Below are positions 1 through 64,000 of a stretch of DNA of 64,000 nucleotides, piece after piece. The notes beneath the pieces were generated by a model that was given only the letters and a program-made list of their open reading frames with translations, searched no databases and was not told the DNA's origin. Source of the DNA: Candidatus Caccalectryoclostridium excrementigallinarum (GTDB lineage: Bacteria > Bacillota > Clostridia > Christensenellales > UBA3700). Numbering within the stretch: the first letter of the stretch is position 1; every line of letters begins with the position of its first letter. The stretch is from positions 35,217 to 99,216 of the forward strand of contig DVNJ01000015.1 of assembly GCA_018714485.1 (NCBI GenBank). The letters run 5' to 3'. The position numbers and the translations under genes are program-made.

Positions 1-342
1 AGGCACGATGATGAGCGGCGTGACGCCCTCGGCGACGCACTTTGAGGTGTCGATGGCTTTGCCTCCGCCGAGTCCGATGATGCACTTGCACTTGTTTTCC
101 TTTCCTATCTTACGCAGGCGCTCGATCTCCGCGCGGGAGCACTCGCCCGTGAAGGGGCTTTCGACAAGCTCCACGCCGAACTTCTTGCAGGTGGCGTCCA
201 GCTTGTCCTGCACGCGCGCGATGTCGTCCTTATGCGCGATGAGCAGCGCGTTCTTGCCGTAAGAGGCGATGAAGTAGCCCAGATTGAGCAGTTCGTTTTC
301 GCCCTGAACATATTTCGTAGGGCAAATAAATGCTTTTCTCAT
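1..342 (-). CDS. gldA: glycerol dehydrogenase, N-terminal 114 codons (gene continues beyond window start)
   Basis: Truncated, so absent from the ORF track. My reverse translation from ATG 340-342 gives MRKAFICPTKYVQGENELLNLGYFIASYGKNALLIAHKDD...IIGLGGGKAIDTSKCVAEGVTPLIIVP, the iron-ADH/GldA N-terminus including GGGKxxD. AAGGAGA RBS just upstream. Confidence 0.8.
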   Translation of the reverse strand, partial: MRKAFICPTKYVQGENELLNLGYFIASYGKNALLIAHKDDIARVQDKLDATCKKFGVELVESPFTGECSRAEIERLRKIGKENKCKCIIGLGGGKAIDTSKCVAEGVTPLIIVP

Positions 343-387
343 AATTTTCTCCTTTTTGATTTGGAATCGGAAAATGTCCGTAATTTC

Positions 388-416
388 ATTATACGACAAG
401 TCGGCGTTCTTTTCAA
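388..416 (-). promoter_or_regulatory. sigma-70-type promoter of gldA
   Basis: Minus-strand reading TTGAAA (416-411) - 17 nt - TATAAT (393-388), about 45 nt upstream of the gldA ATG. Confidence 0.6.
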
Positions 417-550
417 GACCCAATTTTTGATTTTTCGCAATTTTTACCTGCTAAGCCGCCGAGTTTTGCGATTTTTGCCGCTCGTTTCCTGACAAAACCG
501 CCGTTTTTGCCGTTTTCGCGCCGTTTTTTCGCATTTTTGTTTTTTTTCTG

Positions 551-577
551 CAAACAAAAAGAGCGCTCCCGCGCCCT
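551..577 (-). terminator. intrinsic terminator after the 610-1116 gene
   Basis: Minus-strand RNA GGGCGC-GGGA-GCGCUC (one G-U pair) followed by UUUUUGUUU. Confidence 0.5.
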
Positions 578-609
578 TCTTCGATCGCTTTTTTTGCGAA
601 AAAATTCCT

Positions 610-1116
610 TTAAGCCTTGTCGTCCGCTTTGAGAACGGCGCCGCAGTAAGGGCAGACGCCCGTGCTCTCTTTGGGATCGATGATCGCCTGCGCACCGCAG
701 TAAGGGCACTTTTTTGTGCTCTTTTCCAAGCTCTGGCGGCGGTTCTTGATCAACTCCAACCTGCCGTTTTCCCATTTATATCCTATTATATATCCCTTTT
801 GCAGCGCCTCGTTGATATAGCCGAGCACGGCTTTTTCCCTGATACCCGTGCCCGCGGCTATTTCTTCCGCCGTATAAAGATTCTGCCTTTCGATCGCCGC
901 GATGACGCGCCCGAGCTTTTTCTTCTCGCCCACCTGCACGAGCATTATCGGAGCGACGTAAAAGCCCGCCACTATCAAAACGATACCGACAACGAGCAGC
1001 GCCGTTATCCCCTTCGTCGCCCCGAACACGGTCATGATTATGCCCGCGGGCAAGCCGATGAGAAAGGCAAGCCCCACCCAAAAAAACGTCCTTATCTTCT
1101 TTTTTATCTTTTCCAT
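610..1116 (-). CDS. membrane-anchored protein with C-terminal double CxxC zinc ribbon (family not recognised)
   Basis: 168-aa ORF. Two N-terminal hydrophobic helices (FFWVGLAFLIGLPAGIIMTVF, ALLVVGIVLIVAGFYVAPIMLV), a soluble middle part, and a C-terminal CPYCG...CPYCG. Confidence 0.6.
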   Translation of the reverse strand: MEKIKKKIRTFFWVGLAFLIGLPAGIIMTVFGATKGITALLVVGIVLIVAGFYVAPIMLVQVGEKKKLGRVIAAIERQNLYTAEEIAAGTGIREKAVLGYINEALQKGYIIGYKWENGRLELIKNRRQSLEKSTKKCPYCGAQAIIDPKESTGVCPYCGAVLKADDKA

Positions 1117-1152
1117 ACGCTTTTGCCTCGGCGCGGCTTTGCCGCACTCTTA

Positions 1153-2082
1153 TTATACGCCGCTTTTTTTATTTTGACAATACGTTTCTTCGCTCTCGGC
1201 GCGCTCCCCTTTCCCGCTCTCGGCGGAGATCTGATACTGCGTGGGCGTCACGCCCGTCGCCTGCTTGAATTTACGCACGAAATAAGAAGGGTCGTCATAG
1301 CCCACCGCGTGCGCCACGGCGGAGATCTTCATCTCCCTGTTTGCCAAAAGCTCCTTGGCTTTTTTGATCCGGAGGCTCAAAATATAAGCCGAGACCGTGC
1401 TGCCCACCGCGCCCGCGAACAGGCGGGAAAAATATTCGGGCGTGATGAAGCAAAGCGCGGCAAGCTCGCTTATGCTTATCTTTTCGCCGTAATGCGCGGC
1501 GATATATTTGAGCGCGGGCTGAAGCTTGTTCAGCCCCGACGCCTTTTTCTCGCCGCCCGGGACCATATTCGCCGCCACCTTGAAATTGCCCACGAAAGAC
1601 GCCAGCTGATTGACAAGGCTCGCCGTCTCGTAAAAAGCGTCCGCTTCCATATAGGGAAGACGGGAAAATATCTCGGCAAGGGCGGGATATTCTTCGAGCG
1701 AGGCGCGCGGCTCGACGCTGTCCAGCCTGTCTTCGCCTATGTCCGTCTTGGCGCCGCCGCCGCAGAAAGCACCCACATATTCACCGCGGTAAAAGATGGG
1801 GACGGCAAAGTCGGTAAGCCCGAACCGGCACCTATAATAAATGCACTTATGCGTCCTTCCCGCCTCGAAACAGGAATGCGCGGCGAGCCGCAGGCAGCGC
1901 TGTTTCAAACCTTCGTCTTCACGCACCGCCTTGCAAAAGATAATATCGTTGCAGGGATAGATGACGACTCCGCCCATGTCGTCGAGCACGCAGAGATTAA
2001 GCCCCGTCGCCTTTGAAAGCGAGTCGAGCACGAGCTTCAATCTGTCGACGGACACGATGTCGCTTAAACGGTATTTGCCCAT
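1153..2082 (-). CDS. AraC-family transcriptional regulator with N-terminal PocR-type sensory domain
   Basis: ORF 1153-2166. PocR-like Cys pattern (FCKAV..CLRLAAHSC..CIYYRCRFGLTDFAVPI) and C-terminal AraC HTH (ISISELAALCFITPEYFSRLF..VGYDDPSYFVRKFK). Start moved to ATG 2080-2082 (MGKYRL), which follows a GGGGGTGA RBS. Confidence 0.8.
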   Translation of the reverse strand: MGKYRLSDIVSVDRLKLVLDSLSKATGLNLCVLDDMGGVVIYPCNDIIFCKAVREDEGLKQRCLRLAAHSCFEAGRTHKCIYYRCRFGLTDFAVPIFYRGEYVGAFCGGGAKTDIGEDRLDSVEPRASLEEYPALAEIFSRLPYMEADAFYETASLVNQLASFVGNFKVAANMVPGGEKKASGLNKLQPALKYIAAHYGEKISISELAALCFITPEYFSRLFAGAVGSTVSAYILSLRIKKAKELLANREMKISAVAHAVGYDDPSYFVRKFKQATGVTPTQYQISAESGKGERAESEETYCQNKKSGV

Positions 2083-2270
2083 AATATCACCCCCTATTAT
2101 GCGAGCCTTCACGCGTTTTTCATTATTGTACAACAAAATAATACCATACCGTAGCGGATTTGTCAATTGCCGATTTTACGAAGATTTTGTATTATGAAGT
2201 TAGAAAAGCGCGTCTTCCGAGCGAATGAACACAAAGGGGATGTCTCGGAAAGGCGCAAAGGGAGGAATTT

Positions 2271-4310
2271 ATGGGCAATCTCAAAAACGGTTTCGCAAGC
2301 TATTTTGCGAAAAACAAAGTTGCCGTCATCTTCCTTATCGTATGCATCCTGGTCATATTTTTGAGCAGCTTCATCGCCTCGGCTATACAGTCGAACGGTT
2401 GGAGCATCGAAGTGACCGATCTGAGGGACGCGGAAAACGAAGGAACGGCAATATCCCTGACGGGAGAAGAGACGGAAATCAACGGAAAAGTCGTCTCGGG
2501 CATCTTGTTCAAGCCCAAGGACGCCACGGCGGACAATCCCCTGCCCGCGGTGGTGCTCACCCACGGCTATTTGAACAACCGCGAAATGCAGCTGCAAAAC
2601 GCCATCGAGCTGGCGCGCCGCGGCTTTGTCGTTCTGACCGTGGACAGAGAAGGTCACGGCAACTACGAGAACTCGGGCGAGACGAGCGCGGTGATGGCGA
2701 CGAGCGGACTTTACGATTCGGTCAAATATCTTTATAACATGGATTACGTCGACAAAGACAAGATAGGTATTTCCGGTCACTCCATGGGCGGCATGACCAC
2801 CGCGTTGACCCTCTCGCAGGACAGGCAGCTCGGGTTGGTCTCGGCGGGACTTATCCAGGCATGGAGCAGCTTCATGGGCGCGGGCGCGGACGTTGACGTG
2901 GGCATGCTCAAAGCGCAAGACGACGAGTTCTTCTTCACCACCAACGAGGGCGAAGACGGGACCATCTCCCGCGAATATCTCTCCACGCGGGCGGCAAAGA
3001 CCTTCATCGGCAACACCGAGCTTGAAGGAGACGTGGTCTCGGGCGCGATCTATGTGAACGGACAGGCGGTGGAGACGACGGGCGGACAGGAAACGGAAGG
3101 CGCTTTCAGGGTCGTTTATGAGATCTCGGGCGTGCATCCGCAAAACCATTGCTCCGTCGAGGGCGCGAACGCCGTCGTCAACTTCTTCTATAACGCTTTC
3201 GGGACTCCGAACGGCTATGAGTATATCTCCGAGGGCAATCAGGTCTGGTGGGTGAAAGAGGCGTTCTCGCTCATAGGCATGATAGGCTTCTTTGCGCTCA
3301 TCTTCCCGCTCGTGAGCCTGTTGCTCACCACTCCCGTCTTCCGCAGTCTGCGCGTGGCGAAACAGCAGGTCGTCGAAGAGACGGTCGTCGTCACGGACGA
3401 AACGGGCGCGGAGCAGACGATGGTCTGTCAAAAGCTCGTCTGGGACGGCGCGAACATACCGCTGCAACCCAAGCCGCTCAAAGGCGTTCAGAAAAACATC
3501 TCCTATTGGCTGGCGGCGATCGGGATAATGCTTTTCAGCGGCTTCTCCATCCACTCCATATGCACGGAATACGGAAGCAAGTGGTTCCCCAACACGCAGC
3601 TTTATCCGCAGGACACCACCAACTGGGTGGCGATGTGGGCGGTCTGCTCCGCGCTCTTCTCGCTGGCGGTCATTCTCTTCTTCTGGCTCGCCAACACTGT
3701 CGTCAACAAGATACGTTACGGCGACAATTATCTCGAATATCAGGAAAATCCCTTCGCCGCGGGTAAGATAGCCACGGGGCTTGGCGGACTTTTGAAGACT
3801 TTCGTGCTCGCGCTCCTCGTGCTCGGCATACTCATGGCGGTGCTCTATACCAACTGGGCGATCTGGACGGTCGACTTCCGCATCTGGACGCTCGCGGTCA
3901 AGGTCTTCGACATGGGAGTTCTCCTGCCCACGATCGTGCGCTACGGCGTCTTCTTCGGGATATTCTTCATCGTCAGCGCGCTCTTCAACGAGACTTACCG
4001 CGCTTCCAATATCCCCGAATGGGCGAGCACGCTCATCAACGTCTTCTTCAACTTCTTCGGCGTGCTTCTCGTGATCGCCATTCAGTACGGCGAATTCACC
4101 TCCACGGGCGTGATGTGGCAGCCGGATATGAATCTCGGCTATATCGTGCTCTTCCCGATGGTCCCCATTTTGGCGATCGCCACGGTCATCTCGAGAAGAA
4201 TGACGGCAAAGACGGGCAACATGTGGCTGGGCGCGTTCATCAACACGCTGCTCTTCACCCTCATCACCTGCTCCAACACGGCTTCTTCTTTCGCCTATAT
4301 CATGGGCTGA
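2271..4310 (+). CDS. alpha/beta-hydrolase domain fused to a polytopic membrane domain
   Basis: 679 aa. N-terminal TM helix, hydrolase core with GHSMGG nucleophile elbow, then many hydrophobic segments in the C-terminal half. GGGAGGA RBS. Confidence 0.7.
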   Translation: MGNLKNGFASYFAKNKVAVIFLIVCILVIFLSSFIASAIQSNGWSIEVTDLRDAENEGTAISLTGEETEINGKVVSGILFKPKDATADNPLPAVVLTHGYLNNREMQLQNAIELARRGFVVLTVDREGHGNYENSGETSAVMATSGLYDSVKYLYNMDYVDKDKIGISGHSMGGMTTALTLSQDRQLGLVSAGLIQAWSSFMGAGADVDVGMLKAQDDEFFFTTNEGEDGTISREYLSTRAAKTFIGNTELEGDVVSGAIYVNGQAVETTGGQETEGAFRVVYEISGVHPQNHCSVEGANAVVNFFYNAFGTPNGYEYISEGNQVWWVKEAFSLIGMIGFFALIFPLVSLLLTTPVFRSLRVAKQQVVEETVVVTDETGAEQTMVCQKLVWDGANIPLQPKPLKGVQKNISYWLAAIGIMLFSGFSIHSICTEYGSKWFPNTQLYPQDTTNWVAMWAVCSALFSLAVILFFWLANTVVNKIRYGDNYLEYQENPFAAGKIATGLGGLLKTFVLALLVLGILMAVLYTNWAIWTVDFRIWTLAVKVFDMGVLLPTIVRYGVFFGIFFIVSALFNETYRASNIPEWASTLINVFFNFFGVLLVIAIQYGEFTSTGVMWQPDMNLGYIVLFPMVPILAIATVISRRMTAKTGNMWLGAFINTLLFTLITCSNTASSFAYIMG

Positions 4311-4325
4311 GAAGTTTCACGCAGC

Positions 4326-4360
4326 AAAAAAGAGGACGGCTTGTTCCGTCCTCCTTTTTT
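4326..4360. terminator. bidirectional intrinsic terminator between convergent genes
   Basis: GAGGACGG (4332-4339) / CCGTCCTC (4346-4353) stem with a 6-nt loop, A-run before and T-run after. Confidence 0.75.
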
Positions 4361-4367
4361 ACGTTTT

Positions 4368-4724
4368 TCAGGCGCGGGGAACGCTCGCCACGGCGATGAG
4401 ATCCGCGCCGCTTTGCGCCGCGTTCGCGGCGATCGTCTCGCCCGCTTTCACGGGCGCTTGAAGCTTCATCTGCCGCGCGAGCCGAGCTATGGGCGCGATG
4501 AACTTTTTGTTCACGGGCGCGGAGACTCTCACCGCCACGGCGCCCCTGTCTCCGCCCGTAACACGCACGGACACGGAAAAAGTGCGCACGGGATCGGTCA
4601 TCTCGGAGACGGCGTATTCCCTGCCGCGCGGGCAGGAATTGCCCGTCACGACTATCTCGCCGTTCTTTTCTTCCGCCGTGAGCGCGCAGCCGAGCGGACA
4701 GCGTATGCAAACGAAATTTTTCAT
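4368..4724 (-). CDS. DUF1667 domain protein
   Basis: 118 aa. The Cys motif MKNFVCIRCPLGCALT..GNSCPRGREYA is typical of the small protein that follows GlpA-like/oxidoreductase pairs. 4-nt overlap with the upstream gene. Confidence 0.75.
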   Translation of the reverse strand: MKNFVCIRCPLGCALTAEEKNGEIVVTGNSCPRGREYAVSEMTDPVRTFSVSVRVTGGDRGAVAVRVSAPVNKKFIAPIARLARQMKLQAPVKAGETIAANAAQSGADLIAVASVPRA

Positions 4725-5968
4725 TTTTTCTCCCTCAGCGCCACGACGACCTGCTTTGCCGCGCGCAGACGCGCAGCCTTGTCGGCGGCGATCGTGATAT
4801 ATTCCATCTCTCCGGGGGCGGCGACTCTCTTAAAGAGAGAATGCACTCTCTCTTCGTCCGCGTAAACGTCGATATAGACGTTTTTCACCTCCGCTCCCAC
4901 GCGCAGTTTGAGCGAAAGCGCGCCGCTCATATCCGCGCAGAGTTTTTGCGGCACGGTGTATCTCACGCCGTCTTTGCAGCTTATCTTCACCGTCTTCCCG
5001 CTCTGCCTTTTTCCCGCGAGATATTCCGCGGCAAAGCGCGCGCACTCCTCCGCTTCCTTGCAGGCGTAATCGGCAAGGTCGTGGACGTGCAGCATGTTCC
5101 CCACGGAAAAGATGCCGTCGAGCGAAGTCATCATGCGCTCGTCCGCCTCCGCGCCGCGCGTCACGGGATCGAACTTCGCGCCCGCGCCGCGCAAAAGCTC
5201 GGTCTCGGGGATAAGTCCCACGCTCAAAAGCAGCGTGTCGCACTCGTATTCCCTCTCCGTTCCCTTGACGGGGCGCAGTTTTTCGTCCACGCGGCTGACG
5301 GTGACGCCGCAAAGCCTGCCCTCTTTTTCCCTGATGTCGGTCACGGTATGCGAAAGCAAAAGCGGGATCCCGAAATCGTCCAGACATTGGGCGATATTGC
5401 GCTTCAAACCGGAAGAATAGGGCATTATCTCCGCCACGGCGCAAACCTCTCCGCCCTGCAAGACGGCGCGGCGCGCCATGATCAGCCCGATGTCGCCCGA
5501 GCCGAGGATAAAGAACTTCTTTCCCGGCATGACGCCGTTGAGATTTATCAGCTTTTGCGCCGTTCCCGCCGTATATACGCCCGCGCAGCGCGCCCCGGGG
5601 ATCCCTATCGCTCCGCGCGGCCGCTCACGGCAGCCGCAGGCGAGAATGACCGCGTCCGCCTTTATCGTGAACACGCCCTCTTCGTTGACGCATTCCGCGC
5701 TCTTGTCCGCGCTCAGCGAGAGCACGGTCGTACCCGTGAGGCACTTTATCCCTTCCGCCTCGCTTTCGAGACGGGCGGCATATTCGGGACCGGTAAGCTC
5801 CTGTCCGTACATATGCAGTCCGAAACCGCTGTGCACGCATTGGTTGAGTATGCCGCCGAGCCTGACGTCGCGCTCGACGATCGTTATCTCCTCAACTCCT
5901 CTTTTCCGCGCCTCCGCGGCGGCGGCAAGCCCGGCGGGTCCGCCGCCCACTATCAGCAGCTTACTCAT
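4721..5968 (-). CDS. NAD(P)/FAD-dependent oxidoreductase (pyridine nucleotide-disulfide oxidoreductase family)
   Basis: 415 aa. Two Rossmann motifs (LLIVGGGPAGLAAA and FFILGSGDIGLIMA). 8-nt overlap with the upstream GlpA-like gene. Confidence 0.8.
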   Translation of the reverse strand: MSKLLIVGGGPAGLAAAAEARKRGVEEITIVERDVRLGGILNQCVHSGFGLHMYGQELTGPEYAARLESEAEGIKCLTGTTVLSLSADKSAECVNEEGVFTIKADAVILACGCRERPRGAIGIPGARCAGVYTAGTAQKLINLNGVMPGKKFFILGSGDIGLIMARRAVLQGGEVCAVAEIMPYSSGLKRNIAQCLDDFGIPLLLSHTVTDIREKEGRLCGVTVSRVDEKLRPVKGTEREYECDTLLLSVGLIPETELLRGAGAKFDPVTRGAEADERMMTSLDGIFSVGNMLHVHDLADYACKEAEECARFAAEYLAGKRQSGKTVKISCKDGVRYTVPQKLCADMSGALSLKLRVGAEVKNVYIDVYADEERVHSLFKRVAAPGEMEYITIAADKAARLRAAKQVVVALREKK

Positions 5969-7415
5969 CGATATAACCCTCCGTCATCAAAGATCCGCCG
6001 CCGAACTTGGTCGTTTGGTTGATGTCTTTCCCCAGCTCGCGCGCCAAGATCTCGGCGGTGCGCGGCATGCAGAATCCCGATTGACACCTGCCCATGCCCG
6101 CGCGCGTGCGGCGCTTTATGCCGTCCAAGTCGCGCGCGCCCAAGGGGCGGCGTATGCTCGCGACTATCTCCGCTTCCGTCACCTGTTCGCAGCGGCAGAC
6201 TATCCTGCCGTAAGCGGGATCGCGCTTTATCGCCTCGGCGCGCTCCTCACTGCTCATCGCCGCAAAGGCGCGAATGGCTTTGCGCTCGCCGATATAATTG
6301 CTCTTTTCTTTCAAAGAGAGATCTCCTGCTATCTCCTGCGCCAAAAACTTCCCGATCGCGGGCGCGCAGGTCAACCCGGGCGACTCGATACCCGCGGCGT
6401 TATACCAGCCGTCGAACGCCTTTCCGAGAATAAAGTCGTCGCCGCTCGGATGGGCGCGCACTCCCGCGAACCTCGTTATCGCCGTCCGCATGTCGAGAGA
6501 AGGCACGCTCTTTTTCGCCCCTTCGCTCACCCTCGCTCCGCCCTCGGCGGTCGTGCGCACGTCGTCTTTTTCTCCGATGTCGTCCGCGGTCGGTCCCGCG
6601 AGCAGATTGCCGTGAACGGTGGGCGTGACCAAAATGCCCTTGCCCAGCCTCGTCGGAGTATGGAAAAGCGTGGAGTTTACTCTGCCCCCTTCCGTCTTGT
6701 CGAAAAGGATATATTCCCCTCTTCGCGGCGTTATCTTAAAGACGGGCATCTCTTTTTCGTGCGCGCCCTCGTAAGCCGCGCAGACCTCGTCCGCGTGCAC
6801 CCCCGCGCAGTTCACGACCGCCCTCACGCGCGTGCTTTCGCCCGTTTGCGTGAAGACGGCGAGCCGTTCTCCCTCCTGCCTTATCTTCGCCGCTCTTTTC
6901 TCAAAGAAAAATTCCGCGCCGTTTTCGCAGGCATTCTCGCCGTAAGCCGCCGTCATTTCATAAGGGCTCGTGATCCCCGCCGAAGCGCACAAGAGCGCGG
7001 CGACGACCTTTTCGGACAAGTTAGGCTCTCTCTTTCTCGCCTCTTCTCCGCTCAATATCTTCAAGCCCGTCACGCCGTTCTTTATCCCGCGCTCGAAAAG
7101 CACGTTCAATATCTCTTTCTCGCTCTCGTCAAAGGCGAGCACCATGGAGCCGTTGTTGCGGTAAGGAAAATCCAGCCGCTTGCTCTCGCTCTCCATGACG
7201 GCGCAGCCCAAAACGTTGAACTTCGCCTTCAAAGTCCCGGGCAGCGCGTCGAATCCGCCGTGCACAATGCCCGAATTGGCTTTGCTCGCGCCGCAGGCGA
7301 TGTCGTGCGCGCTTTCGAGCACGACGACGTCCCCTTCGAACGCGGACAAAAAGCTCGCCACGGCACAGCCGATGACTCCCGCTCCTATTATCGCAACGTC
7401 ATATTTTTCTTTCAT
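5961..7415 (-). CDS. FAD-dependent glycerol-3-phosphate dehydrogenase/oxidase-like protein with BFD-like [2Fe-2S] C-terminal region
   Basis: 484 aa. YDVAIIGAGVIGCAVA dinucleotide motif and C-terminal CRCEQVTEAEI...CQSGFC. First gene of a three-gene module. Confidence 0.8.
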   Translation of the reverse strand: MKEKYDVAIIGAGVIGCAVASFLSAFEGDVVVLESAHDIACGASKANSGIVHGGFDALPGTLKAKFNVLGCAVMESESKRLDFPYRNNGSMVLAFDESEKEILNVLFERGIKNGVTGLKILSGEEARKREPNLSEKVVAALLCASAGITSPYEMTAAYGENACENGAEFFFEKRAAKIRQEGERLAVFTQTGESTRVRAVVNCAGVHADEVCAAYEGAHEKEMPVFKITPRRGEYILFDKTEGGRVNSTLFHTPTRLGKGILVTPTVHGNLLAGPTADDIGEKDDVRTTAEGGARVSEGAKKSVPSLDMRTAITRFAGVRAHPSGDDFILGKAFDGWYNAAGIESPGLTCAPAIGKFLAQEIAGDLSLKEKSNYIGERKAIRAFAAMSSEERAEAIKRDPAYGRIVCRCEQVTEAEIVASIRRPLGARDLDGIKRRTRAGMGRCQSGFCMPRTAEILARELGKDINQTTKFGGGSLMTEGYIDE

Positions 7416-7432
7416 ATCTCACTCCGCTACCC

Positions 7433-7461
7433 ATTATAGCACACACGGCGGCATAAGACAA
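7433..7461 (-). promoter_or_regulatory. promoter of the GlpA-like operon
   Basis: Minus-strand TTGTCT (7461-7456) - 17 nt - TATAAT (7438-7433) preceded by TGC (extended -10). Short leader with GGAGTGAG RBS. Confidence 0.65.
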
Positions 7462-7490
7462 TAAAAAGAATTTTTTCGCGTAAAATCAAT

Positions 7491-7873
7491 TTGAAGGGGT
7501 GAAAGGGCTTGTCCTCGGGCATGATTCCCGCAAATATCAATAATTTTCGTTTGACGGAAGGCGTTAAGAGTGCCCGCAGAAGTGCAAAGGCGGGCGGAAG
7601 GGCGAGCGGTTTTGCCCGATTTCGGCGGGCGGCGGCGCAGGCAATACTCTTGCGGTATTGTCAAGACGCCGACCGTTGAAAGGGGGTGAAAACGTTTGTC
7701 CTCGGGTGTGCTTGCGACGCGCCCAAGAAATGTTTAATAATTTTCGTTTGACGGAAGGCGTTAAGAGTGCCCGAGAGAGCGCGGTTTTTCGTTCGGATCC
7801 GCGCCATTGCGGCGCAGGTAATACTCTTGCGGTATTATCAAGACGCAATGACGCGGAGGCGGGCGGAAGGGCG
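7491..7873. repeat. tandem duplication, ~184-bp unit x2 plus a partial third motif
   Basis: Unit 1 is 7491-7674 and unit 2 is 7675-~7850. Shared blocks: TTGAAGGGGTGAAA, TTGTCCTCGGG, a 38-nt identical block AATAATTTTCGTTTGACGGAAGGCGTTAAGAGTGCCCG (7540 / 7737), and GGCGCAGGYAATACTCTTGCGGTATTRTCAAGACGC. GGCGGGCGGAAGGGCG recurs at 7589 and 7858. Confidence 0.85.
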
Positions 7874-7913
7874 CGTTCTCGCGAGTGCTCGTACGCCTTC
7901 CGCCAAACGGCAA

Positions 7914-7970
7914 GAAAAAACGACGCATCACCGGATATAAGGAAGGGGGAGAAAACGAAGATGCGTCGTT
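7914..7970 (-). terminator. putative terminator of the cysK-tcdA operon
   Basis: 10-bp stem ACGACGCATC (7920-7929) / GATGCGTCGT (7960-7969), followed on the minus strand by TTTTTT. The loop is unusually large (30 nt). Confidence 0.45.
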
Positions 7971-8045
7971 ACGGATCGCTCCGTACTTCTATATTAACAT
8001 ATATTTTGTATAATGTGTGTAATTTCTCAAAATATTACAAAGTTC

Positions 8046-8720
8046 TTACCTTTTCCCGAGCAGATAAGTCACGGCGTACTCCGCCATTTTCGCGGCTGCG
8101 GCGGCGGGAACATAGGAGATACTTGCGGGGGCATGCCTGCCCGCCTCTTCCAAAACGCCGCCTTGCGGCTTTTCGCGCGAATAGACGACGGGCAGCGAAG
8201 TAACGCCCGCCTCTTTGAGCAGGCGGCGCATGGCGCGCGCCAACGGACACACGCTCGTTTCGAAGATGTCGGCGATCTCGAACTGCGCTTTCAGCTTATT
8301 CCCCGTGCCCATACAGGAGATAAGCTCGCTCTTGCCGCGACAGGCGAGCGCGAGCGCGACCTTGCTCGTGACGGTGTCGATACAGTCGAGGACTATGTCG
8401 TAGGCGGAAAAATCGAAAGGGGTGTTTTTGTCGTAAAACAAATCGAACTCTTCCACCTTTATCTCCCCGTTTATCTGCCCGATACGCTCCGCGCAGACGC
8501 TCGTCTTTTTCCTGCCCACGGTGGATGAGAGCGCGAGCACCTGCCTGTTGAGGTTGCTTTCGCTTATGCTGTCGCTGTCCGCGAGCGCCAATCTACCCAC
8601 GCCCGCGCGCGCCAGAAATTCGGCGCAGAAACCGCCCACGCCGCCCAAGCCGAAGATCGCCGCGGACGAATTTTTCAGCTTTTTCGCGTCCTCTCCCAGC
8701 AAAAGCTCGGTGCGGTTCAC
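8046..8720 (-). CDS. tcdA: tRNA threonylcarbamoyladenosine dehydratase (ThiF/MoeB-type E1-like)
   Basis: FGLGGVGGFCAEFLARAGVGRLALADSDSISESNLNRQ Rossmann motif. Start set to GTG 8718-8720, which overlaps the cysK stop (GTGA) and follows GGGAG. The track ORF extends to 8795, but that part overlaps cysK. Confidence 0.75.
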   Translation of the reverse strand: MNRTELLLGEDAKKLKNSSAAIFGLGGVGGFCAEFLARAGVGRLALADSDSISESNLNRQVLALSSTVGRKKTSVCAERIGQINGEIKVEEFDLFYDKNTPFDFSAYDIVLDCIDTVTSKVALALACRGKSELISCMGTGNKLKAQFEIADIFETSVCPLARAMRRLLKEAGVTSLPVVYSREKPQGGVLEEAGRHAPASISYVPAAAAAKMAEYAVTYLLGKR

Positions 8721-9637
8721 TTGAAAACTCCCGAGGAAAGATACCTCTCTCCCGTGTCGGGGAGAATGACGACGATGTTTTTTCCCGCGCCGCACCTCTT
8801 CGCGTATTCCGCCGCCGCAAAGAGCGCCGCTCCCGAAGAGATACCCGCGAGCAATCCTTCCTTTTTGGCGAGCAGATCGGTCGCCATAAAGGCGTCCTCG
8901 TCGCTCACGGCGATCACTTCGTCATAGCAGGACGTGTCGAGCACCTCGGGGACAAAGCCCGCGCCTATCCCCTGCAACTTGTGCGCGCCCGCCTTTCCGC
9001 CCGAAAGCACGGGCGAGCCGGCAGGCTCGACGGCGATCACCTCGATGTCCTTTTTGCGCTCTCTCAGATAGCGCGAAAGTCCCGTGATCGTGCCGCCCGT
9101 ACCCACGCTGCTCACGACGACGTCCACTTTTCCCTCCGTGTCGCGCCAGATCTCGTCCGCGGTGGACTTATGCGCGGCGGGGTTGGCGGGGTTTTCGAAC
9201 TGCCCGGCGATGATCGAGCCTTTTATCTCTTCATGCAAAAGCCGCGCCTTTTCTTTTGCGCCGCTCATTCCCTGCTCTCCCGGGGTGAGCACGAGCTGTG
9301 CGCCCAGCGCTTTGAGCAGCTTGCGCCTCTCTTCGCTCATGGTCTCGGGCATGGTCAAAATGAGCTTATATCCCCTCACCGCGCAAAGGGCGGCAAGCCC
9401 GATCCCCGTGTTTCCCGACGTCGGCTCGATGACCACGCCGCCTTTTTTGAGCAAGCCTCTTTTCTCCGCGTCGTCGAGCATGGAGAGCGCCGTGCGGTCT
9501 TTTATGCTCCCGGCGGGATTCATGCCCTCGGCTTTCCCCAAGAGGTCGCAGGGTAAATTCAAAGCCGCGGAAAGGCGGCTCAATCTGATCAGCGGCGTCC
9601 CGCCGATAACTTGCGAAATATCTTCGGCTATTTTCAT
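8717..9637 (-). CDS. cysK: cysteine synthase A (O-acetylserine sulfhydrylase)
   Basis: 306 aa. GGTPLIRL, MNPAGSIKDRTAL (PLP lysine) and PTSGNTGIGLA motifs. Confidence 0.9.
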   Translation of the reverse strand: MKIAEDISQVIGGTPLIRLSRLSAALNLPCDLLGKAEGMNPAGSIKDRTALSMLDDAEKRGLLKKGGVVIEPTSGNTGIGLAALCAVRGYKLILTMPETMSEERRKLLKALGAQLVLTPGEQGMSGAKEKARLLHEEIKGSIIAGQFENPANPAAHKSTADEIWRDTEGKVDVVVSSVGTGGTITGLSRYLRERKKDIEVIAVEPAGSPVLSGGKAGAHKLQGIGAGFVPEVLDTSCYDEVIAVSDEDAFMATDLLAKKEGLLAGISSGAALFAAAEYAKRCGAGKNIVVILPDTGERYLSSGVFK

Positions 9638-10245
9638 TTTTCCTCTCCGTTAGGCTCTGCCTTTTCGTCGCCGGCGCTTTCCCCGCCCTCTTCGAGAGCT
9701 TCGTCCGCGCTCTCTTCGGGCGTCTTGTCCGCGCTCTCGTCGGGCGCGTTTTCCTCTTGTGCAAGGCTCGCTCCCGAGGGGGAGAAAGCCTTCACAAGGC
9801 AAAGGCAAGCGGAAAAAAGAATAAGGCAAGCCGCGGCGATCGCTTCGGGCGCCGTCTTCGAGCCGCTCTTTTCGATCATCCCGGCGATTTCGCTCTCAAA
9901 GGGGAGCAGATAGCACAAAAACGTGCAGGCGACCATCACGCCGCAAGCGAGCAGCACGACGGCGTAAGCGAGATAAATTTTCCCGTTTTTGAAAGGGATA
10001 AAGGATAAAATACCCACAAACAGCGGAAAGACAAAGCCGATGAAAACGGGCGCGTTGAAATAAAACGACCGCGCCATGGAATAAAAGGCTATCCTGAAAG
10101 ACTCGATCCCGTCGCCGCCCTCGTCGCTCACGCCGTGGGCGAAGAACAGCCCGAAAGCGATGACGCATGCCGCCGCGGCGAGCGCGGAAAGGACGAGCTG
10201 CTGCTTGGGCTGTCCTACCACTTTTTTTATCGCTCGTTTTATCAT
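9634..10245 (-). CDS. hypothetical polytopic membrane protein with acidic C-terminal tail
   Basis: 203 aa, about 5 hydrophobic segments, C-terminal EENAPDESADKTPEESADEALEEGGE. 4-nt overlap with cysK. Confidence 0.55.
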   Translation of the reverse strand: MIKRAIKKVVGQPKQQLVLSALAAAACVIAFGLFFAHGVSDEGGDGIESFRIAFYSMARSFYFNAPVFIGFVFPLFVGILSFIPFKNGKIYLAYAVVLLACGVMVACTFLCYLLPFESEIAGMIEKSGSKTAPEAIAAACLILFSACLCLVKAFSPSGASLAQEENAPDESADKTPEESADEALEEGGESAGDEKAEPNGEEK

Positions 10246-10278
10246 ACCTCCCTCCTCTTTTGCGCGTTCGGCGCAATA

Positions 10279-11229
10279 CTAAACTATTTTGTTTTGCTCT
10301 TTTCCCTCGATGAAGGCGCGCAGGTTGTCCGCCGCGGCGATCACCAGCCTGTTTCGCGTCTGCGCCGCCGCCCAGGCGACGTGAGGCGTCACCACGCAGT
10401 TTTCCAGCCCGATGAGCGGGCAGTTTTCGGGCGGCTCTTTTTGCAGCACGTCGAGCGCCGCCGCGCGCAGCTTCTTACTTTTGAGCGCCTCGAAAAGCGC
10501 CTCTTCGTCCACGAGCCCGCCGCGGGCGGTGTTTATCAGAACGGCGTGCTTTTTCATCAGCGCCAAGGTCTTTGCGTTCACCGCGTTTTGCGTCTCGCGC
10601 GTGAGCGGAGCATGCAGGGTGAGCACGTCCGAACGGGAGAAAAGTTCGCTCTTTCCCACTATCTCATAGGGGCAGTTTTCGGGCACGGTGCGCGTATGCA
10701 CGATGACTTTCATGCCCAGCGCCGACGCGGCTTTCGCCACCCTTTTGCCGATGTCGCCGAAGCCGAAGATACCGAGAGTTTTCCCCTGCACTTCCTCGAT
10801 GGGATAGGGAAAATAGCTGAAATTTTTCTGCGCCGCCCACTCTCCTCTTCTCACCGCCGCGTCATAGACGCCGACCTTGGAGAAAAAATGCAGAATAAAC
10901 GCCATGGTCAGCTGCGCCACCGCCGCGCCCGAATAGCCGGGGACGTTGGTCACCCTCACGTTAAGCTCGCGCGCCGCGTCGAGATCGACATTGTTATAAC
11001 CCGTGGCGAATATGCCCACATATCTCACCTCGGGAAGGGCGGAGAGCACCTTTTTCGTGATGAGTATCTTGTTGCAAAGGATCGCCGTGCAGCCGCGGCA
11101 GGAAGAGATTATGTCCTCTTCGCTTTCAATGCGGCAATAGCGGACATTCCCTAACTTTTCCAAGGGGGAAAAGTCCGCGTCGCCCTCCCATTCGAGAGTT
11201 TGCCTGTCTAAAACGGCGATGTCCATCAA
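10279..11229 (-). CDS. D-isomer-specific 2-hydroxyacid dehydrogenase (glycerate dehydrogenase-like)
   Basis: 316 aa. GIFGFGDIGKRVA NAD motif and the C-terminal catalytic region TPHVAW. Confidence 0.8.
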   Translation of the reverse strand: MMDIAVLDRQTLEWEGDADFSPLEKLGNVRYCRIESEEDIISSCRGCTAILCNKILITKKVLSALPEVRYVGIFATGYNNVDLDAARELNVRVTNVPGYSGAAVAQLTMAFILHFFSKVGVYDAAVRRGEWAAQKNFSYFPYPIEEVQGKTLGIFGFGDIGKRVAKAASALGMKVIVHTRTVPENCPYEIVGKSELFSRSDVLTLHAPLTRETQNAVNAKTLALMKKHAVLINTARGGLVDEEALFEALKSKKLRAAALDVLQKEPPENCPLIGLENCVVTPHVAWAAAQTRNRLVIAAADNLRAFIEGKEQNKIV

Positions 11230-12257
11230 AGAGTCACGGTGACCTTGTTGAGGTTGCGGGGCGTGTCCACGCTCAAACCCTTGGCAAGTCCCACGTTGAG
11301 CGCGAGCAGCGAGACGGCGACGCCGTAGACGACGGGAGCGGTCACGTCGCTCGCGGCGGGCATGACGACCTTGTTGTCGGCGACGGCGAGCACTTCGGGA
11401 ATGTCGCTGAACACGGTGAGCTTTCCTTTGAGGCTCTTGATACGCGCGGCGAGCGACTTATATTCTTCCGCGAAAACGCCCGAGGGCGCGAGCAGGATCA
11501 CGTTCGCCGTCTCGTCGATGAGCGAGAAGGGACCGTGCATGAAGTTCGCCGTGGAGAAAGCGCGGTTGAACATATAGCAGCACTCGGTGAGTTTGAGCGC
11601 GCATTCGTCGCCCGTGCCGAGCATTGTCCCGCGGGTGAGGATTATGTTGCTCTTTTCCCTGTAAATGCCCTGCGCGGCAGCCTTTATCTCCTCGAACTTT
11701 TCCAAGATCTCGGCTATCCTCGCGGGGAAGGCGTCTATCTCGCCGCCTATCTTTCCGCCCAAGGCGTCGGCAAGCAGCGCGAGCGCGGTGAGTTCGCCGA
11801 TATAAGTCTTTGTCGCGGCGACGGACTTTTCCTCCTCCACGTCCATGAAAAGATGGAAGTCCGCCTGCTCTGCCACGGGGCTTTTCTCGTTGTTGGTGAC
11901 GGCGACGGTCATGGCACCGGCGGCTTTCGCCTTATTGAAAACGTCTATCGTGTCTTTGGACATGCCCGACTGCGAGACGATTATCATGCAGGTGTTTTTC
12001 ATATCCACGGGCTTGTTATAGACCGTGTAAAGAGAGGGGTGGAATTTCCCCACCTGTATGCCCGTCGTGAGGGGGCAGAGGAAGGAAAACACGGTCGCGG
12101 CGTTGTCGGAAGTCCCGCGCGCGAGGGTCACGAATTTTTCTATTCCTCTTTCCTTGACAGCCTTTGCTATCTTTGCCGCAACGGGGCGGCAGGAAGCGAT
12201 CGTGCGCGCTATCATCTGGGGTTCGGAGAATATCTCCTGCTGCATCAAAGTGGTCAT
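11226..12257 (-). CDS. SIS-domain sugar-phosphate isomerase/aminotransferase-like protein (GlmS C-terminal-like, no glutaminase domain)
   Basis: 343 aa. Two SIS repeats, IIVSQSGMSKDT motif. 4-nt overlap with the downstream dehydrogenase. Confidence 0.75.
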   Translation of the reverse strand: MTTLMQQEIFSEPQMIARTIASCRPVAAKIAKAVKERGIEKFVTLARGTSDNAATVFSFLCPLTTGIQVGKFHPSLYTVYNKPVDMKNTCMIIVSQSGMSKDTIDVFNKAKAAGAMTVAVTNNEKSPVAEQADFHLFMDVEEEKSVAATKTYIGELTALALLADALGGKIGGEIDAFPARIAEILEKFEEIKAAAQGIYREKSNIILTRGTMLGTGDECALKLTECCYMFNRAFSTANFMHGPFSLIDETANVILLAPSGVFAEEYKSLAARIKSLKGKLTVFSDIPEVLAVADNKVVMPAASDVTAPVVYGVAVSLLALNVGLAKGLSVDTPRNLNKVTVTL

Positions 12258-12396
12258 AAAAACTCTCCTTTAACAACTTGATCCCGCCCGCACGGGCGGG
12301 TACATATTTTTTGTATTTTTATAATATCACAATAATGCCCGCTTGGCAAGAAAAAAGTCCCCCGAGTGACCTCGAAGGACTTGCCCCGACCTTTAT

Positions 12397-12897
12397 TCAG
12401 TTCTCCCGCCTTGCCGCGCGCCTTAAACTTTCGAGTTCTTCCTCGACGCCGCGCGCGCTCTCGTGCGCCCTGCTTTTCGCCCGCTCGCCCGCCGCCGACG
12501 AAACTCCCGCCAGCAGCAGCGCCGCCAGCCCCGCGCCCGTGAGACAGCCCGCGAGCACGAAACTTCCCAAGAGCACGCAGACAAGTCCCGTGACGAGCAG
12601 ATACGCCGCTGCGATCCCCGCTCCGAGCGAGAGGAAAGGCAGCGCGCCGACGCTGCTTTTGTTCAGGTCGTCCAGCTCTTTCAAAAGCCTTTCGCATTCT
12701 CTTTGCAAAGCCGCGTCCTCTTTCTCCTCTTCCCTGCTCCTGCGGAAATAGAGCGCGCTCTTTCCCTCGCCGAGCTTTTCCCTGCCCGTGCATTCCCAGC
12801 CGAGATCTTTGAGGCTCTCTTCCGTCAAAAGGGCGTTTTCGTCCCTCACTTCGCGCTTGATATATCTCATATTGCCTATCTTTATATTCCTGTTCAT
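12397..12897 (-). CDS. hypothetical membrane protein
   Basis: 166 aa. Soluble N-terminal part, then two hydrophobic helices (ALPFLSLGAGIAAAYLLVTGLVCVLLGSFVLAGCL...). ATGA-type overlap with the upstream ORF. Confidence 0.5.
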   Translation of the reverse strand: MNRNIKIGNMRYIKREVRDENALLTEESLKDLGWECTGREKLGEGKSALYFRRSREEEKEDAALQRECERLLKELDDLNKSSVGALPFLSLGAGIAAAYLLVTGLVCVLLGSFVLAGCLTGAGLAALLLAGVSSAAGERAKSRAHESARGVEEELESLRRAARREN

Positions 12898-13280
12898 ATT
12901 GCCGCCCGTCCTATGTTTTTTCTGCCGAAAAGCAGGTTTTGTCTAATGTTTTTGCTCCCCTGCGCATAGCAGCGCGTTATCCATTTCATGCCCGTCATCA
13001 CCTCGCGCACGAGCATCATCGTGGGCGCGACGAGCAGCCACAGCAGCAGCCCGAAGAGGAACAGCCCGACGACAAAGCCCGCCTGCCTGCTCAAAAGGAA
13101 GGAAGCGACCATCGCCGTCCCGCCCGCGAGAATTTCCGCAACGACGCTCACGACGACTCCCGCCGCCATCAGCCAGCCCAGCGCCACGCCAAAACTCGAG
13201 ACCGCATAATAAAGCGCCACCACGGGCGACATGAGCGCGACCCGCACGCCGTTTTCTTTTTTTCGTTTTTCTCTTTCCAT
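12894..13280 (-). CDS. hypothetical small membrane protein
   Basis: 128 aa, three or four hydrophobic segments. Lies in an operon with the GT4 gene. Confidence 0.5.
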   Translation of the reverse strand: MEREKRKKENGVRVALMSPVVALYYAVSSFGVALGWLMAAGVVVSVVAEILAGGTAMVASFLLSRQAGFVVGLFLFGLLLWLLVAPTMMLVREVMTGMKWITRCYAQGSKNIRQNLLFGRKNIGRAAI

Positions 13281-13319
13281 GTTTTTCTCCGCCTTCGATT
13301 CTTGACTTTTTGCGCGATT

Positions 13320-14507
13320 TTATTCCATGTGCAGCGCCGCCCGCTGAGAAAATTCCGTGACGGGAACGCCGTATTCGCCCTTGCAGGCAAGGACGGTCCT
13401 TGCGAGCATGTTCTCCATCTCGTCCATGCAACGCTCTTTTTCGAACCTGCCCGCAAAACCCATATAGAGCAGGCGGCACTTTTCCGCCTCGTAAGGCTCG
13501 TTAATGAAGAAGTCTATCTTTTTCGCCAGATCGTCCGCGTCTCCCGGCTTGAAGAGGTTGTTCGCGCCCATGGCAAAGCCGCGCGTCGCGCTCTTGTCCG
13601 AATCGGCGATCACGGGCACAAGCCCGCCGCAGATCGCTTCCAGGCAGGAGATCGCCTCTATCTCCACGTTTGCCGTATGGACGTAAAGATCGGCTTTTTC
13701 TATCGTCTTCACCAGCTCGCTCCTGCTCATAAAGGCGAACACGGGCGGGTTGGTCAAGCCTTCGGCGCGCTTTTTAAGCTCTGCTTCCATGGGTCCGCTG
13801 CCGGCGAAAACAAGCCGGATCTCCCCCTCGTGTACGCTCTTTTTGACCGCGTCGATGAGCACTCCCTGCGCCTTTTCGTGCGAATATCTGCCCGTGCAGA
13901 GTATCGTGAACTTCCCGTCCTTTTTCGTCCCTTTCTTGCAGCCGAAAAACTCCGTGTCCACGCCGTTGGAGATGACATAGCCGTTGGTGCGCTTGTTGCA
14001 CTGCCTTTCGAACTCGTTGCGAATGAACACCGTAGGATAATGTATGCAGTCGCACTTGGAATATATTCTGCGGTAAAACCTGCGGTAGACGAGCTTGTTC
14101 GCAAGGCGGCTGCCTTCGAGCCCCATATGGTTCGTGACGTTCTCCGCCTGGCAATGGAATCCCGCCGAGACGGGAATGTTCAGCTCGCGCGCTATCCTCA
14201 CCGCCGCCGCCGAGAGCGCAAAAGGCATTATGCAATGAATGATGTCCGCGCCGCTTATCGCCTTTAAGAGCATCTTTTCGTCCGGCTTTGCCAGCGTCAC
14301 GCCGTTTTTCGCCACATACTTGTTGAAGGGACCGAAGTTCCTCTTTTGAGTGATGAAATATCCCTCTTTCCCCCACAAGTTCTCGTCGGGGCAGACCACG
14401 CGCACTTCGTGTCCCCTTTCTTTGAGCGCGTTTATCAGGTTGCCTGCCGCCACGGCGGTGCCGTTATTGCGGGAGAGAGGTATGTCGCATATTATCGTAA
14501 CTATCAT
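13320..14507 (-). CDS. glycosyltransferase family 4 (GT-B fold, group 1)
   Basis: ORF 13320-14546. Typical GT4 N-terminus (MIVTIICDIPLSRNNGTAVAAGNLINALKERGHEVRVVCPD) and C-terminal E-x7-E-like region (HTANVEIEAISCLEAICGGLVPV). Start set to ATG 14505-14507 after GGAGAAAAAACC. Confidence 0.8.
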   Translation of the reverse strand: MIVTIICDIPLSRNNGTAVAAGNLINALKERGHEVRVVCPDENLWGKEGYFITQKRNFGPFNKYVAKNGVTLAKPDEKMLLKAISGADIIHCIMPFALSAAAVRIARELNIPVSAGFHCQAENVTNHMGLEGSRLANKLVYRRFYRRIYSKCDCIHYPTVFIRNEFERQCNKRTNGYVISNGVDTEFFGCKKGTKKDGKFTILCTGRYSHEKAQGVLIDAVKKSVHEGEIRLVFAGSGPMEAELKKRAEGLTNPPVFAFMSRSELVKTIEKADLYVHTANVEIEAISCLEAICGGLVPVIADSDKSATRGFAMGANNLFKPGDADDLAKKIDFFINEPYEAEKCRLLYMGFAGRFEKERCMDEMENMLARTVLACKGEYGVPVTEFSQRAALHME

Positions 14508-14564
14508 GGTTTTTTCTCCTTTCGCCTTTGTGTCTTTATCATACAAAGCCCGAGTAAAAAGCCC

Positions 14565-14593
14565 GTAACGGCGCGGTAAATTAACGGTTAAAT
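14565..14593. promoter_or_regulatory. candidate response-regulator box (GTAACGGCGCGGTAAAT + TAACGGTTAAAT)
   Basis: Near-identical to the direct repeats at 17360-17396. Lies in the divergent GT4-operon / response-regulator intergenic region, 21 nt upstream of a minus-strand TATGAT -10. Confidence 0.4.
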
Positions 14594-14706
14594 CTCGGTC
14601 AAATTATCGTAACGCGGGCAAACCCCCTCTTTTTTTTGCAAATTTTACCCTTTTGTAACCCTCGCGTGATATAATATCCTTATCAAATAAAGAAAAGGAG
14701 CCGCCT

Positions 14707-15381
14707 ATGCCCACCGTTTTGATAGTCGAAGACGACAATTCCACCCGCCTGCTCACGCTCGCCAATCTGCGCCGCGACTTTGACGTCGTGTGCGCCGAAG
14801 ACGGCGTCCGCGCGCTCGAGATCGTCGGCTCGCGCCATATCGACGTCATCGTTTCCGACATAATGATGCCGGGCATGGACGGCTATGCGCTCGCGCGGGA
14901 AGTGCGCGCCTCGGGGAACAATGTCCCCTTCATCTTCCTCACGGCGAAAGCCTCGCCCGAGGACAAGGCGCTCGGCTTCAAGTTGGGGATAGACGACTAT
15001 ATGGTCAAGCCGATAGATTACGGCGAGCTCATCTGGCGCATACGCGCCATTCTCCGCCGCGCGCAGATAGCGGACGCGAGAGCGATCACCGTGGGCGGCT
15101 TGAAGATAGATTCCGCCGCCTATACCGTGACCTACGAGGGCAAAAACATCGAACTCACGCGCAAGGAATTCGAGCTTTTGTTCAAGCTGCTCTCTTATCC
15201 CAACATGATCTTCACCAAAAATCAGCTTCTCGACGAGATCTGGGGCGCGGACAGCGCCAGCGGCGACGACACGGTCAAAGTCCATATCTCCCGCCTGCGC
15301 AACAAGATCGCGGGAGTGAAGGAAGTCGAGCTGATCTCGGTCAAGGGCATAGGCTATAAAGCGGTGATAAAGGAGAACTGA
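14707..15381 (+). CDS. OmpR/PhoB-family response regulator
   Basis: 224 aa. Receiver domain (LIVEDD...DVIVSDIMMPGMDG) and winged-helix output (LTRKEFELLFKLL..VHISRLRNKI). Confidence 0.9.
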   Translation: MPTVLIVEDDNSTRLLTLANLRRDFDVVCAEDGVRALEIVGSRHIDVIVSDIMMPGMDGYALAREVRASGNNVPFIFLTAKASPEDKALGFKLGIDDYMVKPIDYGELIWRIRAILRRAQIADARAITVGGLKIDSAAYTVTYEGKNIELTRKEFELLFKLLSYPNMIFTKNQLLDEIWGADSASGDDTVKVHISRLRNKIAGVKEVELISVKGIGYKAVIKEN

Positions 15382-15382
15382 G

Positions 15383-16462
15383 ATGCCCGAAACGAAAAAA
15401 ACCTTCTCTCCCCTCGGAAAAAGGAGAAAAAAGAAAGAGCCGCTGCCGCCGCTGAGGAAAAATCTCTCCGCCCTGCTCACCTTGCAGACCTTCGTCGTGC
15501 TCTTTCTCGTGTCGGTCGTGGCTTTTTCCCTGGCGATGATGTACCGCACGGTCATCACCGCCGAGCACCTTTACGGCATTTTGAGCATGCTCGTGCCCAT
15601 CGCCATCTTCGTCAGCCTGGTCAACGCGACTTTTTCCCGCTATATGTATAAATATCTCGACGACCTCTCCAAAGCCATGTCGAAAGTGGCGGGCGGCGAC
15701 TTTTCCGTCCGTCTCGACGCGGAGAAAAAGCAGCCCTTCCGCGAAGTCTACCGCGACTTCAACACCATGGCGGAAGAGTTGGGCGGCGTGGAACTGATGA
15801 AGAACGACTTCATCAACGGCTACGCGCACGAGCTGCGCACCCCCATCTCTTCGATCAACGGCTTTGCGGAAATGCTACTCAAACAAGGCGCTTCCCTCGG
15901 CGAAGAGGAAAAGCGTACCTATCTTGAAATAATAGCTTCCGAATCCCGCCGCTTAGCCGACCTGGCGGGAAACAGCCTGCTTTTGAGCAAGCTTGATTCG
16001 CAAAAGATAATCGCGGACAAAAAGCCTTATTCCTTGGACGAACAGCTGCGCCGCTGCTCTATCCTGCTCTCCGAGCAATGGACGCAAAAAGGGATCGATT
16101 TCGAAATGTCCCTCGACGCCGCGCAATATACGGGCGATCAGGACCTCATGCAGCATCTTTGGCTGAACCTGATGGGCAACGCCGTCAAATATACGCCCAA
16201 GGGCGGCAGCATTTCCGTCACGCTCAAAAACGAGCCTTCTTCCCTCACCGTCGTCGTTGCCGACACGGGCAGAGGCATTGCCAAAGAGGACCTCGACAAG
16301 ATCTTCGACAAATATTACCAGACGGACAAGTCGCACTCCAAGCAGGGGCTGGGGCTCGGGCTTTCCATCTCAAAGCGCATCGTCGAGCTTTGCGGCGGAG
16401 AGATCTCTGTTAAAAGCGCTCTCGGCGAAGGCAGCTCTTTCAAGGTCGTTTTGCCCAAATAG
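15383..16462 (+). CDS. sensor histidine kinase (short extracytoplasmic loop, HAMP-HisKA-HATPase)
   Basis: 359 aa. Two TM helices, H-box HELRTPISSI, N/G boxes NLMGNAVKYTP, DTGRGI, GLGLGLSI. Starts 2 nt after the regulator stop. Confidence 0.9.
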   Translation: MPETKKTFSPLGKRRKKKEPLPPLRKNLSALLTLQTFVVLFLVSVVAFSLAMMYRTVITAEHLYGILSMLVPIAIFVSLVNATFSRYMYKYLDDLSKAMSKVAGGDFSVRLDAEKKQPFREVYRDFNTMAEELGGVELMKNDFINGYAHELRTPISSINGFAEMLLKQGASLGEEEKRTYLEIIASESRRLADLAGNSLLLSKLDSQKIIADKKPYSLDEQLRRCSILLSEQWTQKGIDFEMSLDAAQYTGDQDLMQHLWLNLMGNAVKYTPKGGSISVTLKNEPSSLTVVVADTGRGIAKEDLDKIFDKYYQTDKSHSKQGLGLGLSISKRIVELCGGEISVKSALGEGSSFKVVLPK

Positions 16463-16483
16463 GCAAAAGAAAAAGGCGCCTTT

Positions 16484-17320
16484 TCACTTTCTTTCTTCTT
16501 CCCTCTTCCCCTCGTCCGCTTGCAGGCAATAGCCTTCCTCGGCGCGCTCTCGCGCGCGGGTGTTCATCTCGACGGCGGAGATGTCTTTGACGAGCGTCCC
16601 CATGAGCAGGTTTTTGCGCGTGAGCAGGTGCAACAGATAGTGCAGACAGAACACGAGGCTCCCGCCCGCATGGCAGAGCATGTCGAGATCGGTGTCGAGC
16701 ACGCTCACATATTTCATGCCCTCGATCGCCGAGGCAAGACCCGTGAGCCCCTGCGCCCTTATCGCTTCGAGAGCCTCGGGCGGGACGTGCCCCTGCGACG
16801 CCTGCCCCGCGAAGAGGTCGGCGCAAAACTCCATTATCTCCCAGACGCACGCCGTTCCCAGCGAACAGAGGAACATGATAAGCGCCGTCGCCGCGCCGCT
16901 CTTGCGATCCCCCTCCTCTTCTATCTTTTGCAGCCTTTTTCCGAAGGGAATGAGGATAAAGATCATGATGGCATAGCCGCTCAGCCCGTGCATGAGGCAG
17001 TCGTACCAACTCACCTTGTTAAAGACGTTGAAGGCGCTGCCCACGATCGCGCTGCCCGTGAGCATAACTATGTAAGCCAAGTGCTGCGAAAAGGAAAAAC
17101 GGTGCCTGAAAAGCCTTTCCAAAAGGTGCGGCGTCCACATAAAGACCGCCGTACAGACGCAGGTAAAGACCCTGTTCTCGGGATCCCCCTGCAAGCCGTT
17201 GACGATGGCGAGCACCGCCGCCAGCGCGGAGATGACCGCCTCGCAGAAGATGACTCCCATGCGCTTTGCCCAAGCCCGCCCGCTCAACTCGTCGGGCTTA
17301 ATCCATTCTCTCTTTTCCAT
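16484..17320 (-). CDS. polytopic membrane protein, paralog A (family not confidently recognised; possibly YjdF/DUF2238-like)
   Basis: 278 aa. Paralogous to 18042-18821 (shared FRHRFSFSQHLA, WYDC.MH, CSLGTACFWE, KYVSVLDTDLDMLCHA.GSLVFCLHYLLH). Confidence 0.65.
   Translation of the reverse strand: MEKREWIKPDELSGRAWAKRMGVIFCEAVISALAAVLAIVNGLQGDPENRVFTCVCTAVFMWTPHLLERLFRHRFSFSQHLAYIVMLTGSAIVGSAFNVFNKVSWYDCLMHGLSGYAIMIFILIPFGKRLQKIEEEGDRKSGAATALIMFLCSLGTACVWEIMEFCADLFAGQASQGHVPPEALEAIRAQGLTGLASAIEGMKYVSVLDTDLDMLCHAGGSLVFCLHYLLHLLTRKNLLMGTLVKDISAVEMNTRARERAEEGYCLQADEGKREEERK
16637..16714. repeat. inverted repeat arm A (pairs with 18654-18731)
   Basis: By my alignment, 74 of 78 nt are identical to the reverse complement of 18654-18731, far above the similarity of the rest of the two paralogs. 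Confidence 0.85.
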
Positions 17321-17359
17321 ATCCGCCTCTTTTGCTTTTTTTCATCTTACCCGCGCAAG

Positions 17360-17396
17360 GTAACGCCGCGGTTATGAAGGCGTAACGCCGCGGTTA
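17360..17396. promoter_or_regulatory. direct repeat GTAACGCCGCGGTTA x2 (22-bp period), candidate OmpR-type regulator site
   Basis: Copies at 17360-17374 and 17382-17396. On the minus strand the proximal copy ends 10 nt upstream of a TAAGAT -10 (17349-17344) that has no recognisable -35. Confidence 0.45.
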
Positions 17397-17430
17397 AATA
17401 TGCGTAAAAATCAGGTAAGACGTGTTTTTC

Positions 17431-17459
17431 TTGCCTTTTTTTCTCTTTGCGGCTATAAT
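17431..17459 (+). promoter_or_regulatory. promoter of ybaK (leaderless geometry)
   Basis: TTGCCT (17431-17436) - 17 nt - TATAAT (17454-17459). The A of ATG 17466 is the 7th nt after the -10. Confidence 0.6.
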
Positions 17460-17465
17460 ATGAAC

Positions 17466-17945
17466 ATGCAAAAGGAAGAAAAGACCAATGTCATGCGTCT
17501 TTTGGACGCCAAAAAGATCGCGCACGAGAGCTATTTCTTTGACTGCTCTTCCGCCCCTACGGGAGAAGAAGTCGCCGCCATTTTGAACAAGGACGCCCGT
17601 CAGGTTTTCAAAACTCTCGTGACCGCGGGCAAAAGCGGAGCGCACTATGTCTTCATGGTCCCCGTCACGGGCGAACTCGACCTGAAAAAAGCCGCGCGCG
17701 CGGCGGGAGAAAAGAGCGTGGAGATGATAAAGTCCAAAGACCTGCTCCCCCTCACCGGCTATGTCCACGGCGGCTGCTCGCCCATCGGCATGAAAAAATA
17801 TTTCCCCACCTTCATCGATCTCTCGGCAAAGTCGCTCAAAAGCATTGTTTTCAGCGCGGGCAGGATAGGCAGACAGGTGGAGCTTGCGCCCGCCGACCTC
17901 GAAAAAGCCGTGCGCATAACTTACGCCGACCTCGCCTTGAATTGA
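17466..17945 (+). CDS. ybaK: Cys-tRNA(Pro)/Cys-tRNA(Cys) deacylase
   Basis: YbaK-type sequence (TNVMRLLDAKKIAHESY..GGCSPIGMKK). Start ambiguous: in-frame ATGs at 17460, 17466 and 17493. 17466 fits the promoter geometry and 17493 has an AAGGAAG RBS. Confidence 0.8.
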   Translation: MQKEEKTNVMRLLDAKKIAHESYFFDCSSAPTGEEVAAILNKDARQVFKTLVTAGKSGAHYVFMVPVTGELDLKKAARAAGEKSVEMIKSKDLLPLTGYVHGGCSPIGMKKYFPTFIDLSAKSLKSIVFSAGRIGRQVELAPADLEKAVRITYADLALN

Positions 17946-18041
17946 GATATTTTACAATATTGTAACGCTCTTTTTACTTTCGCGTGTTACCCTTGAATTG
18001 AGCCGAACGAAAAGCCGCGTTCGGCATGCGGAGGGTGACGC

Positions 18042-18821
18042 ATGGAAAAAAGGGTTTGGGTGCCTTTCGGCGCTCTTTCGAAAACGGCAAAGATCAAAAG
18101 AGGCATTTCTCTTTCCTGCGAGGCGGGGATCTCCCTGACTTCGCTGATCATGGCGGCGGTCTACGGCGCGAAAGGCGACGAGAACAACCGCCTCTTTACC
18201 TGCCTGATGACGGGCTTACTGCTTTGGGTGCCCGTCGCCGCCGAGCGCGTTTTCAGGCACAGATTCTCCTTTTCGCAGCATCTTGCCTTTATTCTCCTTC
18301 TCCTCGGCGGAGCGCTTTTGGGCAGCGTCTTTTATCTTTTCTACAAAACTTCCTGGTTCGACTGCTTCATGCATGTTTTTGCGGGCTATCTGCTGATGAT
18401 ATTTTTGCTCATGCCCCTTTGCCGCAAGCTTGGCGAGATAGAAGAGGGCGGCTTGAAAGACAGGCGCTCTGCCCTTTCGAGCGCCTTTATCCTTTTTTTG
18501 TGTTCGCTGGGGACGGCGTGTTTTTGGGAACTTGCGGAATTTGTCGCCGACGTGCTCTTCAAGCAGACGGCGCAGGGCACGGCGAGCGAGGAGATCTTGC
18601 AGGCGATCGCGGACAAGGGATATACGGGCGTGGCGGCGAGCTGGGAAGCGCAGAAATACGTGAGCGTGCTCGACACCGACCTCGACATGCTCTGCCATGC
18701 GGTCGGGAGCCTCGTGTTCTGCCTGCACTATCTTTTGCACGTCTTCACCAAAAAAGACTTAGGCATGGGCAGGCTGGTAAGGGACATAAGGGCGGATGAG
18801 ATGAATACCGCCGCTATATAA
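18042..18821 (+). CDS. polytopic membrane protein, paralog B
   Basis: 259 aa, paralog of 16484-17320 in inverted orientation. GGAGGGTGA RBS. Confidence 0.65.
   Translation: MEKRVWVPFGALSKTAKIKRGISLSCEAGISLTSLIMAAVYGAKGDENNRLFTCLMTGLLLWVPVAAERVFRHRFSFSQHLAFILLLLGGALLGSVFYLFYKTSWFDCFMHVFAGYLLMIFLLMPLCRKLGEIEEGGLKDRRSALSSAFILFLCSLGTACFWELAEFVADVLFKQTAQGTASEEILQAIADKGYTGVAASWEAQKYVSVLDTDLDMLCHAVGSLVFCLHYLLHVFTKKDLGMGRLVRDIRADEMNTAAI
18654..18731. repeat. inverted repeat arm B (pairs with 16637-16714)
   Basis: See arm A. The block encodes KYVSVLDTDLDMLCHAVGSLVFCLHY. Confidence 0.85.
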
Positions 18822-19776
18822 TGGAAGAAAGGCTGATCTCGCCCGAATTTATCTTGATGAGTTCCGCTCCCGCGCGCACATAGAGCGCGCCGTCGTCGTC
18901 TATGCTTTCCGCGACGCCCGAATATTCCGCGCCGCCGCGCTCAAAGGAGACCTTTTTCCCGATCACATAGGAAAACTCGCGGTATTCATCCATGAACGTC
19001 CTCTCCCCAAGCTGCGCGCACACTTGGCTCAGGCGGGATATCGTCGCGCCGATGAGCGCGTCGCGCTCTCTTTCCGAAACGCTTTCTTTGAGCGAGCGAG
19101 CCTTGTCTTTCAGTTCGGGCGGCATTTGTCCCGTGACGTTTATCCCTATCCCGACCACGGCGCCGAGCAGGGCGCCCTTTTCGTCGACTGCGCTTTGAGT
19201 GAGTATCCCGCAGACCTTTTTGCCGCAAAAATAGAGGTCGTTCACCCATTTTATGCGCGTGTCGAGCCCGAAGACGTCCGCGATCGCGCGCCTGACCGCC
19301 ACGGCGGCGGCGGGAGTCACGACCAAAAGCTCTTCATAAGACTTGACGCTCCTCACGACCACGCTCATATAGATCCCCGTGCCCGCGGGCGAGAAGAATT
19401 TCCTGCCGACGCGCCCGCGCCCTTCGCTCTGCGCGTTGGCGACGACGGCGGTGAGATGCGGGCATTTTTCTTTGAGCAGTTCGAGCGCGACGTCGTTGGT
19501 CGAAGGGACGCTTTTGAACAAAAAAAGCGGTGCTTTCGCTTCTCCCGCCACCGCGAGCACTCCCGAAGCGCGCGGAGCGCGGCATTCTTTGAGCGCATAT
19601 CCTCTGCCGCTGCCGCCATCTATCTCATAGCCCGCGCCGCGCAGAGCGCGCACGGCTTTCCAGACGGACGCGCGCGAGACGCCCAACTTCGCCGCCATGC
19701 TCTCTCCCGAGCAATGCCGCTCCTTTTTCAAAATTTCCAGCACTCCGAGCGCCGTCTTTCCCTTTATCTCTTTCAT
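18814..19776 (-). CDS. birA: bifunctional biotin--[acetyl-CoA-carboxylase] ligase / biotin operon repressor
   Basis: ORF 18814-19875. N-terminal HTH (ESMAAKLGVSRASVWKAVRALRGAGYEI) and ligase motif GRGRVGRKFFSP. Start set to ATG 19774-19776 (MKEIKGK), which overlaps the radC stop. Confidence 0.85.
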   Translation of the reverse strand: MKEIKGKTALGVLEILKKERHCSGESMAAKLGVSRASVWKAVRALRGAGYEIDGGSGRGYALKECRAPRASGVLAVAGEAKAPLFLFKSVPSTNDVALELLKEKCPHLTAVVANAQSEGRGRVGRKFFSPAGTGIYMSVVVRSVKSYEELLVVTPAAAVAVRRAIADVFGLDTRIKWVNDLYFCGKKVCGILTQSAVDEKGALLGAVVGIGINVTGQMPPELKDKARSLKESVSERERDALIGATISRLSQVCAQLGERTFMDEYREFSYVIGKKVSFERGGAEYSGVAESIDDDGALYVRAGAELIKINSGEISLSSII

Positions 19777-20462
19777 AATAAGCCGTTGAATTTGAAGCTG
19801 TAAAAACTCTTGTCGCTGATGATGATATGGTCGTTCAGCGTTACGCCCGCCCCCGAGAGCAGCTCTTTCACGCAAGAGGTGAATTCCGCGTCGCGGTGAG
19901 AAGGGAGCGCGCTGTCGCCCACATGGTTATGCAATAAATATGCGCTCTTTGTCTTGTTCCCCGTGACGGAAGCGAGCACAAGCTCTTCGGGAACGTCGCA
20001 GGCGATCTCGTCGCCGCGCGCCAAAAGCACGCTTGCGACCGTCTTGGCGCTGCCGCCGAGGCAGACGATATAAACCCTCTCTTCCCTCACGCCGCCGAAC
20101 AGCTCGAAAGCATACTGCGCCACGGTGAACGAATCGCGGAAGTATACGGAAAAAGCCCTGCTCTTTCGGCACCTGTCGCCGATGTCGGTCATGCAACTTA
20201 AAAAGAGCACCGCGTTTTCCGTGATGCCTTTTATCTGTCTGAGCATGGCGGGAGTGGCGTGCGCCACGCCGTCAAGCGATGAAAATCTTTCTATGAGTTC
20301 GTGCGCGATGACGTTTGTGTCCTTGCGCGGGATAAAGGGATAGAGCAGATATTCCAAGACCTCATGGTCGGAAAGACCTTCGATGCCGCCGTGCGCTATG
20401 CGCTCGCGCATGCGCTGCCTGTGATCGGCGTGAACGCTCTCTTTTTCCCCTTTTTCCTTCAT
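19773..20462 (-). CDS. radC: RadC-family JAB/MPN domain protein
   Basis: 229 aa. N-terminal HhH region (LSDHEVLEYLL...LIERFSSLDGV) and C-terminal HNHVGDSALPSHRDAEFT (HNHPSG-like metalloprotease motif). Confidence 0.8.
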   Translation of the reverse strand: MKEKGEKESVHADHRQRMRERIAHGGIEGLSDHEVLEYLLYPFIPRKDTNVIAHELIERFSSLDGVAHATPAMLRQIKGITENAVLFLSCMTDIGDRCRKSRAFSVYFRDSFTVAQYAFELFGGVREERVYIVCLGGSAKTVASVLLARGDEIACDVPEELVLASVTGNKTKSAYLLHNHVGDSALPSHRDAEFTSCVKELLSGAGVTLNDHIIISDKSFYSFKFNGLL

Positions 20463-20474
20463 TGCGCCGCTTTG

Positions 20475-21281
20475 TTAAAATCTTCTCTTGCTCACGCCGT
20501 AAGACTTTGTCTTCCCGAACCCTTTCTTTTTGAAGTTACGGCTCGCCTCGGCGTCGTAAAGATCCATGTCCGTGTGATATTTGATATTGCTCTCGCTCAC
20601 GCGCGGATATTCCGCGTTTTCGCTCCTTTCGCGGCGCTCGCGGCGGGGACGCTCTCCCCCCTTCCTCTCGCGCTTGGGATGCTTGTCGGGGACGATGACC
20701 ACGCAGCGGAAAGGCTCTTCGCCCTCGCTGTGGGTGGAGACGAACTTGTCCTCGGAAAGCGCGGAATGTATCACTCTGCGCTCGAAAGGATTCATCGGTT
20801 CGAGCTTGATCGTCTCGCCCGACTTCGCCGCCTTGAAGGCGAGCCTGCGCGCGAGCTTGGTGAGGATCTGAACTCTCTTTTCGCGGTAATTCTCGCCGTC
20901 CACGATCACCCTGCCGTCAAAGCCTTCCACGGCGTTCGCCACGAGCAAAGCCAAATATTGCAGGCTGTCGAGCACGTCGCCGCGATAACCGATGACATGG
21001 GCGACGTCTTCGCCGCTGATCTCATACAAAAAGCCGTCGTCCGTCTTTTTCATTTCCACCGTGCAGTCAAAGCCCATGCGCGCGATGACGCCGCGGATAA
21101 ATTCGAGCGCCGCTTTTTCGCCCTTGGGCTTTTCGCTTATTTTGACGGTATATTTCTTCTTGATCAGCCCGCTTTCCTTGACGAGCTCATAGTCGCACTC
21201 GTCTTCGCTTATTCCCAGCTGCTGCGCGCCTTTTTGCAGGGCTTCCTTGACGCTGCCCGCCGTTATTTCGATACTTTCCAT
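20475..21281 (-). CDS. jag: RNA-binding protein Jag/KhpB (Jag_N-KH-R3H)
   Basis: 268 aa. KH (VIGYRGDVLDSLQYL) and R3H (MNPFERRVIHSAL) motifs. Conserved position after yidC. Confidence 0.85.
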   Translation of the reverse strand: MESIEITAGSVKEALQKGAQQLGISEDECDYELVKESGLIKKKYTVKISEKPKGEKAALEFIRGVIARMGFDCTVEMKKTDDGFLYEISGEDVAHVIGYRGDVLDSLQYLALLVANAVEGFDGRVIVDGENYREKRVQILTKLARRLAFKAAKSGETIKLEPMNPFERRVIHSALSEDKFVSTHSEGEEPFRCVVIVPDKHPKRERKGGERPRRERRERSENAEYPRVSESNIKYHTDMDLYDAEASRNFKKKGFGKTKSYGVSKRRF

Positions 21282-21291
21282 ATTATTTCCC

Positions 21292-22617
21292 TTATTTTAT
21301 TTCCACAAGTTCTTTTGCGCGGTTTTTGTTGTCGATTATCTTAGTGACGATGATATAGATCACGTTGATGAGAGTGCTCACCAGGTTGCTCATGAAGTAA
21401 TAAATAGCGAACGCCGCGCTGTACATGATGGCGAAAATGCCCATCACGAGCGGCATTATATAGGTGAGTATCTTCATCGTGCGCTGCTGCGATTTTTGCT
21501 GCTTGGCGTCCCCCATGGGCGTGGCGGCGGGAGAGAGCTTTTGCGTGAACCAGGTCGAGAGGAAGGAGAGCGCGATCGAGAGCACGGGCAGCACGAAATA
21601 GCCGTTCCATCTGCCTGCGTCCCACGTCCCCGTCTTGTTGAGCGCGGACTGCGCGGGACCGGTCAGCTCGTCATAGGACACGCCTGCCGCCGCGTCGGGC
21701 ATCTGCGCCTGTATCCTGCCGCCCACGAATTCGTCCACGCTGGGCACGACGTTGGAGCCGGTGTCGGGCATAAAGATGTTCTGTATCCACAAAAAGCCTT
21801 CCATATGCTCTTCGTATGCCAGCACCATCGCCTCATTCTTGTTCTCGGCAAAGCAGGCGATCGTCTTGTTCAAGATGTCCCTGTCCTCTTCGGGCAGAGC
21901 GTCGCGATAGGCGTTTTTCTCGCCCACCGTGGCTTTTTCGTTCCATTCGCCGTAAAGCGCGAAAGCCTTGCTGTAAGCAAGATAATATTCGCCCTCGACT
22001 CCCTCCTGTCCCGGAGTAAGATAGCCCTCTTCGCCCTTTATCTGGGCGTTTATCTCCTCAACGAGCTTGTCTATCTCTTCCTGCGGCACGTCTGCGCCCT
22101 CTTCGACGTCGCTCAAAAGCTTATCCGTCTGCGAAGAGATGACAAAGTCGCCCGCCGCTTCCATCGCGTGCTGCGAGCCTTCGTCCTCGTCATATTGCGT
22201 ATAAGAGGCGTAAACTCTTTCGATTATGTCCTCGTTCTTATATGCGACAAGGTCTCTGAAACCCGCAAAGACCACGAAGAAGACCACCATGGTCACGATA
22301 AGTGGAAGACAGGAGGCAAAGGGGTGGAGCTTTTCCTGCTTTTGCAGCTCCGCCTGTTTCTGCCTCAAAAGCTGAGGCTGATTTGCGTATTGTTTTTGCA
22401 GTTTGGCAAGTTTGGGCTGCAAGCGCCTCATCGCCTTGCTCTGCTTGCGCTGGGAGATCTTCTGCCAAATATCGAGCGGGGACAGTATCAGTCGCAAAAT
22501 AATGGTAAAGACTATTACCGTCACGCCGAAGGTGGGCAGTTTTTCGTCGAGCTGAACGAGCCATTGTCCGATAAGGTTATCGGGCAAAGCCGCCGCGAGC
22601 ATCATCATAAGATCCAT
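21292..22617 (-). CDS. yidC: YidC/Oxa1-family membrane protein insertase with a ~200-aa acidic insertion
   Basis: 441 aa. YidC hallmarks (ILRLILSPL, FLWIQNIFMPD, C-terminal TM bundle). Long Asp/Glu-rich insertion between TM2 and the FLWI motif. Confidence 0.85.
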   Translation of the reverse strand: MDLMMMLAAALPDNLIGQWLVQLDEKLPTFGVTVIVFTIILRLILSPLDIWQKISQRKQSKAMRRLQPKLAKLQKQYANQPQLLRQKQAELQKQEKLHPFASCLPLIVTMVVFFVVFAGFRDLVAYKNEDIIERVYASYTQYDEDEGSQHAMEAAGDFVISSQTDKLLSDVEEGADVPQEEIDKLVEEINAQIKGEEGYLTPGQEGVEGEYYLAYSKAFALYGEWNEKATVGEKNAYRDALPEEDRDILNKTIACFAENKNEAMVLAYEEHMEGFLWIQNIFMPDTGSNVVPSVDEFVGGRIQAQMPDAAAGVSYDELTGPAQSALNKTGTWDAGRWNGYFVLPVLSIALSFLSTWFTQKLSPAATPMGDAKQQKSQQRTMKILTYIMPLVMGIFAIMYSAAFAIYYFMSNLVSTLINVIYIIVTKIIDNKNRAKELVEIK

Positions 22618-22841
22618 TTGGCATTTCCTTTATAGTTGTCTTTCACGGGGTCGTATCCGCCCTCTTTCCAAGGCACGCAGCGCATTATCCGCGCCGCGCC
22701 CAAAAGCGTTCCGACGAGCAATCCCCTCTTTTTCACCGCCTGTCCCATATATGCCGAACAGGAGGGGATATAGATGCAGCGATCGCCCATCAAGGGATTG
22801 AAATATCTCTTATACGTCTTTATCAGGCACATTTTTCCCAA
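22605..22841 (-). CDS. yidD: membrane protein insertion efficiency factor
   Basis: 78 aa. YIPSCSAYMGQAV...RCVPW..GGYDPV pattern. Overlaps the rnpA 3' end; an alternative ATG at 22832 is possible. Confidence 0.8.
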   Translation of the reverse strand: MGKMCLIKTYKRYFNPLMGDRCIYIPSCSAYMGQAVKKRGLLVGTLLGAARIMRCVPWKEGGYDPVKDNYKGNAKWIL

Positions 22842-23199
22842 AAACGGCGCGAATGGCGCCTTCTTTGTCTTTCAGCTTGCCCGCCCTTTCAAAGACAGAG
22901 GCAAGATCAAGGCACAAGCTCGAAAAATCCGCTTTCGCGGCGGCGGGAGACGCCACCACGATATAATTATACCCGTTTTCGACGCAGGGGATAAAGCGGC
23001 GCGCGATCTCTTTTATCCTGCGCTTGACCTTATTCCTCACCACGCTTTTGCCGACCTTCTTGCCGGCGACGATCCCTATATGCAGTCCGCGGCGGGCGCT
23101 GTGATATATGAGCGTCATATACCTGCCCGCCGAACGGCTGCCTTTGGCATAGATATAAGAAAAAGTGCGCCTGCCGCTGAGGCGATACTTCTTCTGCAT
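22810..23199 (-). CDS. rnpA: ribonuclease P protein component
   Basis: 129 aa. KKVGKSVVRNKVKRRIKE (RNR motif). Follows rpmH. Confidence 0.85.
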   Translation of the reverse strand: MQKKYRLSGRRTFSYIYAKGSRSAGRYMTLIYHSARRGLHIGIVAGKKVGKSVVRNKVKRRIKEIARRFIPCVENGYNYIVVASPAAAKADFSSLCLDLASVFERAGKLKDKEGAIRAVFGKNVPDKDV

Positions 23200-23202
23200 A
23201 CC

Positions 23203-23337
23203 TTACGCGGACAGCTTTTTCCTGCCCTTGTTGCGGCGCCTTGCGAGCACGTTCCTGCCGCCTTTGCTTGCCATTCTCTTGCGGAAGCCGTGCACTTTGC
23301 TGCGCTGCCTCTTCTTAGGCTGATAAGTTCTTTTCAT
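23203..23337 (-). CDS. rpmH: 50S ribosomal protein L34
   Basis: Too short for the ORF track. My reverse translation gives [44 protein letters not shown], with stop TAA at 23203-23205. Confidence 0.95.
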
Positions 23338-23374
23338 AGCCGAAACTCCTCTCTTTTATAGTAATAGCGCAATG

Positions 23375-23404
23375 ATTATAATATAATGCAAAAAGCCTTG
23401 TCAA
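23375..23404 (-). promoter_or_regulatory. promoter of rpmH-rnpA operon
   Basis: Minus-strand TTGACA (23404-23399) - 18 nt - TATAAT (23380-23375). Confidence 0.65.
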
Positions 23405-23429
23405 GCGATTTGAAGACCGCCGCCGCTCC

Positions 23430-23700
23430 CGCCCCGAAAAAATATCCGCCTTACTCGCCGTGCCCAAACTTCAAAAAACATCCGTCCCTTCCGAGCCGAG
23501 CGAACTTTCGGAAAATATCCCCTCGTTCGCCTTTCCCGAAATTCGCAGAAAATTCCGCCTCAACCGCCTTACCCGAAACTTTCGGAAATTTCCCCCTCGC
23601 CCGCTTACCCGAAACTTTCGGGAAATATCCGCTCGCCCGCTTACCCGAAACTTTCAAAAAAACATACTCTTGCTCGCCGTGTCCGAAAGCGGAAAATTTT
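23430..23700. repeat. degenerate tandem array, ~36-bp period, 7-8 units, palindromic CCGAAACTTTCGG core
   Basis: Three best units start exactly at 23569, 23605 and 23641 (TTACCCGAAACTTTCGG.AAATNTCC.CTCGCCCGC). Progressively degenerate units lie on both sides. Confidence 0.85.
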
Positions 23701-23752
23701 CACATTTTGTATATGTTATAACTAATAGTTATTATATTATCCTTTATCCCCC

Positions 23753-23781
23753 TTGCTTTGGCGCGCGCCGTGAGTTATAAT
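23753..23781 (+). promoter_or_regulatory. promoter of the helicase gene
   Basis: TTGCTT (23753-23758) - 17 nt - TATAAT (23776-23781). GAGGAG RBS before ATG 23811. Confidence 0.6.
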
Positions 23782-23810
23782 ATTTTTGAACAAATGTTTG
23801 AGGAGCGAAA

Positions 23811-25955
23811 ATGACTCTCGACGATCTTTTGAAAGGACTGAACAAAGATCAACGCCGAGCCGTGGAGAGCACGGAAGGGCGCGTGCGCGTTGCGGCGGGA
23901 GCGGGCAGCGGAAAGACGCGCGTGCTCACCCTGCGCTATGCCTATATCGTGCAAAAACTCGGCGTCACGCCCGAGCATATACTCTCCGTCACTTTCACGA
24001 ACAAAGCGGCGCGCGAAATGCGCGATCGCATACGCGCGTTGATGCCGGACGGAGACGGCGGCTGGATCCTGACCTTTCACGGCGCCTGCCACAAAATACT
24101 CAAAGAAGAGATAGGCTTTTTCGCCTATCCCGAGAATTTTATGGTAATGGACGAAGAAGATCAAAAGAGCGTTTTACAGCGCATTTTTTCGCAAAAAGGC
24201 TTTACGCTCAAAGATTTTTCCTTCCGCGACTGCATGAACGCGATCGAAGAATATAAGGCTTTTGCCGACTATGTGCCCTTTTTGACCGACGTCAAACGCG
24301 CGCAAAAAACTCCCGCGCTCGATGAAGAGAAAAACAAGCTCGACGCCGTCATCGCCGCCTATCTCGACATGCAGCGCAAAAACTATTGGCTCGACTTTGC
24401 CGACCTGATACAATTCACGCTTTATTTGTTCAAAATAAGCAAAGCCGCTCTGCAAAAATGGCAAAACAAGTTCGAATATGTGCAAATAGACGAATTTCAG
24501 GACGTCTCGGGCGAACAATACAAATTGGCGCGCGCTCTCGCCGGCAAGCATAAAAACCTCTTCATCGTGGGCGATCCCGATCAGACCATCTATTCCTGGC
24601 GCGGCGCAGACGTCGGCTTTTTCAACAACTTCGACAAGTTTTTCGCGGACGCAAAAACCATCGTTCTCGACGAAAATTACCGTTCCACGCCCGAGATCCT
24701 CGCCGTGAGCAACGCGCTGATAAGCAAAAACGAAGACAGGATAGAAAAGTCGCTCAAAGCCACTCGTCCGCACGGCGAAAAACCTCTCTATCATCACGCG
24801 AAGTCGCGGATCGACGAGGCAGACGCGATCGCAAACAAGATCCTCGAGCTGAAAAAGACGGGAGTTTCTCTCTCCGACATCGCCGTTTTATATCGCGGCA
24901 ATTATCTCTCGCGCGTCATCGAGACTTCTTTTGTCAAAAAAGGCGTTCCCTATGTCGTTTTCAGCGGTACGGCGTTTTATCAGCGCAAAGAGATAAAAGA
25001 TGCCCTCGCCTATTTGAGACTGAGCGTTTTCGGCGACGACCTGTCTTTCGAAAGAGTCGTCAACACGCCTCACCGCGGCATAGGCGCGACGCGCCGCTCA
25101 CTCCTGCGCGCTTATGCCGAAGAAAACGGCTGCTCCTTGGCGCAGGCGCTCGGCGCGCTTGCCTTGACTCCCCGCTTCAAGGGAACGGGCGCGGGAGAGC
25201 TTTTGCACTTTTTGATAGACGCACAGGCTTTCGCCGCCGAACACGACCCCGCCGAAACGCTCGACCACGTTTTGCAAAAGAGCGGATACGAAGAGTTTTT
25301 GCGTCTGAGCGGCGGTCAGGACAGATTGGATAATCTGAGCGAATTAAAGGCGTCCGTGCGCGAGTTTGTCGAGTCGGAAGGCGACGACGCGAGCGTTCGC
25401 GACTATCTCAACAGCATATCCCTGCTCACGAGCGCGGACGCGGAAGAGAAGAAAGACTGCGTCAAACTCATGACCGTGCATACGGCAAAGGGCTTGGAAT
25501 TTCCCTATGTGTTCGTTTGCTGCCTGAATGAAGGGCTTTTCCCCTCGCGCAAGATCAAAAACATCGAGGAAATGCAGGAAGAACGCCGCGTCGCCTACGT
25601 CGCATTGACGCGCGCGCAAAAGCGGCTTTTCCTTTCGGACGCGGAAGGCTACGACGCACAAGCGGGCGGCGCAATGTATACCTCGCGCTTTATTTTCGAG
25701 ATCGGAAAAGACCTGCTCCAAACGAGCGGAAGGTTCTCCCTCGGTCATCTCGCGCGCTCGAAAACCTTCATAAGTTCGCATTTGAGCGGCAAAAAAGTCG
25801 AAAAGAGCGGCTTTTCCGTCGGCGAAAAGGTTTTTCACCCCGTTTTCGGCGTCGGCAGCATAGCAAAAGCAGAGGCCGACTCCTATCTCGTCCTGTTCGA
25901 AAGCGGAAAGACGCGCTCCATTGCCGCCACGTCGGACATACTAAAACCGCTCTGA
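23811..25955 (+). CDS. UvrD/PcrA/Rep-family ATP-dependent DNA helicase
   Basis: 714 aa. Walker A AGAGSGKTRVLT, motif II IDEFQD, TVHTAKGLEFPYVFV near the C-terminus. Confidence 0.9.
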   Translation: MTLDDLLKGLNKDQRRAVESTEGRVRVAAGAGSGKTRVLTLRYAYIVQKLGVTPEHILSVTFTNKAAREMRDRIRALMPDGDGGWILTFHGACHKILKEEIGFFAYPENFMVMDEEDQKSVLQRIFSQKGFTLKDFSFRDCMNAIEEYKAFADYVPFLTDVKRAQKTPALDEEKNKLDAVIAAYLDMQRKNYWLDFADLIQFTLYLFKISKAALQKWQNKFEYVQIDEFQDVSGEQYKLARALAGKHKNLFIVGDPDQTIYSWRGADVGFFNNFDKFFADAKTIVLDENYRSTPEILAVSNALISKNEDRIEKSLKATRPHGEKPLYHHAKSRIDEADAIANKILELKKTGVSLSDIAVLYRGNYLSRVIETSFVKKGVPYVVFSGTAFYQRKEIKDALAYLRLSVFGDDLSFERVVNTPHRGIGATRRSLLRAYAEENGCSLAQALGALALTPRFKGTGAGELLHFLIDAQAFAAEHDPAETLDHVLQKSGYEEFLRLSGGQDRLDNLSELKASVREFVESEGDDASVRDYLNSISLLTSADAEEKKDCVKLMTVHTAKGLEFPYVFVCCLNEGLFPSRKIKNIEEMQEERRVAYVALTRAQKRLFLSDAEGYDAQAGGAMYTSRFIFEIGKDLLQTSGRFSLGHLARSKTFISSHLSGKKVEKSGFSVGEKVFHPVFGVGSIAKAEADSYLVLFESGKTRSIAATSDILKPL

Positions 25956-25974
25956 CGGCGCCGCTTTCGGCCGA

Positions 25975-25990
25975 TGTTTCACGTTAAACA
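25975..25990. promoter_or_regulatory. parS-like site (15/16 match to TGTTNCACGTGAAACA)
   Basis: TGTTTCACGTTAAACA, 20 nt after the helicase stop. Single mismatch at position 11. Confidence 0.55.
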
Positions 25991-26184
25991 ATCGAAAATA
26001 AAACGTCATCGCCGACAATAATATCAGGACAATTATTCCTGTCGGGAATATCGGACCCAGCCAATTTATCCGTTCGGCTAATTGTTTTGCGTCAACGCAA
26101 AGATTTGCAACGAGAGTCTCGTGCGCGTAATTATTACGCGCATAACATATAAAACCGCCCTTTTTCGCAAAAAAAACACAGCAA

Positions 26185-26310
26185 CAGCCGTATTCAAAAA
26201 TACAGACCGATCATGACTGCCGAAAAGCCGCACGCGCAGCCGTACTCAAAAAATACAAATCGATCACGGCTTCCGAAAAAGCCGCGCGCACAGCCGTACT
26301 CAATACCCGC
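26185..26310. repeat. tandem repeat, ~53-bp unit x2.4
   Basis: CAGCCGTAYTCAAAAA(A)TACA.A.CGATCA.G.CT.CCGAAAAGCCGC.CGC. units at 26185-26236 and 26237-26290, with a partial unit from 26291. Confidence 0.85.
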
Positions 26311-26673
26311 AAAACAATTACGCTCGCTAAAAATACAGCAAGCAGCATCATGCTTAAAAAAACCAATATTGCCCCATTCTCAGATAAGGCAATTAAAAAA
26401 CCGAAACTGTTTTTACCCGATGCCGTCGAGCGCTCGCAAGGCTTATCCGGATCAAATTCAACGCTTTCGGCATTATCCCGCCCTTGCCAAGCGTTGCTTT
26501 TGCCAACAAGCACGCCCTTGCCGAACGACTTACAAAGTACGACTCGCCTCTCTTCCGACGCCACCCTATTGCCGCACCCCGAGCAACAGCCCGTCCTTAA
26601 AAGCGTTTTGTCGCCACCGCCGCATTACAGCTATGCAGCCTGTTAGGATCGCCTTGGCGTTTACACCCCGAAG

Positions 26674-26925
26674 TTAATATAAAACCCCTTTTTCTGTCGG
26701 AAAATATCTTTCGTAATCCTCATCCGTAAGCGGTGTGCCGCGCTCTATCGCTTCCTCACACATTTTCTTGAAGTCGTCATTGCCTATATCATAAGGCATA
26801 GTTATAGGTATCATCGGATAATCTCCGAATTTTTCCTTATAATGCTCATAGTAAGCGGTAAACTCTTCTTTTGGTTGCGCCTTGACACTTTTTTTAAGCT
26901 TTTCGATATTCACTTTTTTCATCAT
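26674..26925 (-). CDS. hypothetical 83-aa protein (no family recognised)
   Basis: The only convincing ORF in the 4.3-kb island. Balanced composition (MMKKVNIEKLKKSVKAQPKEEFTAYYEHYKEKFGDYPMIPI...), GGAGAG RBS and its own consensus-like promoter. Confidence 0.6.
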   Translation of the reverse strand: MMKKVNIEKLKKSVKAQPKEEFTAYYEHYKEKFGDYPMIPITMPYDIGNDDFKKMCEEAIERGTPLTDEDYERYFPTEKGVLY

Positions 26926-26977
26926 TCTGCTCTCCTTACTTTTATTTCACTATACCCCTTTTTTGTCTTCCGATTTA

Positions 26978-27006
26978 ATTTTATCTTGCCCGACAAACAA
27001 TGTCAA
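26978..27006 (-). promoter_or_regulatory. promoter of the 83-aa ORF
   Basis: Minus-strand TTGACA (27006-27001) - 17 nt - TAAAAT (26983-26978). Confidence 0.6.
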
Positions 27007-27229
27007 TACCCCTCTGCAACACGCCGCGCAAGTAATGTTTGCTCTTTTTCTACCGTAAGCAAGCCCGAACGCTCGGCTTTCAAACTTGTCGAACCTCTTC
27101 GAGACCTCGATCTAATAAGCCAAAACGCTATTTTTCTTGCCACACTTCGCCCCGCCTCTTTTCGATCACACGCCGCTCACATCGATCGACAAGCCTTTTT
27201 CACCGCTTTGAGCGCAGTTGAGCAATGAT

Positions 27230-28470
27230 CGCCACAAAAAGCTCGCAAACGAGCGATATTTCGCCTTTTTATTGCCGCCGGGAATACCGCCCTCATTATT
27301 ACCGCAAGCATTCGCGGCTTTTATAAACACTTTTTAACTTTAAGCGAGCGCTTCTGCATAAAGTGCCTTGCATTCAAAAGCTTTGACCGCAGTTCCGCGC
27401 CTTGCCCTTACACCGCGCACATCACCTCTTAAACACCTTGCTCAATACTCACCGCCACTTAAACGCATTATCACAACCATTATTATGCGCGCCAATATAA
27501 CTTGATCTGTTGCCCCACCCCAAACGCAATCGCCCACCATGTTCTTAAATCGCCCGACAGCCTTTTCGAGCGCAATAGTAAAAGATCTCGCAAAATCGCA
27601 ACAGCCTCTTGCTGCGCGAAAAAGCTCGAAAAGTGTCACGTGAAACATTTTCCGCGAATTAAATCACAAGCACTTCGCCCGTATCTGCCCGCCGACACCG
27701 ACCACGTCAAGGAAATCGACACGAGCGCCGACAGCGCCTCTTTTAATGCTCCCCGATCGTCGGCGCCGTTCACGCCGCCACAAGCAGTCTATTGCGCTTC
27801 ACGCCGTTGCAGGCAATCCCTTGTGCCACAACAACAGCCTCGGGATGCCGCGACCAAAAACCGCCTCGATCTTATCGAAATACGAGTAATTAGAGCAAAG
27901 CGATCAAAACAGCCAACACGGCGCACTCAATAGAAAAAGCGCGACTATAAGCAGCACGCAAGACATATCACCCGAAGTCAAACAAAATCGATAACTGCAC
28001 TATAAACAAACGCTCGTCTCCGCGACTAACGGCGCAAAAAAGCGGTCGAACACTTAAATAACTCAAAAAACCTAAAACCTCTTGCCGCAGGAAACCTCAA
28101 AAGCAAAAACATAAAGCCGCAGCGGCAGGCAACTTCAACAGCGCAAAATCAAAATGACCCGTAAACCGCAAACATAAACGCGCAAAAAGCACGCAAAGCC
28201 ATAAGCACGACGCCGTAACAGCGATAACGAACGATCGGGATCTCGAACAGGAGCGAATATCATAACAACACACAAACCCATAAGCGTAGAGGCACAGGAA
28301 CATGCAAAGCCATAAACATAACGCCACAAAGACAGCGCGATCGAACCGGATCCGCGAACAGATCGATACGGACGAAAGCACCGCCGAACGCCAGACGCGC
28401 ACCACGACCGCCGCAAAGACCGAAAAGCCGCTTTCGGCACGCCCGATCGAAGCCTTTCGCGGCTTGTTTT
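27230..28470. other. T-depleted A+C-rich non-coding block with degenerate ~106-111-bp repeats
   Basis: My hand count for 28141-28440 is 25 T and 66 G out of 300 nt (about 70% A+C). GCAAAGCCATAA..ACGCC..GATCG...GAACAG recurs at 28193 and 28304. All ORFs here translate to low-complexity strings. Confidence 0.7.
27632..27647. promoter_or_regulatory. parS-like site (14/16)
   Basis: AGTGTCACGTGAAACA. Perfect right half-site CACGTGAAACA, two mismatches in the left arm. Confidence 0.45.
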
Positions 28471-28568
28471 TTCGTCGCTTTGAAAATGTTTCCCGTGTAA
28501 CAATTTTTGCTCGATTTTAGAAGTTTTTTGTCGATTTTTCCGTTTTTTGAGAATTTTTGCGTCTTTTT
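28467..28568. other. helically phased T-tract block (predicted intrinsically curved DNA)
   Basis: T5-T6 runs start at 28504, 28515, 28524, 28535, 28543, 28554 and 28564 (spacings 11, 9, 11, 8, 11, 10). My count gives 33 T in the 60 nt 28501-28560. Confidence 0.7.
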
Positions 28569-28652
28569 AATAACTGATAGTTGTCGCAATCGACTTGGAT
28601 TTTCTCGAAATTTTCGCAAAATTACAGGCAATTGTCGGCAATTTATTTTTAT

Positions 28653-28675
28653 TGTTTCACGCGATTTGTGAAACA
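28653..28675. other. split parS-like palindrome
   Basis: TGTTTCAC (28653-28660) - GCGATTT - GTGAAACA (28668-28675). Both 8-bp parS half-sites are perfect but separated by 7 nt. Confidence 0.4.
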
Positions 28676-29176
28676 GTTTTTAGCCGATTTTCTTCTCTTG
28701 TTTTTGCCTTTGCCGTCGCCCCTTGTGCAAAAAGCTCTTTTTACCGCGAAAATATCCTTTTCAACCACGTCGCATCGCTCTGCCCGGGCAAAACGGCAGG
28801 ACCACGCAGCGATCGCGTTCGCGCGATATGCGCATATGCTACGGAGCGGCGCAACATGCTTGCAAAGGCATTCTCCCGCGCTTTCTCGCACACGCGCACA
28901 ACCGCGAAGACACGGAACGCCTTTTCTCTCTTGAGCGCGCTTTTCGAGCAATTTGCGCATATTGCAAGCGGTTTTGCGACGATCCCGTCTTGCCCCGTTC
29001 ACACCAACGCACATTATGCGCGCGTGCGTTACTGCGCACGTTCCGATGCGCCCACCCGCTGCGGAGCAGCCGCATTTGCTTTGCAAAAATGCGTCGAACC
29101 TTTCTCTCTCCAAGGCTCAAAAAGCGCGATCGTCCATCATATTTTGCCAAAAACGACGTTCCCATGTCGTTTTCGA

Positions 29177-29233
29177 CGGCACGGCGTTTTGTCGGTACGG
29201 CGTTTTGTCGGTACGGAGTTTTGTCGGTGCCGG
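29177..29233. repeat. 16-bp tandem repeat x3.5
   Basis: CGGYACGGMGTTTTGT at 29177, 29193 and 29209, with a partial unit from 29225. Confidence 0.85.
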
Positions 29234-29361
29234 AAGACAAGACTCCTTTTTCGCGTATTTTATCGAGAGATCCGGATAGCGATCCGTGCGCGCCGTCTCA
29301 AACGGCTGTTTTTGCCGCTATTTCGGGCTTTGCCGCGCGCATCGTTTCTTCCCCCGTCTGC

Positions 29362-29391
29362 GGGCGTATTTCGAAAAATACGCGCCTTTTT
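29362..29391 (+). terminator. terminator-like hairpin inside the non-coding island
   Basis: GCGTATTT (29364-29371) - CGAA - AAATACGC (29376-29383), extended by GG/CC around a bulge, followed by TTTTT (29387-29391). No upstream gene is assigned. Confidence 0.35.
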
Positions 29392-30054
29392 CGCGCTCTG
29401 AACACGTTCCGAGAAGTTATCGCCGTGACAGCGACACATATCCGAAGACCTTTCTTTCCGCCTTTGCGGCTTTTGACCCAAGGTTTCAAAGCTCGTCCGC
29501 AACTCTACGCGCGCGCGTTGTTCCGCTTGGTTCGCCGCCCCGCAAACCGCCGTCGACCTTTTGACTTTCGCTCCGAGCAAGCAATGCAGACTTCTCGAAC
29601 TTATGTTGCTCCGAGGTTTTTACCGCAACACTCCCTCAAAAACGCCTTCTTGTGGCATTTTTGTCGAAAATTTCTCTTCGCAAAGTCCTCTTGCGTTCAT
29701 GCCTTCCCGCACGCACCGACGCATTATGCGCACGCAAGACCGTCCGCAAAAAGCCCGTCGAGCCGCGATCTTGCGCGAAACTTTTTGTCGACCGCCGCTC
29801 GGGTTTGCGTTTGCGCATTATGCGCGCGCGTATTATGCGATCCCGACCCGACGGCGGCAAAGGTTTTTTATCGTTTTTTCGTATGCTTTCTCGCGCGTAT
29901 ATGCGAGAGTGTTCGCGCTCATGTGTGTAATATTTTTATTATAATATATGTTTGATTGTTTTATGCACTTTTATCTTATACGCGATATTTTCGCTTTTAT
30001 TTAGCATTTTTTCTTCTTTTCTTGCGCCGTTTTCCCGCAATTATCCGCGCGTTT

Positions 30055-31086
30055 TTAGTGCACATAATATACATGTTTTGGCGGCTGACTCTTTTTTATC
30101 TTATTCCCGCGCCCACCGCTCGGATAAGATCGAAGGCATTCGGGTTTTCTTTTCCGCATTACATGTGAGACGCTTTGGCGCTTTGCGTTTTTTCGCCGTT
30201 TCCGTATGCACCTCGGGCGACATCTGTGGGTCAGACCATCGCTCTCAACACGTCTTTTATATCCTCGGCAAAAGAAAGCGTCTTTTTGGCGTTTTCGGGA
30301 CATGGCGCCCGGGTATTGCGCATTTATGCGAACGAGGACCGCGTCTTTATTTTTATACGTCATCGCTTCGAACGGAAAACGAATTATCGTCGGCGTATTG
30401 TATCCCACACCGAGCTCCAAAAGCAGCAGCTTCCTGTCGCGAGCCTCACGGCAGAAAATCTCATATCGGCGTTCCGCCTCATACCACGCCTTGTCTTGCA
30501 CAAAATATGCGTCTTTGCGGATATTAACCTCCATATCTTTGCCGCATACGGGGCATTTTGGAATGAGAGCGGAAGGAATGCGGCAGTCTTTCTGCTCCGC
30601 CGCCATTTTTCGAACGAGATCTTCGTTGTCATACAGTTCGTCATGGCAGCCCTTGGCGCATTGCAGCTTTCCGTAGTCGCCCTGCACGGCAAAGATGCGC
30701 TCTGTCGCAAATCCCGCCTTATAAAACTGCGCGTCCACGTTGGTGGTGACGACAAAAAAGTCCTTATCCTTGACGAGTTCAAAAAGCCTTCGATAGAGCG
30801 GCAATGCGGGCGGCAGCCGGCGGTTCAGCAAAATATGCCGCGACCAATACGCCCATTTTTCTTCCTGCGTCTTGAAGGGATAAAATCCCGCCGAATACAT
30901 ATCCGACATGCCGTATTTTTTGATAAAATCGCCGAAGTTTTCCGTAAAACGCTGCCCGGAATAAGTAAGCCCCGCCGCAGATGAAAGCCCCGAACCGCCA
31001 CCGATGAGCACGCATTCCGCCTCGTCGAGAAGGGAACGCAGCTTATCGATCCTGCCTGAAAAGCTCTCTGTCATATAACGCTTCAT
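30055..31086 (-). CDS. SIR2-family protein, macrodomain-linked SirTM-like; 3' end apparently frameshifted (possible pseudogene)
   Basis: GGGSGLSSAAGL NAD loop, TTNVDAQFYKAGF, zinc-ribbon CAKGC...CPVCG. Likely start ATG 31072-31074. After INAQYP the in-frame tail is 84 aa of Arg/Lys-rich junk, whereas another frame reads PENAKKTLSFAEDIKDVLRAMV and stops at 30231-30233. Confidence 0.75.
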   Translation of the reverse strand: MKRYMTESFSGRIDKLRSLLDEAECVLIGGGSGLSSAAGLTYSGQRFTENFGDFIKKYGMSDMYSAGFYPFKTQEEKWAYWSRHILLNRRLPPALPLYRRLFELVKDKDFFVVTTNVDAQFYKAGFATERIFAVQGDYGKLQCAKGCHDELYDNEDLVRKMAAEQKDCRIPSALIPKCPVCGKDMEVNIRKDAYFVQDKAWYEAERRYEIFCREARDRKLLLLELGVGYNTPTIIRFPFEAMTYKNKDAVLVRINAQYPGAMSRKRQKDAFFCRGYKRRVESDGLTHRCRPRCIRKRRKNAKRQSVSHVMRKRKPECLRSYPSGGRGNKIKKSQPPKHVYYVH

Positions 31087-31810
31087 CCTCCTTCAAAAAC
31101 ACGTTGAAAATAACTTTTAGCGGGTTGCCCGTCTCCGCCTTCCATTGTTTGACCATCTGTACGGCAAGGCGGCAGGCTTCGTCTTTGGGGTAACGGTATT
31201 CGCCCGTGGAAATGCAGCAAAAGGCGAGAGAGGAAAGTTTCATCTCCGCCGCCATATTCAGGCAGGAGAGATAGCAGCTTTTAAGGTCGCGGCGGTTTTG
31301 CTCTGTCACGCCGCCATAGACGATGGGACCTACGATATGGAAAATATAGCGCGAAGGCAGGTTATATGCCTTGGTCACTTTCACCCGACCGTTCGGCTCT
31401 TCGCCGCCGCGCATGATAGCGTTGCAATCGAGGCGCACCTGAACGCCCGCCGCGGAATGTATGACGTTGTCGATACAGTTATGCAGAGGATGAAAGCAGC
31501 CCAGGAGCGCGGAATTGCAGGCATTGACGACGGCGTCCGCATTCAGCCGCGTGATGTCGCCCCGCCATAAGGCAATGCCGTCCCGATAAACAAATCCGTT
31601 TACATCGACTATGCCGCGCTCTTTTGTCCTTTCGGGGAGATACTCGTCCTGCAAGCGCAAAAATTCTTTCGTTGCGGGCATGGGCGGGCGCACATTGCAA
31701 AGCGCCCGGAAAAAATCGGGCTTTTGTTCATACGAAAGGGACGGTACGGCTTCGCCGCGCTCCTCGCAGAGAATTTGTATCAACCTGTCGAGAATTTTAT
31801 TTTGCGTCAT
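31043..31810 (-). CDS. macro-domain protein (ADP-ribose / protein-ADP-ribose hydrolase type)
   Basis: ORF 31043-31855. WRGDITRLNADAVVNACNSALLG...HSAAG...FCCISTGEYRYP macro motifs. Start set to ATG 31808-31810 (MTQNK) after AAAGGAGAG. 3' end overlaps the sirtuin start. Confidence 0.85.
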   Translation of the reverse strand: MTQNKILDRLIQILCEERGEAVPSLSYEQKPDFFRALCNVRPPMPATKEFLRLQDEYLPERTKERGIVDVNGFVYRDGIALWRGDITRLNADAVVNACNSALLGCFHPLHNCIDNVIHSAAGVQVRLDCNAIMRGGEEPNGRVKVTKAYNLPSRYIFHIVGPIVYGGVTEQNRRDLKSCYLSCLNMAAEMKLSSLAFCCISTGEYRYPKDEACRLAVQMVKQWKAETGNPLKVIFNVFLKEDEALYDRELFRQDR

Positions 31811-31896
31811 AAGAGTCTCTCCTTTATGTTCGATATTGCCCGCCAAAGCACGCAAGCGCGATCGAAACGACCGCGCCCACCCGCTATATGCTTATA

Positions 31897-32118
31897 TTAC
31901 TTTCCGATCACGGAAAAGCGCTTCTGAATATTGTTTGCGTTTTCAATCTCGTCGATCATGGCGATGGCGTAGTCGGCATAGCTTATGCGGCTCTCGCCCT
32001 TGGTGTTGACAAAATACTCCTCATCACCGATGAATACGCATTCCGCGGCTTTCAAAAGCGACCGCAGCTTTTCAACTCTTTCTTGTAAGTTATTTTGCTT
32101 GTTGTTCATAGCCTTCAA
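31897..32118 (-). pseudogene. chimeric gene remnant: SirTM-like 5' fragment fused to the 3' end of an NAD(P)H-binding (flavin-reductase/NmrA-like) gene
   Basis: Residues ERVEKLRSLLKAAECVFIG match the neighbouring sirtuin N-terminus GRIDKLRSLLDEAECVLIG (GCGGAATGCGTNNTCATCGGTG nearly identical at nt level). The rest, NTKGESRISYADYAIAMIDEIENANNIQKRFSVIGK, looks like the C-terminus of NAD(P)H-binding reductases. Confidence 0.55.
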
Positions 32119-32161
32119 AAACCGCGAGGCGCGGATCAGACAAGATCTTGCCTCGCTTTGT

Positions 32162-32518
32162 TCAATTGGAAACGACGCCGTCGTTCATGGTGTACCCTTC
32201 CAGTGATCCCGCCTTTACTTGAATACATATATACTTTAACGCCGTTTTTTCAGAAGCAAAGAACTGCCTTTTGGCTTCGGGAGAAATACGCAACCAGTCA
32301 CCTGCCTTTACGCGAATATTTTCGCCGTCTATAACGACAGCGCCTTCACCCTCGACGATCGCATAGATCTCTTCGTTCTGCTTATGAGAATGGACGAAGG
32401 GAACGCACCCTCCTGCCGGCAAAATATTGATGCTGATCTCCGCGCCTGTAAGACCGAGCTTGTCATGCAGTTCGGTGCGTGCTTCTTCCGATGTGCCAAT
32501 TTTGCTGTAATTTTTCAT
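32162..32518 (-). CDS. cupin domain protein
   Basis: ORF 32162-32533. PAGGCVPFVHSHKQNEEIYAIVEGEG cupin motif. Start set to ATG 32516-32518 after GGAGGT. Confidence 0.75.
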   Translation of the reverse strand: MKNYSKIGTSEEARTELHDKLGLTGAEISINILPAGGCVPFVHSHKQNEEIYAIVEGEGAVVIDGENIRVKAGDWLRISPEAKRQFFASEKTALKYICIQVKAGSLEGYTMNDGVVSN

Positions 32519-32710
32519 GATACATACCTCCAAGAAATTTTGATTTGGTAACCTTTGCGATTACGGGCACAGTATAGCAAACGCGGAAAATTTTTTCTCG
32601 GAAGTTACTTTTCTATTATTTGATAATAGATTTGTTGCTTAGTTTCTTTTTTGAACCATTGACTTTTTAAGGCTCTTTTGCTATTATAAAAGAAAAAAGG
32701 AGCGCACTTT

Positions 32711-33037
32711 ATGCTGACAAAAGAAGAATTGCCCGAATGCCCCGTGGCGACGACGGTACAGCTCATCGGCAATAAATGGAAACTGCTTATTTTGCGCAAT
32801 CTCATCTATAACGGAGCGCAGCGATTCACCGATTTTCCCAAGACCATTCCCGGCATCAGCAAAAAGGTGCTGACGGACAATCTGCGCGCGCTGGAGAGCG
32901 ACGGGCTTGTCGAACGCGAAGTATTTGCGGAAGTTCCGCCGCGCGTCGTCTATTCTTTGTCCGACCTCGGCAAAACATTGAAACCTATCCTTGACGCCAT
33001 GTTCGATTGGGGAACGGATTACAAAAACAGATTATAG
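32711..33037 (+). CDS. HxlR-family transcriptional regulator
   Basis: 108 aa. CPVATTVQLIGNKWKLLILRNL...RVVYSLSDLGKTL is the HxlR signature. Divergent from the cupin gene. TTGACT-17-TATTAT promoter upstream. Confidence 0.9.
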   Translation: MLTKEELPECPVATTVQLIGNKWKLLILRNLIYNGAQRFTDFPKTIPGISKKVLTDNLRALESDGLVEREVFAEVPPRVVYSLSDLGKTLKPILDAMFDWGTDYKNRL

Positions 33038-33203
33038 TTATTCAAAGAAGCATACGGGCGGTTTTTTAACGCCTCAACTTTTTTCACGCTGAAATTTTCT
33101 CTCGCGCGAAAGATTTTGCCGAAAAGCACTTCGCGCTTTACTTCCGTGAATTTTTCGTCATAAAAAGAGCGGCTCGCGCCGCCCCTTGTCGCGCTTTTCC
33201 GCG

Positions 33204-34697
33204 CTATGCCGCTTTTGCCATTTCCGAAAACTCCGCGACGCAGACTTCGCTCGCATATGTGCTTCCGTCGCGCTCGTAAGTTATCCTGAACGAATCGCCC
33301 GCTTTGAGCGCGTAGAGGGGATAGGAGAGCATATAGTTGCGTTCGATGACATATTCCGTCTCTTGTCCGCCCGAGGTAACGATCACCTTTTCGATGACGT
33401 CGCCCTCGCGCAGTCCCAGCGCCTCGGCGATACCGCCCTCGGTCACGGAGACGACGGTCGTGTCCGCCGTTATCTTGCCGCTGCCGCTCGTTTTATCATA
33501 CTCATAGCGCGAATTTTCCTCGCTTACGCTCACTCCGAGCGTGAGCTTATATGCTCCCGAAGTGTCGCTGTCATTATCGGTCGCGTAATAATACATATTT
33601 TCAATGACGCTTTTGACCGTGTCGACGGGTATGGCGTAATTGATGCCCTGTTCCTCTTCACCGTTACCCGCATGCGGCACGCCGATCAGCTCTCCGTCCA
33701 CGTTAAAACAGCCGCCGCCCGAATTTCCGCCGTACATAGCCGCGTCCACGCGCATGGAGCGATGGCTCGTGACATTCGAGCTTATCTGCAAATTGATGTT
33801 TTCGCTGTGCACGCTCACGATCCCTTCCGTAACGCTGATCCCGTCGCCGCCCGTGTTGCCGATGACGACGGCGGTGTCGCCCACGTCGTAGCCGTCCGCA
33901 AAGACGACCTCCTGCACGTCGGGATTTATGCTCTTCACGTCCTGCGTCTTCGCGCGCAGCAGCGCCAGATCGTTTTCTTCCGAGCCGCCCGCATATTCGC
34001 ATTCGATCGCATAATCCCCGTAGACATATTCGTTATAGCCGTTCACGCTCTCGCCCGTGCTCGAGGGAGAACCTTCGCTGCCGTAAAGATAGACGATGAT
34101 ACGGCGGGCGATATGCTTGTCGCTCGCGCCCGAGAGCGAATATTCCAAGTTGTCGTCGTTGCCGTTTTGGCTGTAAACGACGTGATAATTAGTGATGAAA
34201 TATGTGTATTCGGCGTCTATTTTATAGATGACCGCCGAGCCGGTATAGACCGCCGTGCCCGTCGTTTCGCCGCCGAAGGGGAACATGGAGTTTTGCTTGC
34301 TCTCGTAAAACTCCGTATAGACCGCCGCCGCCGAGAGCAGAGCGGAGGCTATCACTTGCGAATTGTCGCCGCCCACGCTCACGTCCATGAACTTGTCCAC
34401 GAACTCCTCAAACGTGAGATCGTCATCGCCCGTTTCCGCCTTGTATTGCTCGAAAATGTCCTGCGCGGTGACGCTTTCGCCGTCCTTGCCGTCCGCGCCG
34501 TTGGTCACACGGAATTCGCCCGTGCTGCCGTCGCTGTAATAAATGGTGTAGATGTCGATATCGCCCTGCGTGCCCGTCTTTTCGATCGACTCGATACTCA
34601 CGCCGTCCTTGCCGTTTGTGACGCAGGCGGATAAACTCAATGCGACGATCGCCGTCAAAAGCACGATCGCCACGAGCCAAACTTTTCCCTTTTTCAT
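33204..34697 (-). CDS. secreted/lipoprotein S1C (trypsin-like) serine protease with C-terminal PDZ-like region
   Basis: ORF 33204-34889. Start set to ATG 34695-34697 (MKKGKVWLVAIVLLTAIVALSLSAC, lipobox). Serine motif GGNSGGG. Confidence 0.8.
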   Translation of the reverse strand: MKKGKVWLVAIVLLTAIVALSLSACVTNGKDGVSIESIEKTGTQGDIDIYTIYYSDGSTGEFRVTNGADGKDGESVTAQDIFEQYKAETGDDDLTFEEFVDKFMDVSVGGDNSQVIASALLSAAAVYTEFYESKQNSMFPFGGETTGTAVYTGSAVIYKIDAEYTYFITNYHVVYSQNGNDDNLEYSLSGASDKHIARRIIVYLYGSEGSPSSTGESVNGYNEYVYGDYAIECEYAGGSEENDLALLRAKTQDVKSINPDVQEVVFADGYDVGDTAVVIGNTGGDGISVTEGIVSVHSENINLQISSNVTSHRSMRVDAAMYGGNSGGGCFNVDGELIGVPHAGNGEEEQGINYAIPVDTVKSVIENMYYYATDNDSDTSGAYKLTLGVSVSEENSRYEYDKTSGSGKITADTTVVSVTEGGIAEALGLREGDVIEKVIVTSGGQETEYVIERNYMLSYPLYALKAGDSFRITYERDGSTYASEVCVAEFSEMAKAA

Positions 34698-34916
34698 ATA
34701 AACCCTCTCTTTTCCCGCTCTCCGCAACCGGCAAAAGCGGTCTTGCAACCTTATGATAACAGAGGTTTTTGCTTTGTTCAATACGGTTTTTTGTAAATTT
34801 TTCCGCCTTTTCGCAAAATTTACTTTTCCCGCGCGCGGCTTTTGAGGAAAAGCTCTTTCTTTGCTCCATGATTTTCTCGAATTATCCATAATAACAGCGA
34901 TTTTAATATAACTTTT

Positions 34917-34946
34917 ATTTTCGAATATATTTATATATTCGAAAAT
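34917..34946. promoter_or_regulatory. 30-bp AT-rich near-perfect palindrome (candidate operator)
   Basis: ATTTTCGAATATAT-TT-ATATATTCGAAAAT. 14-bp arms with all 14 pairs complementary. Sits 14 nt upstream of the -35 at 34960. Confidence 0.6.
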
Positions 34947-34959
34947 AACATCAAAATAC

Positions 34960-34988
34960 TTGTCTAATTATTATAAATATTGTATAAT
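34960..34988 (+). promoter_or_regulatory. promoter (leaderless geometry) of the 96-aa ORF
   Basis: TTGTCT (34960-34965) - 17 nt - TATAAT (34983-34988). ATG at 34996. Confidence 0.55.
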
Positions 34989-34995
34989 TTTATCC

Positions 34996-35286
34996 ATGAA
35001 AATCGAAAAGGATCTTCTCTTTTATTTTTATGCCATAGGTTACACCCGCTCGGCTCTTGCCAAACAGAGCGGTAAAAAGCTCGCCGAGCTGAGCCAAGCC
35101 ATCAGGGCGGCTTTGCAGGCGCGCGCGACCTGTTCGTTTTACGGCGCGCTCCGCCCCGACTCGGATACGATCAGAAAAGAGCTTTTCTCCCGCCGCCTGC
35201 TCGCCATGGTCGGCGCGGACAGAAGGCGGCTGCTGCGCGCCTTAGCGGAGACGGAAGGCTACGAACTAAGCAAAAAACCTCGCTGA
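34996..35286 (+). CDS. hypothetical 96-aa protein
   Basis: Track ORF 34960-35286 starts at TTG, inside the -35 element. The first ATG is at 34996 (MKIEKDLLFYFY...). G/C-rich third codon positions match other genes. No family recognised. Confidence 0.45.
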   Translation: MKIEKDLLFYFYAIGYTRSALAKQSGKKLAELSQAIRAALQARATCSFYGALRPDSDTIRKELFSRRLLAMVGADRRRLLRALAETEGYELSKKPR

Positions 35287-35311
35287 GCGCAGCTTTCCCC
35301 CGCGCTTATAT

Positions 35312-35340
35312 TTGCGCGCGGCGGCGAGCTGTGGTATAAT
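35312..35340 (+). promoter_or_regulatory. promoter of mnmG-rsmG-recF (leaderless geometry)
   Basis: TTGCGC (35312-35317) - 17 nt ending in TGg - TATAAT (35335-35340). ATG at 35348, no SD. Confidence 0.55.
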
Positions 35341-35347
35341 ATCCGAT

Positions 35348-37201
35348 ATGGAAAAGGTTTACGACGGGATAGTTATCGGCGGCGGTCACGCGGGCGTGGA
35401 GGCGGCTTTGGCGCTGGCGCGCACGGGGCTTAAAACGCTGATGATGACGCTCACCCCCGACGCCATCGCCTATATGGCGTGCAATCCCTCCGTGGGCGGC
35501 ACGGCGAAAGGGCATCTCGTGCGCGAGATAGACGCGCTGGGAGGGCAGATGGGGCTGAACGCGGACGCGACCGCCCTGCAAATGCGCATGCTCAACCGCG
35601 GCAAGGGCGAGGCGGTGCATTCTCTGCGCGCGCAGTCGGACAAGATCAAATACCATCTCAACATGAAGCGCACGCTCGAAGAGCAGGAAAACTTGGATAT
35701 CCTGCAAGCCGAAGCCGCCGAGATACTCGTCGCGGGCGGAAAGGTGCGCGGCGTCAAGACCACTCTCGGCGACACCTATGAAGCGCGCGCGGTGATCGTC
35801 GCCACGGGCGTTTATCTCAATTCGGACATAATAACGGGGGAGTGGAAGAAGGAGAGCGGTCCATCCGGCTTTGCCTGCGCGACTTTCCTCACGCAAAGCC
35901 TTGTCTCTTTGGGGCTTGAAGTGCGCCGTTTCAAGACGGGCACGCCCGCGAGGTTGGACGGCAGGACGATAGACTATTCGCGCATGCAGGCTCAGGAGGG
36001 CGAGGACGTCTATGCCTTCTCCTTCATGACGGAAGGAAAGGTGGAAAACAAGGCGAAATGCTATCTCACTTACACGACGCAGGCGACCAAGGACGTCATC
36101 ATGCGCAACATAAGCCGTTCCCCCCTTTATAACGGTACGATAAAGAGCACGGGTCCGCGCTACTGCCCGTCGATCGAGGACAAGGTCATGCGCTTTGCCG
36201 ACAAGGAGCGGCACCAGATCTTCCTCGAACCCGAGAGCGCGTTCACCCACGAAGTCTATGCGCAGGGCATGTCTTCCTCCCTTCCTTTCGACGTTCAGGA
36301 AGAGATGTATCACACGGTCACGGGCTTGGAACGGGCGCGTATCGTGCGCTACGCTTACGCCATAGAATACGACTGCATCGACAGTACCCGCCTTCTCCCC
36401 ACCTTGCAGGTCAAGGGTGTGGAAGGGCTGTTCACGGCGGGGCAGATAAACGGCAGTTCGGGCTATGAAGAAGCCGCCGCGCAGGGCATAATGGCGGGGA
36501 TAAACGCCTCGCTCATGCTCAGGAACATGCCGCCGCTCGTGCTCAGCCGCGACGAGGCATATATCGGCGTGCTCATCGACGATCTGGTCACAAAGGGCAC
36601 GAACGAGCCTTACCGCATGATGACCGCGCGCGCCGAACACCGCCTGCATTTGAGGCAAGAAAACGCGGATATGCGCCTCACGCCCAAGGGCAGAGAGGTC
36701 GGGCTGGTGGACGACGAGCGCTGGGAAAAATTTAAAAAAAAGCAGGAGCAGTTCGAGATTTTTTCACCCCTGCTCGGCGATTTCGCGCCCAAAGCGCCGA
36801 CAAGCGCCTTTCTCGAAGAGATAAAAGAGGGGGGAGAGGGGAATTATTCTTATGAGCAGCTCTTCAAGCGCACGGGCACGAGCACAGCGAGCGTCAAGCG
36901 CTTTTTCCCCACCTGGAAAGATTGCGACGAGCGCGTGCTCGGCGAGCTTATCACCCGCTGCCGTTACAGCGGCTATATGGAAAAACAGCGCGCGGCGATA
37001 GAAAAGGAAAGAAAGATGTCTTCCCGCCTTATCCCGCCCGACATAGATTATCTCAACATGCACGGGCTGAGGCTGGAAGCTCGGCAAAAGCTGGACAAGA
37101 TCCGCCCCGTCGACTTGGGTCAGGCGGCGCGCATTTCGGGCGTTTCGCCCGCGGATATTGCCGTGCTCATGGTGCGCCTTGCGGGGAGGGGAGAGCAATG
37201 A
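35348..37201 (+). CDS. mnmG: tRNA uridine 5-carboxymethylaminomethyl modification enzyme
   Basis: ORF 35312-37201. MEKVYDGIVIGGGHAGVEAALALAR FAD motif; full-length GidA-like. Confidence 0.95.
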   Translation: MEKVYDGIVIGGGHAGVEAALALARTGLKTLMMTLTPDAIAYMACNPSVGGTAKGHLVREIDALGGQMGLNADATALQMRMLNRGKGEAVHSLRAQSDKIKYHLNMKRTLEEQENLDILQAEAAEILVAGGKVRGVKTTLGDTYEARAVIVATGVYLNSDIITGEWKKESGPSGFACATFLTQSLVSLGLEVRRFKTGTPARLDGRTIDYSRMQAQEGEDVYAFSFMTEGKVENKAKCYLTYTTQATKDVIMRNISRSPLYNGTIKSTGPRYCPSIEDKVMRFADKERHQIFLEPESAFTHEVYAQGMSSSLPFDVQEEMYHTVTGLERARIVRYAYAIEYDCIDSTRLLPTLQVKGVEGLFTAGQINGSSGYEEAAAQGIMAGINASLMLRNMPPLVLSRDEAYIGVLIDDLVTKGTNEPYRMMTARAEHRLHLRQENADMRLTPKGREVGLVDDERWEKFKKKQEQFEIFSPLLGDFAPKAPTSAFLEEIKEGGEGNYSYEQLFKRTGTSTASVKRFFPTWKDCDERVLGELITRCRYSGYMEKQRAAIEKERKMSSRLIPPDIDYLNMHGLRLEARQKLDKIRPVDLGQAARISGVSPADIAVLMVRLAGRGEQ

Positions 37202-37878
37202 ACCTCGAAGCTCCCGCAAGAGAAGCGCTCGCGCGCTTTGAAGATAAGCTCGACGTTTTGCGCCGCTTCTTGCTGACGGAAAACGAAAAATACAACCTCA
37301 CCGCCCTCACGGAGGCGGAGGAGGTGAGCGCAAAGCACTTTTTCGACAGCTTTGCCGCCTCCCCCCTGCTGCCTTGCGGCGCGAGCGTTTGCGACGTGGG
37401 CTGCGGCGCGGGATTTCCCCTGCTCCCTCTCGCGCTCGCGCGCGGCGACTGCACCTTTCTCGGCGTGGACGCGACGGAAAAAAAGGTGAATTTCGTGCGC
37501 GCAGCCTCATCTCTTCTCGCTCTTGAAAACTGCCGCGCCGAGCATTTGCGCGCGGAAGAGCTTTGTTCTTCCCGAAGAGAGAGCTTTGACGTCGTCACCG
37601 CGCGCGCCGTGGCGGAACTTTCCGTCCTGTGCGAATATTGCCTGCCCCTTTTGAAAGAGGGTGGACTGATGATAGCTTACAAAGGTCCCGGAGCGAAGAC
37701 GGAGCTTGACGGGGCGAAAAAGGCGCTTTCCCTCTTGGGCGGAAGCGCGGAAAACGTGATCGGTTATTCGCTGCCCACGGGCGAAGAGCGCGCCCTCGTG
37801 CTCATTCGCAAGACGGGGCAAACGCCGCTCAAATACCCGCGCGGGGGCAATAAGCCGCGCCTCAAACCGCTGAAATAA
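37198..37878 (+). CDS. rsmG: 16S rRNA (guanine527-N7)-methyltransferase
   Basis: In-frame ATG at 37198 within track ORF 36922-37878. VCDVGCGAGFPLLPLA SAM motif. ATGA overlap with the mnmG stop. Confidence 0.9.
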   Translation: MNLEAPAREALARFEDKLDVLRRFLLTENEKYNLTALTEAEEVSAKHFFDSFAASPLLPCGASVCDVGCGAGFPLLPLALARGDCTFLGVDATEKKVNFVRAASSLLALENCRAEHLRAEELCSSRRESFDVVTARAVAELSVLCEYCLPLLKEGGLMIAYKGPGAKTELDGAKKALSLLGGSAENVIGYSLPTGEERALVLIRKTGQTPLKYPRGGNKPRLKPLK

Positions 37879-38945
37879 TGTTCGTAAAGTCTGTTTTTCT
37901 CAATAACTTCCGCAACTATAAGGAAAAGACCGTCCGCTTTTCGGAGGGTCTGAACGTCATTGCGGGACCGAACGCCACGGGAAAGACAAACCTCTTGGAG
38001 AGCGTTTATATGTGCGGCTTGGGCAATTCGCCGCGCGTGAGCCGCGATAAGGACGTGATCATGTGGGGAGAAACGGGCGCCTATATCCGCCTCGAACTGC
38101 AAAAGAAATTCCGCCTGCACACCATCGAGATGTATATCGACTCGCGCGAGAAAAAGCGCGTGGCGATCGACGGGATACCCATAAGCAGGCTTTCTCAGCT
38201 TATCGGGACTCTCGGCGTCGTCTTTTTTTCTCCCGACGAACTCAAGCTCGTCAAAGACGCGCCCTCGGAAAGGCGGCGGTTCATGGACGTCTCGCTCTGC
38301 CAGCAGTCCTCGAAATATCTCTTTTCCCTCTCGCGTTACAACGCCGTGCTCTTGCGGCGCAACAAGCTGCTCAAAACGCTTCCCGTGGGCGAGGATCTGA
38401 AAAACGCGCTGCATGTCTGGGACTTACAGCTCGCGCAGGAGGGGGCGAGGGTGATAAAGGCGCGTTACTCCTTTGCGCGCGAACTCAAAGCCTTTGCCGC
38501 GGAGAAGCATCTCACGCTCAGCTCGGGCAGGGAAGAGCTTTCGCTCGAATATGAAAGCGACGTCCCCGACGGCGAGGAAAAGCAGATAGAAGAGGCGCTG
38601 CTAGGTCGGCTTTTTTTGAGTTACGACAAGGACTGCGCCCTGCAATATACGACGGTGGGACCGCATAAGGACGACATAAAGATCTCTTTAAGCGGCGTAG
38701 ACGTGCGCAAGTTCGGCTCGCAGGGGCAGCAGCGCACGGCGGCGCTCTCGCTCAAACTCGCCGAGATCTCTCTTTTCACGGACAATACGGGCGAACAGCC
38801 CGTGCTTTTGCTCGACGACGTACTCTCCGAGCTGGATAAGGACCGCCGCGCGACGCTGCTTGAAGAGACCTCGCTTTTGCAGACGATAATCACCTGCACG
38901 GAATATGAAGAGAGTGCGGCGGCGAATATCATCAAAACGCGCTGA
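37878..38945 (+). CDS. recF: DNA replication and repair protein RecF
   Basis: 355 aa. Walker A GPNATGKTNLLES, signature FGSQGQQRT, Walker B LLLDDVLSELD. TAATG overlap with the rsmG stop. Confidence 0.9.
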   Translation: MFVKSVFLNNFRNYKEKTVRFSEGLNVIAGPNATGKTNLLESVYMCGLGNSPRVSRDKDVIMWGETGAYIRLELQKKFRLHTIEMYIDSREKKRVAIDGIPISRLSQLIGTLGVVFFSPDELKLVKDAPSERRRFMDVSLCQQSSKYLFSLSRYNAVLLRRNKLLKTLPVGEDLKNALHVWDLQLAQEGARVIKARYSFARELKAFAAEKHLTLSSGREELSLEYESDVPDGEEKQIEEALLGRLFLSYDKDCALQYTTVGPHKDDIKISLSGVDVRKFGSQGQQRTAALSLKLAEISLFTDNTGEQPVLLLDDVLSELDKDRRATLLEETSLLQTIITCTEYEESAAANIIKTR

Positions 38946-38985
38946 TTTTTCCGCCCCTGCCCCTAAAAAACGCTTGAAACAACAT

Positions 38986-39016
38986 AAAAAGTCCGCCTCA
39001 AAAGGCGGACTTTTTC
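38986..39016. terminator. bidirectional intrinsic terminator (recF / rubrerythrin)
   Basis: GTCCGCC (38991-38997) - TCAAAA - GGCGGAC (39004-39010), flanked by AAAAA and TTTTT. Confidence 0.8.
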
Positions 39017-39030
39017 TTGCTTTTTCTTTC

Positions 39031-39573
39031 TCAGTAATTTTCTTTGCGCAGCTGGAAATAAGCCTTGGGATGGGCGCAGACGGGACAGACTTCGGGAGCC
39101 GTTTTGCCGATATGTATGTGTCCGCAGTTGCGGCATTCCCAGACGGCGTCGCCGTCGCGGGAGAAGACTATGCCGCCGTCGATGTTGGCAAGCAGCTTGC
39201 GATAACGCTCTTCGTGCGTCTTTTCGATCGCCGCCACGCCTCTGAACTGACGGGCTATCTCGTCAAAGCCCTCTTCCTCCGCCTCTTTGGCGAAAGTCGC
39301 ATACATGTCCGTCCATTCGTAATTCTCGCCCGCCGCCGCGTCGGCAAGGTTGGCGACAGTGTCGGGGATCCCGCCGTGGAGCAGCTTGAACCACATTTTC
39401 GCGTGTTCTTTCTCGTTGTTCGCCGTCTCCTCGAAGATCGCCGCTATCTGCTCGTAGCCGTCCTTCTTGGCTTTGGAAGCATAATAGGTATATTTGTTGC
39501 GCGCCTGCGATTCGCCGGCAAAAGCGGTCATCAGATTTTGCTCGGTCTTGGTGCCTTTGAGATCCTTCATCAT
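39031..39573 (-). CDS. rubrerythrin
   Basis: 180 aa. Ferritin-like diiron ExxH motifs ([21 protein letters not shown]) and C-terminal rubredoxin CRNCG...CPVC. Confidence 0.9.
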
Positions 39574-40976
39574 TTATCCTCCTTTTCGTCCGCGTCTTTT
39601 TTCTCTTTGTCGCGGCTCTCTTCATTATATTCCTTTTCGCCCTCTTCGTCAATAGGCTTTTTCTCTTCGCGCAGGATAACGCCCGTTATGCGGTGCTTTT
39701 CCACCTTGGTGACCTCAATGAGGATATCGCCGTCGCGGGCGGTGGCGGTGGCGCCGTCGTCGGGGATATAGCCCAGCACGTTGCACACATAGCCGCTCAC
39801 GGTCTCGCAGTCTTGCTTCTTCTCTTCGGGGAAAATTATCCCCGTCTCTTCCTCCGCCTCTTCTATGGGCACGAGCCCGGTCAGCTCCCAGCTCCCGTCC
39901 TCGAGCTTCTTCACGCCGTATTCGTCCGTTTCGTCCTTGTCCGTCATCTCGCCCACGAGCAGTTCGAGCAGGTCGCGTATGGTGATTATGCCGTCCGTGC
40001 CGCCGAATTCGTCAAGGACGATGGCGACATGCTCGCGCGCGTTCTGCATCTTGTAAAACAGCGTGTTTGCCGGCATGCTCTCATGCACGAAGAAGACGGG
40101 GTGGACGGCGTTTTTCATCACGTTCTCGCGCGATCTGTCTTTCAGGCGGAAATAGTCGCGCGTGTCGAGCATGCCGATGACCTCGTCCATATCCTCGCCG
40201 CAGACGGGATAATAGCCGTGACGGGTGCCGTAAATAGTCTCTTCCCATTCCTTGTCGCTGTCGCCCGAGAAGACGGCGATGACGTCCTTTCTATGCGTAC
40301 AAGCCTCGTCCGCCGTCTTGTCTTTGAAGTCGAAGACGTTCTGAATGAGTTCGGTCTCGGATTCGGCGATGTGTCCCGCCTCGCTTCCCGCTTCCGCCAT
40401 GAGCACTATCTCTTCCTCGGTGACGGGGTTATCCTCTTCGTCGGGCTTGATACCGATGAGGCGCAAAATGCCGTTGGAAGTCACGGTGAGCAGCCAGACG
40501 AAGGGGGCGAAGATCACGGAGACGACTTTGAGAAGTCCCGAGATGCCCAAAGCCATCTTTTCCGACTTGCGCATGGCGATACGCTTGGGGATTATCTCGC
40601 CGAAGACGATGTTGAAAAACGCCAGGATTATGGTGAGCAGGATCATGCAGAGAACGTTGATCGCGCTCGCCGCCGTACCCGCGGGATCGAGCCCCGCGCC
40701 GCTTACTATGGCTCCCGCCAAAGGTTCGGCAAAGCTGTCCGCGGCAAAGGCGCTGCCCAAAAGTCCCGCCAAGGTGATCGCCACCTGAATGGTGGAGAGG
40801 ACCTTGGATTGGTCTTTGGTCAGAGAAAGCAGCCTTTTGGCGCGCTTATTGCCCTCTTCCGCCAATTTTTTGAGTTTTGCGTCGTTGACGGATATGACCG
40901 CTATCTCCGCGCCCGCGAAAATAGCGTTGAGCGCGATAAGCACTATCTGTACGACAACCGCTAAAATATACTTCAT
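39570..40976 (-). CDS. CNNM/CorC-HlyC family transporter (DUF21-CBS pair-CorC_HlyC)
   Basis: 468 aa. N-terminal 4-TM DUF21, CBS region, C-terminal transporter-associated domain, acidic tail. Confidence 0.85.
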
Positions 40977-40993
40977 TTTTTACTCCTCTTTAT

Positions 40994-41037
40994 GCAAAAA
41001 AGCATAACCCGTATCTTGCGATTTTCGGATTATGCTT
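40994..41037 (-). terminator. intrinsic terminator/attenuator in the 5' leader of the CNNM gene
   Basis: Minus-strand RNA AGCAUAAUCCG - 14-nt loop - CGGGUUAUGCU followed by UUUUUG. The RBS AGAGGAG and ATG 40976 lie immediately downstream. Confidence 0.55.
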
Positions 41038-41098
41038 TGCTTTTTAGTCTCCTTTTTTCGTTTTTATTATGTGGATCCGAGTCGTTACTGTCGTCCAT
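41030..41098 (-). CDS. candidate 22-aa leader peptide (MDDSNDSDPHNKNEKRRLKSKA)
   Basis: My translation. ATG 41096-41098 is preceded by GAGGA. The stop TAA (41030-41032) lies inside the 5' arm of the downstream terminator stem. Confidence 0.35.
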   Translation of the reverse strand: MDDSNDSDPHNKNEKRRLKSKA

Positions 41099-41114
41099 AT
41101 TGTCCTCTTTTTCT

Positions 41115-41143
41115 ATCATAACACAAAATTTCAAATTTGGCAA
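41115..41143 (-). promoter_or_regulatory. promoter of the leader/CNNM transcript
   Basis: Minus-strand TTGCCA (41143-41138) - 17 nt - TATGAT (41120-41115). Confidence 0.55.
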
Positions 41144-41186
41144 GAAAAATTTTACAAAAGCGAAAATCGGGTCAAATGCCGCTGTT

Positions 41187-41435
41187 TTATGCGGTTTTTC
41201 CCGCTTTTTCCGCCATTTTGAGCGCGAGCGCGCCGCGTATCATCATATAAATGCCCGCCGCCGCGAGAAGGAATGCGGCGGAAAGCGCGTAAACGGCATA
41301 GGCGTAAGCCTTTGTTATCAGCGGCGAGACGATAAGTCCCAGCGCCGCGGCGGTAAAGAGCGCGGCAAAGACGGTCACCGCCGTGAAGGCGGCAAAGATC
41401 CGCCTTTGCCTTTTATCGTCCGCCCCGCCGTTCAA
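41187..41435 (-). CDS. hypothetical small two-TM membrane protein
   Basis: 82-aa track ORF begins at TTG, so the start is uncertain. Two hydrophobic helices. Overlaps the PPC gene stop by 4 nt. Confidence 0.35.
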   Translation of the reverse strand: MNGGADDKRQRRIFAAFTAVTVFAALFTAAALGLIVSPLITKAYAYAVYALSAAFLLAAAGIYMMIRGALALKMAEKAGKTA

Positions 41436-41851
41436 AACTCAAAGAGGTTGAGACCTATCTCGTCGCTGAACGCCCTGCCGACGCTCCCCTCGACGACGCG
41501 CACGACTATCTCGCAGGTCGCCGAAACGTGCGCCTCGTTGAGATGCCCGCCCGTGACCTTGCCGTATTCGTTGCCCGCGCTCATGTGCAGGTGTAGATAG
41601 GGCTTGCCGTCCATGCGCGTGATCGTGCCGGTGAGGGAAGTTATCTCGAAGTTGCCGTGAAAGTCGTTCTTGCGGTAGACCTTTTCCTGCGGGAAAAAGA
41701 CGCCCGCCGTAAAGCGGTCCACGGCGCCCAAGCCGCTCACGCAGCCCAAGGCTATGTCCTCTTTTTCCGCCAAAGCCGCGAGAGAAGAGAGTATCTCCTC
41801 GCCGCGTTCGAGGCGGACGAAAAAGCTGCCGCCGAATTTTTTGTACTGCAT
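41432..41851 (-). CDS. PPC (DUF296) domain protein
   Basis: 139 aa. FVRLERGEEILSSL...GLGAV...HLHMSAG...GGHL pattern of DUF296/PPC proteins. AAGGAGA RBS. Confidence 0.75.
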   Translation of the reverse strand: MQYKKFGGSFFVRLERGEEILSSLAALAEKEDIALGCVSGLGAVDRFTAGVFFPQEKVYRKNDFHGNFEITSLTGTITRMDGKPYLHLHMSAGNEYGKVTGGHLNEAHVSATCEIVVRVVEGSVGRAFSDEIGLNLFEF

Positions 41852-41872
41852 ACGATTTCTCCTTTTTCGAGA

Positions 41873-41899
41873 GAAAAAAGGAGGGTCGCCCCTCCTTTT
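41873..41899 (-). terminator. intrinsic terminator after gyrA
   Basis: AGGAGGG (41879-41885) - 4-nt loop - CCCTCCT (41890-41896), followed by a T-run on the minus strand. Confidence 0.7.
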
Positions 41900-41910
41900 C
41901 TCATTTGTTG

Positions 41911-44472
41911 TTATTCGTTGTTATCCGCGGGAGCGTCCGAGTTCGCGCTTTCCGCTTCTTGTAAAGTGCCTTCCTCTTGCGCGCCCTCTTCGAGGTGCGT
42001 CACCTCTTCATCTTCCGAGCGGGGCACGATCGCGCAGGCGACGACCTGGGCGCTCTCGTCTTTGAGCCTCATCACCTTGACGCCCTGCGTGGCTCTGCTC
42101 ATCTTGGAGACCTCGTCCGCGTGTATGCGTATGGTGACGCCGTTGTCGGCGATGATGATGATGTCGTCGTTTGCGGGATCGACGAGTTTGAGGTTGACGA
42201 TGTTGCCCGTCTTATCCGTCAGATTTCCCGCCTTAACGCCCTTTCCGGCTCTGCCTTGGAGCGAATACTCGGAAATGTCCGAACGCTTGCCGTAGCCCTT
42301 TTGAGTGAGCGTGAACACCTCAACGCCGTCCTTGACCTTGGTCATGTCCACGACCTCTTCGCCCGCGTCCATCTTTATCGACCTCACGCCCTGGCTCGTC
42401 CTGCCCGTCGCGCGCACGTCCGATTCGGCAAAGCGTATGCACTTGCCGCCCGTGGACGCCATGAGCAGTTCGTCCTCGCCCGAGGTGAGCTGAACGCCGA
42501 TGAGTTCGTCGCCCTCGGTGAGCGAGATGGCTATCTTACCGTTGGTGTTGATGCGGATAAATTCGTCCACGCTCGTCCTCTTGATGAGTCCGCCCTTGGT
42601 CGCCATGGTGAGGTATCCCGTGCTGTCGGCGGGCATGGGCACATAGGCGTTTATCTTTTCCCCTTCGTCCAGCGTGAGCAGGTTGACCATGGCGCGTCCC
42701 TTGCTGTTCTTGCCCGTTTCGGGGATCTGCCAACCCTTTATGCGGTAGACCTTGCCCTTGTTGCTGAAAAAGAGCAGCGGCACATGCGTATTGGTGGCGA
42801 TGACGTTCTCGACAAAGTCCTCTTCCTTGGTTTTGAGCGCCGTGACTCCCACGCCGCCGCGGCGCTGAGTGCGGTATTCGTCCACGGCAAGGCGCTTGAT
42901 ATAGCCGTCGTGAGTGACCGTGACGACGATGTCTTCCTGTTCGATGAGGTCTTCGATGTCGAGATCGGAATAGTCTATCGAGATCTCGCTGCGGCGCTTG
43001 TCGGCATATTTGTCGCGTATCTCGCCCATCTCTTTCTTTATTATCTCGACCACGCGGGCGGGATTTGCGAGAATGTCTTTGAGGTCGGCGATGAGTTTTT
43101 CCAGCTCGGCAAGTTCGGCTTGCAGCTTTTCCACTTCGAGGGAAGTGAGCCTTTGCAGCCTCATGTCGAGAATGGCGTTCGCCTGCTTTTCGCTCAGCTC
43201 GAACCTCTCGGTGAGGTTGACCACCGCGTCCGCCCTGTCGCGCGACTTTTTCAAAAGCTCGACCACTTCGTCGATGTTGGCGAGAGCCTTGACGAGTCCG
43301 ATCAGAATATGCTCTCTCTCCTGCGCCTTTTCAAGGTCGAACTTGGTGCGCCTGGTGACCACGTCTTTTTGATGCTTGATATATGCTTCGAGTATCTCTT
43401 TGAGATTGAGCATCTTGGGCGTTCCGTCCACCAAGGCGAGCATGATCATGGGATTGCTTATCTGCATCTGCGTATGCTTGAAGAGCAGGTTGAGCACGAC
43501 TTGCGGGCTGACGTCCTTTTTCACTTCGATGACTATCCTCATGCCGTCGCGGTCGGACTGCTCGTGAACGTCGCTTATGCCCTCTATCCTCTTTTGCTTG
43601 ACAAGTTCGGCTATGCTCTCGATGAGCTTGGCTTTGTTGACCTGATAGGGGATCTCGGTGACGATGATGCGGCTCTTGCCGTTGGGCATCTCCTCTATCT
43701 CCGTTCGCGAACGGATGATCGCGTTGCCCTTGCCCGTCTTATACGCCTTTTTGATTCCCGATCTGCCCATGATGAGCGCGCCGGTGGGATAGTCGGGCGC
43801 GGGGATATATTCGATCAGCTCGTCGATGTCCATGTCGGGATTGTCGAGCAGGGCTATCGTGCCGTCGATGACTTCGCCCAAATTGTGCGGAGGAATGGAA
43901 GTCGCCATGCCCACGGCGATGCCGTCCGAACCGTTGACGAGCAGGTTGGGATAGCGCGAGGGCAGGACGACGGGCTGTTCGCGCGTGTCGTCGAAGTTGG
44001 GATAAAAGTCCACCGTCTTTTTCTCGATGTCGCGCAGCATTTCCACCGCTATCTTGCTCAGCCTCGCCTCGGTGTAGCGGTAAGCCGCGGGCGGATCGCC
44101 GTCCACGCTGCCGAAGTTACCGTGACCGTCGACCAAGGTGCAGCGAATGGAGAAGTCCTGCGCGAGCCTGACCAAGGCGTCGTAAACGGAGACGTCGCCG
44201 TGGGGGTGGAACTTACCGAGCACGTCGCCGACTATGAGCGCGCACTTGCGGTAAGGCTTGTCCGAAGTGAGCGAAAGCTCGTTATACATATCGTAAAGTA
44301 TCCTGCGGTGAACGGGTTTCAAGCCGTCTCTCACGTCGGGAATGGCGCGGGAGACGTTGACCGCCATGGCGTAAGCGATGAAGGACTTTTTGATCTCGCC
44401 CTCCACGTTCACGTCCACGACTTTGGTCCCGGAGAGCATTTCTTCTATGTCTTTTTTATTCTTTTCTTCCAT
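41911..44472 (-). CDS. gyrA: DNA gyrase subunit A
   Basis: 853 aa. [26 protein letters not shown], active-site region [11 protein letters not shown]-terminal beta-pinwheel repeats, acidic tail. Confidence 0.97.
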
Positions 44473-44482
44473 TTTTCACCTC

Positions 44483-46387
<1,905 letters not shown>

Positions 46388-46564
46388 TTATTTACCTCCT
46401 TGTCCTATAAAGCCTCGCACGCATAATATAACGTGCGCGCATACGCATATATTATAGTTATTTAATCCATTATATCACAAAAAAAAGTCAAAGGCAAGAA
46501 AATGAGGAAGAGTTGCTCATATCGTTTTTTTTGACGCAAATAACGCGCCTAAATTGATTTTTTA

Positions 46565-46592
46565 ATGAAAAACGCGCCCTTTATCGGGCGCT
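46565..46592 (-). terminator. intrinsic terminator after dnaN
   Basis: GCGCCC (46574-46579) - 6-nt loop - GGGCGC (46586-46591). On the minus strand it is followed by GUUUUUC. Confidence 0.7.
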
Positions 46593-46618
46593 CCGTCGTT
46601 TTTTTTATTTAATTTTTC

Positions 46619-47740
46619 TCAATATCTGATCGGCAGCAACAGATAGACATATTTTTCCTCTTCGTTTTCGTTGACCGGCTCGATGATGAAGGGAGCGGTC
46701 GGGCTGTTGAGAGACATGTTCACGAATTCGCCGTCGCAGTTTTTGAGTACGTCGATGATGAACTTACAGTTGAGAAGAAGGACGACGTCTTTTCCCTTGC
46801 TGTATATCTTGATCATATCGCTTATCTCGCCTATGCTCGAAGACGCGCGCACGTTCATTATCCCGTCTTTTACTTCCACTTTGACCATGCTCGACTTGTC
46901 GTAGCGCGTCATGACCGCGGCTCTGTCGAGGCTGACGAGGAGCTGCTTGCTGTTCACGGTCAGCTTTGTTTCGTAAGCGGAAGGGATAGTCCTGGCGTAA
47001 TCGAGGAATTTTCCCGAAAGCAGGTTGGACGTGACTTTGGTATGTTCGCCGATGCAGACGGAAAAACGCTTGGAAGAGAAATAAAGCGTCGTGGAATCCT
47101 CTTCGTTTTCCATCATTCTCGCCACTTCGTTGAGCGTCTTGACGGGCACGACTGCCTGTATGGCGTCGTATTCCGCGGGCAGCTTATAGCTCGCCACCGC
47201 CATTCTGTAACCATCGAGGGCGACGACGTTCATGTCCGAACCCTTTATGTCGAAAAGGCAGCCTTTGAACTGCGGTCTGCTGTCGTCGGTCGCGGCGGAG
47301 AAAGAGGTCTTTTCTATCAGCCTTTTGAGATCCTTTTGCGGAATGTTGAAACTTATCTCGTAATCTTCCTCTCCGCCCGTCAAAGGCACGAAATCTTCCA
47401 GCCTGAACTTGCTCAGCTGCGCTTCGTTATCCATATATTTGATATGTATGATGTCCTCTTCGATGCTGTAAATATCCACTTGAGCGCCGCTGTCTATCCT
47501 CTTTACTATCTCATACATATATTTTCCCGGAATGAGGACCTCTCCTTCCTCCTGGACCACTGCGCGAATGGAATTTTCTATCTCGTATTCCATGTCGTTG
47601 GCGGTGAGGGTGACCTTGTCGCCGTAAGCGCTCATTTTGATCCCGTCGTTGTTGACGCCTATCATGACTTTGGAAGGAAGAGCTCTCGTGACCTTTGCCA
47701 AAGCGTCGGTGAGATCGAGAACGTCGCATATGATCTTCAT
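46619..47740 (-). CDS. dnaN: DNA polymerase III subunit beta (sliding clamp)
   Basis: 373 aa. Three-domain clamp length, typical N-terminus (MKIICDVLDLTDALAKVTRALPSK) and C-terminal YLLLPIRY-type ending. Adjacent to gyrB. Confidence 0.9.
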   Translation of the reverse strand: MKIICDVLDLTDALAKVTRALPSKVMIGVNNDGIKMSAYGDKVTLTANDMEYEIENSIRAVVQEEGEVLIPGKYMYEIVKRIDSGAQVDIYSIEEDIIHIKYMDNEAQLSKFRLEDFVPLTGGEEDYEISFNIPQKDLKRLIEKTSFSAATDDSRPQFKGCLFDIKGSDMNVVALDGYRMAVASYKLPAEYDAIQAVVPVKTLNEVARMMENEEDSTTLYFSSKRFSVCIGEHTKVTSNLLSGKFLDYARTIPSAYETKLTVNSKQLLVSLDRAAVMTRYDKSSMVKVEVKDGIMNVRASSSIGEISDMIKIYSKGKDVVLLLNCKFIIDVLKNCDGEFVNMSLNSPTAPFIIEPVNENEEEKYVYLLLPIRY

Positions 47741-47769
47741 AATAATACCTCTTATATTTTATCTTTTTT

Positions 47770-47798
47770 ATTATACCACAAAACGCTTTTTCCGTCAA
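47770..47798 (-). promoter_or_regulatory. promoter of dnaN
   Basis: Minus-strand TTGACG (47798-47793) - 17 nt ending in TGg - TATAAT (47775-47770). AAGAGGT RBS. Confidence 0.65.
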
Positions 47799-47890
47799 GC
47801 CATAAATGCTCGAGCGGCGCCCCTTTTTATTTTCGTAATTTGTCGGATAAGCTCGGCGCTTTATATAGACATTTATTTTTTTATATATTT

Positions 47891-48038
47891 GTTGGATAAC
47901 AATATTTCGAATAAATACCCGTTGAAAAGTGGATAACTCAGCTTTTTCGTTTTATGAGTTAAAAAGAAGGGGAAAAAGACAGTTTATTTCCGTGTAAAAA
48001 TCCCTTTGAAAGGAAAAAATTATCCCCGTTTATCAACA
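47891..48038. promoter_or_regulatory. DnaA-box cluster in AT-rich dnaN-upstream intergenic region (putative oriC segment)
   Basis: Matches to TTATCCACA: TTATCCACT (rc of 47928-47936, 8/9), TTATCAACA (48030-48038, 8/9), TTATCCAAC (rc of 47891-47899, 7/9), TTATCCCCG (48020-48028, 7/9). Confidence 0.5.
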
Positions 48039-48140
48039 TAAGAGAAAAATATGGCGAAAAAAAGCGGCTGAAAAGTCTTTCTTTTTCGAAAAAGGCGGGC
48101 GAAAAACATAATTTTTTTCAGGCTAAACATACTGCTTTTA

Positions 48141-49682
48141 ATGAGCGAAAATTGCAAGAAAAGCATATTTAAGGCGGGATATATCGTCACCTTGTGCGCG
48201 CTTTTAGCCAAAATGATAGGCGCAGCTTACAAAATACCGTTGATCAACGTTTTGGGCGCGGAGGGAATGGGTATTTATCAGCTTGTTTTTCCCGTCTACG
48301 CCGCCGCGATCGCCCTGACTTCGGGGAGCGCGGGCATCATCATCTCGCGCAACGTCGCCAAGAAAAGGGCGAACGGCGAGCTGGAAGAAAAGGCGGGAGC
48401 CTGCTTTTTGTATACGATGATATTTTCCCTTCTTGCCGCGCTTTTTTTAAGCCTTTTTTCCTCGCTCATCGCTAAAATACAGGGCTTTGAGCAGCTGAAA
48501 AACTGCTATTTTATCATCTCTCCCGCCGTCTTTTTCGTGGGAATGAGTTCGAGCCTCAAAGGCATATTTTTGGGAGAAGGAAAAATTTGTTTTTCCTCTT
48601 TTTGTCAGCTTTTGGAGCAGTTGACAAAGGCGGGAGTCGGGCTTCTTCTTTCCTCTTTATTGATCAAAAGATCGCTTTATGCCGCGGTGGCGGGGGCGGT
48701 CGCGGGAGTGACGGCGGCGGAGACGGTCTCTTTTGTCGTCTGCGCGCTTTATTATTTTTGCGGAAAAGAAAAATATCGGCTGAAAATGCGCTTTCAAAAG
48801 GGATATTTGAAGGAAAACTCTTTCATCATTCTTCATTCGCTTTCTCTGCCTCTCAACGCGCTCATCGACGGACTTATCGCCGTGAGACTGCTTCTTTTTT
48901 TCGGCAATGAAAACGCCGCCGCGGATTACGGACTTTTCAGCGGCAGCGTGAATACGCTGATAAATATGCCGATCGCCGTGGCGCTCTCGTTTGCTTCGGC
49001 GACTATTCCTGCCATCTCCTATTTTTATGCGTTGAGCAGCGCGCAGAATATCAAAGAGAGCAGCTCAAAGAGCGTCAAAAACGTGCTCTTTATCTCCTGC
49101 GCCTGTTTTTTCGGCTTGTTTATGCTCTCGGGCGAGATGATAGAGATACTTTATCCCTCTTTCGAAAGCGGGCAGGCGGAAAGGGCGGCGCTGCTTTTGC
49201 GGATATGCGCGGTGAATACGATCACGGCTCCTCTTTGCGCGCTCTATGTCGCCGTGTTGCAGGCTCTCGACAGGGGGAATACTTGCCTTAAAACGAGTTT
49301 TTTGTGCCTTTTATTGCGCGTTATCGCTATGATAGGACTTTGTTTTCGCGCGGGGATAATAGGAGTCGCGCTCTCGTGGGTGATCTTTTATGCGCTCAAT
49401 ATGCTTATAAATTGCGCTTTTCACAAAAAACTTTTGGGACGGGACAAAGAGCTGGTGAAAAACAATATGAAAATCCTTTTTTGCGGTGTTATAATGTCTT
49501 TGTCGCTCATTCTGCCGAAAATGCTGATAAAAGACGCGCTTTTGAAAATAATAATCTGTTCGGCGGCGGGAGCGGGAATATACTGCGCTCTATGTTTTTT
49601 GACGGGAGCGATAGGAAAAAGAAGAGAGGAAAGAGCGGTAAAAACGCGAAAAAGGAGCTTAAAATGGCGGAACTCAAAATAG
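48141..49682 (+). CDS. MOP-superfamily flippase (MurJ/SpoVB/YabM-like polysaccharide biosynthesis protein)
   Basis: 513 aa, about 14 TM segments. N-terminal KAGYIVTLCALLAKMIGAAYKIPLINVLG. Precedes mazG as in the yabM-yabN arrangement. Confidence 0.8.
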   Translation: MSENCKKSIFKAGYIVTLCALLAKMIGAAYKIPLINVLGAEGMGIYQLVFPVYAAAIALTSGSAGIIISRNVAKKRANGELEEKAGACFLYTMIFSLLAALFLSLFSSLIAKIQGFEQLKNCYFIISPAVFFVGMSSSLKGIFLGEGKICFSSFCQLLEQLTKAGVGLLLSSLLIKRSLYAAVAGAVAGVTAAETVSFVVCALYYFCGKEKYRLKMRFQKGYLKENSFIILHSLSLPLNALIDGLIAVRLLLFFGNENAAADYGLFSGSVNTLINMPIAVALSFASATIPAISYFYALSSAQNIKESSSKSVKNVLFISCACFFGLFMLSGEMIEILYPSFESGQAERAALLLRICAVNTITAPLCALYVAVLQALDRGNTCLKTSFLCLLLRVIAMIGLCFRAGIIGVALSWVIFYALNMLINCAFHKKLLGRDKELVKNNMKILFCGVIMSLSLILPKMLIKDALLKIIICSAAGAGIYCALCFLTGAIGKRREERAVKTRKRSLKWRNSK

Positions 49683-50629
49683 ATGCGGAAGAATTTTTGT
49701 CCTTCGACGGATTTTATTACGATCATCGGCTCAAACTCACCGTGAAAAAAGTGAACGCGGAAAACTTTGAAAAAGTAATGAAAAAACTCAAAGATCTCTG
49801 CGGCGACAACGTCTATGACGGGAATTTCAAGGTAGAAGAGTTCAGGGACGGCTGCGAAGAGCTGAGCGTGCCGCCGCTCGACCTCATCGGGAAAAAGAGA
49901 TATTCCTTTTGCGACCTCATGCGCATAATGTATATACTCACTGCGGAAAACGGCTGCGAATGGGATAAGGCGCAGACCATGAAGAGCATATGTCCCAATA
50001 TGATAGAAGAAGCCTACGAACTTGTCACGGCGATATATAACAACGACAGGGAAAACATCATCGAAGAGGCGGGCGACGTCATGCTCCAAAGCGTTTTCCA
50101 TTGCGTTCTCGCGGAAAAGGACGAGCTCTTCGACACGACGGACGTCATCAGCAATCTCTGCAAAAAGCTCATCACGCGCCACACTCACATTTTCGGAAAC
50201 GTCAAGGCGAGCACGCCCGAGCAGGCGCTCGCGGCATGGGAGAGAGCCAAGAGCAAGGAGAAAAATTACAAAAAGGCGTCCTCGAAAATGGATATTCTCC
50301 CCGCCTGTCTGCCCGCGGACGAGCGTGCGGCGAAAGCTCTCAAATATGCCGCAAAAGCGGAAATAGGCGAAACTGATATTCTTAGGGCGGCTGAGAAAGT
50401 GGAAAAAGACATAAAAAGGATAAAGGCGGGCGAAAACGCGGCGAGCGATCTCATCTGGGACGCGATAGTTCTTCTCAGGCTGTTGAAAACGGACGCGGAA
50501 GTCGCGCTCAACGAAAAACTCGAAAAGTTCATCAAGGCTTTCAAATATGCCGAAGAAAGAGCGGGCGGCGACATCATGAGCGTCGGCGCGGAAGAGAGAA
50601 GAAAGTTTTTCGGAGAATATAGGGCGTGA
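49664..50629 (+). CDS. mazG: MazG-family nucleoside triphosphate pyrophosphohydrolase
   Basis: In-frame ATG 49664 (MAELKID) after AAAGGAG, within track ORF 49304-50629. EEAYELVTAI...EEAGDVMLQ MazG motif plus a second degenerate repeat. Confidence 0.8.
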   Translation: MAELKIDAEEFLSFDGFYYDHRLKLTVKKVNAENFEKVMKKLKDLCGDNVYDGNFKVEEFRDGCEELSVPPLDLIGKKRYSFCDLMRIMYILTAENGCEWDKAQTMKSICPNMIEEAYELVTAIYNNDRENIIEEAGDVMLQSVFHCVLAEKDELFDTTDVISNLCKKLITRHTHIFGNVKASTPEQALAAWERAKSKEKNYKKASSKMDILPACLPADERAAKALKYAAKAEIGETDILRAAEKVEKDIKRIKAGENAASDLIWDAIVLLRLLKTDAEVALNEKLEKFIKAFKYAEERAGGDIMSVGAEERRKFFGEYRA

Positions 50630-51540
50630 AGATAAAAGACGTGGAGATAAGCGGCGCCACTCTCGCGCCCATGGCGGGATATACGGACGCGGGATTCAGG
50701 GCGGTCTGTTCGCTCTGCGGCGCGGCGGCGGTCTATACCGAGATGGTCTCGGCAAAGGGGCTCATCTATGACAGCGAAAGGACGAAAGACCTGCTTTTCA
50801 AGACGCCTTACGAAAAGGTCTCCTGCGCGCAGATATTCGGCAGCGATCCTTATTTCATCAAGGCGGCATGCGAGCATAAACTTATGGACGATTTCGCACT
50901 CATTGACATAAATATGGGCTGCCCCGTCCCCAAGATAGTGAAAAACGGCGAAGGCAGCGCGCTCATGCTCGACATAAAAAAAGCGCAAAGCGTCGTGAGA
51001 GCCGCAGTAGAGTCGAAGAGGGTGATAACCGTCAAATGCCGCACGGGGTTTTACGACTCCTCATCCTGCGCGGACTTTGTCAGGGCTATGCAGGACGCGG
51101 GGGCGAGCGCCGTCACCGTTCACGGCAGGACGCGAGAGATGTTTTATGCGGGAAAAGCGGATATGGAAGCGGTCAAAAGAGCGGTCGAGGCGGTCGAGAT
51201 ACCTGTTATCGCCAACGGGGATATAAGGGATGGTGGCAGCGCGAAAAGAGCGCTGGACATAACGGGCGCCGCGGGCGTAAGCGTGGGCAGGGGAGCCTTG
51301 GGAAACCCCGGGATATTCGCGCTTTTGAACGGGGTAAACGCGAGCATGAGCGCGCTTGAAGCCATCTCAAAACACATGGAAATACTGCTTGAAATATACC
51401 CCGAAAAAAAGGTGGTGAACGATATGAAAAAGCATATCGTTTATTACGTCAAAGGGAAAAAGGGGGGAAAGGAAATAAAGCTCGCCGCCTTTAAGGCGCA
51501 GAGCGTGAAAGAGTTGAAGGAGATAGCAAGTTACATATGA
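50626..51540 (+). CDS. dusB: tRNA dihydrouridine synthase
   Basis: 304 aa. GTG start overlapping the mazG stop (GTGA). LAPMAGYTD, IDINMGCPVPKIVKNGEGSAL motifs. Confidence 0.9.
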   Translation: MKIKDVEISGATLAPMAGYTDAGFRAVCSLCGAAAVYTEMVSAKGLIYDSERTKDLLFKTPYEKVSCAQIFGSDPYFIKAACEHKLMDDFALIDINMGCPVPKIVKNGEGSALMLDIKKAQSVVRAAVESKRVITVKCRTGFYDSSSCADFVRAMQDAGASAVTVHGRTREMFYAGKADMEAVKRAVEAVEIPVIANGDIRDGGSAKRALDITGAAGVSVGRGALGNPGIFALLNGVNASMSALEAISKHMEILLEIYPEKKVVNDMKKHIVYYVKGKKGGKEIKLAAFKAQSVKELKEIASYI

Positions 51541-52091
51541 TAAATATCGTGCTTTTCGAACCGGAAATACCCAACAACACGGGCAATATCGTGCGCACCT
51601 GCGCCGCGACGGGAGCCGTTTTGCATGTCATCGAGCCTTGCGGCTTTTCCTGGGAAGACAAATACTTAAAGAGGAGCGGGCTTGATTATTGGGAGATCTC
51701 GGACGTGAGAAGATATGAAAACATCTATGATTTTCTCAAAAAGAACTTCGGCTACGAGGGCGAAGAAAATATGGACAAAGCGGTGAAGAAGGCGAGTGAA
51801 AAAGCGGGGATACAAACGCTTTTTTCCAGCACGAAAGGGAGCGTTGTCCATTCCGAGATAAACTTTGAAAGAGACTGCTTTGTCTTTTTCGGCAGAGAGA
51901 CGCGCGGACTGCCCGAATCGCTGCTCAAAGAAAATTACGACAAGACTTTCAGGATCCCCATGCGCGCGAACGCGCGCTCGCTCAATCTCGCCAACAGCGT
52001 GGCGATCGTCGTCTATGAATATCTGCGCCGTTTCGGCTATGAGGACTTGAAGACAAAGGGCGAACTCACCGGCAGGGACGAGGGGAGATAG
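51537..52091 (+). CDS. trmL: tRNA (cytidine/uridine-2'-O-)-methyltransferase TrmL (SpoU/TrmH family)
   Basis: 184 aa. MINIVLFEPEIPNNTGNIVRTCAATG, IPM.ANARSLNLANSVAIVVYE. About 20-aa insertion relative to the ~157-aa enzymes I remember. ATGA overlap with dusB. Confidence 0.85.
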   Translation: MINIVLFEPEIPNNTGNIVRTCAATGAVLHVIEPCGFSWEDKYLKRSGLDYWEISDVRRYENIYDFLKKNFGYEGEENMDKAVKKASEKAGIQTLFSSTKGSVVHSEINFERDCFVFFGRETRGLPESLLKENYDKTFRIPMRANARSLNLANSVAIVVYEYLRRFGYEDLKTKGELTGRDEGR

Positions 52092-52950
52092 AAGAAAGGA
52101 TATGTTCGGCAAAAGCCTTCGCCACGTTCACGCCCGTTATGCGTTCGATGCCGTCGAAAAAGGCGTTTGAGTTCACTTCGCAGAGATAAAGACAGTTTTT
52201 TCCCGTTAAAATATCCACGCCGCAATAATCCAGATCGAGGAGGCTTGCGGCTTTTTCCGCTATCTGTCTTATTTCGCTCGAAAGTTCGGCTTTGCTCCCC
52301 TTTCCGCCCGCGGCGAGATTGGAGCGGAAGTCGCTTTCGCTTTTTCTCTCCATGCAGGCGATCGCCTTTCCGCCCACGACGATGACGCGCAGATCGCGCC
52401 CCGCGCTTTCGGCGACGAATTTCTGGAAAAGATGAGGGGACATGACAAGGCGCGAGCAGATCTCGTTAAGCCGCGCTCTGTTCTCCGCCTTGAAGACCCC
52501 GTTTCCCATCGAACCGTAGCAGCTCTTGACCACCATGGGATAACCGAGCAAAAGCTCGGCTTTATCGAACAGGGAAGGAAGCGGGCTTGCCCCTTCGCGG
52601 TAGCAAAGCGGGGCGGGAAGAGTTTCGGGAAGGGGAATACCGCTGCCCGCAAGAGTTATCGCCGTGGTCATCTTGTCGTCGCATTTTTCGATCGCCGCGG
52701 CGCGGTTAAAAAGCCTCAGACCGGATTTTTCGAGCATATAAGAGGCATATTTGTCCTTATCTAAATAGACGCAAAAGTCAAAGTCTTCTTCAAGGCGGCT
52801 TATTTCACCGTCTTTTATAAAGGCGGGCGAGCAATTTTTTGCCGCGACGACGCTCACGCCGAGCTTTGCAAATTCCTCTTTCAGGCGCGCGCATTGGTAT
52901 TCCACCTGCGGCAGGAGAGAATAGGCGTTGGTGAGGATAAGTCCTTTCAT
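52066..52950 (-). CDS. RimK-family ATP-grasp ligase
   Basis: Track ORF 52066-52989 starts at a TTG that is really the -35 element. ATG 52948-52950 (MKGLILTN) is chosen instead. ATP-grasp motifs (YPMVVKSCYGSMGNGV, DLRVIVVGGK, EVNSNA). 3' end overlaps trmL by 26 nt (convergent). Confidence 0.75.
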   Translation of the reverse strand: MKGLILTNAYSLLPQVEYQCARLKEEFAKLGVSVVAAKNCSPAFIKDGEISRLEEDFDFCVYLDKDKYASYMLEKSGLRLFNRAAAIEKCDDKMTTAITLAGSGIPLPETLPAPLCYREGASPLPSLFDKAELLLGYPMVVKSCYGSMGNGVFKAENRARLNEICSRLVMSPHLFQKFVAESAGRDLRVIVVGGKAIACMERKSESDFRSNLAAGGKGSKAELSSEIRQIAEKAASLLDLDYCGVDILTGKNCLYLCEVNSNAFFDGIERITGVNVAKAFAEHILSSISPRPCR

Positions 52951-52960
52951 AAGCGTGTTT

Positions 52961-52989
52961 ATTTTATCACAAAGCGCAAAAATTTTCAA
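52961..52989 (-). promoter_or_regulatory. promoter of the RimK-like gene (near-leaderless)
   Basis: Minus-strand TTGAAA (52989-52984) - 17 nt - TAAAAT (52966-52961). ATG 10 nt further on, no SD. Confidence 0.55.
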
Positions 52990-52997
52990 GCGCGCTT

Positions 52998-53027
52998 TTC
53001 ACCAAGGCGGAGAAAAATTCATAAGAT
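52998..53027 (+). promoter_or_regulatory. promoter of the 213-aa ORF (leaderless geometry)
   Basis: TTCACC (52998-53003) - 18 nt - TAAGAT (53022-53027). ATG at 53033. Confidence 0.45.
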
Positions 53028-53032
53028 AAATC

Positions 53033-53674
53033 ATGCTGCGCGTGATAAAAAATCTCTCCCTCAACGCCTTTATGATCGGATTTTTGCCGCTCGCGGGCGA
53101 AAAAGACCTGCTCGTTTTCCCGCGCGGAGCGCTCGGCTGCGTGGACATGAACGCCGAACTCAAAGGCGAGAGCGACAAGCTCCTCCGACTTTCGTCCATG
53201 ACCGCGGACAAAAAGTGCGCCTGCGTTCTGAACGCGGATTTCAAGGCGGGGGCGGGGCTTTTCAACAGCGCAGCGGTGATCGAAGAGGGGGAGATAGTGG
53301 GCGTTTCGGACGAGATCTCGCCCAAGGCTCACGACGCGGGCAGCGCGCTCAGATGTTACGAGCTCAAAGAGGGAAGAGTGGGGATATTGCTCGGCGACGA
53401 CCTGCTTTTTCCCGAGCTTTGGTCGCGATTGGCGTTTTGCGCGCCCTCGCTGATACTCTGCTTGGGCAGCTATCGCGCCGAACTTTATCCCGCGCTCTCC
53501 CGCCTCTGCGACTGCGCCGTGTGCGCCGTCTCCAAGGAGCGGACGGGGATATATGCGCAGGGAGCGCTGATAAAGAGTTCTTTTGAAGACATTCTCTCCC
53601 TTCCGCTGCCCAAGAGCCGCAGAAGACCCGCCGTACTCACGAAAAAGGTCAAAACTTCGATCGAGAGGACGTAA
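53033..53674 (+). CDS. carbon-nitrogen-hydrolase-like protein with degenerate catalytic motifs
   Basis: 213 aa. LLVFPRGAL (where nitrilase-superfamily proteins have FPE) and RVGILLGDDLLFPELW (where they have ..ICYD..FPE). The assignment is by motif resemblance only. Confidence 0.45.
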   Translation: MLRVIKNLSLNAFMIGFLPLAGEKDLLVFPRGALGCVDMNAELKGESDKLLRLSSMTADKKCACVLNADFKAGAGLFNSAAVIEEGEIVGVSDEISPKAHDAGSALRCYELKEGRVGILLGDDLLFPELWSRLAFCAPSLILCLGSYRAELYPALSRLCDCAVCAVSKERTGIYAQGALIKSSFEDILSLPLPKSRRRPAVLTKKVKTSIERT

Positions 53675-53773
53675 CGCGGCGGGGGAGAAGCTCATATTAT
53701 GTTAGGGGAAGGCAAAGGTTTTGTTCCTTGCCCGAAGCGAAAGACCCTCCTTTCGGGAAAGATACGCGAGAAA

Positions 53774-53806
53774 TAAAAAGGGGCGGCGTGAAAACGCCGC
53801 CTTTAT
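53774..53806. terminator. bidirectional terminator (213-aa ORF / GH30 gene)
   Basis: GGCGGCG (53782-53788) - TGAAAA - CGCCGCC (53795-53801), with an A-run before and T-rich sequence after. Confidence 0.65.
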
Positions 53807-53846
53807 CGCTTTTTGCCCGCTTAAACGCCGCTTTTATCGCCGCGCC

Positions 53847-55400
53847 TCAGCGCATGACGATGGTCGTCACCGACATGGGCGAGATAACGAGGTTCTTTCT
53901 GAACGCGCCCTCGTATTCGGTCTTGAGGTCGCAGTTCTCGTTTGTGACCGTGACGGTCATGTTCGTATAGCCGCCCGCGATGTTGACGGGGAAGGAAGAG
54001 GAAGTGTCGTTGACAAGGATCACGATCACCGTGCCGTCCGCGCGCGAGAACGCCGTGCCGCAAAGGTCGGAGCCGTAAGATGAAGAGGCGTTGAGCCACT
54101 CCAAGCCCACGCGCACGTCGCCCGGCTCGACAAACTTGCTGTATTGCGCCATGGCATAATAGCGCTTGACGTATTTCAGCTCGGATGAATCCGAATAATA
54201 ATCCCAATAGACAAGCCCGTCGTTGTAATCGTAATCGCTCGCGGCGATCCACCAGCTCCAGGAGCGGGCGTTGAGATAGGAGAGGTCTTTTTGCATTATC
54301 TTGGCGACATAGGTGCCCGAAGCCATGCCCGCGTCCACGCCCCCTTCCATGTGGCAGACTTCCGTCATATCCACGGAAAATTCGCTGTCGCCGAGGATAT
54401 TTTCTATGCGCGAGATATAGGACTTGCGCGCGGAGTCGCTCATAGGCTCTTCGTAGGCGTGAACGGAAAGTCCGTAAAGCTCGTCGAACCAAGGATATTT
54501 CGAAAGTTCATAGACATATTCGACCGCGCGGCTCTTTGAAAGATAGGAAGTATAGTTGCCGCTCTCGACGGCGGAGATCTTCACTTCGAGGGGGAGCCCC
54601 TGCTGCGTGGCGTTGAATTCTTCGATGGCGGAATAAAGAGCGTCCACGACCTTTGCCGCTTCGGCGGGCTCGTAATGGCAGCCTTCCTGCGTCGAGCCGT
54701 CTCCGCCCCACTTATGCTGAGGCTCGTTGATCGGGCTGACCACGGAAACCGGGATGCCGTCCGCCCTAAGAGTGAGAATGCAGTTGAGGACATAGGCGGC
54801 GAACGCCTTATAATTTTCCTCGGGAAGGTTGCTGTCGTATTCGTTTTCCCCGTGAGTGACGCCCGAGGCGGTCATGAGGTAGTGAGGGGAGTTGACGAAA
54901 ACTATCACTTGGTCTATGCTCGAGCCGGGCTGATCGAGGCAGGTATGCAAAAATTCCACCGCGTTTTTGTCGCCCTCGACGCTGTATTTGCTCCTGTCGG
55001 CGAAGTTTTCTTCGAGAGTCTTACTCTCGTCGTACTTTGAAGAGTCGAAGAGCGAATAAGCCTTTCTCTCCTGAACGTAATTCACGCCTTCTTCCGCGCC
55101 CAGCTCCGCCGAGCCGCCGCCGATGTTATAGCGGTAAATGTTCAGTCCCAGCCCCGAATCCGAATAAAGGGCTTCGGCGAGCGCCGCCGCGGCGGCGGAG
55201 TCCTCGGGGACGGTCTGCGACCACCAGGCGGAAGAGGCGCCCCAGCCCGTCATGGTCTGATGGCGCTCGGACGTGTTCACGGCGAGGCAGTTGTCAAGCC
55301 CGCCGGGATTTAGCTCGGAAGTCTTGCCGCAGCCCGAGAGCGCCGCGGCGAGAACTGCGGCGCAGACGACGAAAACGAGCGCAAGTTTAAGTTTCTTCAT
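53847..55400 (-). CDS. glycoside hydrolase family 30-like lipoprotein
   Basis: 517 aa. Lipobox LSGC. LGLNIYRYNIGGG, WGASSAWW and SPINEPQ-type motifs as in GH30 O-glycosyl hydrolases. Confidence 0.7.
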   Translation of the reverse strand: MKKLKLALVFVVCAAVLAAALSGCGKTSELNPGGLDNCLAVNTSERHQTMTGWGASSAWWSQTVPEDSAAAAALAEALYSDSGLGLNIYRYNIGGGSAELGAEEGVNYVQERKAYSLFDSSKYDESKTLEENFADRSKYSVEGDKNAVEFLHTCLDQPGSSIDQVIVFVNSPHYLMTASGVTHGENEYDSNLPEENYKAFAAYVLNCILTLRADGIPVSVVSPINEPQHKWGGDGSTQEGCHYEPAEAAKVVDALYSAIEEFNATQQGLPLEVKISAVESGNYTSYLSKSRAVEYVYELSKYPWFDELYGLSVHAYEEPMSDSARKSYISRIENILGDSEFSVDMTEVCHMEGGVDAGMASGTYVAKIMQKDLSYLNARSWSWWIAASDYDYNDGLVYWDYYSDSSELKYVKRYYAMAQYSKFVEPGDVRVGLEWLNASSSYGSDLCGTAFSRADGTVIVILVNDTSSSFPVNIAGGYTNMTVTVTNENCDLKTEYEGAFRKNLVISPMSVTTIVMR

Positions 55401-57177
55401 TGCTGTCCCTCTTTTTCTTTCTCTTTATGGTGATGACGATCGCCAACGCCGCGCCCAAGACGGCGAGGACGCATAAGACGATGATCAAGGTTATCTGAAC
55501 GGTGGTGAGAGCGCTCACCGTGAGGTTTTCCGTGAGGACGTAAGCCATCGTGTCGCCGTAATAGACGCAAGTCCAGAGGCTTTCTTCGTCAAAGGCGGAA
55601 ACAAGCCTGAGTTCGCTGCCGTCGGGAAGCTCGCCCAAAACTTCCGAGGTCTCGTCGGGCTGGGCGTAAAGGGCGACGTAAACGCCCGCTCTCTTTGAGT
55701 CGGTGAGGCAGAAGTCGTCCACGCCCGCGGGGGAGTAGGCGACGTAAGGACAGACGAGACGGGCGTCGACGTAGCCTATGCTCACCTCATCTCCGCGCGA
55801 GAGATAGACGCGCGCCCAGCTCGTCGAACCCACGTCGAGCAAGCCCGAGACGGAGAGGACGACGCGCTCTTTTTCTTCCGAGCCGGGAGTCAGAGACAAG
55901 ACGGCTCCCGAAGAGTCGGTGGAGAGATACGCCTCGATCGCGCTCGACTTGACGGGGAAGGTGTAAACGGGCGTCTCCCCCTTTCCGTGCAGCGGCTGCG
56001 CGGCGGTGAATTCGGGCGAGGTCAATTCGCGCAAGGCGGCGTCGCCTTCGGGGACGTAGCCGTATTCGCCGCTTTCCGTGACGCAGTAATAATAGGGATA
56101 GAGGACGCCGCCGTCGTCATAGACTACGCGCGTGAGCGCGAGGACGCTCCCATTTACGCGGGCGACGACTTCAAGGTCGCGGGGAGAGCGGTAAAGGACA
56201 AGCTCGTCCCCCTCTTTCGCCGCCGCGGGGAGAACTATGTCGCGCGCTTCGGGCGCGTTGTATTCCTCCGCGTCGTAGCATTTGTTGTAGATAAGAGCGC
56301 CGCCGGTTATCGTATAGCGCTTTATCGAGAGCGCCGAAGAGTCGAAAGCATATAAAAATCCGCCTTCCGAGTCTATCTTCGAGGGATAGAGCACTCCGGG
56401 AAGCTTACTTAAAGAGTTCTTTTCCGCGTCGTAGGCATAGATCCCGTCCGCGCAGGAGACGGCGAGCAGCCCTTGGGATAAAGGCGTTAAGCCGTAGATC
56501 GTCGAGGGGGCGGTGAGCTTGCTGACGGTGGAATAGTCGGTGCGGCTCGTGTCGTAAAGATAAAGCTCCGCTCCCTTGGCAAAGAGCATATTGCCCGCGC
56601 CGAAGGCGGCGTCTTCGGGGATATAAAAACAGCTTGCGCCGTCATAGTAGACGGCGGCGACGTCACCGAAGGGATCGGCGAAGGGAACGTATTGCACGAG
56701 CTTTGTGTCCACGTTATAGACGTTTATCCTTGACATGAGCAGAAATTCGTCATTCAAAACGCCGAGGCAGACCGCCGCGGAGAGCGCGGGTTCGTCGGCG
56801 GCGGGGAAGGTCGCCGACGGGTCGATGACGCCCGCGTCCTTGTCGTAAGAAAGCACGGTGAGGATATTTTTGTCGCCGCTTTGAGAGAGCACGGCGATCC
56901 TGTCCGAAGTTATTTTCAGATCTTTCGCCTCCCCCTCGAAGGCGTTTTCGAGAGTGAAGGGGTCTTCGTTATAGGAAAGGTCGACTATGCTCAAACTGTT
57001 GCCGCTCGTATAGGCAAGGTGAGTGGGAGAGACGGCGAAGAGCGTGTCGGAAGAAAGAAGCACGGGCGCGGGATTTTCCGCCGCGGCGAGGGGAGCGCAG
57101 AAAAACAGCGCGCTTAGCAGCAGCGCAAGCGCGCATACCGCCGTCAAGAGAAAGGAAATTTTCCGCCCGATGCTCAT
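55387..57177 (-). CDS. hypothetical cell-surface protein (signal peptide, repeat-rich ectodomain, SH3-like modules, C-terminal TM anchor)
   Basis: 596 aa. N-terminal signal (FLLTAVCALALLLSALFF), C-terminal TTVQITLIIVLCVLAVLGAALAIVITIKRKKKRD. 14-nt overlap with the GH30 start. Confidence 0.6.
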   Translation of the reverse strand: MSIGRKISFLLTAVCALALLLSALFFCAPLAAAENPAPVLLSSDTLFAVSPTHLAYTSGNSLSIVDLSYNEDPFTLENAFEGEAKDLKITSDRIAVLSQSGDKNILTVLSYDKDAGVIDPSATFPAADEPALSAAVCLGVLNDEFLLMSRINVYNVDTKLVQYVPFADPFGDVAAVYYDGASCFYIPEDAAFGAGNMLFAKGAELYLYDTSRTDYSTVSKLTAPSTIYGLTPLSQGLLAVSCADGIYAYDAEKNSLSKLPGVLYPSKIDSEGGFLYAFDSSALSIKRYTITGGALIYNKCYDAEEYNAPEARDIVLPAAAKEGDELVLYRSPRDLEVVARVNGSVLALTRVVYDDGGVLYPYYYCVTESGEYGYVPEGDAALRELTSPEFTAAQPLHGKGETPVYTFPVKSSAIEAYLSTDSSGAVLSLTPGSEEKERVVLSVSGLLDVGSTSWARVYLSRGDEVSIGYVDARLVCPYVAYSPAGVDDFCLTDSKRAGVYVALYAQPDETSEVLGELPDGSELRLVSAFDEESLWTCVYYGDTMAYVLTENLTVSALTTVQITLIIVLCVLAVLGAALAIVITIKRKKKRDSNEET

Positions 57178-57266
57178 GCATTGATTATAACATATATTTT
57201 ATAATGTGCGCAATAAAAAACGCGGAATAGGAAAAGTCTTTGAAAAGAGCATTATCTCTCACGCGC

Positions 57267-57295
57267 TTGCCTTTTGGATCGCTTTATGCTAAGAT
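57267..57295 (+). promoter_or_regulatory. promoter of the WG-repeat gene (leaderless geometry)
   Basis: TTGCCT (57267-57272) - 17 nt - TAAGAT (57290-57295). The A of ATG 57302 is the 7th nt after the -10. No SD. Confidence 0.6.
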
Positions 57296-57301
57296 AGCGG
57301 T

Positions 57302-58279
57302 ATGGACAAAAAATTCGTTCACAACAGGCGCAGGCGTCCTCAGGGGCAGCAATACAAGCCGCAGGGCGATCCCGCGGCGCTGGCAAAGCCCGTCGAAGAG
57401 CTGAACCTGCGCGAAAATACGCTCGCCGCGCTCAAAGCGGGGGGAGTAAAGACCGCTCAAGACCTGGCGCGCAGACGCGAGCGCGAAATGTATAAGGTGC
57501 AGAATATCGGCAAAAGGGACATCTTCGAGATCAAAAAGGCTCTCGAAGGGTTGGGGCTCGGATTCAGAAAGGAAGAAGAAGCGCCGCGCCGCGAAGAAAA
57601 CGCCGCCCGTGCCGAAGGGGCTAAGCCTCAGCGCGAAAAGAGCGAAAAGGGCGCTCCTTCCGAAAAGTGCGTTCAAAAAAAGAAAAGCGCGGAAGGGAAA
57701 AAGCCCTTCCCCGAGCGCAGGGAAAACCGTCCCGAGGGCGAGAAAAACGCAGGCAGGGGCGGAAAAAAGAACGCGGACGCGCTCAACAGGGAGCTTTCGC
57801 GCCTTTATGCGGGCATGACCATCAACGAGATAATCATGGGCGGAAAAAGGCGCCGCCCCGCCTTTATCCCCTATCCCAAAGAGGGGATAAAGCAGGGAGA
57901 TCTCATCAAGTTCTATCGCGCCGGCAAGTGGGGATATAAGGATTGGAAAGGAAACGTGATCATCTCGCCGCAATATGACGAGGCTTTCCCCTTCCGCGGC
58001 GACAGAGCGGGCGTTGAAGAAAACGGCTTGATAGGTTATATCGACAAGAAGAACAACAAGGTCATCGAATGTAAATACGACTGCGGGACCTCTTTTTCCG
58101 AGGGACTTGCGGCGGTGAGCATGGGCGACAAGAGCGGATATATCGACGAAAACGGCGAAGAAGTCACGGGTCTTATCTATGACGTGGCGACGCCGTTTTG
58201 CGAGGGAAAAGCCGTCGTCCGCGCGGACGAGAGATGGGGAGTTTTAGACAGGCAGACGCTGAAAGTCCTTTGGAGATAA
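57302..58279 (+). CDS. WG-repeat protein with N-terminal RpoA-CTD-like helix-hairpin-helix and Lys/Glu/Arg-rich linker
   Basis: 325 aa. LNLRENTLAALKAGGVKTAQDLARRREREMYKVQNIGKRDIFEIKKALEGLGLGF resembles the RNA polymerase alpha C-terminal domain. C-terminal KWGYKD / GLIGYID / KSGYIDENG / RWGVLD WG repeats. Confidence 0.65.
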   Translation: MDKKFVHNRRRRPQGQQYKPQGDPAALAKPVEELNLRENTLAALKAGGVKTAQDLARRREREMYKVQNIGKRDIFEIKKALEGLGLGFRKEEEAPRREENAARAEGAKPQREKSEKGAPSEKCVQKKKSAEGKKPFPERRENRPEGEKNAGRGGKKNADALNRELSRLYAGMTINEIIMGGKRRRPAFIPYPKEGIKQGDLIKFYRAGKWGYKDWKGNVIISPQYDEAFPFRGDRAGVEENGLIGYIDKKNNKVIECKYDCGTSFSEGLAAVSMGDKSGYIDENGEEVTGLIYDVATPFCEGKAVVRADERWGVLDRQTLKVLWR

Positions 58280-58291
58280 GCTATACGAGGT

Positions 58292-59674
58292 ATGGAAAAG
58301 GTAGGAAAGGGCGGCAAATTATCGATAATGTCGCGGTTTAAGTTCCGCTTGGCGGTCCCGCAGATACTCGCGCTTGGCTATATGGGCGTGATCTTACTTG
58401 GCAGTTTTCTGCTCTCTCTGCCCATATCGGCAAAGTCGGGCGAATGGACTCCCTTTATCAATTCTCTCTTCACGGCGACTTCGGCGACCTGCGTGACCGG
58501 GCTGATCGCTTACGACACCTTCATGCATTGGACGCTCTTCGGGCAGATAGTGATAATTTTGCTCATTCAGACGGGCGGGCTGGGCTTTATGACGGTCGTG
58601 ACCCTCTTTTCCTTCGCCCTCGGCAGAAGGATAGGGCTTTACGAGCGCATAATCTTGGCGCAGTCGGCGGGCGCGATGGGGCACGCGGGCGTGGTCAAGC
58701 TCGTCAAGCGCATAATAATCTTCACGTTCGCCGTGGAGTTGGGCGGCGCGCTCTTGCTCATGATCCGCTTTATTCCCGAATTCGGCGCGGGGAAGGGCAT
58801 TTGGTTTTCCGTCTTTCACAGCATTTCCGCTTTCTGTAACGCGGGCTTCGACCTCATGGGCATAAAGGGAGAGGCGTTCGCCTCGCTCACGAGCTATTCC
58901 GCGGACCCGCTCGTCAACCTCACCATCTGCGCGCTCATCGTCATCGGCGGCATGGGCTATGTTGTCTGGAGCGACATTTGGGACAAAAAATTCCGTTATC
59001 GTAAATATCGTCTGCATACGCGCATCGTGCTTTGGTCGACGCTCATCTTGGTCTTTTTGCCCGCGCTTTTGCTCTTTGCTTTCGAGCATGACGGCGTCCT
59101 TAAAGGCATGAGTTCGGGGGAGAGCTTTCTCGCCTGTCTCTTCCAATCGGTGACGCCGAGGACGGCGGGATTCAACACGGTGCCTCTCGGGGAGCTTTCC
59201 GAAAGCTCGCTGCTTCTCATGGACATACTCATGCTCATCGGCGGCAACAGCGGTTCGACCGCGGGCGGTATCAAGGTCACGACGATCGTGGTCATTCTCT
59301 TCGGGCTTTATTCGTCCGTGAGAGGGGAGAGAGATATCGTGATCGGGAAAAGGAGCCTCGACCTTTCGCTGGTCAAGCAGGCGATGTCGCTTTTCGCCAT
59401 CTACCTGATCCTGACCGTGGCGGCGGTGATGACGATCTGCGCGCTCGAACCCGAGTGCACGCTGTCGCAGGTGCTCTTCGAGTGCTGTTCGGCGATCTGC
59501 ACCGTGGGCGTGACCACGGGGATCACCCCCACGCTCTCGACAGGCTCCAAGATAATACTCATATTGCTTATGTACGCGGGCAGAGTGGGCGTGCTCACCT
59601 TGGCGGGAGCCATGATGAGCAAGCGCAAAGTTTCGCTCACTTCCCGCCCGCACGAAAAAATATTGATCGGCTGA
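58292..59674 (+). CDS. ktrB: TrkH/KtrB-family potassium uptake protein
   Basis: 460 aa. Repeated M1-P-M2 units with TATSATCVTGL, ISAFCNAGF, TPRTAGFN and CTVGVTTG selectivity-filter-like glycines. An alternative start at 58328 is possible. Confidence 0.85.
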   Translation: MEKVGKGGKLSIMSRFKFRLAVPQILALGYMGVILLGSFLLSLPISAKSGEWTPFINSLFTATSATCVTGLIAYDTFMHWTLFGQIVIILLIQTGGLGFMTVVTLFSFALGRRIGLYERIILAQSAGAMGHAGVVKLVKRIIIFTFAVELGGALLLMIRFIPEFGAGKGIWFSVFHSISAFCNAGFDLMGIKGEAFASLTSYSADPLVNLTICALIVIGGMGYVVWSDIWDKKFRYRKYRLHTRIVLWSTLILVFLPALLLFAFEHDGVLKGMSSGESFLACLFQSVTPRTAGFNTVPLGELSESSLLLMDILMLIGGNSGSTAGGIKVTTIVVILFGLYSSVRGERDIVIGKRSLDLSLVKQAMSLFAIYLILTVAAVMTICALEPECTLSQVLFECCSAICTVGVTTGITPTLSTGSKIILILLMYAGRVGVLTLAGAMMSKRKVSLTSRPHEKILIG

Positions 59675-59686
59675 TCGGAGGGAACT

Positions 59687-60334
59687 ATGAAATCCATACT
59701 CGTTATCGGAATGGGAAGATTCGGCACTTACTTAGCGCATAACCTCGCAAGCATGGGCAACCAGGTCATGGTCGTGGACAAGGACGAGGACATCATCGAG
59801 CGCCTCGCGCCCCACTTCACGGACGCGCTCGCGGGCGACTGCGCGCAGGAAGAGGTGCTCAAAGAGATAGGCGTGAACAACTTCGACGTGGTCTTTGTCA
59901 CCATGGGTTCGAGCTTTCAGTCTTCGCTCGAAGTGAGCGCTCTCGCCAAGGACTTGGGCGCAAAGCACGTCGTGTCCATGTCGGGCAGCGAGATACAGAG
60001 CAAGTTTTTGCTGCGCAACGGCGCGGACGAGGTCATCTATCCGCAAAAGGACATGGCGCTCAAAACCGCCGTGCGCTATAACGCGGAGAATATCTTCGAC
60101 TTTATCCAGCTGGACAACGACAACGGCATTTTCGAACTCGCCATTCCCAAGGAATGGGTGGGTAAAGACGTGGTGAGCGCCAACATCAGAAAGGAATATA
60201 ACCTCAACGTGCTCGCCGTGAAAAAGGGCGGAAAAGAGACGCTGCTCGCCATCGCGGGCTATGTCTTTTCCGAGGACGACCATGTCGTCGTCGCCGGCTC
60301 GTTCAAGGACGTGGAGCGACTCAAAGGAAGATAA
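59687..60334 (+). CDS. ktrA: TrkA/KtrA potassium uptake regulatory subunit (RCK_N + RCK_C)
   Basis: 215 aa. ILVIGMGRFGTYLA Rossmann motif. Follows ktrB. Confidence 0.85.
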   Translation: MKSILVIGMGRFGTYLAHNLASMGNQVMVVDKDEDIIERLAPHFTDALAGDCAQEEVLKEIGVNNFDVVFVTMGSSFQSSLEVSALAKDLGAKHVVSMSGSEIQSKFLLRNGADEVIYPQKDMALKTAVRYNAENIFDFIQLDNDNGIFELAIPKEWVGKDVVSANIRKEYNLNVLAVKKGGKETLLAIAGYVFSEDDHVVVAGSFKDVERLKGR

Positions 60335-60349
60335 GAAAGAAAAATGGGA

Positions 60350-60379
60350 AAAGGCGCGGAGAGATCCGCGCCTTTTTTA
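60350..60379 (+). terminator. intrinsic terminator after ktrA
   Basis: GGCGCGGA (60353-60360) - GAGA - TCCGCGCC (60365-60372), followed by TTTTTT. Confidence 0.85.
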
Positions 60380-60451
60380 TGCGAATTTTCTTCTGCGCAT
60401 AATTGACAAGGTTCGGCTGCGTAAAAGCGCCTAAAAGGATCGCTTTGAGGT

Positions 60452-60597
60452 CGGACGGTATTTTTTCCGTCCGGCAAGACAAAGGCGGCGCCCGAAAGAG
60501 CGCCGCCCTGCCGAATATAGGGTGAAAGGAAGGGGGGTGCCTTCCCGTTCGGCTGGAAAATAAGCTTTACGACTTGTTTATAGTAAACATTAAGCTT
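60452..60597. other. cluster of four stable hairpins in a 430-nt intergenic region
   Basis: CGGACGG/CCGTCCG (60452-60473), GGCGGCGC/GCGCCGCC (60484-60507), GGAAGG/CCTTCC (60528-60545), and AAGCTT..GTTTA-TAG-TAAAC..AAGCTT (60562-60597). Confidence 0.5.
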
Positions 60598-60811
60598 ACT
60601 TTATAATTATACCTGTTTTTATCCGGCTCGTCAATCGTTTTAAGCTATGTTTCCGATTTTTTATAAATATATGCCGCTTTCTTAAAATCTTGGGTTTTCA
60701 AAAATTATAGTCGGCGGCGAAATTCTTTTTAAGGTCGGACTTTGTCGAATAAAGGCGCAAAGGCTCCGAGTGGAGAAAAAGGCGTTATAATGAGGGAAAA
60801 AGGAGGGCAAT

Positions 60812-61075
60812 ATGGAAACTTTGCACGAAATGGCGAAAAAGGCGAAAAGGCGTCTGCGCGGCGGAGAAGAGCCGCCTTCGGCGCGGGCGGCGGTGAGCGC
60901 GGAGAGGGTGAGGCAGATGCTCAAAGAGGAGATAGTCATCGATCCTTTGGGCAGGCTGACAGATCATTCCGTGTTCGACAAGCTGGACGAGAGCGAGAAG
61001 CAGCGCTATATCCTCGAACTCGCCGAGAATTACCGCCGCTGTCTCGAACGGTTGAAGAGAGCGAGCGCGGTTTAA
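60812..61075 (+). CDS. hypothetical 87-aa protein
   Basis: AGGAGGG RBS and a TATAAT about 22 nt upstream. Charged helical sequence (METLHEMAKKAKRRL...QRYILELAENYRRCLERLKRA). No family recognised. Confidence 0.5.
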   Translation: METLHEMAKKAKRRLRGGEEPPSARAAVSAERVRQMLKEEIVIDPLGRLTDHSVFDKLDESEKQRYILELAENYRRCLERLKRASAV

Positions 61076-62058
61076 GAGCAGGAAAAGTACATTGCCGCGG
61101 CGTAAAGCGCCGCGAGCGCCAGCCCCTGAAGGCGGGAAGTGCGGCGAAAAAGCAGCACGGGGAAAATAAGGAGCGCGGTGAGGGCGAGGGCGAAAAAGAG
61201 GGTGTAGCGGCGGGTAACGTCGTCGAGGGCAAGTCCTCCCGCCACGCAGGCGGAAAGCCCCAAGATGAGTGTGCCGTTGAGCGCGTTCGCGCCCAAAATG
61301 TTGCCGAGGCTCAACTCCCCCTCTCCCTTTCGCGCGGAGACGATCGCCGTTACCAGCTCGGGAAGCGAGGTCCCGAGCGCGACCACGGTCACGGAGAGTA
61401 TGCGCTGCGGAACGCCGAGGCGGGAGCAGAGCGCGCTCACGCTTTCGACGGTGAAAATTGCGCCCGCCGCCACGAAGACCGCGCCGAAAATCAGGGACAG
61501 GGCGAGAAAAACGCGCGCTTTTGCGCTCAAGGTTTCCCCCGCGGGAGCGTCGCTTTGCGGCAGCGGGGGCTTGCGGCGCGCCTCGGCGATATTTATCGCC
61601 AAAAAGAGCAAAAAGAAAAGCAAGAGCGCGATCCCTTCCGCGCGGCTTATCCCGTCCGAAGAGGCAAAGAGGGGCAGGATGGCGCAGAGGGCGAGGAGAA
61701 AAAGCCCCTTTGCCGCGAAGGCTTTTCCGCCCGCGCGGTAAGGGCAAAGGAGCATGCCCGCGGCGGCGATCAGACCGATGTTGCAGACCATGCTGCCCAC
61801 GGCGTTGCCCACCGCCACGTCCGTGAAGGCTTGAAGCTGCTCGGGAGAAGAGGAAGTCACGCCGCGCACCATCGCCGTGAGCGAAGTGAGCAGTTCGGGC
61901 AGCGTCGTGCCCACGGAGACGATCGTCGCGCCGATGAGCAGTGGCGGGACGCGGAGCAGGCGCGCCGTCTTTGCGGCGGCGTCCACGAAAATGTCGCCGC
62001 CCTTCGCCATGAGCAGCAGTCCCGCGGACAGAGCGAGCACGAACAGAAAAACCGTCAT
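61072..62058 (-). CDS. CaCA-family sodium/calcium antiporter (YrbG-like)
   Basis: 328 aa, about 10 TM segments. Two alpha-repeats (GNAVGSMVCNIGLI and GNILGANALNGTLILG). Confidence 0.85.
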   Translation of the reverse strand: MTVFLFVLALSAGLLLMAKGGDIFVDAAAKTARLLRVPPLLIGATIVSVGTTLPELLTSLTAMVRGVTSSSPEQLQAFTDVAVGNAVGSMVCNIGLIAAAGMLLCPYRAGGKAFAAKGLFLLALCAILPLFASSDGISRAEGIALLLFFLLFLAINIAEARRKPPLPQSDAPAGETLSAKARVFLALSLIFGAVFVAAGAIFTVESVSALCSRLGVPQRILSVTVVALGTSLPELVTAIVSARKGEGELSLGNILGANALNGTLILGLSACVAGGLALDDVTRRYTLFFALALTALLIFPVLLFRRTSRLQGLALAALYAAAMYFSCS

Positions 62059-62120
62059 ACGTTATTTTACGGCGCCGCGCGGCGGCATATGCGGCAAACG
62101 CAAGAAAGTTCGCCAATTCC

Positions 62121-62149
62121 TTGATTATTTTCCCTTTAATCACTATAAT
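62121..62149 (+). promoter_or_regulatory. promoter of leuCD
   Basis: TTGATT (62121-62126) - 17 nt - TATAAT (62144-62149). About 55-nt leader with a GCGGCAAA/TTTGCCGC hairpin. Confidence 0.6.
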
Positions 62150-62206
62150 TATATATAACGCGGCGGCAAAGGGGCTTTTGCCGCGGCAAACGGAAAGGAG
62201 AAACAT

Positions 62207-63490
62207 ATGAGGCTTACATTTACGCAGCAGATATTGGCGGCGAAAAAGGGCTTGAGCGCCGAGGAAGCGGAGAAAAAACTCGCTCCCGGCAATCTCATCT
62301 TAGTGGACGTGGACACGGCGATGTCCAACGACGTCACCGCGCCCGTCGCCATCGACGTCTTCGAGGGCAGCGGCTGCCCCCTCTGCAACAAGGACAACGT
62401 GACTTTCGTGCTCGACCATTTCACTCCCAACAGGGACATCAAGTCCGCGCAGCAATGCAAGAGGGTGAGGGATTTCGCGCATAAGCACGGCGTAGAGAAC
62501 TTTTTCGACGTGGGCGAGATGGGGATCGAGCATGCGCTTTTGCCCGAAAAGGGGATCGCAAAGCCTTGGGCGGTGATGATAGGCGCGGATTCGCATACCT
62601 GCACCTACGGCGCGCTCGGAGCCTTTTCCACGGGCGTCGGCTCGACGGATATCGCCGGCATAATGATGTCGGGAAAGATCTGGCTCAAAGTTCCCGCCGC
62701 GATCAAGTTCAAACTGAAAGGAAGCCTGAGGGCGGGCGTTTCGGGCAAAGACCTCATTTTGCATGTGATAGGCATGATAGGCGTGGACGGCGCGCTCTAT
62801 AAGAGCATCGAGTTCACGGGCGAAGGGGTGAAGAGCCTTTCCATGGACGACAGGTTCACCGTCTGCAACATGGCGATCGAATGCGGCGCGAAAAACGGCG
62901 TTTTCCCCGTGGACGAGAAGACGGACGAATATACCAAAGAGAGCACGGGAAAGACCTTCCCGCGCTTTGAAGAGGCGGATGACGAGGCTTACGAGCAGGT
63001 CATCGAGATAGATCTTAGCGAGCTTGCGCCCACGGTGGCGTTCCCCCATCTGCCGTCCAACACCCGCCTGGTGGACGAGGTGAAAGAGGAGATAGCCGTC
63101 GATCAGGTCGTCATCGGCTCCTGCACCAACGGCAGGCTGAGCGACCTTGCCGAAGCCGCGCGCGTGCTAAAAGGCAGAAAGGTGAAAAAGGGCGTGCGCA
63201 CGATAATCATTCCCGCGACCAACAAGATATATTTGCAGGCGCTGGAAAAGGGCTATATCAAGACGTTCATCGAGGGCGGAGCGATCGTTTCCACCCCCAC
63301 TTGCGGACCCTGCTTAGGCGGACATATGGGCATTTTGGCGAGCGGAGAAGTCGCCGTCGCCACCACCAACCGCAACTTCATCGGGCGCATGGGCGCAAAG
63401 GACAGCTATATTTATCTCGCCTCTCCCGCCACGGCTATGGCAAGCGCGATAGCGGGCAGGCTTATCGGCGAAAAGGGCTTGGAGGAATGA
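62207..63490 (+). CDS. leuC: 3-isopropylmalate dehydratase (or homoaconitase-type) large subunit
   Basis: 427 aa. [22 protein letters not shown] and TCGPCLG Fe-S ligand motifs of the aconitase family. Confidence 0.9.
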
Positions 63491-63491
63491 T

Positions 63492-63986
63492 ATGATAAAA
63501 GGAAGAGTTTTCAAATTCGGCGACGACATCGACACGGACGTCATCGTGCCCGCGACTTATCTGAGCACGTTCGACCCCAAGGAACTTGCCAAGCATTGCA
63601 TGGAATATACTCACCCCGACTTTTATAAGACGGTGAAAGAGGGCGACGTCGTGGTCGCGGGAAAGAACTTCGGCTGCGGCTCGTCGCGCGAGCACGCGCC
63701 CATCGCGCTCAAAGGCTGCGGCGTGTCCATAGTGATCGCCAAGTCGTTCGCGCGTATCTTCTACCGTAACGCGCTCAACATCGGGCTTTACATTCTCGAA
63801 TGCCCCGAGGCGGTGGACAACATCAAGGACGGCGACGTGGTCTCCGTGGACGTGAACACGGGCGTGGTCACAAACGAGAGCACGGGGAAGAGCTTCAAGG
63901 CGGCGCCTTTCCCCAAATTCATTCAGGAGATAATCGCCTGCGGCGGACTCGTCGAGGCGATCAAGAGCGGTAAATATACCGATTAG
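63492..63986 (+). CDS. leuD: 3-isopropylmalate dehydratase small subunit
   Basis: 164 aa. [13 protein letters not shown] swivel-domain motif. An AGGAGAG RBS and ATG at 63994 suggest another gene starting at the window edge, which I did not call. Confidence 0.9.
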
Positions 63987-64000
63987 GAGAGATATGGGAA

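Follow-up and report, generated by a model that had tools for sequence, protein, structure and literature searches.

Why should about 4.3 kb in the genome of an uncultured gut Christensenellales-like bacterium hold almost no genes? The stretch in question, here called the island, runs from the stop codon of a helicase gene to the true stop of a sirtuin gene (25956..30230 of the window, by which we mean the whole 64 kb of DNA analysed). An earlier note on this DNA had described it as an almost gene-free island with internal architecture in a tightly packed genome. The near-absence of genes was borne out: there is no coding signal along the island outside one small ORF, and a dicodon model trained on the genes of the window found no positive frame in 25956-30230, except weakly at 26650-26900 on the minus strand. 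Its right boundary, placed at ~30231 by correcting the sirtuin frame, agrees with the intact 284-aa form of that protein, relative to which the sirtuin here is frameshifted after ~residue 262, with the true C-terminus ending at ~30231. In a score-based gene map the uncalled gaps inside the island measure 3129-3305 bp and 718 bp; the next-largest in the window are 943, 799 and 676 bp, and the first and last of these contain a MazG-domain ORF and gidB (by synteny), respectively. Calling the genome "tightly packed" is broadly fair, but gaps of 200-600 bp between genes are frequent in the window.

Two ordinary accounts, mis-assembly and pseudogenes detectable by translated searches, had been allowed for in the earlier note. 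Mis-assembly is excluded, because the same structure recurs in six contigs from six different samples at 99.8-100% identity. Six-frame Pfam and PHROGs scans of the island gave no match and revealed no recognisable pseudogene fragment; an exhaustive phmmer search with the largest island ORF was likewise negative, reassigning single stop codons yielded no large ORF, and no tRNA was found in the island. We also compared seven distinct island sequences (variants) from independent metagenome assemblies. The ORFs of 410, 154, 143, 123 and 72 aa are each interrupted in at least two other variants and lack codon periodicity. The island is real non-coding DNA apart from a single small gene.

That gene (26674..26925, minus strand) encodes an acidic protein of 83 aa. 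Its frame is the sole one that stays open in all seven variants, and its variable sites are biased to third positions (22/16/43 by codon position, p=6e-4). An AAGGAG ribosome-binding site precedes the ATG, and a promoter-like site, TTGACA-17-TAAAAT (26978..27006, minus strand; 11/12 matches), lies in a region that is 74-88% invariant, so that the one gene thought supportable, with its own promoter and ribosome-binding site, is upheld. The protein belongs to no Pfam family; it has 23 homologous clusters at 56-95% local identity. Elsewhere the gene occurs in other genomic contexts, for example with a CRISPR array or zeta-toxin genes as neighbours, and it was not found in viral contigs. It may be a small gene of unrelated contexts that came to stand in the island by happenstance.

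What, then, is maintained in the rest? Conservation is highest at three parS-like sites and in a T-rich block with a predicted bend; fast-changing degenerate repeats make up most of what is left. The first site, parS1 (TGTTTCACGTTAAACA, 25975..25990), begins 20 nt past the helicase stop and has one mismatch to TGTTTCACGTGAAACA. The second, parS2 (AGTGTCACGTGAAACA, 27632..27647), has two mismatches and lies inside an invariant run (27625-27650) that forms a local conservation peak. The third, parS3 (TGTTTCCCGTGTAACA, 28487..28502), whose reverse complement TGTTACACGGGAAACA has one mismatch to TGTTNCACGTGAAACA, falls within the longest invariant run of the island. The near-consensus parS sites reported earlier are thus confirmed as three, each agreeing with the consensus at 14 or 15 of its 16 bases and none at all 16. 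They are the only matches to TGTTTCACGTGAAACA (up to three mismatches) in the 64-kb window, where 0.18 would be expected by chance; the background in unrelated loci is 4 in 1.40 Mb, or 0.012 per 4.3 kb.

Conservation singles out the same sites. All three 16-mers are identical in 7/7 variants, the islands of which differ by 6-16%; across these variants no change is seen in 64% of the columns of the island alignment and in 2.9% of its 16-mers, and the joint chance that all three sites are invariant is ~2.5e-5, if the sites are independent. Both parS2 and parS3 are within two of the six longest invariant runs. parS1 and 5 flanking bases also recur unchanged in L094, a separate species; its helicase shares 68% protein identity with the one here, and its DNA downstream of that gene otherwise cannot be aligned to the island. 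In this window parS1 and parS2 are 1.66 kb apart and parS2 and parS3 0.86 kb, all three falling within 2.5 kb, and the parS2-parS3 spacing is 827-855 bp across all variants.

The position relative to the origin is also as previously described, between rpmH (~23.2-23.3 kb) and dnaN (46619-47740), with the proviso that the DnaA boxes upstream of dnaN are DnaA-box-like. Cumulative GC skew reaches its minimum at ~47-48 kb by dnaN, where the DnaA-box-like sequences also lie, 19-22 kb from the parS-like sites; this places the likely oriC ~20 kb from the island. On balance, and judging from sequence, we favour reading the island as a ParB/parS centromere cluster close to the origin and surrounded by degenerate minisatellite DNA that is under no constraint, and we lean equally towards a cluster of three putative chromosomal parS sites as its selectively maintained core. 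On this view it would be a well-known type of chromosome-segregation element, unusual in its setting. The 64-kb window contains neither parA nor parB, and a cognate ParB in this genome is therefore assumed.

The palindromes could instead be operators for another helix-turn-helix protein, either a Noc-type ParB paralogue or a local regulator. Each site does deviate from the consensus, and the CCCG core of parS3 (TGTTTCCCGTGTAACA) presumably recalls Noc-binding sites. We regard this as distinctly improbable: the sites match the consensus at 14-15/16 positions, are origin-proximal and are clustered as in many bacteria, no regulator gene adjoins them, and Noc is, to our knowledge, a protein of Bacillales and not of Clostridia.

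From what is established for ParABS systems, the parS cluster would work as follows. ParB (Spo0J) dimers would nucleate at the three 16-bp palindromes and load as CTP-dependent sliding clamps, giving one partition complex over roughly the whole island, with segregation of the origin region and SMC-condensin loading as its tasks. Published work documents the parS consensus TGTTNCACGTGAAACA, the clustering of sites near the origin and the loading of SMC (PMC7022226, PMC4536313), as well as the dispersal of Bacillus subtilis parS sites over the origin domain (PMC4536313) and the formation of one large nucleoprotein complex by several closely spaced sites near oriC (PMC7022226, PMC4368675). Like the sites of Bacillus subtilis (10 sites, TGTTNCACGTGAAACA) and Streptococcus pneumoniae (4 sites), also Bacillota, those of the island are 16-bp palindromes near the origin, and by analogy with chromosomal parS bound by ParB/Spo0J they would be expected to nucleate ParB and to load SMC. 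Unlike Bacillus subtilis, the island has its three parS-like sites within 2.5 kb, in 4.3 kb free of genes and with no parAB nearby. It also resembles the closely spaced sites near oriC of Pseudomonas aeruginosa (parS1-4), Corynebacterium glutamicum (10 sites), Myxococcus xanthus (22) and Streptomyces coelicolor. The clusters of these other phyla lie among or inside ordinary genes, usually near parAB, and we know of no description of them as set in kilobases of hypervariable, strand-skewed repeat DNA. The parS sites of Bacillus subtilis are mostly inside genes; since known parS sites are commonly intragenic, a parS cluster alone does not account for 4 kb without genes. The suggestion of a centromere-like or nucleoid-organising region therefore stands in its parS component (invariant in 7/7 variants, one site present in L094, ~20 kb from the GC-skew minimum), although we see no sign that the other ~4 kb takes part.

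The second conserved element directly adjoins parS3. The longest invariant block (67 nt, 28476..28542) comprises parS3 and the first few of seven plus-strand T-tracts of at least 4 T each (28504..28570), which lie at 28504, 28515, 28524, 28535, 28543, 28554 and 28564. This phasing of ~10-10.5 bp predicts an intrinsic bend; the best period is 10.5, and its power of 2.08 was reached in 0/500 shuffles, the maxima of which average 0.43. The T content of 28476-28720 is 45%, and between parS2 and parS3 lies an A/C-rich, T-depleted block (27850..28420, plus strand; A 41%, C 29%, G 19%, T 10.7%), so that composition and period bear out the reported switch from a T-depleted A/C block to a T-rich, helically phased one. 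parS3 thus sits at the junction of an A-rich and a phased T-tract arm, where the predicted static bend may favour assembly of the complex. Hairpins had been reported as well, and two are invariant: CCGAAA-AGCCGC-TTTCGG (28412-28441, plus strand), followed by a terminator-like hairpin and T-run (28450-28472, of which 28450-28465 is invariant), and the terminator-like GCTCG-TTTG-CGAGC then TTTTT (27237..27259, minus strand; 27241-27254 invariant), upstream of the promoter of the small gene. A further invariant run of 27 nt (29956..29982) lies just right of a conserved AT-rich palindrome containing TATAAT. These blocks could be kept for other reasons, for example as promoters or operators.

Such features might instead mark long non-coding RNA, mostly without structure and in one transcript or several, the conserved blocks being promoters and terminators; candidates would be one transcript, A/C-rich and on the plus strand, that stops at the terminator-like hairpin of 28450-28472, and another running from the T-rich block to a terminator-like site at 29914-29937. 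Terminator-like sites are in excess, the island having 20 where shuffles have 8.4 +/- 3.7, and a few of the 20 are invariant; the phased T-tracts could act as promoter-upstream curved DNA, and long-term transcription would fit the strong strand asymmetry. We nevertheless think both the reading and its candidates quite unlikely, as promoter-like sites show no excess (7, with 4.7 +/- 2.3 in shuffles), the sole strong one belongs to the 83-aa ORF, and conservation between the anchors is poor. For structured RNA, the large non-coding RNAs proposed earlier find no support: an Rfam scan matched no family in the island, single-sequence folding z-scores average near zero over the island and are positive in the A/C block (less structured than shuffled sequence), and RNAalifold gave a penalising covariation term of +2.8, with 8/239 pairs compensatory. 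OLE, ROOL, GOLLD, HEARO and similar RNAs explain exceptionally long stretches without genes in Bacillota genomes; unlike these, the island is several times longer and is without Rfam match, stability signal or covariation.

The rest of the island is largely repetitive. Of three tandem-repeat families claimed, two hold: a 53/54-bp repeat (26184..26303, plus strand; 2.3 copies, all other variants being one unit short) and the 16-bp repeat CGTTTTGTCGGTACGG (29168..29228, plus strand; 3.8 copies here, 2-5 among variants). The third, given as 106-111 bp, is a degenerate two-copy direct repeat at 111-bp spacing (28190..28362, plus strand), yet 28190-28251 aligns to 28301-28362 above shuffles (score 39 against 19 +/- 2.8), and related short repeats exist. 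The 3' part of a 53-nt helicase-derived fragment (29142..29193, plus strand; 85% identical to the helicase interior at 24929-24981 and present in other variants too) seeds the 16-bp repeat. The word TTTTGTCG, counted before as six exact copies, does recur: the island has 7 copies, and the window as a whole 12 where 4.25 would be expected. Three copies belong to the 16-bp repeat, and several of the remainder lack conservation between variants. An organised architecture is thus evident in the parS sites, the bent block and the promoter of the small gene, while the copy-number-variable repeats look unconstrained.

Direct repeats (16, 53/54 and ~111 bp) near an AT-rich bent block and ParB-type palindromes would also suit what is left of a plasmid- or phage-type maintenance module (partition site, iteron-like repeats, AT-rich bend) that had integrated and lost its rep, par and integrase genes, and the neighbours of the 83-aa gene in other genomes, a CRISPR array or zeta-toxin genes, suggest that this gene is mobile. 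Plasmid centromeres include F sopC, with 12 x 43 bp, and P1 parS, with an IHF-induced bend, and the island recalls them in having ParB-type palindromes beside direct-repeat arrays and bent DNA. Unlike theirs, its repeats lack the ParB-type palindromes and drift freely in copy number between strains, its bend is intrinsic (T-tracts), and BLAST of the island against phage and plasmid records found no similarity. The palindromes fit the chromosomal parS consensus and not a plasmid-specific one, the 83-aa ORF is absent from viral contigs, and no integrase, tRNA, flanking direct repeats or DnaA-box cluster was found at the island. We consider such an origin very improbable; the heavily decayed mobile element suggested earlier gains nothing from any translated or DNA search (Pfam, PHROGs, phage/plasmid BLAST).

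A final possibility is that the island has no function as a unit, being neutral leftover DNA of a plasticity zone: long-decayed residue of inserted or deleted genes with expanding minisatellites. The neighbourhood is clearly such a zone. The segment 30083-33162 is missing from type B strains, other strains carry additional PNPOx/Fer4 or NAD_binding_10 genes next to the island, a 73-aa deletion relic nearby carries a segment that looks horizontally acquired, and the frameshifted sirtuin and the helicase fragment fit the same picture. Moreover, island variants differ by 10-13.5%, against 3-10% at fourfold sites of flanking core genes, with many repeat-unit indels of up to 201 bp, which argues against function for most of the island. 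We nonetheless hold it unlikely that the whole is leftover, and equally unlikely that the palindromes and conserved blocks are incidental or local (promoter, terminators of neighbouring genes). First, the six frames contain no recognisable pseudogene fragment beyond the 53-nt piece. Second, the variants, only ~13% apart, descend from an ancestor in which the island was unrecognisable already, yet it has a counterpart in every one at similar length (4.26-4.58 kb for the aligned segment, window 25700-30100); given bacterial deletion bias, persistence of functionless DNA at such length is unexpected. Third, three invariant consensus-like parS sites, one of them shared with a second species, would make a most improbable accident. 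Under the parS-cluster interpretation, the DNA between the anchors would be mostly unconstrained, strand-skewed degenerate tandem repeats, and their expansion, contraction and recombination would explain the high divergence and the indels. A split parS-like inverted repeat, TGTTTCAC-GCGATTT-GTGAAACA (28653..28675), also varies, reading GTGGAACA in two variants.

In the earlier note, the 4.3-kb island between the helicase stop codon and the true stop codon of the sirtuin gene (window 25956-30230) was held to be free of genes except for one 83-aa ORF (26674-26925, minus strand). This claim is confirmed by coding statistics, by frame conservation and by translated searches. First, a dicodon model trained on the window genes gave clear positive scores over genes such as the helicase, the sirtuin and the macro-domain gene, and negative ones in all six frames across 25.9-30.2 kb, except for a weak signal at the 83-aa ORF. 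The island gaps on a score-based gene map measure 718 bp and 3129-3305 bp; the remaining apparent gaps in the window are all below 1 kb, the one of 943 bp holding a MazG-domain ORF and the one of 676 bp holding gidB. Second, we aligned the window with six homologous islands from independent metagenome assemblies (together, the seven variants). The 83-aa frame alone is open in all seven, with 22, 16 and 43 variable sites at the three codon positions (p=6e-4). The ORFs of 410, 154, 143, 123 and 72 aa are each interrupted by stops or frameshifts in two or more of the other variants and lack periodicity, and no other stop-free frame of at least 30 codons is open in all seven or has a codon-position bias. 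Reading any single stop codon as sense yields no large ORF in the island.

Third, six-frame translations of the island gave zero PHROGs matches and a single sub-threshold Pfam match (MC3, E ~1e-3) that crosses stop codons, while a tblastn search of the island with the helicase returned a 53-nt fragment and nothing more. An exhaustive phmmer search with the 410-aa ORF against 1.84 billion proteins produced 25 matches of 79-359 aa; of the six inspected, five prove to be homologous island DNA in translation, and the sixth is a low-complexity repeat with no relation to it. These Pfam, PHROGs and phmmer searches for decayed ORFs turned up no ordinary pseudogenes, and we reject protein-coding genes and recent pseudogenes, the 83-aa ORF excepted, on frame conservation, codon bias and translated similarity.

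The earlier note had allowed for a mis-assembly. This is ruled out because the locus recurs in many independent assemblies: the window is 100% identical over 15 kb to the ENA metagenome contig ERZ27280457 k141_399016 (locus L084), the locus is present at 99.8-100% identity in six contigs from six samples, and the island is found again in the six distinct variants (L083, L091, L099, L102, L104 and L106). Among distinct variants the flanking core genes are 93-98% identical and the islands 84-94% identical to one another. Island divergence, at 10-13.5% with many indels, exceeds the 3-10% by which the window differs from the other variants at fourfold-degenerate sites of flanking genes (yidC, the helicase, a trypsin-like protease and gidA), and it is patchy and mosaic. 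The indels are chiefly of repeat units (one 53-bp unit, and a 16-bp unit at 2-5 copies). Other variants carry 50-265 bp of additional C/A-rich repeat-like sequence at ~27.15 kb, two carry 209 bp more around 26.6 kb, as one 126-bp and one 83-bp block, and three have a 201-bp deletion of 28733-28933. No variant lacks the island; measured between a point 256 nt inside the helicase gene and window 30100, the aligned segment is 4.26-4.58 kb long. Across the seven variants, invariant positions make up only 64% of the island's alignment columns, and just 2.9% of its 16-mers are unchanged; the invariant runs of at least 22 nt are 28476-28542 (67 nt), 28412-28441, 28678-28705, 29956-29982, 27625-27650 and 27237-27259.

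Some of the repeated DNA can be traced. The segment 29142-29228 holds a 53-nt copy, 85% identical, of the helicase-gene interior (24929-24981), and the 16-bp repeat, at 2-5 copies among strains, is the amplified 3' end of this copy. In a 3.5-kb contig from another sample (L229), island DNA (L229:2525-3574, matching window 28835-29591) is fused to a MatE gene and to a truncated N-terminus that resembles choloylglycine hydrolase by eye, with no Pfam match recorded. The junction, at about window 28835, falls within the segment deleted in three variants and represents either a rearrangement or a chimeric assembly.

Three candidate parS sites lie in the island, 16-bp inverted repeats matching TGTTNCACGTGAAACA with 1, 2 and 1-2 mismatches and starting at 25975 (parS1), 27632 (parS2) and 28487 (parS3). 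Nothing else in the 64 kb comes within three mismatches of the parS consensus, and shuffles lead us to expect 0.18 such matches; the same search of 1.40 Mb of unrelated loci gave 4 sites. All three 16-mers are identical in 7/7 variants, for which the chance would be ~2.5e-5 assuming independence, and of the six longest invariant runs one contains parS2 and another parS3. The distance from parS2 to parS3 is stable (827-855 bp), and that from parS1 to parS2 is 1657-1947 bp among variants. parS1 begins 20 nt past the helicase stop; it and five flanking bases are identical in L094, a locus from another species whose helicase is 68% identical at the protein level, and the DNA further downstream is unalignable. 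Invariance in seven variants, and identity of parS1 in another species, indicate purifying selection on the sites. The sites are also origin-proximal, 19-22 kb from the inferred position of oriC. This conservation is striking against the quickly turning-over surroundings. As a search pattern in metagenomes a parS1 17-mer proved too generic, since it matched 120 unrelated loci.

Work in other bacteria has established the parS consensus and the clustering of the sites near the origin, as well as the spreading of ParB and the loading of SMC (PMC7022226; PMC4536313). The best-supported reading of the sequence is that the core of the island is an origin-proximal cluster of three predicted ParB-binding parS sites, and we infer that ParB binds all three. 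The element itself is of a known kind, the chromosomal parS; the surprise is its setting. The earlier suggestion of a centromere-like region therefore stands for the parS core, by consensus match, invariance and origin proximity, but not for the surrounding DNA, which reads as a non-coding, strand-skewed, degenerate minisatellite with no sign of constraint.

A possible objection is that the three palindromes are operators for another protein. Their conservation could reflect operator function, and ParA and ParB domains were found in none of the window ORFs scanned, parA and parB being absent from the 64 kb; the consensus match and the position near the origin speak for ParB, and we rank the operator explanation as the weaker. 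Weaker too is the view that the island is pure junk within a plasticity zone, which would account for its rapid turnover and for its variable neighbor on the right but hardly for three invariant 16-mers. The sites might instead be the relic of a plasmid-type maintenance module; blastn of the island against phage and plasmid collections found no match, and this explanation also ranks below a chromosomal parS cluster.

The location of the origin comes from several features of the window. GC skew is negative to ~47 kb and positive past 48 kb, and its cumulative curve is lowest at 46-48 kb. The dnaN gene (46619-47740) is preceded by an AT-rich 400 bp with several DnaA-box-like sequences (47.8-48.1 kb), in agreement with the landmark noted earlier at 47.8 kb. 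The probable oriC is this AT-rich stretch upstream of dnaN, in the region 46388-48140 at the GC-skew minimum. We rejected the island as oriC for want of a DnaA-box cluster: it has no match to TTATCCACA within 1 mismatch, and one relaxed TTWTNCACA match at 28724. The island thus lies ~20 kb from the probable oriC and is not itself an origin.

The classical oriC position is on the rpmH side. The rpmH-helicase intergenic region (23341-23810) has no DnaA boxes and no adjoining dnaA, which is absent from the 64-kb window; it contains four 36/37-bp tandem repeats at 23503-23655, varying in sequence and copy number between strains, and a strong C>G skew (-0.28). Gene order at the origin is scrambled, with dnaN-gyrB-gyrA on the minus strand (gyrB and gyrA being identified by ORF size and position only) and a RecF-like SMC_N/AAA protein sitting with gidA and gidB on the plus strand, 10 kb off.

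parS3 marks an abrupt change of composition. To its left, the plus strand of 27850-28420 is 41% A, 29% C and 11% T; to its right, 28476-28720 is 45% T. AT skew passes from +0.6 to -0.27 within ~100 bp, so the earlier description of a T-depleted A+C block switching abruptly to a T-rich block was accurate. The helical phasing claimed for the T-rich block was likewise borne out: seven T-tracts 3' of parS3 (28504-28570) are spaced 8-11 bp apart, and the maximum of Fourier power, at 10.5 bp, lies above all 500 shuffles. From these phased tracts an intrinsic bend is predicted. A further motif proposed earlier, TTTTGTCG, is over-represented, but we rejected it as a motif because three copies stem from the 16-bp repeat and others are unconserved. 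In single-sequence folding the strongest signal of the island (z=-3.4) comes from a near-perfect 21-bp palindrome at 26122-26142, CGCGTAATTATTACGCG, whose core is almost unchanged, 3/7 variants differing in it by single bases.

Large non-coding RNAs had been put forward as another function for the island. No Rfam family reached its gathering threshold in the island, and relaxing the cut-off to E<=10 brought up no credible match. Sliding 150-nt folds had a mean z near zero, positive in the A/C block, with 3/58 windows below -2.5. Alignment folds against column shuffles were mildly negative on both strands, with a null that does not preserve dinucleotides; DNA palindromes are expected to give such values. 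RNAalifold on eight sequences over 28690-29960, about a third of the island, returned a covariation term of +2.77, with a double change in 8/239 pairs. These Rfam, fold and covariation results lend no support to a structured large RNA. Unstructured long RNAs are a weaker alternative to the parS reading: terminator-like hairpins are enriched (20 vs 8.4), two of them invariant; there is no such excess of promoter-like sites, of which the sole strong one is predicted to drive the 83-aa ORF.

A decayed mobile element, also suggested earlier, found no support. The blastn search of phage and plasmid collections, the six-frame Pfam search (no integrase domain) and the PHROGs search drew blanks, the island has no tRNA, and the 83-aa ORF is absent from the viral contigs searched; with no DNA or protein similarity, integrase or tRNA, a prophage, ICE or plasmid remnant is rejected. 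The tandem arrays are not a CRISPR array or its remnant either. In the 53/54-bp and 16-bp arrays the entire unit repeats without unique spacers, and the sole Rfam CRISPR match in the island, at 27.8 bits, falls short of the threshold of 48. The real type I-C array present in another genome (L097) has a very different appearance.

How widely the setting is shared can be judged from relatives of the UvrD/PcrA-type helicase. Among GTDB species representatives none of them exceeds 40% identity. In a large protein collection its nearest named relative, 64% identical, is from Candidatus Borkfalkia avistercoris (Clostridia, order Christensenellales), and on this basis the organism is an uncultured Christensenellales-like bacterium of animal or human gut samples. 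In the other species that retains parS1 (L094:12167-13078), non-coding, A/C-rich DNA with strand skews as in the island extends for 0.9 kb or more past the site; it has tandem repeats of ~170 bp by eye and a recurring CACAGAATAT motif, and the contig ends ~200 bp beyond the non-coding stretch, after a 66-aa ORF. The more distant helicase orthologues (P0025, and P0032 of Ca. Borkfalkia avistercoris) lie in different contexts of ordinary gene density.

The parS sites alone leave ~4 kb without genes unaccounted for, and a platform for ParB that is poor in transcription would be an appealing explanation. In its full form, the whole 4.3-kb island, beyond the three 16-mers, would be maintained as a 'regional' bacterial centromere, a transcription-poor platform for ParB loading selected for its length, its composition (strongly strand-skewed arms mirrored about parS3) and its curvature, while the primary sequence turns over by repeat expansion and contraction. 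There is a loose parallel with eukaryotic regional centromeres, where function is retained as repeats change. We nonetheless consider selection on the whole island in this way unlikely.

If ParB binding is confirmed, the locus would provide a chromosomal centromere marker for an uncultured gut Christensenellales-like lineage, and a landmark for origin-domain organisation in such genomes. It is also a clear-cut natural example of parS sites that stay invariant within DNA turning over faster than synonymous sites, useful for calibrating the comparative detection of protein-binding sites. That ~4 kb of DNA rich in repeats and lacking genes persists around the parS sites, despite the deletion bias of bacteria, could bear on whether transcription-free flanks aid ParB clamp sliding or SMC loading.

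The single gene of the island encodes an acidic protein with 23 homologous clusters and no Pfam family; its AlphaFold model is poor (pLDDT 58). A 90% identical copy of the gene lies at the trailer end of the type I-C CRISPR array of L097 (L097:10001-11100), whose homology to the window comprises the ORF and ~40 bp on either side, nothing more, and a 56% homologue adjoins zeta-toxin and HD-domain genes (L103:3183-3386). These homologues beside a CRISPR array and beside zeta-toxin genes give it the look of a small mobile gene. A role in counter-defence is no more than a guess, and there is no evidence tying the gene to parS function.

To the right, the island adjoins what is, from gene content, evidently a strain-variable plasticity zone. 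The type B strains L083, L087 and L088 lack a 3.1-kb block (30083-33162) with sirtuin, macro-domain, cupin and HxlR genes, and other variants have an extra PNPOx/Fer4 or NAD_binding_10 gene in this zone. The SirTM-type sirtuin (30055-31086, minus strand; PDB 5a3a match, E=4e-62) carries a frameshift past residue ~262 in this strain, so that the ORF runs to 343 aa and ends in an aberrant tail; the intact protein of L099 has 284 aa. Since the other five near-identical assemblies all have a long ORF here as well (339 or 343 aa), the frameshift is probably a real mutation. A 73-aa ORF (31897-32118, minus strand) joins a sirtuin-like N-terminus to a C-terminal half that is the 3' end of the NAD_binding_10 gene, intact in L102 and L106, and is the relic of a deletion. 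At the DNA level this 3' part shares 90% identity with a gene of Ca. Borkfalkia avistercoris (L095:12243-12369); the far lower identity of the helicases, only 71%, suggests that this piece was recently transferred horizontally.
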